From positions 1 to 25,112 of the IMG/VR virus record IMGVR_UViG_3300011434_000022: a stretch of 25,112 nt of DNA. One strand, given 5' to 3'. This document shows, piece after piece, positions 1 through 25,112 of the stretch. The position numbers and the translations under genes are program-made. The notes below the pieces were generated by a model. The model was not told the DNA's origin. It made no database searches and saw nothing but the letters and a program-made list of their open reading frames with translations. Within the stretch, counting starts at the first letter, position 1; each line of letters opens with the position of its first letter. This DNA comes from a virus. Taxonomy: Duplodnaviria; Caudoviricetes.

Positions 1-56
1 CCTGTCGTCGCTTTCTCTCGCAGGATCGCCGGATAAGCCCCTGACCAGGGGAGATA

Positions 57-92
57 CCGGCGAGTTAGTTCTACGTAGAACTAACTCGCCGG
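57..92. repeat. Perfect 36-bp palindrome CCGGCGAGTTAGTTCTAC|GTAGAACTAACTCGCCGG
   Basis: Checked base by base; symmetry centre lies between 74 and 75; core is AT-rich in a GC-rich background. Confidence 0.95.
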
Positions 93-127
93 ATGGTTCG
101 CCGGAGGATGGCCGGGTCGAGCCTTGG

Positions 128-1024
128 TTGGCGTCACCGCTGGTAACGGGATGTGAGTCGTATGGGCCGGCGGTCGCTGAGTGGGCGCGCCGGCATTTCC
201 GGTCCGGGCGGAAGCCGTGGGAGCCGATGCCGTGGCAGGAGATCGCCCTCGACCGCCAGCTATCCCACGTCGATGGTGTGTTGTGTCACAGCGAGGCGTT
301 GACGTCGACGGCTCGGCAGAACGGGAAGTCGACTGGCGGGATGCGGGCGTTGATCGGCTGGTGGCTGACGGAGATGTGCAAGATCCGGGGGGAGCCGCAG
401 AACGTGTTGGCGGTGGCGAACAAGTTGGAGGTGGGGTCGCGGATCATGTTCCGTCCGTTGGTCCCGATCATGGAGAGCATGTATGGGGCGAAGGTGGTGC
501 AGTCGTTCGGCCGGGAGGAGATGACGTTGGAGTGTGGCTGCACGTTGGTGTTGCAGTCCGATACCCCGTCGTGTGGGCACTCGTTGACGAACGACCTGGT
601 CGTGGTCGAGGAGCTGTGGGACATCTCACAGGTGGCCTACGACGACGGGATGGTGCCGACGACGGTGGCGACGTTCTCGCCGTTGGTGTCGTCGTGGTCG
701 ACGGCTGGGACTCAGCGGTCGGTGGTGATGCGTCGCCTGCGGGATGTTGGCATCGCGGCGATGGATGCGGGGGAGCCCGGTTCGGTGTGTTTGTCGTCGT
801 GGGAGTTGCCTCGTGGTGTGGATCCGTGGGATTTTCGGTGGTGGCGGTATGCGAATCCGGCGTTGGGTCGGACGATCACCCTCGAGCGGTTGCGAGGGTT
901 GGCGGTGTCAGCGAAACCGGAGGCGTTTCTGCGTGGCCATCTGAACAGGTGGGTGCCGACGGATAAGCCGTGGTTGCCGATGGGTGCGTTCGACAAGATG
1001 AGGTGGCCTGGTGTCGCGGCCTGA
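128..1024 (+). CDS. terL: Terminase large subunit, N-terminal ATPase part (frame is open from position 2, so the true start may be upstream)
   Basis: PWQ adenine-binding motif, Walker A TARQNGKST, Walker B-like LVVVEELW, STAG coupling motif, WRYANPALG and FLRGHLNRWV. Confidence 0.9.
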   Translation: MASPLVTGCESYGPAVAEWARRHFRSGRKPWEPMPWQEIALDRQLSHVDGVLCHSEALTSTARQNGKSTGGMRALIGWWLTEMCKIRGEPQNVLAVANKLEVGSRIMFRPLVPIMESMYGAKVVQSFGREEMTLECGCTLVLQSDTPSCGHSLTNDLVVVEELWDISQVAYDDGMVPTTVATFSPLVSSWSTAGTQRSVVMRRLRDVGIAAMDAGEPGSVCLSSWELPRGVDPWDFRWWRYANPALGRTITLERLRGLAVSAKPEAFLRGHLNRWVPTDKPWLPMGAFDKMRWPGVAA

Positions 1025-1541
1025 GTCGATGCCGGCCCTTGTTGGCGGTGTGTTGGCGGTGGAGCAGTCGTTGGATGGGGGGACGTTTGTCGGTGTGCGG
1101 GCCGCGCCGCTGGCGGACGGTCGGCTGGGTGTTGAGGTGGCGTTCATGGCTCGAGCGGAGTCGGATGCGTGGGCGCGGGTGGAGGCGATCATGGAGGACA
1201 GGCAGGTGGCGCTCGCTGTCGGCGCGACGTTGCAGTTGCATGTTCCGGTGGCGTTGACGGCTAGGTCGCAGTCGGTGGGGCAGGCTGAGCTCGGGAAGGG
1301 TGCTGGGTTGGTCCGGTCGATGATTTTGGCCGGCAAGGTGGTGCATCGTGGTGAGCAGTTGTTGGCGGAGCATGTGGATCGGTGTGTGCCGGTGACGTTC
1401 CCGTCGGGTGGTCAGGCGCCGTCGCAGTCTCGGTCGCCGGGTCCGATTGAGTTGGCTCGTTGCATGATTTGGGCTGTGGCGTTGGCGTCGAAGCCGCAGG
1501 CTCGGAGGGTGAAACCGCGGATCGTGTCGTCTACGGCGTAA
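1011..1541 (+). CDS. terL: Terminase large subunit, C-terminal nuclease part (separate ORF, +1 frame)
   Basis: GGVLAVEQSLDG first-strand motif and SPGPIELARCMIWA terminal helix resemble RNase H-like TerL nuclease domains. GAGGTG SD at 1000-1005 precedes GTG 1011. Lies directly before the portal. Confidence 0.8.
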   Translation: MSRPESMPALVGGVLAVEQSLDGGTFVGVRAAPLADGRLGVEVAFMARAESDAWARVEAIMEDRQVALAVGATLQLHVPVALTARSQSVGQAELGKGAGLVRSMILAGKVVHRGEQLLAEHVDRCVPVTFPSGGQAPSQSRSPGPIELARCMIWAVALASKPQARRVKPRIVSSTA

Positions 1542-1588
1542 ACCGTTTCGTCGGTTCTTCTATCTCTGTTTCGGAATGGTTGGTAGCG

Positions 1589-1604
1589 GCTGTCAAATGA
1601 CAGC
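1589..1604. promoter_or_regulatory. Inverted repeat GCTGTCA-AA-TGACAGC upstream of portal (operator-like)
   Basis: Perfect 7-bp arms in the only sizeable intergenic gap of the head operon, 24 bp before the portal ATG. Confidence 0.4.
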
Positions 1605-1628
1605 GATGTAGTGCAGTCTTGACCCTGC

Positions 1629-2876
1629 ATGAGGTTGCTGGATCGGATCGTGGACGCTGGGCGTCAGGCGCATATCGCCATGACTGTTCTCCCTGATCCG
1701 GTTGAGGCGTCTTTGGGGACGATGACGGTGCAGCAGTCGTACGCCGCTCGGCGGGGTGACTGTGTCGATGCGTTGTCGAACCTGTATTCCCGTGGGCTCG
1801 CCATGTCGATTCCTACGTTGCGGCGGGCTCGTAACTTGCACTGCTCGCTTGTTGCGAGCCTGCCGCTCACCCTCTGGCAGCGCATGAAGCTCGGCGAGGA
1901 TCCACGCGAGCTCGAGCCGTACTCGTGGATGGAACGTCCCGACCCGGACGCGACGCTGGAACACATTTTGGCGTGGACGACCGATGATCTGCTGTTCCAC
2001 GGTCGGGCCTTCTGGAAGGTGACGGGCCGGTACCCGGCGCAGGGTGGGCTCGGGTTTCCGGCTTCGTTCAAGCGGATGCCGAAGGATGAAGTGACCGTCG
2101 GTCGGGACGGTGTTGTCCGGTGGAAGGGTGTTGAGGTCGCCCCGGCGGATGTGATCCCGTTTGTCGGGATCACTGACGGTGTGTTGTGCGACGGTGGTCG
2201 GGCGATCACTACGGCGCTCCAGTTGGAGGAGGCGGCTGAGCGGTACGCCGACGTGGACATACCAGCCGGGTTCTTGGCGCAAACCGGCGGTGAGCCGCTC
2301 ACCGATGATGAGGCGCTCGACTTGGTGAACAAGTGGCAGGCGGCTCGCCGGCAGCGGACAACGGCGTATGTGCCGGAGAACGTCGAGTTTCACGAGTCAG
2401 CGTCGAACCCGGAACGGTTGCAGCTCGTCGAGGCCCGCCAGCACAGCGCGCTGGAGATGGCCCGGTTGATGGATACGCCGCCGTGGACGGTGGGCGCCCC
2501 ATCGAACAACTCGCTGACCTACACGAACGGGCAGCAGTCCCGGGCGGACCTGATCGATTTCGGCACCCGCCAGTTCATCGACGTGATCGAAGCGACGTTG
2601 TCCGGTCCGAACGTGACGCCTCGCGGTGAGTACATCCGACTCGACCTCACTGAGTGGCTGCGTAACCCGTTCAACGAGGGGACCGCGTCGGGCGGGTCGC
2701 AGAACCGGAGCGGCGCCGCGCAGGCTGAGGCGTCGAGCCCGCGGGAGATCGCTGAGCTCATCCAGAAGATTTACCTCGGTGTCGGCAAGGTGCTCTCCGC
2801 TGACGAGGCGAGGGACATTGCTAACCGTGCGGGCGCTGGCCTGTCCGGCGGCTTCAACCCGGAGGGTGCAGCGTGA
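1629..2876 (+). CDS. Portal protein (HK97-like)
   Basis: AMSIPTLRRARNL..VASLPL, DDLLFHGRAFW, LQLVEARQHSALEMARL, SLTYTN motifs; position after terminase. Confidence 0.92.
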   Translation: MRLLDRIVDAGRQAHIAMTVLPDPVEASLGTMTVQQSYAARRGDCVDALSNLYSRGLAMSIPTLRRARNLHCSLVASLPLTLWQRMKLGEDPRELEPYSWMERPDPDATLEHILAWTTDDLLFHGRAFWKVTGRYPAQGGLGFPASFKRMPKDEVTVGRDGVVRWKGVEVAPADVIPFVGITDGVLCDGGRAITTALQLEEAAERYADVDIPAGFLAQTGGEPLTDDEALDLVNKWQAARRQRTTAYVPENVEFHESASNPERLQLVEARQHSALEMARLMDTPPWTVGAPSNNSLTYTNGQQSRADLIDFGTRQFIDVIEATLSGPNVTPRGEYIRLDLTEWLRNPFNEGTASGGSQNRSGAAQAEASSPREIAELIQKIYLGVGKVLSADEARDIANRAGAGLSGGFNPEGAA

Positions 2877-4537
2877 CCGAGATGATTAGGGCAGCAGTGC
2901 GCGGCGTGAAGATCGTGGAGGCTGCCGAAGGTGGTGACGCCGGCGATGGTCCCGCCCGTACCGTCGCCGGCGTCGCCGTCCAGTACGGCGTCACGGGACG
3001 TGTGTCGAACGGGTGGCTTGTCCGGTTCGAGGCTGGGTCGCTGGGCGATCCTGACTCGGTGAAGTTGTACCGCGACCATGAGTACCCGATCGGGATTGTC
3101 GCCTCATGGGAGGACGACGAGGACAGCCGGTCGATCGTCGGGAAGATCAGCCGGTTTCCCCGTGGCGATGAGGCGCTCGCTCTCGCCGCGGACGGTGTCC
3201 TCGATTCGTTCTCCGTCGGTGTGCAACCGCTCGAGTACACGTTCGAAGCGTCCGACGAGCATCACGGCGAAGAAGTGCTCGTCGTCCACAAAGGGTTGTG
3301 GGCGGAGACGTCGTTGCTTCCGTTCGGAGCGTTCCCCGGGGCGAAGGTCACGAAGGTGGCCGCGTCCGCTGTTCTCACTCACCCATCCAACATCAAGGAG
3401 GCCCCAGTGGCTGATACCCCCGTGGTCGAGGCCGCTGAGGCCCCGCCCGTCACCGTTGTCCCGATGACCGACCCTGCGCTCCCGCAGATCGCGGCGTCGC
3501 TCGAGAAGCTCACCGAGCTGGCGAACCGCACCTACGAGCAGCCCGCCACCGTCCCGGCTGGTATGCCCACCCCGGACGCTGATCCGTTCCTCAACGCCGG
3601 TGAGTACACCTTCTACTTCCTGCGAGCGAAGAACGGCGACAAGGCCGCGATCCAGCGGATCCAGGCTGCCATGCCGAAGCTCGACATCGAAGCGGCGTTG
3701 ACCACGGTTGGTACGACGACCCATTCGGGGATCGTTCCGCCGGCGTACACCACCGAGATCCTCGGCAATCTTCCCGTGTGGACCCCTGCTCTCGATGGGA
3801 TGGTCCGCCACGCTGCACTCCCCGAGAAGGGCATGTCGATCATCAAGCCGCGGTGGACCGACCTGCCGGAAGGCGACTGGTACCCGACGGAGAACGCCGA
3901 GCCGGCCACCGACGCCACCGCGATTGGCACCGAAACGGTGTCGGTCCTCGCGTGGGCGCACGCCATCCGCGCTTCGATCGCGCTAATCGAACGGTCCTCG
4001 TTCGGCGGGTACGCACAGGCGTACTTTGATGCGGTCGGCATGTCGTACCTGTCCGACAAGGAGAAGCTCGTGGTTGACACGATCTTCTCCGAGGCGACTG
4101 CCTCCGTGAGTTTCACGCCGAACACGACGACCCCGCTCGTGTCGATCGGTGAGCTCCTCGAGGATCTCGTTGACAACCAGTCGGACGTCAACGGCAACTT
4201 CCGCGGTTTTCGCCCCGACTACGTTGGTGTGTCGGCCAACGAGTTCGCGCAGCTCATGCGGACCGAAGGGGTGTTCCAGTGGGCGCAGGGTTCGCTGCTC
4301 ATCCCCTCGCTCGAAGGGGCACTCTCCGGTTTGCAGATCGTGCTGCTGCCGACCCGCCCTCCTGGCGACTACGTCATGGGTGCCCGCGCTGCGACACTCG
4401 TGTACGACCAGGCGAACGAGACGGAGCTTCGGGCGGAGATCCCCTCGACGATGAGCATCGAGCTTGGCGTCATGTTCTTCACCGCCGTGGACGTCGAGTA
4501 CCCGGACGCCATCGTCAAGGCCACCTTCGGTTCCTGA
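2873..4537 (+). CDS. Prohead protease - major capsid protein fusion
   Basis: N-terminal HK97-type protease (LYRDH, DGVLDSFSVG, ETSLLPFGAF), then Pro/Ala-rich linker and HK97-fold capsid (GIVPP..., YPDAIVK). Confidence 0.88.
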   Translation: MTEMIRAAVRGVKIVEAAEGGDAGDGPARTVAGVAVQYGVTGRVSNGWLVRFEAGSLGDPDSVKLYRDHEYPIGIVASWEDDEDSRSIVGKISRFPRGDEALALAADGVLDSFSVGVQPLEYTFEASDEHHGEEVLVVHKGLWAETSLLPFGAFPGAKVTKVAASAVLTHPSNIKEAPVADTPVVEAAEAPPVTVVPMTDPALPQIAASLEKLTELANRTYEQPATVPAGMPTPDADPFLNAGEYTFYFLRAKNGDKAAIQRIQAAMPKLDIEAALTTVGTTTHSGIVPPAYTTEILGNLPVWTPALDGMVRHAALPEKGMSIIKPRWTDLPEGDWYPTENAEPATDATAIGTETVSVLAWAHAIRASIALIERSSFGGYAQAYFDAVGMSYLSDKEKLVVDTIFSEATASVSFTPNTTTPLVSIGELLEDLVDNQSDVNGNFRGFRPDYVGVSANEFAQLMRTEGVFQWAQGSLLIPSLEGALSGLQIVLLPTRPPGDYVMGARAATLVYDQANETELRAEIPSTMSIELGVMFFTAVDVEYPDAIVKATFGS

Positions 4538-4540
4538 CCG

Positions 4541-4882
4541 ATGACCGTCACTTGGGCGACCACAGATCAGGTCATCGAGTTCCTCGGCGCTGACACCGTC
4601 GAGGTCGATGATCCGTGGCTCGTCCAGGCGACCGCGGCAGCGAACCAGTGGTGTTTCGATCAGCGTGTCGCCGCCGGCTACTCCGATGGGGAGTCGGTGG
4701 CGCCGCACGCCGGGTGCGTGTCAGCGGTCGTGGAGTATGCCGCGATGGAGTTCCGGCGGCGAGGCGCGATCGATGGGTTCGCAGGCGACGCTGACCTTGG
4801 CGGGTTTACCCCGTCGCAAGGGCTCACCGTGTCCGCTGTGAAACGGCTTCTCGGTGTGCCTAAGCCGATGGCTGTCGCATGA
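4541..4882 (+). CDS. Head-tail adaptor (gp6/gp15-like)
   Basis: 113 aa directly after capsid; AANQWCF..R, YAAMEFRRRG and VKRLLGVPKP pattern typical of actinophage adaptors. Confidence 0.75.
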   Translation: MTVTWATTDQVIEFLGADTVEVDDPWLVQATAAANQWCFDQRVAAGYSDGESVAPHAGCVSAVVEYAAMEFRRRGAIDGFAGDADLGGFTPSQGLTVSAVKRLLGVPKPMAVA

Positions 4883-5283
4883 CGACCGACATTTCACTTG
4901 AGGCTGACGAGGCGCTCGGCTCGCTCCGCGTTGATCTCATCGCCAAGATCGAAGCTGGTACGACCGGGTTGAAGGTGACCGCCGATCCGGGGCAGATCAA
5001 CCCGCCGTGCTGTCTTGTTGGTGTCCCATCGATCGAGCAGCTCGCTCGGCTTGCCGGTACACGGTGGGCTGTCGAGGTGATCATCCCGGTCACGTTGTTC
5101 GCCCCTCCGCCGGCGTCGCCTTCGTCGATCAGTTGGCTTCTGCGGTATCTGCTGCCCGTGATGCGGATCGTCGGCGCTACGGAAGCCGCACCGTCGTTCT
5201 TCGACAACCTCGGCAACCCCACCATCCCCTCATATCCACTATCGGTGCGTAAGCGCCTTTCGATCCTGGAGGACGGATCATGA
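4879..5283 (+). CDS. Probable tail terminator / tail completion protein
   Basis: DPGQINPPCCLVGVP motif, C-terminal IPSYPL, position before the tail tube gene; ATGA coupling. Confidence 0.6.
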   Translation: MTTDISLEADEALGSLRVDLIAKIEAGTTGLKVTADPGQINPPCCLVGVPSIEQLARLAGTRWAVEVIIPVTLFAPPPASPSSISWLLRYLLPVMRIVGATEAAPSFFDNLGNPTIPSYPLSVRKRLSILEDGS

Positions 5284-5702
5284 CCACCACAGTGCAGGAC
5301 ACCGCACCTGTTTTCTCCAACGTCATCGTCACGTTCGACGGGGTTGACGTTGGTGCGTCGATCACCGCCGCGACGATCGAAACGGACCAGCCCATCTTGG
5401 AGCTGCGGACCTTGTCCGGGGTTCGCAAGTCGGCCGGTCGGGCCAGCAAGAACCTGGTGCTCGAAGGCGCTCAGGACTGGCATGAGGTGCAAAACCTCAC
5501 CGAGTTCCTGCGTGCCAACTCGCAGACGGATGCGACGCTGGTCATGACGTGGACCGGTGCGAACGGTGAGACGTCGGCTCGGACGATGACCGTCACGTGC
5601 ATCGAGCCTCAGTGGGGTGGTACAGCGGATGAGATCGCCGCGTTCTCCGTGACTCTGCCGATTACGGGTGTGGTCACGGTGACTGACTCCGTCGGCTCGT
5701 AA
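5280..5702 (+). CDS. Major tail (tube) protein
   Basis: 140-aa beta-rich protein with QDW and C-terminal GGTADEIAAFSVTLPITG, as in short actinophage tail tube proteins. Confidence 0.7.
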   Translation: MTTTVQDTAPVFSNVIVTFDGVDVGASITAATIETDQPILELRTLSGVRKSAGRASKNLVLEGAQDWHEVQNLTEFLRANSQTDATLVMTWTGANGETSARTMTVTCIEPQWGGTADEIAAFSVTLPITGVVTVTDSVGS

Positions 5703-5706
5703 GGCG

Positions 5707-6267
5707 GTGGCCACGTCAAAGACGGCGGCAGGGTTCGCTGGGCGGATCACCCGTCTGGCGAAGGTGGTGGCCGAAGCGCCTGAGAAGGCTATTCGTGAGG
5801 GTGCCGAGGAAGCGAAGCGGTCTGTCGACTCCCGAATCAAGGCGGCGGTCGGTGGTGACATGACGATTTCGGGAGCGAAGGCGAAGATCGGGTCACGGGT
5901 GACGATGGTCGGCGGTGGCGCTACGCCGGGTGCGCTTGTCGCGGCGACAGGTCGGGCGTTCGGCTGGGTCGAGTTCGGCACCCATCCGCACATCATCACG
6001 TCGAAGCGTGGCGGTCGTTCCAAGCGTCGTCGTCAAGCATCGGTCGCAGGGGCGGCACTCGTGTCGGCTCTCACCGGTCAAACCGTCACGTCTGGCGTGT
6101 CGGCGCCAATCAGGATCCCCGGAGCGGCGCGTGGATGGCGGCAGTACGCCATCCACAAGGGAAGCAAGGGCAAGGAACCGTTCCAGGACGGTATCCAACG
6201 GTCGGAGGCGAAAGTGGTGCAGTTGGTGCGGCGCGAGGTGTTCGGTGCTGTGAGGCGTGCGGCATGA
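5707..6267 (+). CDS. HK97 gp10-like neck/tail-component protein
   Basis: Basic protein with WVEFGTHPHII and HKGSKGKEPF motifs. Confidence 0.7.
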   Translation: MATSKTAAGFAGRITRLAKVVAEAPEKAIREGAEEAKRSVDSRIKAAVGGDMTISGAKAKIGSRVTMVGGGATPGALVAATGRAFGWVEFGTHPHIITSKRGGRSKRRRQASVAGAALVSALTGQTVTSGVSAPIRIPGAARGWRQYAIHKGSKGKEPFQDGIQRSEAKVVQLVRREVFGAVRRAA

Positions 6268-6539
6268 CGCCGTGGCAGATCACCTACAACGATCACACGT
6301 GGACCGATGAGGACGTCGCATTGGCACATGTCGCGGTCGTGTCGACGCTCCTGGGGGGCGACTCGTGGGAGGACGCTGAGCCGTGGGGCGGTCCTCAACG
6401 TCTCGGCGCGTGGATCACGGTCCTCGAGTCGGCGGCGACCGGTCGACCGATGGAAGACGTCATGGTTGAGGTGCAACGGTTGTCACTCGTCGCGCTTGCC
6501 GGGATGTTGACGCGGCGAGAGGTCGTGAGGGTCGCCTGA
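6264..6539 (+). CDS. Probable tail assembly chaperone (91 aa, MTPWQITYND...)
   Basis: ATGA-coupled to the previous gene, stop overlaps the TMP start; assignment is by position only. Confidence 0.5.
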   Translation: MTPWQITYNDHTWTDEDVALAHVAVVSTLLGGDSWEDAEPWGGPQRLGAWITVLESAATGRPMEDVMVEVQRLSLVALAGMLTRREVVRVA

Positions 6540-8905
6540 TGGCTCTCGGGTTGGGTGCGTCGGAGAAGCTCCAGTTTTTGATCACGGCTGACGCCGATCA
6601 GGCTGTCAAAGCTTTCAAGGCGACCGGTGCCGCAGCGGAGAAGGAACTAGGAGCAGCCGAAAAGCGGATCGACAAGGTTGGTCGACAGCTCACCGTGTTC
6701 GGTGCTGGTGCGCTCGCCGCGGCCGGCATTGCGGCGAAGGGGCTGTCGATCCTCGGGAACGCTGCCGGTGACCTCAACGAGACGCTCGCCGCTACCGACG
6801 TCATCTTTGGTGACGCATCCGATTCGGTCGAGAAGTTCGCCCGTAACGCCGCGAAGAATCTTGGACTGTCGACGAAGGCCGCGGCGGAGGGTGCCAATAC
6901 GTTCGGGACGTTCGGCAAGTCGGCGGGGCTCGCCGGTGAGGATCTGGCCGGTTTCTCAACGGAGATGGTCACGCTCGCCGGTGACCTCGCTTCGTTCAAG
7001 AACACGTCGCCGGAGGAGGCCATCCTCGCGATCGGTGCGGCTCTGCGTGGCGAGTCGGAACCGATCCGCCAGTACGGCGTTCTCCTCGATGACGCCACGT
7101 TGAAGCAGCGGGCGATGACGCTCGGCATCTATGAGGGCACCGCTGCGTTGACCCCGCAGCAGAAGGTGCTCGCCGCTCAAGCCGAGATTCTCGCTCAGAC
7201 CTCGGACGCTCAGGGTGATTTTGCTCGTACGTCGGATTCGCTCGCGAATCAGCAGCGCATCTTGTCAGCCGAGCTGGACAACTTGAAGTCGTCGCTCGGG
7301 CAGGGTGTCCTGCCGGTCATGCAAAAGTTGACCGGGTTCGCGACGAGTGCCGCCGGTGCGTTCAACAGTTTGAGCCCGGCTGTGCAAGGTCAGATCGGCT
7401 CGTTCGCCGCGTACGCCACTGCCGCGATTGGTGTTGTCGGTGCGTTGTCGCTCATAGCGGGGCAGGCCATCAAGTTGAGGGACAGGTTCACGGTCATGGG
7501 TGACGACGGTGAACGGTCGTTGACGAAGATCGGGAAGGCAGCCAAGGCGGCTGGTATCGGGTTCGCAGCGTTCGCCGCTCTCGACATCAGCGTGGATGTC
7601 ATCAACAGCCTGACGGGTGCGACGGACAAGCTGACTCGAGCGCTCGAGGATTTGCAGTCCGCTAAGGGTGACGAAGCGATGCGAAAGTTCCTCGAACTGC
7701 TCGCGTCGTCGTCCGTGTCGAACGCTCAGGGTGCGCTCGGCAAGGTGTCCGTCAACATCGAGGATTTCAACGATCTGCTGCGCGAGTCGCCTGCCGCCGG
7801 TAAGAACTTCATCGAGCAGTTGGAGCAGATGACGGCGACGACACCGGAGCTCGCTGGCACGGTCGCCGCGTTGCGCGCCGAGTACGAGGCTTACGTGAAG
7901 ACGGCAGCGACGATCGCTGACAAGCAGTCCGAGGTGAACGCCGAGATTGAAGGGGCTCGTTCGTCGACAGAGGGACTCGTCGGGCCGACCGATGAACTGG
8001 CAGAAGCGCAGCAGACGTCTGCTGACGCCGCCAAGGAGCAGGCTGAGGCGCTTGAGCTGGTCAACGAAGCAGCGCAGACGATGCTCGACGCCTTTCTCAC
8101 TCTGCCCGACGCGATCGACGAGCATGCTGAGGCGTTAGCTGAGCTCGTCGATGTAAACGTTCAGTTCAACAAGGAACCGACCGCGGAGAACTTAGCGAAG
8201 GTCGAGGGGGCAGCGAAGAAGCTTGCCGCGGCAGACACCGCTTTAGCGAGGGCGACGGCCGAGTCCAACGGCAGCATGTTTACGCAGAAGGATGCCCTCG
8301 ACGCCACGAACTCATCGCTGCTCAAGCAGGCGGCGAACATGCAGGGTCCCGCTAAGCAGGCGATCTTTGATCGGATCGCGGCGCTCAACGGGATTCCTGA
8401 CACTGTGATCTCTGAGATCAAGGCGCTTCTCGATGCTGGCGACATCGCTGGGGCTGAAGCCAGGCTCAACTCCACCAGTCGTTCGCGTGACGCGGCGATC
8501 CGGGCGGAGGCCACGAACGTCGGCTACACCGAGCAGCAGCTAGCGAACCTGGCTCGTAACCGGCGGGCTATCATCCATGTTGTTGCCAGCCCGGGTGGCA
8601 CGGGCGGGCTGACGGGTGGCGGTGCGGCGCAGGGAGGCGTACAGCGGTTCGCTCAAGGCGGAGTCGCGCTCGTCGGTGAGCGTGGCCCGGAGCTCGTCGG
8701 TCTTCCCGACGGCGCGCACGTCATGTCGGCCGAGACGATCAAGAACGTGGTCGGCAAAGACGTCGCTCGTGAGGTGCGACATCAAGTGGCGATCAACCTT
8801 GGGCAGTTGCCGCGGCGGCATGACCGGCGTGCTCAGGATCACATCATGGCGAACATCCGGCGGTACGTCCGCAGTAACGGCCAGCAGATTTCAGGCCGGT
8901 ACTGA
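6539..8905 (+). CDS. Tape measure protein
   Basis: 788 aa, Ala/Gly-rich helical; DLASFKNTSPEEAI..ALRGESEPIRQYG, QGDFARTSDSLANQQR and C-terminal LVGERGPEL motifs. Confidence 0.92.
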   Translation: MALGLGASEKLQFLITADADQAVKAFKATGAAAEKELGAAEKRIDKVGRQLTVFGAGALAAAGIAAKGLSILGNAAGDLNETLAATDVIFGDASDSVEKFARNAAKNLGLSTKAAAEGANTFGTFGKSAGLAGEDLAGFSTEMVTLAGDLASFKNTSPEEAILAIGAALRGESEPIRQYGVLLDDATLKQRAMTLGIYEGTAALTPQQKVLAAQAEILAQTSDAQGDFARTSDSLANQQRILSAELDNLKSSLGQGVLPVMQKLTGFATSAAGAFNSLSPAVQGQIGSFAAYATAAIGVVGALSLIAGQAIKLRDRFTVMGDDGERSLTKIGKAAKAAGIGFAAFAALDISVDVINSLTGATDKLTRALEDLQSAKGDEAMRKFLELLASSSVSNAQGALGKVSVNIEDFNDLLRESPAAGKNFIEQLEQMTATTPELAGTVAALRAEYEAYVKTAATIADKQSEVNAEIEGARSSTEGLVGPTDELAEAQQTSADAAKEQAEALELVNEAAQTMLDAFLTLPDAIDEHAEALAELVDVNVQFNKEPTAENLAKVEGAAKKLAAADTALARATAESNGSMFTQKDALDATNSSLLKQAANMQGPAKQAIFDRIAALNGIPDTVISEIKALLDAGDIAGAEARLNSTSRSRDAAIRAEATNVGYTEQQLANLARNRRAIIHVVASPGGTGGLTGGGAAQGGVQRFAQGGVALVGERGPELVGLPDGAHVMSAETIKNVVGKDVAREVRHQVAINLGQLPRRHDRRAQDHIMANIRRYVRSNGQQISGRY

Positions 8906-11070
8906 TGGCCACGACCCGCACCCTGCCGACGTTCCGAGCCGCAGCAACGAACAATGACACGGGCACCACAACGCTCGCTGTCAACCTCCCCACCGGTACG
9001 CAGGCAACCGACTGGCTCATCGCGTCGATCGTTGTCCGTGACGACCGAACTGTGACAACGCCGTCCGGGTGGGCGCTCTACATCTCCTACAGCGCGCTGC
9101 CTAACCCCGGGTTCACGCACTACATCTTCGCCCGGGTCGCGGGTGCTGAGACGAGCCCGGTGACGTTCACGGCGGACAGCTCGACGACATGGTCCGGGTC
9201 GATGGTCGCCTTCTCGAACGTCTCGTCGATTCTGATTACCGACGCTGCAGTAGATGGATGGGGCGGACCGGACGCCAGCGGGTTCCTCTCAGCGCCGGTG
9301 TCGCTCACTTCTGGTGAGGCGACCACAGTCGGGGAGGCGCCGACGCTCGCTCTGTACTTCGCTGCGTCGCGTGCCGAGATCACCGTCACATGGACAGCCC
9401 CTTCCGGGTTCACGGAGCGGGTTGACACGTCGCTCGGTTCGACGACTCTGCGGTTCTCGCAGGTTGTCGCTGAGGTGTCCTACGCGACAGCTCCGGTGCC
9501 GTGGAGCGCGACCCCTTCAGGTGTTCACAACAAGGAAGGGTCGGCGTACCTGCTGCTGATCGGGACGACGGCATGGGTGCCCGATGTCAGCGTCGAGAAC
9601 ACGATGTCGCCTCAGTCGGAGATCGTGCCGTTCTACGACGGGTCACACGTCGTGTGGGCCGGGTGGAACGGTGGGGCGCTCGTCGTCGAGGTGAACCTTG
9701 GCGGGTCAGCGTTCCGGCTCAACGACGACGTCTTCGGTCGGCTCAACAGCGCTCGGCTCGGCCCATCAGCCGACGGGTGGGTCGATCTGGGCGCCGACAT
9801 GACTGATTTGGAGATGACGGTCGGCGCGACGCAAGACGATGGTGTCCTGTCCCGGTTCGAGGCTGGCACGCTCAGAGTCGAGCTTGGCAACTGGGATCAG
9901 AAGTTTGACCCGCTCAACGCCGCCGGCCCGTACTACCAGGATCTGCACGTCGGGACGAAGGTACGTGTAGCGGGCACCCAATATCAGTACCTCGTCGACA
10001 CGCACGACCCGGCGCTCGACACGCTCGGAACATCAATGTTCATGCTGTTCGTTGGGCGTATCGTCGACTTCACAGCGGACGGCTACGCCGACGAAGACCC
10101 TCGGGTGACGTTCTACGTCGAGGATGCCGTCTCGGAGTTCGTCGCCTACGACGCCGCTGAGCAGGACCCTGTGGGCGCCGGCGATGACCTCCTGGAACGC
10201 ATCGAGAGGATCACTGAGGGCATGTCGTGGGACGGGATCGTCGGCGCTGATGATCCGCACCCGGAGTGGCCGGACTGGGCGACGTTCCAAGCGACGACGA
10301 TGGCGCAACCGGCGTGGACCGAGATGCTTCTCACTTGCGACGCGGCTAACACCATCCCGGTTGTCCGTGGTGATGGTGTGCTGGTCATCGAGCCCAGTTC
10401 GCCGGACACGTCGATTTATGGGCTTGTTCCGTTCGGCGATCCCGACGGCGACATGGTCGGCCTCGACTCAGCTGACCTCGCTTACGGCATTGAGCAGGTG
10501 AAGAACATCATCGACGCCGCGCAGGTTGGCGGTTCGGTGCAACGGTTCATCGATTCGACCTCGGCAGCTCCGGGCAGGTACGGGCCGAGGGCGTGGAAGC
10601 GCACTGATCTGCCGTTGCAAACCGATGAGCAGGTCGCCCGGTTCGGCACGTTCGTTCTCAACCATTCCAGCGAGGCTGCGCCGCGGATCACAGCCATGTC
10701 GGTCACACCACAGGTGTACGGCTTCGACCCGTACCACGATCAGCAAACCTACCTGTTCGGCGTGCCGTCCGGTGGGCCGGTCGGTCTGCCTGTGTGGTGG
10801 ACGCTCAACCGGATGGTGGCGCTACGTCATGATCCGTTCACGATTTGTGAGGTGTCGTTCATCCATCCGCACACCGGGTCGATCGTTTCGCAGCGGGTGA
10901 TGGTGCGAGGCGCTTCGGTTGTCATCAATGATGACGTTTGGGAGTTCCGGTTCACCACAACGAATGTCGATTCGTGGTTCGACATTTGGACCCTCGCTGA
11001 TCCGTCCGATTCGCTCGAGGACGCCGAGCTGTCCCGACTTTCCCGCGGGCACCGGCTCGCGGCTGCCTAA
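8905..11070 (+). CDS. Minor tail (hub/tip) protein with extra N-terminal ~220-aa Thr/Ser-rich domain
   Basis: Immediately after TMP; RFEAGTLRVELGNWDQKFDPLNAAGPYY segment typical of actinophage tail-tip proteins. Confidence 0.7.
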   Translation: MATTRTLPTFRAAATNNDTGTTTLAVNLPTGTQATDWLIASIVVRDDRTVTTPSGWALYISYSALPNPGFTHYIFARVAGAETSPVTFTADSSTTWSGSMVAFSNVSSILITDAAVDGWGGPDASGFLSAPVSLTSGEATTVGEAPTLALYFAASRAEITVTWTAPSGFTERVDTSLGSTTLRFSQVVAEVSYATAPVPWSATPSGVHNKEGSAYLLLIGTTAWVPDVSVENTMSPQSEIVPFYDGSHVVWAGWNGGALVVEVNLGGSAFRLNDDVFGRLNSARLGPSADGWVDLGADMTDLEMTVGATQDDGVLSRFEAGTLRVELGNWDQKFDPLNAAGPYYQDLHVGTKVRVAGTQYQYLVDTHDPALDTLGTSMFMLFVGRIVDFTADGYADEDPRVTFYVEDAVSEFVAYDAAEQDPVGAGDDLLERIERITEGMSWDGIVGADDPHPEWPDWATFQATTMAQPAWTEMLLTCDAANTIPVVRGDGVLVIEPSSPDTSIYGLVPFGDPDGDMVGLDSADLAYGIEQVKNIIDAAQVGGSVQRFIDSTSAAPGRYGPRAWKRTDLPLQTDEQVARFGTFVLNHSSEAAPRITAMSVTPQVYGFDPYHDQQTYLFGVPSGGPVGLPVWWTLNRMVALRHDPFTICEVSFIHPHTGSIVSQRVMVRGASVVINDDVWEFRFTTTNVDSWFDIWTLADPSDSLEDAELSRLSRGHRLAAA

Positions 11071-11082
11071 GGAGGCACTTGA

Positions 11083-11706
11083 ATGCCGTTCAAGGTTTGG
11101 GTGCCAGGCGAACGAGTCGATGCTGACGCGCTGCAAGAGAACATTCAGGATCAGGTGGTTGCCGTGTTCGCGTCGACAGCGGCTCGTGACGCGGCGATCA
11201 CCTCGCCGGCTGAGGGGATGACATGCAAGGTCACTGGCGACGATCGGGAGTACACGTACACGGGGAGCGCGTGGACGATCACCGGGTGGCATGCCGCGGC
11301 TGGGCGTGTCGGCGGGTCATGGTCGCGAGGAGCGGCCCAGTCGATTCCTGACGCGGCGAACACCAATGTGTCGTGGGATACGGAGGCTTTCGACTCGGGC
11401 GGGTTCCTCGCTCATCATGCGACGACCGGTACGACGTTCACTGTCCCATCAGGGTCGGGTGGGGTGTACGGGTGGGGTGTGGCCCTGGTCATGGCGGCAT
11501 CCCCGACGATCGGGGTTCTCAGAGTGATGAGGAACACATCGGAGGTGTTGGCTGCCACCAACATCGACGCGTTCGCGGCTTTCAGTGTCGGCGGCACGGT
11601 TCCTTTAGGTGCAGGCGACACGATCGTCTCGGTCGTCTACCAAGATTCGGCAGGAGCGATCAACCTCAACTCGGGGACGTTCCACATCTATCGGATAGGG
11701 CTCTGA
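11083..11706 (+). CDS. Tail fibre / receptor-binding protein with C1q-like C-terminal domain
   Basis: AAGGAGG SD; N-terminal FASTAARDAAITSPAEG..YTGSAW; C-terminal FTVPSGSGGVY..LGAGDTI..VYQDS. Confidence 0.7.
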   Translation: MPFKVWVPGERVDADALQENIQDQVVAVFASTAARDAAITSPAEGMTCKVTGDDREYTYTGSAWTITGWHAAAGRVGGSWSRGAAQSIPDAANTNVSWDTEAFDSGGFLAHHATTGTTFTVPSGSGGVYGWGVALVMAASPTIGVLRVMRNTSEVLAATNIDAFAAFSVGGTVPLGAGDTIVSVVYQDSAGAINLNSGTFHIYRIGL

Positions 11707-11712
11707 TGGGCG

Positions 11713-13206
11713 ATGCCTAGGCTCGACGGGGTTGATATCTCAGCAGCGCAGACCATCTCCGACTCGACGCTCATCCCACCGCTGCGGTTCATGATGATCC
11801 AAGTCGGTGCCTCGTGGGAAGGCAACCGGGCGTTAGGTGTGAAGCGCACCAACTCGAAGCTTGCCAGCCAGGTGGCCGTTGCCCGGGCTCGTGGCTTCCC
11901 GGTCATTTGGTACATCGTCTTTGTCGGGGCGAACGGGGGGACGCTCGACGCACAGCTTGATCACTGGTTAGGTGTCATCGCCGCTGTCGGCGGGTTTGGC
12001 CCGCATGACGGGATGATGTTCGACAACGAGTACAAGGAAGCCCGGTCGCATGGCCGTCCGGCGATGAACGCCGCGATGGATCGTGCCCGGTCTTTGATCG
12101 GCCGGGCGACGGTGCTCGATTACGACTACGTCGACGGGTTGAAGCAGTCGCCGTCGTGGACTGTGAAGTGGTGCCCGTACTGGGGATCGAACCCGGGCAG
12201 CGAATCGATGCGAGCACTCATGATGGACCGGTTCGCCGTTGTCGGTCCTGGCGGGTGGCAGTGGGCTGGCGACACGGGACGATGCCCTGGGTTCTCTGGC
12301 AACGTCGACTGCAACGAGATCATCGATCAGGCGGCGTTCAACGCTGCTACCGGAGGCGACATGGCACTCGACTACAGGACGAAAGCCGAGTGGGGGGGGA
12401 AGCCTCCGCTGTGGGACGCGGGTGATCAACCGACGAACGCCGAGTATGTCGTGATCCATCATGTGGGCGCCGATCACAACCCGGCAGCGCTCGACACGGT
12501 CGGTGAGACAGACCAGTACATGCGGAACTTGCAGTCGTACGCGCAACGGCCAAAGGATCAGGGTGGCAAAGGCTATTCGGACATCGATTACAACATCGGT
12601 GTGTCACCGCTCGGCGACGCCTATGAGATGCGCGGCTGGTACGAGAAGTCCGGCGCGACGCTCGACCTCAACCACAAGTCCTACTCGGTGCTCGTCATCG
12701 GCGGGTACACGCACAACAAGCTAACCGTCAAGCAGCGGCAACGTGTCGCCGATGTGATCGTCGACGGGATCGCTCGTGGCCGGCTGCGGACCGGCGTGAA
12801 GATCATCGGGCATCGCGACAACCCGGCCCACCCGGGTGCGACGTCGTGTCCTGGTGACGCGGCGTACGCCGAGATCCCATGGATTCGCACCGAGGTCGCC
12901 CGCCAACTCGCCATCATCGACAACCCACCCCCACCCCCGGAGGAAGAAGACATGACAGCAGACCAGGCCGCCCAGCTCGACGCCATCTTCAAGGCGTTCG
13001 CGCCAGGAGCACCACAACAGAACCCGGATACACGCGCCTGGTACATGATCGCGAACACTCACCAGGTCGCGTTGCCCGCTCTTGACGGAGCTATCGCCGC
13101 GCTTGCCGAGCAGGTAGCGGAGCTCGCCGCGAAGGTTGATGCGCTCGAGCCCGGGTCAGGTACTCCGGTCGTGTTCCCCAACTATGGGCCGTTGCCGGCT
13201 GCTTGA
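11713..13206 (+). CDS. Endolysin: GH25-like muramidase + amidase_2 (PGRP-like) + C-terminal coiled segment
   Basis: DGVDIS, FDNE and WQW..VDCN (GH25-like); VVIHH, YSDIDYN..YEMRGW and IIGHRD..TSCPG (Zn amidase). Confidence 0.88.
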   Translation: MPRLDGVDISAAQTISDSTLIPPLRFMMIQVGASWEGNRALGVKRTNSKLASQVAVARARGFPVIWYIVFVGANGGTLDAQLDHWLGVIAAVGGFGPHDGMMFDNEYKEARSHGRPAMNAAMDRARSLIGRATVLDYDYVDGLKQSPSWTVKWCPYWGSNPGSESMRALMMDRFAVVGPGGWQWAGDTGRCPGFSGNVDCNEIIDQAAFNAATGGDMALDYRTKAEWGGKPPLWDAGDQPTNAEYVVIHHVGADHNPAALDTVGETDQYMRNLQSYAQRPKDQGGKGYSDIDYNIGVSPLGDAYEMRGWYEKSGATLDLNHKSYSVLVIGGYTHNKLTVKQRQRVADVIVDGIARGRLRTGVKIIGHRDNPAHPGATSCPGDAAYAEIPWIRTEVARQLAIIDNPPPPPEEEDMTADQAAQLDAIFKAFAPGAPQQNPDTRAWYMIANTHQVALPALDGAIAALAEQVAELAAKVDALEPGSGTPVVFPNYGPLPAA

Positions 13207-13208
13207 CC

Positions 13209-13346
13209 ATGTTCGCCATGACCGCCGTCGAGATTCTGACGATCGTCTCGATCTGTGTAGGGCTCACCGTCATAGGCGGTGATCACAGCGGTGCGCTCGC
13301 TGATCATGACCGGCGCCTCCGCAAGTTAGAAGAGGGAGGGGGTTAG
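13209..13346 (+). CDS. 45-aa single-TM protein (MFAMTAVEILTIVSICVGLTVIGG...DHDRRLRKLEEGGG)
   Basis: Manually translated; fills the gap between lysin and next gene; hydrophobic N-terminus and charged tail. Confidence 0.55.
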   Translation: MFAMTAVEILTIVSICVGLTVIGGDHSGALADHDRRLRKLEEGGG

Positions 13347-14024
13347 ATGGCACGCACTCTTCCTCCTCCCCTTCCTACCGTCGGGCTCGGGGTCGACGCG
13401 TACGGCCAGCCGGTCATCGACCCGACCGCCAACGTCATCGCGATCATCGAAGCGGCGATCAAACGGCAGGACGATCTACGGGAGGCGGAGTCTCGCCATG
13501 TGCGGGAAGTAGCCAAGCTGCGCGCCGAGTACAGCATGGAGCTGCGAGCTTCGGAAGCGGCCCGACTCGACGCGATCCGCAAGGTCGACAACGAGGCGGT
13601 CATCCGAGCGGCCGAGGTGCAGGCGCAGCAGGCGCAGATTCTTGCTTCTCAGGTCACCACGTCGGCCGAGACGCTTCGCAACGCGGCGGCGGCTCAGACG
13701 GCGGCTCAGACGATCGCTCTCAACGCTGCGCTCGAACCGATCCAGAAGCGCATAGACGACCTGACCCGCACCCAGTACGAAGCACAAGGACAGAAGACCC
13801 AAGTGATCGAGACTCGGGCGACGTCGGAGGATTTCCGGCCCATCCTCGACGCCCTCGCCCGTCTGGAAGCGCAACGCCAGCAGGACGTCGGAGTCAAGGC
13901 TCAGGTGGTCGAGCAGCGAGCGGTAAGCGGAGCGTTCTATGCCGCGGCCGGGTTCGTCGTCGCGCTCGTCGTCGCCCTGTTCGTCATTGCCGGGGTAGTC
14001 CTAGCGAACACGGTGGGTGGCTGA
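13347..14024 (+). CDS. Coiled-coil protein with C-terminal TM helix (lysis-cassette membrane protein)
   Basis: GGAGG SD; long helical region, internal duplication, hydrophobic FYAAAGFVVALVVALFVIAGVVL. Confidence 0.8.
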   Translation: MARTLPPPLPTVGLGVDAYGQPVIDPTANVIAIIEAAIKRQDDLREAESRHVREVAKLRAEYSMELRASEAARLDAIRKVDNEAVIRAAEVQAQQAQILASQVTTSAETLRNAAAAQTAAQTIALNAALEPIQKRIDDLTRTQYEAQGQKTQVIETRATSEDFRPILDALARLEAQRQQDVGVKAQVVEQRAVSGAFYAAAGFVVALVVALFVIAGVVLANTVGG

Positions 14025-14122
14025 TGCCTGCCTGGGTTGGCCTGTCGTTCATCGTGATACTCGCCGCCGTCGTCATCGCCGCTGTGATCTACGCCGCCCG
14101 TCACAACAGAGGAGCATCATGA
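14024..14122 (+). CDS. 32-aa single-TM peptide (MPAWVGLSFIVILAAVVIAAVIYAARHNRGAS)
   Basis: TGATG coupling upstream and ATGA coupling downstream; clear TM helix. Confidence 0.6.
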   Translation: MPAWVGLSFIVILAAVVIAAVIYAARHNRGAS

Positions 14123-14241
14123 ACCTTCGAAGCCTGCTCGTCATCCTGGCCGTCGTCGCCCTGGCCCTCGTGATCATCATCCTGTGGGTCAACTTCGTTG
14201 ACCTCAACGTCGGCGAAACAATGGCGGTGCTCACCTCATGA
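14119..14241 (+). CDS. 40-aa single-TM peptide (MNLRSLLVILAVVALALVIIILWVNF...)
   Basis: AGAGGAG SD, ATGA overlaps at both ends. Confidence 0.65.
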   Translation: MNLRSLLVILAVVALALVIIILWVNFVDLNVGETMAVLTS

Positions 14242-14366
14242 ACGACCGCTACTTCTTGGCGCTCGGCTGGATCGGACTCGCACTGGCCGTCACCGTCGAA
14301 GCGTTCGACCGTGGGTGGCTGTGGGTGCGCCGCGAGCTCCGCATGTTGTGGGAGTTGCGGCCGTGA
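14238..14366 (+). CDS. 42-aa membrane peptide (MNDRYFLALGWIGLALAVTVEAFDRGWLWVRRELRMLWELRP)
   Basis: ATGA/GTGA coupling, GC3-rich codons. Confidence 0.55.
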   Translation: MNDRYFLALGWIGLALAVTVEAFDRGWLWVRRELRMLWELRP

Positions 14367-14572
14367 CACTGACCGAGGCGTACGGCCCACCGTGGGAAGG
14401 TCTGAGCCCGCTCGTGGCGTTCACCTATTGCCTGCGGCAGGTGTGGCGGGAAACGCCGGCAGGGACTGTTGTGGACGGTGACGCCGACGTTGTGCCGAAG
14501 GGTTCGTGGGAGTTTTGGCCGAGGATGCCGCTGTTCGCCTCGTCGCCTTATGTGACGGTGTGGCAGCCGTGA
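14363..14572 (+). CDS. Hypothetical Trp/Pro-rich protein (69 aa)
   Basis: GTGA coupling, GGGAG upstream, GC3-rich codons. Confidence 0.45.
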   Translation: MTLTEAYGPPWEGLSPLVAFTYCLRQVWRETPAGTVVDGDADVVPKGSWEFWPRMPLFASSPYVTVWQP

Positions 14573-14605
14573 CCATGAAGACCCGTCTGCGGGTGGCACG
14601 ACGAG

Positions 14606-14719
14606 ATGCCGGAACCCGTCGAGATCCCGCTTCTCTACATGGGTGGTTACGACCATTCGGCTGAGGATCGGGCGTTCAACGAGAACCTGCTACCCGACTT
14701 CTACAAGCCGCCAGCCTGA
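14606..14719 (+). CDS. Hypothetical 37-aa peptide (MPEPVEIPLLYMGGYDHS...), possibly a fragment of the previous gene
   Basis: Same frame as 14363..14572, GC3-rich, no clear SD. Confidence 0.3.
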   Translation: MPEPVEIPLLYMGGYDHSAEDRAFNENLLPDFYKPPA

Positions 14720-14721
14720 TC

Positions 14722-14761
14722 GTGGCGGGACCGGTCCCCGCACTCAACCCGGTCCCGCCAC
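14722..14761 (+). promoter_or_regulatory. 13-bp stem-loop upstream of holin
   Basis: GTGGCGGGACCGG (14722-14734) pairs with CCGGTCCCGCCAC (14749-14761); no U-tract. Confidence 0.6.
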
Positions 14762-14787
14762 CCAACCCCCCAAACCCAAGGAGCAAC

Positions 14788-14973
14788 ATGAGCAACGTAA
14801 CCAAGTACCTGAAATCGATCATCCCGGGCGTGCTGACCGTCGTCTACGCCGTGCAAGCCGCGATCGAGGACGGCGACATGACCAGTACCGAGTGGCGCAA
14901 CGTCGGCCTGCTCGCACTCACCACGTTCCTCATCTATTTCGTGCCGAACAAGCCGGCCACCCCGCCGGCATGA
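14788..14973 (+). CDS. Holin-like protein (61 aa, 2 TM)
   Basis: AAGGAG SD; KYLKSII...DGDMTSTEW...IYFVPN pattern of small actinophage holins. Confidence 0.7.
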   Translation: MSNVTKYLKSIIPGVLTVVYAVQAAIEDGDMTSTEWRNVGLLALTTFLIYFVPNKPATPPA

Positions 14974-15395
14974 GGCGCCGACTACTCGTCGCGCTCGTCG
15001 CCCTCGTCGGCCTCTCGGCGTTGATCGTCCCCGGCGCTGCACCGGCTGGCGCCTACTCGCGGCAGTTCTACCAGTACGCCACGCCGCCTTGTAACAGCTA
15101 CGTCACGTTCGAAGCGGGCTCCCATTACGCCGCCGCGGATCCTGTGTCCGGCTGTTACCTCGTCGGGGTTCGCCTCTACTTCCGTACGTCGTCCGGGGTG
15201 AACACGTCAACCGGATGGGTGTGGCGATACAACGGGGCGACTGCTGCAGCGTCGTTCAGTGTTGGCACCTCACAGAAAGCCGTGTTCGCGATCCAATCGA
15301 ACTGGCATAAGCAGACGACGGGCGGTGGGATCATCTACCTCACCTGCTACCCGGCCTCGAGTTCGTCGGGTGCCTGCCAGTACGGGTGGCAGTGA
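14970..15395 (+). CDS. Secreted protein, 141 aa, 4 Cys
   Basis: MRRRLLVALVALVGLSALIVPGAAPAGA signal peptide; ATGA-coupled to holin. Confidence 0.75.
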   Translation: MRRRLLVALVALVGLSALIVPGAAPAGAYSRQFYQYATPPCNSYVTFEAGSHYAAADPVSGCYLVGVRLYFRTSSGVNTSTGWVWRYNGATAAASFSVGTSQKAVFAIQSNWHKQTTGGGIIYLTCYPASSSSGACQYGWQ

Positions 15396-15904
15396 TGCGA
15401 CGTCTCCTTGTCGCCGCTGTCGTCCTCTCGTCGGTCGGCATGTTCGCCACGCCAGCCGACGCGAAGCCGAACACGGCTCCGCTGCCTGGCATGACCCGAG
15501 CCGAGCTCGACGCGCACCGCGCCGCGGCGATCGCCGACGCCAACGGCACCGGCGTCGGATCGTCGACCGGCACGACCACGCAGGCGACCACGATGGCGGT
15601 GACCGGGTGGATCAACATCTCGGCCAGCCAAGGGTCGATCAACTGTGTGATCCACGCCCGCCAACTCGGGTCGAACCTGTGGCAAACCAAGATGGCAGCC
15701 GGTGCGTGCAAGTCGATCTACATCGAGACGTACCGGTACGGATCCGACCTGATGTGTGACCTCGACTTCCGCATCCCGGCGAAGCTCGGCTATGTCCACG
15801 AGAGCCGTTGTGCGTTGAAGATCTGTTACATCTACGTCTACTGGCGTGACAGTGCGAACGTGTTCCGCGACGTCGTCTTCTGGGACGGCGGAAGCCAGTT
15901 CTGA
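15395..15904 (+). CDS. Secreted protein, 169 aa, 5 Cys
   Basis: MRRLLVAAVVLSSVGMFATPADA signal peptide; TGATG coupling. Confidence 0.75.
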   Translation: MRRLLVAAVVLSSVGMFATPADAKPNTAPLPGMTRAELDAHRAAAIADANGTGVGSSTGTTTQATTMAVTGWINISASQGSINCVIHARQLGSNLWQTKMAAGACKSIYIETYRYGSDLMCDLDFRIPAKLGYVHESRCALKICYIYVYWRDSANVFRDVVFWDGGSQF

Positions 15905-15938
15905 TGTCTCCCACCCACAGCAACGAAAGGTAAACCCC

Positions 15939-16313
15939 ATGTCCTTCTCGAACTATCTCGAGGATGCCCTGATGAACCACATCAGGCCCGGAGGTGCGAC
16001 ACTCACCCAAGCAGCGAACCTGTACATCAAGCTGCACACCGGCGACCCCGGCGAGGACGGCACCGCGGCCGCGTCTGCGGAGACGCTTCGTAAGGTGATC
16101 TCGTTCGGTGCGTCGTCTGGTGGGGTGATCACCTCGACCGGGACGATCAGCTGGACGGCCTGGTCGGCCGGTTCGGAAACGATCTCCCACATCTCGGTGT
16201 GGGACAACCTCACCGCTGGGAACTGTTACGGCTCGGGGGCGCTCGCCGCTTCCCAGGCGATCGTCAACGGCAACCAGCTTGACCTGACCGCCGTCACCCT
16301 CACGCAGACCTGA
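15939..16313 (+). CDS. Phage fibre-associated structural protein (124 aa)
   Basis: GAAAGGT SD; MSFSNYLEDALMNH..LYIKLHTGDPGEDG..VWDNLTAGN, a common small virion-protein pattern. Confidence 0.7.
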   Translation: MSFSNYLEDALMNHIRPGGATLTQAANLYIKLHTGDPGEDGTAAASAETLRKVISFGASSGGVITSTGTISWTAWSAGSETISHISVWDNLTAGNCYGSGALAASQAIVNGNQLDLTAVTLTQT

Positions 16314-16315
16314 TC

Positions 16316-16918
16316 ATGGCTATCACGCAGATCACCATCGTCGGTGGGGCGGGTGATGAGGACTACGACATCCACGCCGAGAGTGTCACGATCTCCGGGA
16401 ATGCCGGCGTCGTGCAACCGACGTGGCTCATCACCCGCGCCCGATCCACCTGGTATGACCTCGTCACCCAAGCGTCGGCCATCGCGGCGCTCGACCAGCT
16501 CTGCGACGAGGTCGAGCTCACCGGCATGGCGCTTGTCGCTAACGGTTCCGGTGTCCTACAGAACATCGTTCTCACGTCGAACATCTTGACGATCATCGCT
16601 GCGGAGCTGTGGCTGTACCAGATCAACCCGACACCGGCCGGGACGAACGCCGTGCACAACCTGTCGGACGCCAACAACGAAGCGGCCCGGCCGATGGGTG
16701 TCATCGACTTCAACTCGTGGCGCACCACCACAGACAACATGCAGTCATCCGGCACCTACCAGGGTGCACCGTTGGCGACCGGTCCCGGGCTTTCCTACCA
16801 GTGTCTCGACGGGACCGCCACCACAAGCATTTGGGGGATCCTCATGACCCGCACCGCCGTCACCCCCGGCGCGACGACTGACTACAACCTTATGGTTACG
16901 CACTCCCCGGGGATCTGA
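16316..16918 (+). CDS. Probable virion structural beta-sandwich protein
   Basis: GSGVLQNIVL..ELWLY..IWGILMTRTAVTP pattern; context among fibre-like genes. Confidence 0.55.
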   Translation: MAITQITIVGGAGDEDYDIHAESVTISGNAGVVQPTWLITRARSTWYDLVTQASAIAALDQLCDEVELTGMALVANGSGVLQNIVLTSNILTIIAAELWLYQINPTPAGTNAVHNLSDANNEAARPMGVIDFNSWRTTTDNMQSSGTYQGAPLATGPGLSYQCLDGTATTSIWGILMTRTAVTPGATTDYNLMVTHSPGI

Positions 16919-16919
16919 C

Positions 16920-17597
16920 GTGGCTCACCGCGACTTCGAGAGAGCGACGCCGAACCGGATGGCGTCGTCTGTCACCGGGTGGGGGCTCGGGCTGACAACG
17001 CTTGGGTTTACTTGTGCTGCGGTGGTAACTCACGAGGAAGCGAACGCGGCCAGCTTCTATACGGCCCACGTGTTGCAGTCGGGTACGGCAGCCCGTCAGA
17101 TCGGTATGGGGTTCAACGGTTCCAGTTTGCTGACCCTTCTGATCGGAGCCGCTGAGATCACCTTTGCCGGGACGACCCCGACGCTTGGCAACTGGTACCT
17201 GTACGTCATCACGAAGGCGACCGGGACCGTGACTCCTCTTGGTTACCGGTTGGACATGACGACCGGGGTCTGGTCGGGGGCGATTTCCGGTTCGGCCACG
17301 TCGGCGAACCGGACGGCCGGAGTATGCACCGCCAACGTCGGGTCGTTCTCCACGGGTGATTACTGGGATGGTCGGATCGCCCGGGTCGCGATCTTCGAGA
17401 AGGTCCTCAACGCAGGGGAGGCGCTCGAACTGCGCTTCCCGATGTCGTGGCGTCGGCACAGCGTCGGCCATAACGGGTTGTACGTCGACCTTGGTTGGCG
17501 ACAGAACGTGTTCGGGCTCGACGAGGTGAACCGGGCTGTCAACTTCGGAACTGGCACCGCCCCGGCTGTGGTCGGCACGTCGCCGCCCGGCTGGTGA
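16920..17597 (+). CDS. LamG/concanavalin A-like domain protein
   Basis: LGNWYLYVIT and YWDGRIARVAIFEKVLNAGE match the LamG_3 signature. Confidence 0.7.
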   Translation: MAHRDFERATPNRMASSVTGWGLGLTTLGFTCAAVVTHEEANAASFYTAHVLQSGTAARQIGMGFNGSSLLTLLIGAAEITFAGTTPTLGNWYLYVITKATGTVTPLGYRLDMTTGVWSGAISGSATSANRTAGVCTANVGSFSTGDYWDGRIARVAIFEKVLNAGEALELRFPMSWRRHSVGHNGLYVDLGWRQNVFGLDEVNRAVNFGTGTAPAVVGTSPPGW

Positions 17598-17601
17598 TCT
17601 G

Positions 17602-18741
17602 ATGCCGATCCTTCTGTTCCCCCGCAACATCGTCTCAGCCGGCACGCTCTCCACTACCGCGAGCGTCGCCGGCGCCGGGACGGTCGCCGCGGCCGGGTTG
17701 GTGCATCGGACGTCCACGGCGAGTGTCGCTGGCGCGGGAACGGTCGCCGGTGTTGGGCTCACCCATAGGCAGGCGACGGGGGCGGTTGCCGGTGTCGGGG
17801 CGGTAGCAGGAACCGGGCTCGTCCGGCGAACCTCGACGGCGAGTTTGACGGGTGCCGGTGCCATCACGGGCACAGCAACCGTTCAAACAGTGCTGCAGAC
17901 GACCGCGGCGGTGGCAGGCGTTGGGACGGTCGCCGGTACAGCGCTCACCCATCGGGTCACGACAGGCAGCCTTGCCGGGGCCGGCACTGTTGATGCCACT
18001 GCGACGACCCACAGGATCGCCACAGGTGCCGTTGCTGGGGCTGGGGCTATCAGTGGCACCCTCACCCAAACGCATGTCGCTACAGGCTCTGTGGCGGGCA
18101 TTGGCACGGTCGCAGCGGTAGGCGTTGTCCACAAGATCAGCACCGTTGCGATCGCCGGGGCGGGCACGGTTGCCGGCACCGCCGCGCAAACCCACACAAC
18201 CACCGCGGCCATTGCCGGCACCGGCACCGTCGCGGCGACGACCTCGACCGCGCTGCAGACCACCGCTAACATCGAAGGCGGCGGCACCGTCTCCGGCACC
18301 GGGCAGGTCCGTAAGGTCACAACCGGCACCATCCCGGGAGCTGGCACGGTTACGGCAACCGGTCTGCTTCGCCGACCGACAACCGCCGGTGTCACCGCTA
18401 CCGGGACTGTCGGCTGTATAGCAACAGTCCGCAAGATCGGCACCTGCACCATCACCGGTTCCGGTTCGATCACCGGCACATGCACCCAGCGGCACGCCAC
18501 CACCGCCACCATCGCCGGCGCCGGCACTGTCGCCGGGATCGGGCAGGGCGGGCTCATCCCTGCCATCCCGGTCGACGCTCTCACCCTTCACGCCAGTCAC
18601 ACTCCGACGATCACGTTCTACGCCCGGCAAGCCGTGACACTCGCCTTCCAAGCGCTCGCCGATGGGGCTACGCAGCTCGCCGCTGATCTGACAACCCTCA
18701 CCCTCCACGCGGAGGCCACCCAGGAGGTAACCGTTTCATGA
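17602..18741 (+). CDS. Gly/Ala/Thr-rich repeat fibre protein (~15 x 20-aa repeats)
   Basis: Units such as TSTASVAGAGTVAGVGLTHR, counted manually. Confidence 0.8.
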   Translation: MPILLFPRNIVSAGTLSTTASVAGAGTVAAAGLVHRTSTASVAGAGTVAGVGLTHRQATGAVAGVGAVAGTGLVRRTSTASLTGAGAITGTATVQTVLQTTAAVAGVGTVAGTALTHRVTTGSLAGAGTVDATATTHRIATGAVAGAGAISGTLTQTHVATGSVAGIGTVAAVGVVHKISTVAIAGAGTVAGTAAQTHTTTAAIAGTGTVAATTSTALQTTANIEGGGTVSGTGQVRKVTTGTIPGAGTVTATGLLRRPTTAGVTATGTVGCIATVRKIGTCTITGSGSITGTCTQRHATTATIAGAGTVAGIGQGGLIPAIPVDALTLHASHTPTITFYARQAVTLAFQALADGATQLAADLTTLTLHAEATQEVTVS

Positions 18742-19121
18742 CCGTCCGCAGCAAGGTGCCCCGTGGGCAGTGGTACATCGGTGAACGTAAAGAACTCGTG
18801 TTCACGCTCACCCACCCGTCCGACGAGGACCCGGAGACGTGGGAGCTCCAGTTCGTGCTTCGCTACGCCTCATGCGTCCGAGGGCTCGAGGATCCGGGCG
18901 ATGGTGGGGTGATCTTCACGAAGGACACCGCCGATATGACCGTCGTTGTCCTGACGACGACAACGGCGCGGATCACGGTGGTGGTTGACAGGGAGGACAC
19001 TGTCGGGCTCGACCCGGACGACTACCACGGCGCTCTGTGGCGAATCGACGGCACCGACGACGCTGTCCTCGCAACACTCGTCTACGCGCATCTGTCCGGC
19101 GTAGCGAAACAGTCCAGCTAG
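18738..19121 (+). CDS. BppU N-terminal-like Ig-fold structural protein
   Basis: GGAGG SD; LVFTLT..WELQFVLR..RITVVVDREDTVGL..Y..LWRID pattern. Confidence 0.55.
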   Translation: MTVRSKVPRGQWYIGERKELVFTLTHPSDEDPETWELQFVLRYASCVRGLEDPGDGGVIFTKDTADMTVVVLTTTTARITVVVDREDTVGLDPDDYHGALWRIDGTDDAVLATLVYAHLSGVAKQSS

Positions 19122-19273
19122 GCGAGGAGCATGACGAGGGCGACCGCGACGGCGAACACGGCCAGCCCGGCGAGCACGCCGAGGAGTACTTTGATCCCGG
19201 CGAGCAGATCGGCGATCCGTTCGAGGGTCTGCTGCTCTCTCGTGGTCGGCGGAGGGGGAATGGTGGTGTTCAT
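19118..19273 (-). CDS. 51-aa membrane protein (MNTTIPPPP...)
   Basis: GAAGGA SD; C-terminal TM helix; follows integrase in the same operon. Confidence 0.65.
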   Translation of the reverse strand: MNTTIPPPPTTREQQTLERIADLLAGIKVLLGVLAGLAVFAVAVALVMLLA

Positions 19274-19287
19274 AGCGTGATCATCCT

Positions 19288-20100
19288 TCATGCCGGTGTT
19301 GCGTACAACTGGTCGACGAGGCTTTGCCCTCGCGGGTTCGCCCACTGCACGTAGATCATCGTCGTGTCCGGCGACTCGTGCCCCATCAACTTCTGGACGG
19401 AGATCAGGTCCCCGCCGGCGATCTCCGCGAGCGACGTGGCGAACGAGGCGCGCAGCTGGTGCGGATGCATGTCGACGCCGACATGCATGAACGCTGTCTT
19501 GATCCGCTGGTACACCGCCTCCGTGCGCAGATGGCTCCCCGTTGTCGGTGACGGGAACACCCAGCCGGGGGGGAGGTCAGACATCGCTTCGACGAGCGCC
19601 GGGTGTAATGGCTGCTGGCGCGCCTTGTCGCCCTTCCCGTGCTCGACGATGAGGGTCCGCTTGTGGATGTGGACGTCCTCGGCGCTGAGGGCGGCGATCT
19701 CCGCGACGCGCAGCCCGGCGTAGGCGGCGAGCATGATCATCAGTCTGGTGGTGGCGTGCGGCGCGCAGGCGATCGCCGCCAAGATGACCTCACCAGACAG
19801 CGGACGGGGGATCGTCTTGCGGACCTTCACCGGGTCGGTTCGGTCCATCGGGCTCAACTCGACGTGGTCACGGCGGACCGCCCACCGGTAGAAGCAGATC
19901 AGGTCCGACCGGTAATGCGCCCGAGTCCTCGGCGATTTCAGCTGGCGGAGCCATTCCTCGACGTCGCTCGTCTTCGCGGCGAGGATGTCGAGCTCGGGTC
20001 CGAGGAACTTCTGGAAGCTACGCAGCGCGGTGCAACGCCTACGCACCGTGGCCGGTGAGAGGTTGCACGCCTCCTGGTGGCGCGCAAAGGCGTCGATCAT
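19288..20100 (-). CDS. int: Tyrosine recombinase/integrase, XerC/D-like, without arm-binding domain (~270 aa)
   Basis: AGLRVAEI (R), GKGDK (K), HQLR (HxxR), MGH..TTMIY (H, Y); GAAAGGG SD; start at ATG 20100 or GTG 20103. Confidence 0.93.
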   Translation of the reverse strand: MIDAFARHQEACNLSPATVRRRCTALRSFQKFLGPELDILAAKTSDVEEWLRQLKSPRTRAHYRSDLICFYRWAVRRDHVELSPMDRTDPVKVRKTIPRPLSGEVILAAIACAPHATTRLMIMLAAYAGLRVAEIAALSAEDVHIHKRTLIVEHGKGDKARQQPLHPALVEAMSDLPPGWVFPSPTTGSHLRTEAVYQRIKTAFMHVGVDMHPHQLRASFATSLAEIAGGDLISVQKLMGHESPDTTMIYVQWANPRGQSLVDQLYATPA

Positions 20101-20195
20101 CACATGCTCGCCCTTTCGCCGACCCCTGGCCCCCCGCCGCAGGTTGGTGCGTGATGATGCGCGCACAGAGCGTGATGTTGCAACAGGCGACACCG

Positions 20196-20222
20196 TCGGT
20201 TACACCACTTCTTCGATGTAAC
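20196..20222. repeat. Direct repeat copy A, TCGGTTACACCACTTCTTCGATGTAAC
   Basis: 21/27 identical to 20966-20992; internal GTTAC-N14-GTAAC dyad; contains the MTase stop codon. Confidence 0.75.
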
Positions 20223-20718
20223 ACAGTTGGGGTAGTGCGAAGATGGCGCCGACCGCGCCAGAGCCGGGGAACAGGTCGATGATCTCATCGGTTGGCAAAG
20301 CGCCAAGGAGGTCCATGATCCAACGGGCGAACGCTTCGGGCTTAGCGCCCGTGAAGCCTCGACGGAGGGTGATCGATGCGGACAGGTGGTCGCGGCCCAC
20401 CGGTTCATCGGGACGTCGGGGTAAGTGCCGGTGAAACAACACCGGTTCCCATGTGTAAGCAACGCGAACGTTGCGTTTGAAGGCGGCGAACGGCTTGACC
20501 CACGCAGCGACACGGGTGCCGGCAGGCGATGCTGGGAGCAGGTCACGCAGCGATGGGGCAGAGGCAGACATGGCCCACCCGTCGAAGCTGGCATCCATCT
20601 GTGCCATGAGCGCGACATGGCTGGCGGGGTCATCCCAGCGGGCGGCGTCGGGATGCTCCGGGTAGAGGTGAGCGCAGCCGAGGTAGGGCGGATCGGCATA
20701 GGCAAACTTGGCCATCAT
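20200..20718 (-). CDS. Compact DNA amino-methyltransferase (beta class, probably N6-adenine), 172 aa
   Basis: YADPPY catalytic motif N-terminal, KP and DLFPGSG SAM-binding motif C-terminal; GAGGT SD and ATGA overlap. Confidence 0.85.
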   Translation of the reverse strand: MMAKFAYADPPYLGCAHLYPEHPDAARWDDPASHVALMAQMDASFDGWAMSASAPSLRDLLPASPAGTRVAAWVKPFAAFKRNVRVAYTWEPVLFHRHLPRRPDEPVGRDHLSASITLRRGFTGAKPEAFARWIMDLLGALPTDEIIDLFPGSGAVGAIFALPQLCYIEEVV

Positions 20719-20966
20719 CGGTGACCTCGCTGCGCGTCGGGTCGGGTGTGGCCATGAACGGGACAGTCGGGGTGCGGCCCATCGCTCGCGCTCCTGTTGG
20801 CACAGATGCACACAGCTCGTTGGAGCAGGACGATGGCGTCACGGTAGGCGTCTTCCATACCTGACCAGTACGAGGCTTGCTTTCCTGTGGCGTTGTCTGC
20901 ATCGGCGGACGCCGAGTACGCACGGGTCGTCAGTTCGAGCAGAAGGTCAGTGAGTTGTTCGATCAT
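20715..20966 (-). CDS. Hypothetical 83-aa protein with CxC...PDCPVHG metal-binding motif
   Basis: GAGG SD supplied by repeat copy B; coupled to the MTase. Confidence 0.7.
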   Translation of the reverse strand: MIEQLTDLLLELTTRAYSASADADNATGKQASYWSGMEDAYRDAIVLLQRAVCICANRSASDGPHPDCPVHGHTRPDAQRGHR

Positions 20967-20992
20967 CGGTTACCTCGCTGGTTCGTTGTAAC
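20966..20992. repeat. Direct repeat copy B, TCGGTTACCTCGCTGGTTCGTTGTAAC
   Basis: Partner of 20196-20222; contains the repressor stop codon and the SD of the next gene. Confidence 0.75.
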
Positions 20993-21443
20993 GGTTCGCC
21001 TGTCGGTGAGCCGTCCGTGGGTGGGTTAGCCGTGGGCGCCGCTGATACTCCGCGGTAACAGCGACTGTAGCGGCGCTAGCCTTGCGGTGCCGTTGGGGGG
21101 CCCGCGTCAACTCCCCACGGTCAGCGCGGGCAGAGTGAGGGCGGGCGGCTGATCTCAACAGTCGGGCGCGTTCAGCGAGCGCCGGGTGAAGGTCCTCGAG
21201 CGTCGTGCCGTAGTAGCCGGCAAGAGCGCTGGTGGTGAGAAGGTCGGCGGAGTAGGGGTCCAGCGCGCCCTTGTGGGCCTTGCGGATCCACTCGCCGGTC
21301 GGCGTGTGGTTGGGCCCGAGCACTTCTAGCAGGGCGTACTCGATCGTTCGGTAGGCGGGGGATCCGGCCTGGTCGTGGAGCGCCGTCAGTGAACCACCCA
21401 GCTCTGCGGCGGCGCTCGTGTTCTTGGTGCGAGTCACAGGCAC
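20970..21443 (-). CDS. Probable immunity repressor (XRE-like HTH)
   Basis: LTALHDQAGSPAYRTI..EWIRK..LAGYYGTTLEDL resembles XRE HTH domains; divergent from a cro-like gene and upstream of integrase. Confidence 0.65.
   Translation of the reverse strand: MPVTRTKNTSAAAELGGSLTALHDQAGSPAYRTIEYALLEVLGPNHTPTGEWIRKAHKGALDPYSADLLTTSALAGYYGTTLEDLHPALAERARLLRSAARPHSARADRGELTRAPQRHRKASAATVAVTAEYQRRPRLTHPRTAHRQANRYNEPAR
21038..21065. other. Candidate attP core: GCCGCTGATAC-TCCGCG-GTAACAGCGAC (11-6-11)
   Basis: Arms are 9/11 inverted-complementary around an asymmetric 6-bp spacer; dif-like geometry; lies inside the repressor 3' end. Confidence 0.55.
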
Positions 21444-21446
21444 ACC

Positions 21447-21550
21447 TTGCCAGAAATGTTGCAGGTTCGCAACGGACGAACCGGACGGTTGAAGATGCCA
21501 CTTGACACGTTGCCAAGATCTATGGCAATACTATTGGCAATGGCTGGCAA
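21447..21550. promoter_or_regulatory. Divergent promoter/operator region of the lysis-lysogeny switch
   Basis: TTGACA at 21502-21507; -10 candidates AATACT/TACTAT at 21527-21534; TTGCCA at 21447 and 21510; TGGCAA at 21523, 21535 and 21545. Confidence 0.7.
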
Positions 21551-21755
21551 GATCCTTCCTCTGGTCGACCGCCTCGTTCCCGGCGGGCTCGGCCCCAAGC
21601 TCGCAGAGTGGGCCGGCGACGACCTCTCCACCGAGGAGATGGCCTCCCGGCTCGCCACCGACTTCGCCGTCGACGTGACACGAGAAACGGTCCGCATGTG
21701 GCTCCACCACTACGGGGTCAGCACCAAGCGGATGAGCGGCGGAGAAGTCGCATGA
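21540..21755 (+). CDS. Cro-like HTH protein (71 aa), probably leaderless
   Basis: STEEMASRL..VDVTRETVRMWL HTH; ATG sits 5-7 nt after the -10 candidates with no SD. Confidence 0.7.
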   Translation: MAGKILPLVDRLVPGGLGPKLAEWAGDDLSTEEMASRLATDFAVDVTRETVRMWLHHYGVSTKRMSGGEVA

Positions 21756-21979
21756 GCCGGATCAATCTCGCCACGGACGCTGGTATCCGCGCGCTCATGG
21801 CGGGTTTTCCTGACGCCGATGCTCTCATCGTCGAAGACGTCGCCGCGCAGCGGGAAGCCGTGTCCGTGTGCCCGTACGACACGAAAACCGGCACGATCTG
21901 GTGGGGACTGACGCTGATAACGAGCCGTGAGGCTGCCGAAACATCCGGCCTACCCCTGTACACGGTGGAGGAGCGGTGA
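21752..21979 (+). CDS. Hypothetical early protein (75 aa)
   Basis: GGAG SD, ATGA coupling. Confidence 0.65.
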   Translation: MSRINLATDAGIRALMAGFPDADALIVEDVAAQREAVSVCPYDTKTGTIWWGLTLITSREAAETSGLPLYTVEER

Positions 21980-22013
21980 CCGTCCTCGTCGACTTCGCAG
22001 CGGAGCTAGCGGC

Positions 22014-22274
22014 ATGAGCAGATACCGCCGCCAACACCCCGTCGAGGTCACAGCCATGAAGCCGGCTCAGCGCGCTTTCACCGAGCACACGACCCGGGAG
22101 GCCTGGGTCGTATCGAGCCTCAAGGCTTACAGCCTCAACGGAAACGAGTGCGTCCATGTGGGGCTCAGCAGCGGACGTGGTGGTTACACGGCCTACATGC
22201 TCCCTCGATCCCAGCCCTTGCCTGCGTTGGGAACGGAGGTCGTTCTGGTGACGTCACTGGTGATCAGATCATGA
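22014..22274 (+). CDS. Hypothetical early protein (86 aa)
   Basis: GGAG SD; ATGA-coupled via a 13-codon mini-ORF at 21976-22017. Confidence 0.6.
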   Translation: MSRYRRQHPVEVTAMKPAQRAFTEHTTREAWVVSSLKAYSLNGNECVHVGLSSGRGGYTAYMLPRSQPLPALGTEVVLVTSLVIRS

Positions 22275-22396
22275 CCTCCTCACACTGCTGCGACTGCGCC
22301 GACTGTCGGGACACCGACCGTCGCCTGGCTGCCGCCGCTGAGATGGCTGAAGCGTCCGCTGTGCTCGCCGCCCTCGACGACGAGGCAGAGACATGA
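22271..22396 (+). CDS. Hypothetical 41-aa protein with CCDCADC motif
   Basis: ATGA coupling at both ends. Confidence 0.55.
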   Translation: MTSSHCCDCADCRDTDRRLAAAAEMAEASAVLAALDDEAET

Positions 22397-22485
22397 CCCT
22401 CGATCGGCTCGCCGCCGCCGGCTGCCTCGCCTACCTCGCCCTCGTCACGATCGTCGCCGCCCTCATCCTCCGAGGCGTCTGGTGA
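22393..22485 (+). CDS. 30-aa TM peptide (MTLDRLAAAGCLAYLALVTIVAALILRGVW)
   Basis: GAGG SD, coupled overlaps; manually translated. Confidence 0.55.
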   Translation: MTLDRLAAAGCLAYLALVTIVAALILRGVW

Positions 22486-22634
22486 CCGCCGACGAGATCC
22501 AAGCCGAATGGGAAGCGGCGGCAGGTGACCTCGAGTTCACCAGCGAAGTCTTGTCGGTCGAGATGCTGCGGCTCCACTCCGTCATCCTCCTTGAGGTCCT
22601 TCGGCGGCTCGAGCAGATCGCAGCGATGCCATGA
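22482..22634 (+). CDS. Hypothetical 50-aa protein (MTADEIQAEWEAAAG...)
   Basis: GAGG SD, GTGA/ATGA overlaps. Confidence 0.6.
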   Translation: MTADEIQAEWEAAAGDLEFTSEVLSVEMLRLHSVILLEVLRRLEQIAAMP

Positions 22635-22798
22635 AGACCCTCATCGTCGAGCTCATCGGCGTCTGCCTCGCCATGGCCGTCTCGACGTTCATCGTCGTCG
22701 CCATGTGGACCGGAGCCGCCGGCGCCACCCCCCGCTGTGACCTGTACGAGCAGCCCGCAGCCGGGCCCGCCTGGGTCTGCCAGGACGGTGTGCGATGA
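22631..22798 (+). CDS. 55-aa membrane/secreted peptide (MKTLIVELIGVCLAMAVS...)
   Basis: ATGA overlaps; hydrophobic N-terminus and a C-terminal Cys pair. Confidence 0.55.
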   Translation: MKTLIVELIGVCLAMAVSTFIVVAMWTGAAGATPRCDLYEQPAAGPAWVCQDGVR

Positions 22799-22947
22799 CG
22801 ATCGACCCTGTCGGCCTCGCCTACTACCCGGCGATGGTCGCCGCCGATCTTCTGGATTGGGCCGACGCCGGTGGCAATATCGACGCGCTCATCAGCGGCC
22901 TAACGACAGTCCTTGATCTATTGCACGAGAAGGCTGCAGAGCAGTGA
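22795..22947 (+). CDS. Hypothetical 50-aa protein (MTIDPVGLAYYP...)
   Basis: ATGA/GTGA overlaps. Confidence 0.55.
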   Translation: MTIDPVGLAYYPAMVAADLLDWADAGGNIDALISGLTTVLDLLHEKAAEQ

Positions 22948-23213
22948 CCCGTCACGGTCGGGAACCCGAGCTTGTCGCCTGCCCCACCTGCGGGCAGCGC
23001 GAAGTGAGCTACGCCGTGATCTCCCTCCCCGACGAGTACGGCGAACGTGATTTGTGGGTCATGCGTTGGCCGTGCACCGATGAGGGGGCCCGGCTCGTTG
23101 CCGGCCCGTACATCACGTTGGGTGAAGCGCAACGGGCGTTGATGCGCCGTGTCGAGCGGGACGCCCGAGCTCATGAGGCGCAGCTCGAGTGGCGGGACGA
23201 CCCGCCGCAGTAA
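22944..23213 (+). CDS. Hypothetical 89-aa protein with CPTC motif
   Basis: GAAGG SD, GTGA coupling. Confidence 0.65.
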   Translation: MTRHGREPELVACPTCGQREVSYAVISLPDEYGERDLWVMRWPCTDEGARLVAGPYITLGEAQRALMRRVERDARAHEAQLEWRDDPPQ

Positions 23214-23234
23214 GTGGCACATCGGAGGAAAGTC

Positions 23235-23462
23235 ATGACCCCGGACACGAAGACGATCGCTGACATGGGGCGCCAAGCAATCGCCGACCATTCAACGATC
23301 GTCGCTCTCCGCGAAGACCTCGCCAAGGCCGGCTTGCAGATCGAAGCGATGCTCGCCCATAACGCCGACCTCCACACCCAACTTCAACGGTGGCAGACAG
23401 GTGCGTGTCACGAAGCGCGCACCTGCACATCGTGTGCCCTCGACAAAGAGGAGGGGGAATGA
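23235..23462 (+). CDS. Hypothetical 75-aa coiled protein with C-terminal Cys cluster
   Basis: GGAGG SD before ATG 23235. Confidence 0.65.
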   Translation: MTPDTKTIADMGRQAIADHSTIVALREDLAKAGLQIEAMLAHNADLHTQLQRWQTGACHEARTCTSCALDKEEGE

Positions 23463-23665
23463 AGACCCGCATCCACATCTACACGATGAACAGCGGTCGT
23501 TGGGGCTGGACGGTGCAACGCCAGTACGGCTCCGGCTTTGCCGATGCCGGCCCTAACGGCGAGGCCCGCAGCGCCCGCTCCGCCACACGTGACGCCGAAC
23601 GAGCACGAGAGCTGTACGTAGCAGCGCAGTCGTCGTCGTCGTTCTACTCAGACACCGCCAACTAG
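23459..23665 (+). CDS. Hypothetical 68-aa protein, weakly DUF1508/YegP-like
   Basis: GGAGG SD; IY..SGRWGWTV..A.RDAE pattern. Confidence 0.55.
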   Translation: MKTRIHIYTMNSGRWGWTVQRQYGSGFADAGPNGEARSARSATRDAERARELYVAAQSSSSFYSDTAN

Positions 23666-23675
23666 CAGAAGCCAA

Positions 23676-23715
23676 ACGGCCCCACCCAACCCTCGACCGG
23701 TGGGAGTGGGGCCGT
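23676..23715 (+). promoter_or_regulatory. GC-rich stem-loop before the LPxTG gene
   Basis: ACGGCCCCAC (23676-23685) pairs with GTGGGGCCGT (23706-23715), followed by an AAAGGAG SD. Confidence 0.55.
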
Positions 23716-23733
23716 CAGACAAAGGAGAATCTA

Positions 23734-24498
23734 GTGCCCCGCAAGCTCACCACGACCGCCCTCTCCGCAGGGTTCCTACTCCTGCTCATGGCCGGGCCGG
23801 CACCCGACGCCGGCGCACAAACGTCACCCCCGCCGACCGTCCCCTGCCCCGGTTGCGGCCCGTCTGGGACGAAGCTCCCCGGTAACTCCGGGCGGGCCTG
23901 GTCCTACCCAGAGCATCGCTGCGTCGTCATGAACGGCGTCAACCGCTCCAACTTCAACCTCGTGTTCGGCCTCTCCAACGGCTACCCCAACCCTGTCAGC
24001 TTCCAAGCCACCGTCGATGATGTCGCGACGGCGACGCCGCTCGTCACCGTCCCCCTCGGCACCCTCACCGCCGGCCAGCAACGCACCACCGGCACGATCG
24101 TCACCGTCCCCCCGAACGTCACCATCACCATGAAGGTCACCGCCCGTGACACGGTCACCGGTGCCGTCGTTCAGTTCGGTGACGGCACGCTGGTGAAGAC
24201 CTCGCAGCTCACCTGTGACTGCGTCCAGCCGAACACCACGACCACCTCGAGCGTTCCTGCTACCAGTTCGCCTCCGTCGAGTGTTCCCAGCACTCCGGGG
24301 ACGACGGTTCCGGGCACACCGACGACCACCCCCTCGTTGCCGGTTGTGCCCGGAACCCCTACCACGGCGGTCCTGTCCGAGCTGCCCGCTACCGGTACGA
24401 CGACCCGCAATGTGGGGATCGCCGGAGGTTTCGCTCTCGTCATCGGCGCTGTGATGGTGTACGCCGCCATCCGCCGGCCGGAACACGACGACGCATGA
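23734..24498 (+). CDS. LPxTG-type cell-surface protein
   Basis: Signal peptide, Cys-containing domain, Pro/Thr/Ser linker, LPATG (24382-24396), TM helix and IRRP tail. Confidence 0.8.
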   Translation: MPRKLTTTALSAGFLLLLMAGPAPDAGAQTSPPPTVPCPGCGPSGTKLPGNSGRAWSYPEHRCVVMNGVNRSNFNLVFGLSNGYPNPVSFQATVDDVATATPLVTVPLGTLTAGQQRTTGTIVTVPPNVTITMKVTARDTVTGAVVQFGDGTLVKTSQLTCDCVQPNTTTTSSVPATSSPPSSVPSTPGTTVPGTPTTTPSLPVVPGTPTTAVLSELPATGTTTRNVGIAGGFALVIGAVMVYAAIRRPEHDDA

Positions 24499-25112
24499 TC
24501 GACCTGCAGCACGGGCAGGCACGGCTCTACATCGGCGACGTCTTCGCCCGTATGGCCGACCTGCCCGACGGGTCCATCGACCTGATCGTCACCAGCCCAC
24601 CGTTCCTCGCCCTCCGCAGCTACCTGCCGGCCGATCATCCCGACAAGCACCTCGAGATCGGCTCCGAAGCGACACCCGCCGAGTTCTTGGACACGCTGCT
24701 GGCGTTGACGGCGGAGTGGCGGCGGCTGCTCGCCCCCCACGGGTCGATCGCTGTCGAGCTTGGGGACACCTATGCGGGGAGTGGCGGGGCAGGCGGCGAC
24801 TACAACGCCGACGGGCTACGGGAAGGTCAGGAGAAGTTCGATGGGTCAGCGCGCAGGAGCGGGGGCAGGGTGACGCTCGCCGACGGTCGCACCATCCAAG
24901 GCAACGGCATCGGGAACGGACAGGAACGCAAGGGCTCCGGTTGGCCGCTCGACAAGTCGCTGTCCGGCATCCCCACCCTCTACACCTGGTCACTCGCCTA
25001 CGGCCGCAACCTCCTCACCGGACAACCATCCCCCGCCGGCCAATGGCGCATCCGGAACCTCATCCCGTGGGTGCGCCCCAACCCGCCCGTCGGCGCACTC
25101 GGCGACAAGTGC
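24495..25112 (+). CDS. DNA methyltransferase (beta class, N4-C/N6-A), 3'-truncated by window end
   Basis: Manual translation MIDLQHGQARLYIGDV..LPDGSIDLIVTSPPF..LLAPHGSIAVELGDTY; open to the window end; not in the ORF track. Confidence 0.88.
   Translation, partial: MIDLQHGQARLYIGDVFARMADLPDGSIDLIVTSPPFLALRSYLPADHPDKHLEIGSEATPAEFLDTLLALTAEWRRLLAPHGSIAVELGDTYAGSGGAGGDYNADGLREGQEKFDGSARRSGGRVTLADGRTIQGNGIGNGQERKGSGWPLDKSLSGIPTLYTWSLAYGRNLLTGQPSPAGQWRIRNLIPWVRPNPPVGALGDKC

Follow-up and report, generated by a model that had tools for sequence, protein, structure and literature searches.

A probable two-gene insertion at the repressor stop codon of an integration-dependent-immunity-like phage switch

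The repressor-integrase locus and its genes

The window, that is, the whole 25,112-nt stretch of viral DNA analysed here (IMG/VR record IMGVR_UViG_3300011434_000022), belongs to a temperate tailed phage, with terminase, portal, capsid, tape measure and endolysin genes on the plus strand, a leftward block made up of the integrase gene, two small ones and that of a repressor-like protein, and after it a rightward cro-like gene. The features on which the argument draws are these:

19288..20100, minus strand: arm-less tyrosine integrase of 270 aa (domain search, alignment), possibly 31 aa longer if started from an in-frame GTG at 20193
20196..20222: copy A, GTTAC-N14-GTAAC dyad with the methyltransferase stop; putative original junction of repressor end and integrase leader
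20200..20718, minus strand: predicted minimal beta-class amino-methyltransferase of 172 aa (DPPY ... FPGSG), cargo gene 2 (fold match)
20714..20732: copy C, 19-bp partial repeat with a ribosome-binding motif, where the 83-aa gene stops and the methyltransferase starts
20715..20966, minus strand: orphan ORF of 83 aa, cargo gene 1, with no informative structural look-alike
20962..20992: copy B (27-bp core 20966-20992), dyad where the repressor stops and the 83-aa gene, with its GAGG, starts
20970..21443, minus strand: repressor-like protein of 157 aa, lambda-cI/XRE-like helical head and unstructured tail; the tail contains D and ends in B
21044..21071, minus strand: site D, predicted attP, GCTAC-N7-GTTAC-N6-GTATC, in the repressor tail (motif conservation)
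21447..21550: control region where TGGCAA/TTGCCA hexamers recur as candidate operators for the repressor; motif unlike A and B
21540..21755, plus strand: divergent Cro-like gene, 71 aa, so called from its position, with no family match above cut-off

The integrase has R131, K156, H214, R217, H241 and Y250, all invariant in the alignment, and consists of the SAM_1 and Phage_integrase domains only, without the N-terminal arm-binding domain. Its C-terminus ends in TPA, and many homologues end in A or AA. Because the nearest cultured integrases come from Gordonia phages and mycobacteriophages (35-37% identity; cluster P phages such as Fishburne, 35%), an actinobacterial host is suggested; at the DNA level, the region found no match among cultured phages. 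The tRNA scan of the window and the Rfam scan returned no tRNA and no Rfam match of note. One locus of the comparison set, L154, is the record identical to that of the window. In the groundwater run X4, contigs that share about 90-95% identity with the integrase gene (window 19363-19960) point to a second close relative. A GTGTCGC motif (window 20186-20195), possibly a host-regulator site, recurs shortly upstream of the integrase start in L080, L082, L095, L134 and L232.

The repressor-like protein joins a head of about 95 aa, conserved among 71 homologues, to a tail of the variable kind seen throughout the family. The head folds like lambda cI/XRE domains (Foldseek E about 0.06, probability 1.0); across the family (P0033-P0103, about 70 clusters) Pfam matches are almost absent, 4/70 having weak HTH scores. 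The C-terminal end is AA in 50/71 homologues and in 32/47 repressors adjoining related integrases; the window repressor ends in PAR and its relative P0093 in EVV, so that neither has an ssrA-like AA tag. Several tails of the family, as we take it, resemble translated tRNA sequence. The AA-ended family, together with the co-orientation of repressor and integrase and the divergent cro-like gene, gives the locus the signature of integration-dependent immunity (PMC3694055; PMC9262239). The TGGCAA/TTGCCA hexamers between repressor and cro-like gene have a counterpart in L071 (3090-3210), likewise as candidate operators.

For the two cargo genes, no promoter or terminator of their own was detected, nor any internal terminator in the repressor-cargo-integrase run. 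A homologue search with the 83-aa protein found itself only. The 172-aa protein has a DPPY catalytic motif before an FxGxG motif and a Rossmann-type fold; its model (pLDDT 88) matches the folds of MboIIA, CcrM and BceJIV at E about 2e-5, and it is thus a predicted beta-class N6-adenine/N4-cytosine DNA methyltransferase, with no match in Pfam, PHROG or NCBIfam. Its C-terminal ~10 aa, modelled at low confidence, are partly encoded by copy A. Homologues are encoded in 71 viral loci.

Repeats, half-sites and a predicted integration site

A preliminary description of this DNA had singled out A (20196-20222) and B (20966-20992) as direct repeats with 21/27 identity at a spacing of 770 bp, having the consensus TCGGTTAC-N8-TTCGWTGTAAC and a GTTAC-N14-GTAAC dyad in each copy. 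All of this holds, as does the claim that the repeats bracket the genes precisely: the repressor ORF stops at the TAA in B and the methyltransferase ORF at the TAA in A, and B supplies both the GAGG (SD) and the A of the ATG to the 83-aa gene. The two stop codons, said to be in the same frame, do occupy the same register within the repeat; a shared reading frame they do not have, 770 not being a multiple of 3. An identity of 21/27 is by itself unremarkable in this GC-rich region, given that such a pair is present in 13/39 other overlapping 1.2-kb tiles, and one as good as A/B in 8/200 Markov-shuffled copies of the region. The A/B consensus at up to 3 mismatches gave two matches in the window and none in 100 shuffles, as a pattern drawn post hoc from both copies. 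Beyond chance are the position of the repeats at gene ends, the match to the repressor end of a relative, and the clustering of half-sites, with six GWTAC in 20190-21075 (886 bp) against 1.24 expected (P about 0.002).

Copy C, overlooked at first, is 18/19 identical to B (20962-20980), a tighter match than that of A and B; it was equalled in 0/200 shuffles, and a C-type repeat stands nowhere else in the window. C lies at the junction of the 83-aa gene and the methyltransferase and lacks the dyad half facing the repressor. Because it splits the block, the cargo is seen as two units, one of 248 bp from B to C and one of 522 bp from C to A. The extents of the matches are specific: on the minus strand, the A/B identity block spans a GT(T/G)AC half-site and exactly 6 bp more; on the plus strand, the B/C identity extends one base past a GT(T/G)AC half-site plus 6 bp, reaching 7 bp beyond the half-site with the start codon included. 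Five of the six A/B differences fall within 8 central bases and both half-sites are kept, a pattern more suggestive of selection for protein binding than of neutral decay.

Site D had likewise gone unnoticed. In the closest integrase loci, the gene immediately upstream is usually the repressor, with GWTAC-N7-GWTAC-N6-GTAWC in its tail. A template for D was picked by eye and a matrix derived from the 14/21 close non-self loci that match at least 11/15 template bases. With this matrix of 14 non-self relatives, D ranks 1 of 50,168 window positions (score 20.7; next 13.0), and at their best registers A is ranked 32, B 13 and C 390 of 50,168; a core-only matrix places A at 14 and B at 24 of 50,168. 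A search of the window with the D pattern gave one match, 0.06 being expected. Within D, a 9-6-9 dyad spans 21040-21063, with the predicted crossover in 21049-21054; D stands 52 bp from B. Sites of the D type are found in 21/47 repressor-bearing loci (window and training loci included: the window, L076, L077, L151, L155-L162, L166-L169, L173, L174, L185, L192, L202), 26-134 bp before the repressor stop. By this conservation, D is read as a predicted attP inside the repressor tail. The tRNA T-loop motif occurs in 0/21 of these sites, and relaxed ARAGORN returned 3 doubtful calls in 2 loci. Given that the 6-bp spacers are highly variable (19 distinct among 21 loci), tolerance of spacer mismatch by the integrase could be meant. 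Site D presumably resembles the displaced extra half-site of Brujita. The three-half-site motif of these 21 loci marks a candidate tRNA-independent, possibly spacer-tolerant subfamily, probably of more interest than the cassette.

Searches for the chromosomal side of the reaction yielded no attB, attL or attR, and a D-core scan of genome contigs gave nothing relevant. Prophage ends were sought with the integrase profile at strict E (0/294 and 0/401 genomes) and with the repressor profile (0/401 genomes), in each case with few candidates scored per genome and no positive control. An integrase scan of genome contigs (5/64 parts) met distant enzymes only, and a second one of viral contigs added no usable close loci.

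That A and B serve as the integrase's working sites, as had been proposed, finds no support in their architecture: their half-sites are 14 bp apart as opposed to the family's 6, their centres are mismatched, and the conserved core of the family is D, a different site. The dyad centres of A and B differ at 2/6 positions, and an off-centre register by the minus-strand GTTAC matches at 5/6. When A and B are forced to the 6-bp spacing, they find only poor partner half-sites (2-3 of 5), scoring no better than about a dozen unrelated positions in the window. Relatives were expected to keep the GTTAC-N14-GTAAC boundaries around varying cargo; the dyad occurs in 0/122 other integrase loci within 400 bp upstream of the integrase, where the nearest dyad-like spacings are N16 in L167 and N11 in L082. 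In the viral contigs, the dyad pattern matched once, in the unrelated phage L073, where it lies upstream of a parA-like gene, and we take this as chance; the GGTTAC/GTAACC repeat cluster found there (2917-3025), ahead of the parA-like gene and its small partner, looks like a plasmid-type partition site. A role of A and B as repressor operators is unlikely, since the control regions of the window and of L071 have TGGCAA-type repeats and no GWTAC; it is also disfavoured by the A-type end travelling with an unrelated repressor head.

An empty site in a relative, and cargo elsewhere

A likely glimpse of the locus without the block is afforded by a relative. P0093 has an XRE head unrelated to that of the window repressor and a similar tail (26/59 identical) that is colinear to the stop; P0003 is an integrase 79% identical to the window's. 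Each is listed under ENA with 1 member and 1 contig, the longest contig being 2033 bp, and from these metadata the two probably share one 2033-bp contig. If so, the genes and a 99-bp gap take 1329 bp, and 2099 bp would be taken with the block, so there is no room for the 770 bp; the 522-bp methyltransferase unit alone would fit (1847 bp). In codon comparison, P0093 goes with the window repressor tail (14 versus 38 minimum nucleotide differences of 66). The last 8 codons of P0093 follow A (2/24 differences) and not B (8/24), and its last 7 residues are identical at 5/7 to the methyltransferase end in A and at 1/7 to the repressor end; among other ORF ends, 0/1601 reach even 3/7. The switch from repressor-like to A-like codons falls at the repeat or shortly before it. 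Over the 8 codons that precede B, the match to P0093 is poor (11/24 minimum differences), so that a donor tail, and not duplication, may have brought B in. The codons of P0093 are also compatible with a site D, whose spacer differs from the window's at 2/6 positions by codon constraint. A scan of viral contigs for P0093-type tails gave nothing relevant, and one with the repressor alignment found no relative.

The relative, in short, ends in A-type sequence where B stands in the window. The reading of the 770-bp block as an insertion at the repeats gains from this end and from the contig size, as do the earlier proposals of a direct repressor-integrase junction and of an exchange of the repressor's C-terminal residues. 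The block is very likely an insertion. Copy A would be the original repressor end, in which case the insertion gave the repressor new last few residues.

A recognisable repressor is present in 47/123 integrase loci (window included), with none recognised in 76. Among the 46 other repressor-bearing loci, 41 are without cargo, the gap being under 200 bp, and 5 have cargo, different in each. In four actinobacterial-type loci read by eye (L078, L079, L092, L149), the cargo is coupled to the repressor at its stop codon, and the dyad is missing. The cargo of L078/L001, L079, L092 and L149, between repressor and integrase, consists of one or two small, unrelated genes; in L079 a 9-bp repeat surrounds both stops, and the cargo end of L092 resembles the repressor-integrase junction of L166. 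A distal GTAAC follows the core by 61-63 bp in L167, L174, L185 and L202, and distal half-sites overall are not enriched (8 observed versus 5.5 expected). In our literature search, no publication came up that deals with repeat-bounded cargo between the repressor and integrase genes of such switches, which does not prove that there is none.

The methyltransferase family offers a second comparison. Among its 63 distinct loci (74 hits minus 11 self, partial, edge-cut or duplicate), 10 have start-versus-end repeats of their own (at least 15/18), unrelated in sequence to one another, and cross-locus control pairs have such repeats in 0/600. In L029, L043, L053, L061, L063, L002 and L003, the ends of the methyltransferase gene carry 15-18-bp direct repeats over the ribosome-binding site and the gene end. 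Direct repeats with a sequence of their own around this small methyltransferase family constitute a countable signature of the movement of phage accessory genes.

Origin of the block and relation to known systems

The block is probably best understood as two genes that were inserted where the repressor of an integration-dependent-immunity-like switch stops, and that are now fixed, with A, B and C as short-homology junction scars rather than recombination sites in use. A fixed insertion, rather than a swappable cassette, is likely because the predicted integration site lies separately in the repressor tail. In the proposed sequence of events, the ancestral order would have been repressor, A, integrase. 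Two units, the 522-bp one with the methyltransferase (C to A) and the 248-bp one with the 83-aa gene (B to C), would have arrived stepwise at the stop/ribosome-binding junction, and translation of each cargo gene would have become coupled to that of its predecessor. The repressor promoter would, in the free phage, drive a single transcript for the repressor, both cargo genes and the integrase. Integration at D would remove about the last 25 codons of the repressor and cut B, the cargo and the integrase off from the repressor promoter, as is described for the CyranoPS integrase in a preprint. The methyltransferase would be made early in infection, as follows from expression of the cargo in the free phage before integration, and could plausibly shield the phage DNA from restriction, a role suggested by the class of the enzyme. 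Should the proposal be correct, the repeats themselves are ordinary junction scars. The wider interest would then be that a minimal lysis-lysogeny switch can gain genes: cargo placed at the repressor stop, expressed only before integration, and altering a repressor tail that controls stability.

Several observations speak against this explanation: the junction homologies, a half-site plus 6 bp, match the geometry that an integrase crossover would leave; the kept half-sites around a drifted centre look selected; the codons ahead of B fit P0093 badly; the presumed contig of P0093 and P0003 has room for the 522-bp unit; the searches for attB, attL and attR gave none; and the window repressor lacks the AA end. 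A rare one-way capture, in which the phage's own arm-less integrase inserted cargo circles at secondary half-sites beside attP, twice, with subsequent fixation, is the strongest competitor, although we regard it as rather unlikely. It would account for the homologies in both events and for the six GWTAC half-sites gathered within 886 bp, and it sits well with the ranks of A and B in the core-only matrix and with D spacers that differ in 19/21 loci; aberrant integrase events are named as a source of mosaicism (PMC3694055, PMC9262239), and the CyranoPS preprint speaks of arm-less integrases without directionality. Such a capture is at odds with the poor partner half-sites at 6-bp spacing, equalled at about a dozen unrelated positions, and with the B/C identity running 7 bp past the half-site into the start codon. 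Moreover, no such half-sites accompany the stop-codon junctions of the cargo in L078, L079, L092 and L149, and unrelated junction repeats are common around the methyltransferase family. A broader variant, somewhat speculative and in our judgement unlikely, has a tRNA-independent, spacer-tolerant arm-less integrase constitute the switch and also capture genes beside attP, in a cargo slot that rewrites the degradation tag of the repressor. The underlying motif merits attention in any case: a compact predicted attP motif is common to about twenty uncultured phages, with no tRNA remnant and with many 6-bp spacers. If the integrase does tolerate spacer mismatch, this bears on the origin of phage mosaicism, and the enzyme could be useful as a small recombinase.

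Module exchange provides a further alternative, to which we assign low probability. Copies A and B would be the same accessory integrase-binding dyad, B having come with the repressor tail and cargo of a related phage, and A having been left before the integrase. That B stands exactly where P0093 has the A-type end agrees with this, as do the drift of the centre between kept half-sites, the distal GTAAC 61-63 bp past the core in four loci (L167, L174, L185, L202), and the divergence from P0093 of the 24 nt before B. The N14 dyad, however, is absent from all 122 other loci within 400 bp upstream of the integrase, distal half-sites are unenriched, and the dyad alone leaves the joining of the methyltransferase end to A unexplained.

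A programmed reversible cassette, in which the integrase exchanges A with B, releases a 770-bp circle and toggles the repressor C-terminus and methylation, is highly improbable: the precise bracketing of the genes with stop codons within both repeats, the empty site suggested by the relative and the intact tyrosine recombinase next to the block would suit it, and against these are set the 14-bp spacing where the family has 6, centres that differ (2/6; 5/8 in the variable block), a dyad that is not conserved, a copy C that splits the block without half of the dyad, the failing integron profile, and the want of any A/B joint in the assembled contigs.

The last two points need some detail. Neither a reversible switch nor the excision of 770 bp finds support in the contigs of 8 runs (24 listed), among which no A/B junction occurs; the check, made on contigs only, at low depth and with rare variants dropped in assembly, is a weak negative. 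Filled junctions are seen in runs X1, X4, X6 and X11. Other joints, 20110-20830 (X4, side 21) and 19172-20641 (X10, side 25), likely come from other organisms, and shares near 0.65, considered as block loss, reflect patchy cover instead. The comparison with integron cassettes fails at the enzyme, which scores 65.9 bits with TIGR02249 (cut-off 265) and 45.4 with NF011946 (cut-off 435). The R box GTTRRRY is absent, all four GTT-starting heptamers in A and B having C at position 5, and no attC-like hairpin stands out on either strand of A or B (z-scores 0.26 to -1.70). The likenesses that remain (PMC9892861) are tandem promoter-less genes behind repeats, a stop codon in a TAAC motif, an adjacent tyrosine recombinase and methyltransferase cargo, some integron cassettes being phage-borne; unlike attC sites, the window repeats are only 19-27 bp long and of unequal extent, next to an integrase far below the IntI cut-off.

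Integration-dependent immunity is known from the mycobacteriophages BPs, Brujita, Charlie and those of cluster P and from the corynephage CyranoPS (PMC3694055; PMC9262239; PMC9635641; bioRxiv 10.64898/2026.10.29.762952). With these switches, the window shares a co-oriented repressor and arm-less integrase, the divergent cro-like gene, a predicted attP in the repressor gene's 3' end, and AA ends across the repressor family. Unlike them, it has two cargo genes between repressor and integrase, its repressor and the nearest relative have no AA end, the family of its repressor head has almost no Pfam matches, and the predicted attP bears no tRNA remnant, whereas the known systems all use a tRNA attB according to the review. 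The locus is best described as a variant, not a member, of this group, because the AA end and the tRNA remnant were looked for and are lacking. Tyrosine integrases of other phages are known to use a non-tRNA attB (dnaJ2, PMC6109161).

Phage accessory genes are termed morons. Aberrant integrase events and short imperfect homology are both given as sources of phage mosaicism in PMC9262239 and PMC3945230, and the block resembles accessory genes acquired by short-homology or illegitimate recombination as treated there, in being single coupled genes at gene ends with short junction repeats. It is distinguished from the insertions described there by a junction that is the repressor stop beside attP and by repeats built of integrase-type half-sites. 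The SAS/ESAS elements of cluster K mycobacteriophages (PMC3203893) are also short repeats before gene starts, overlapping the ribosome-binding site and containing an inverted repeat; they number 11-19 per genome, and the window motif stands at two gene starts only, in 25 kb of an about 37-kb genome. The SAS-type motif search of these 25 kb gave 2 exact copies and 2 three-mismatch matches, the latter antisense in structural genes.

Lastly, two further genes lie beyond the cro-like gene. At 23734-24498 (plus strand), in the early region, a 254-aa protein is encoded that has a signal-peptide-like start, a Thr/Pro-rich linker and an LPXTG-like sorting signal (weak Pfam match), and is a possible host-surface protein; at 24495-25112 (plus strand) follows another DNA methyltransferase (N6_N4_Mtase), larger than the first and truncated where the window ends.
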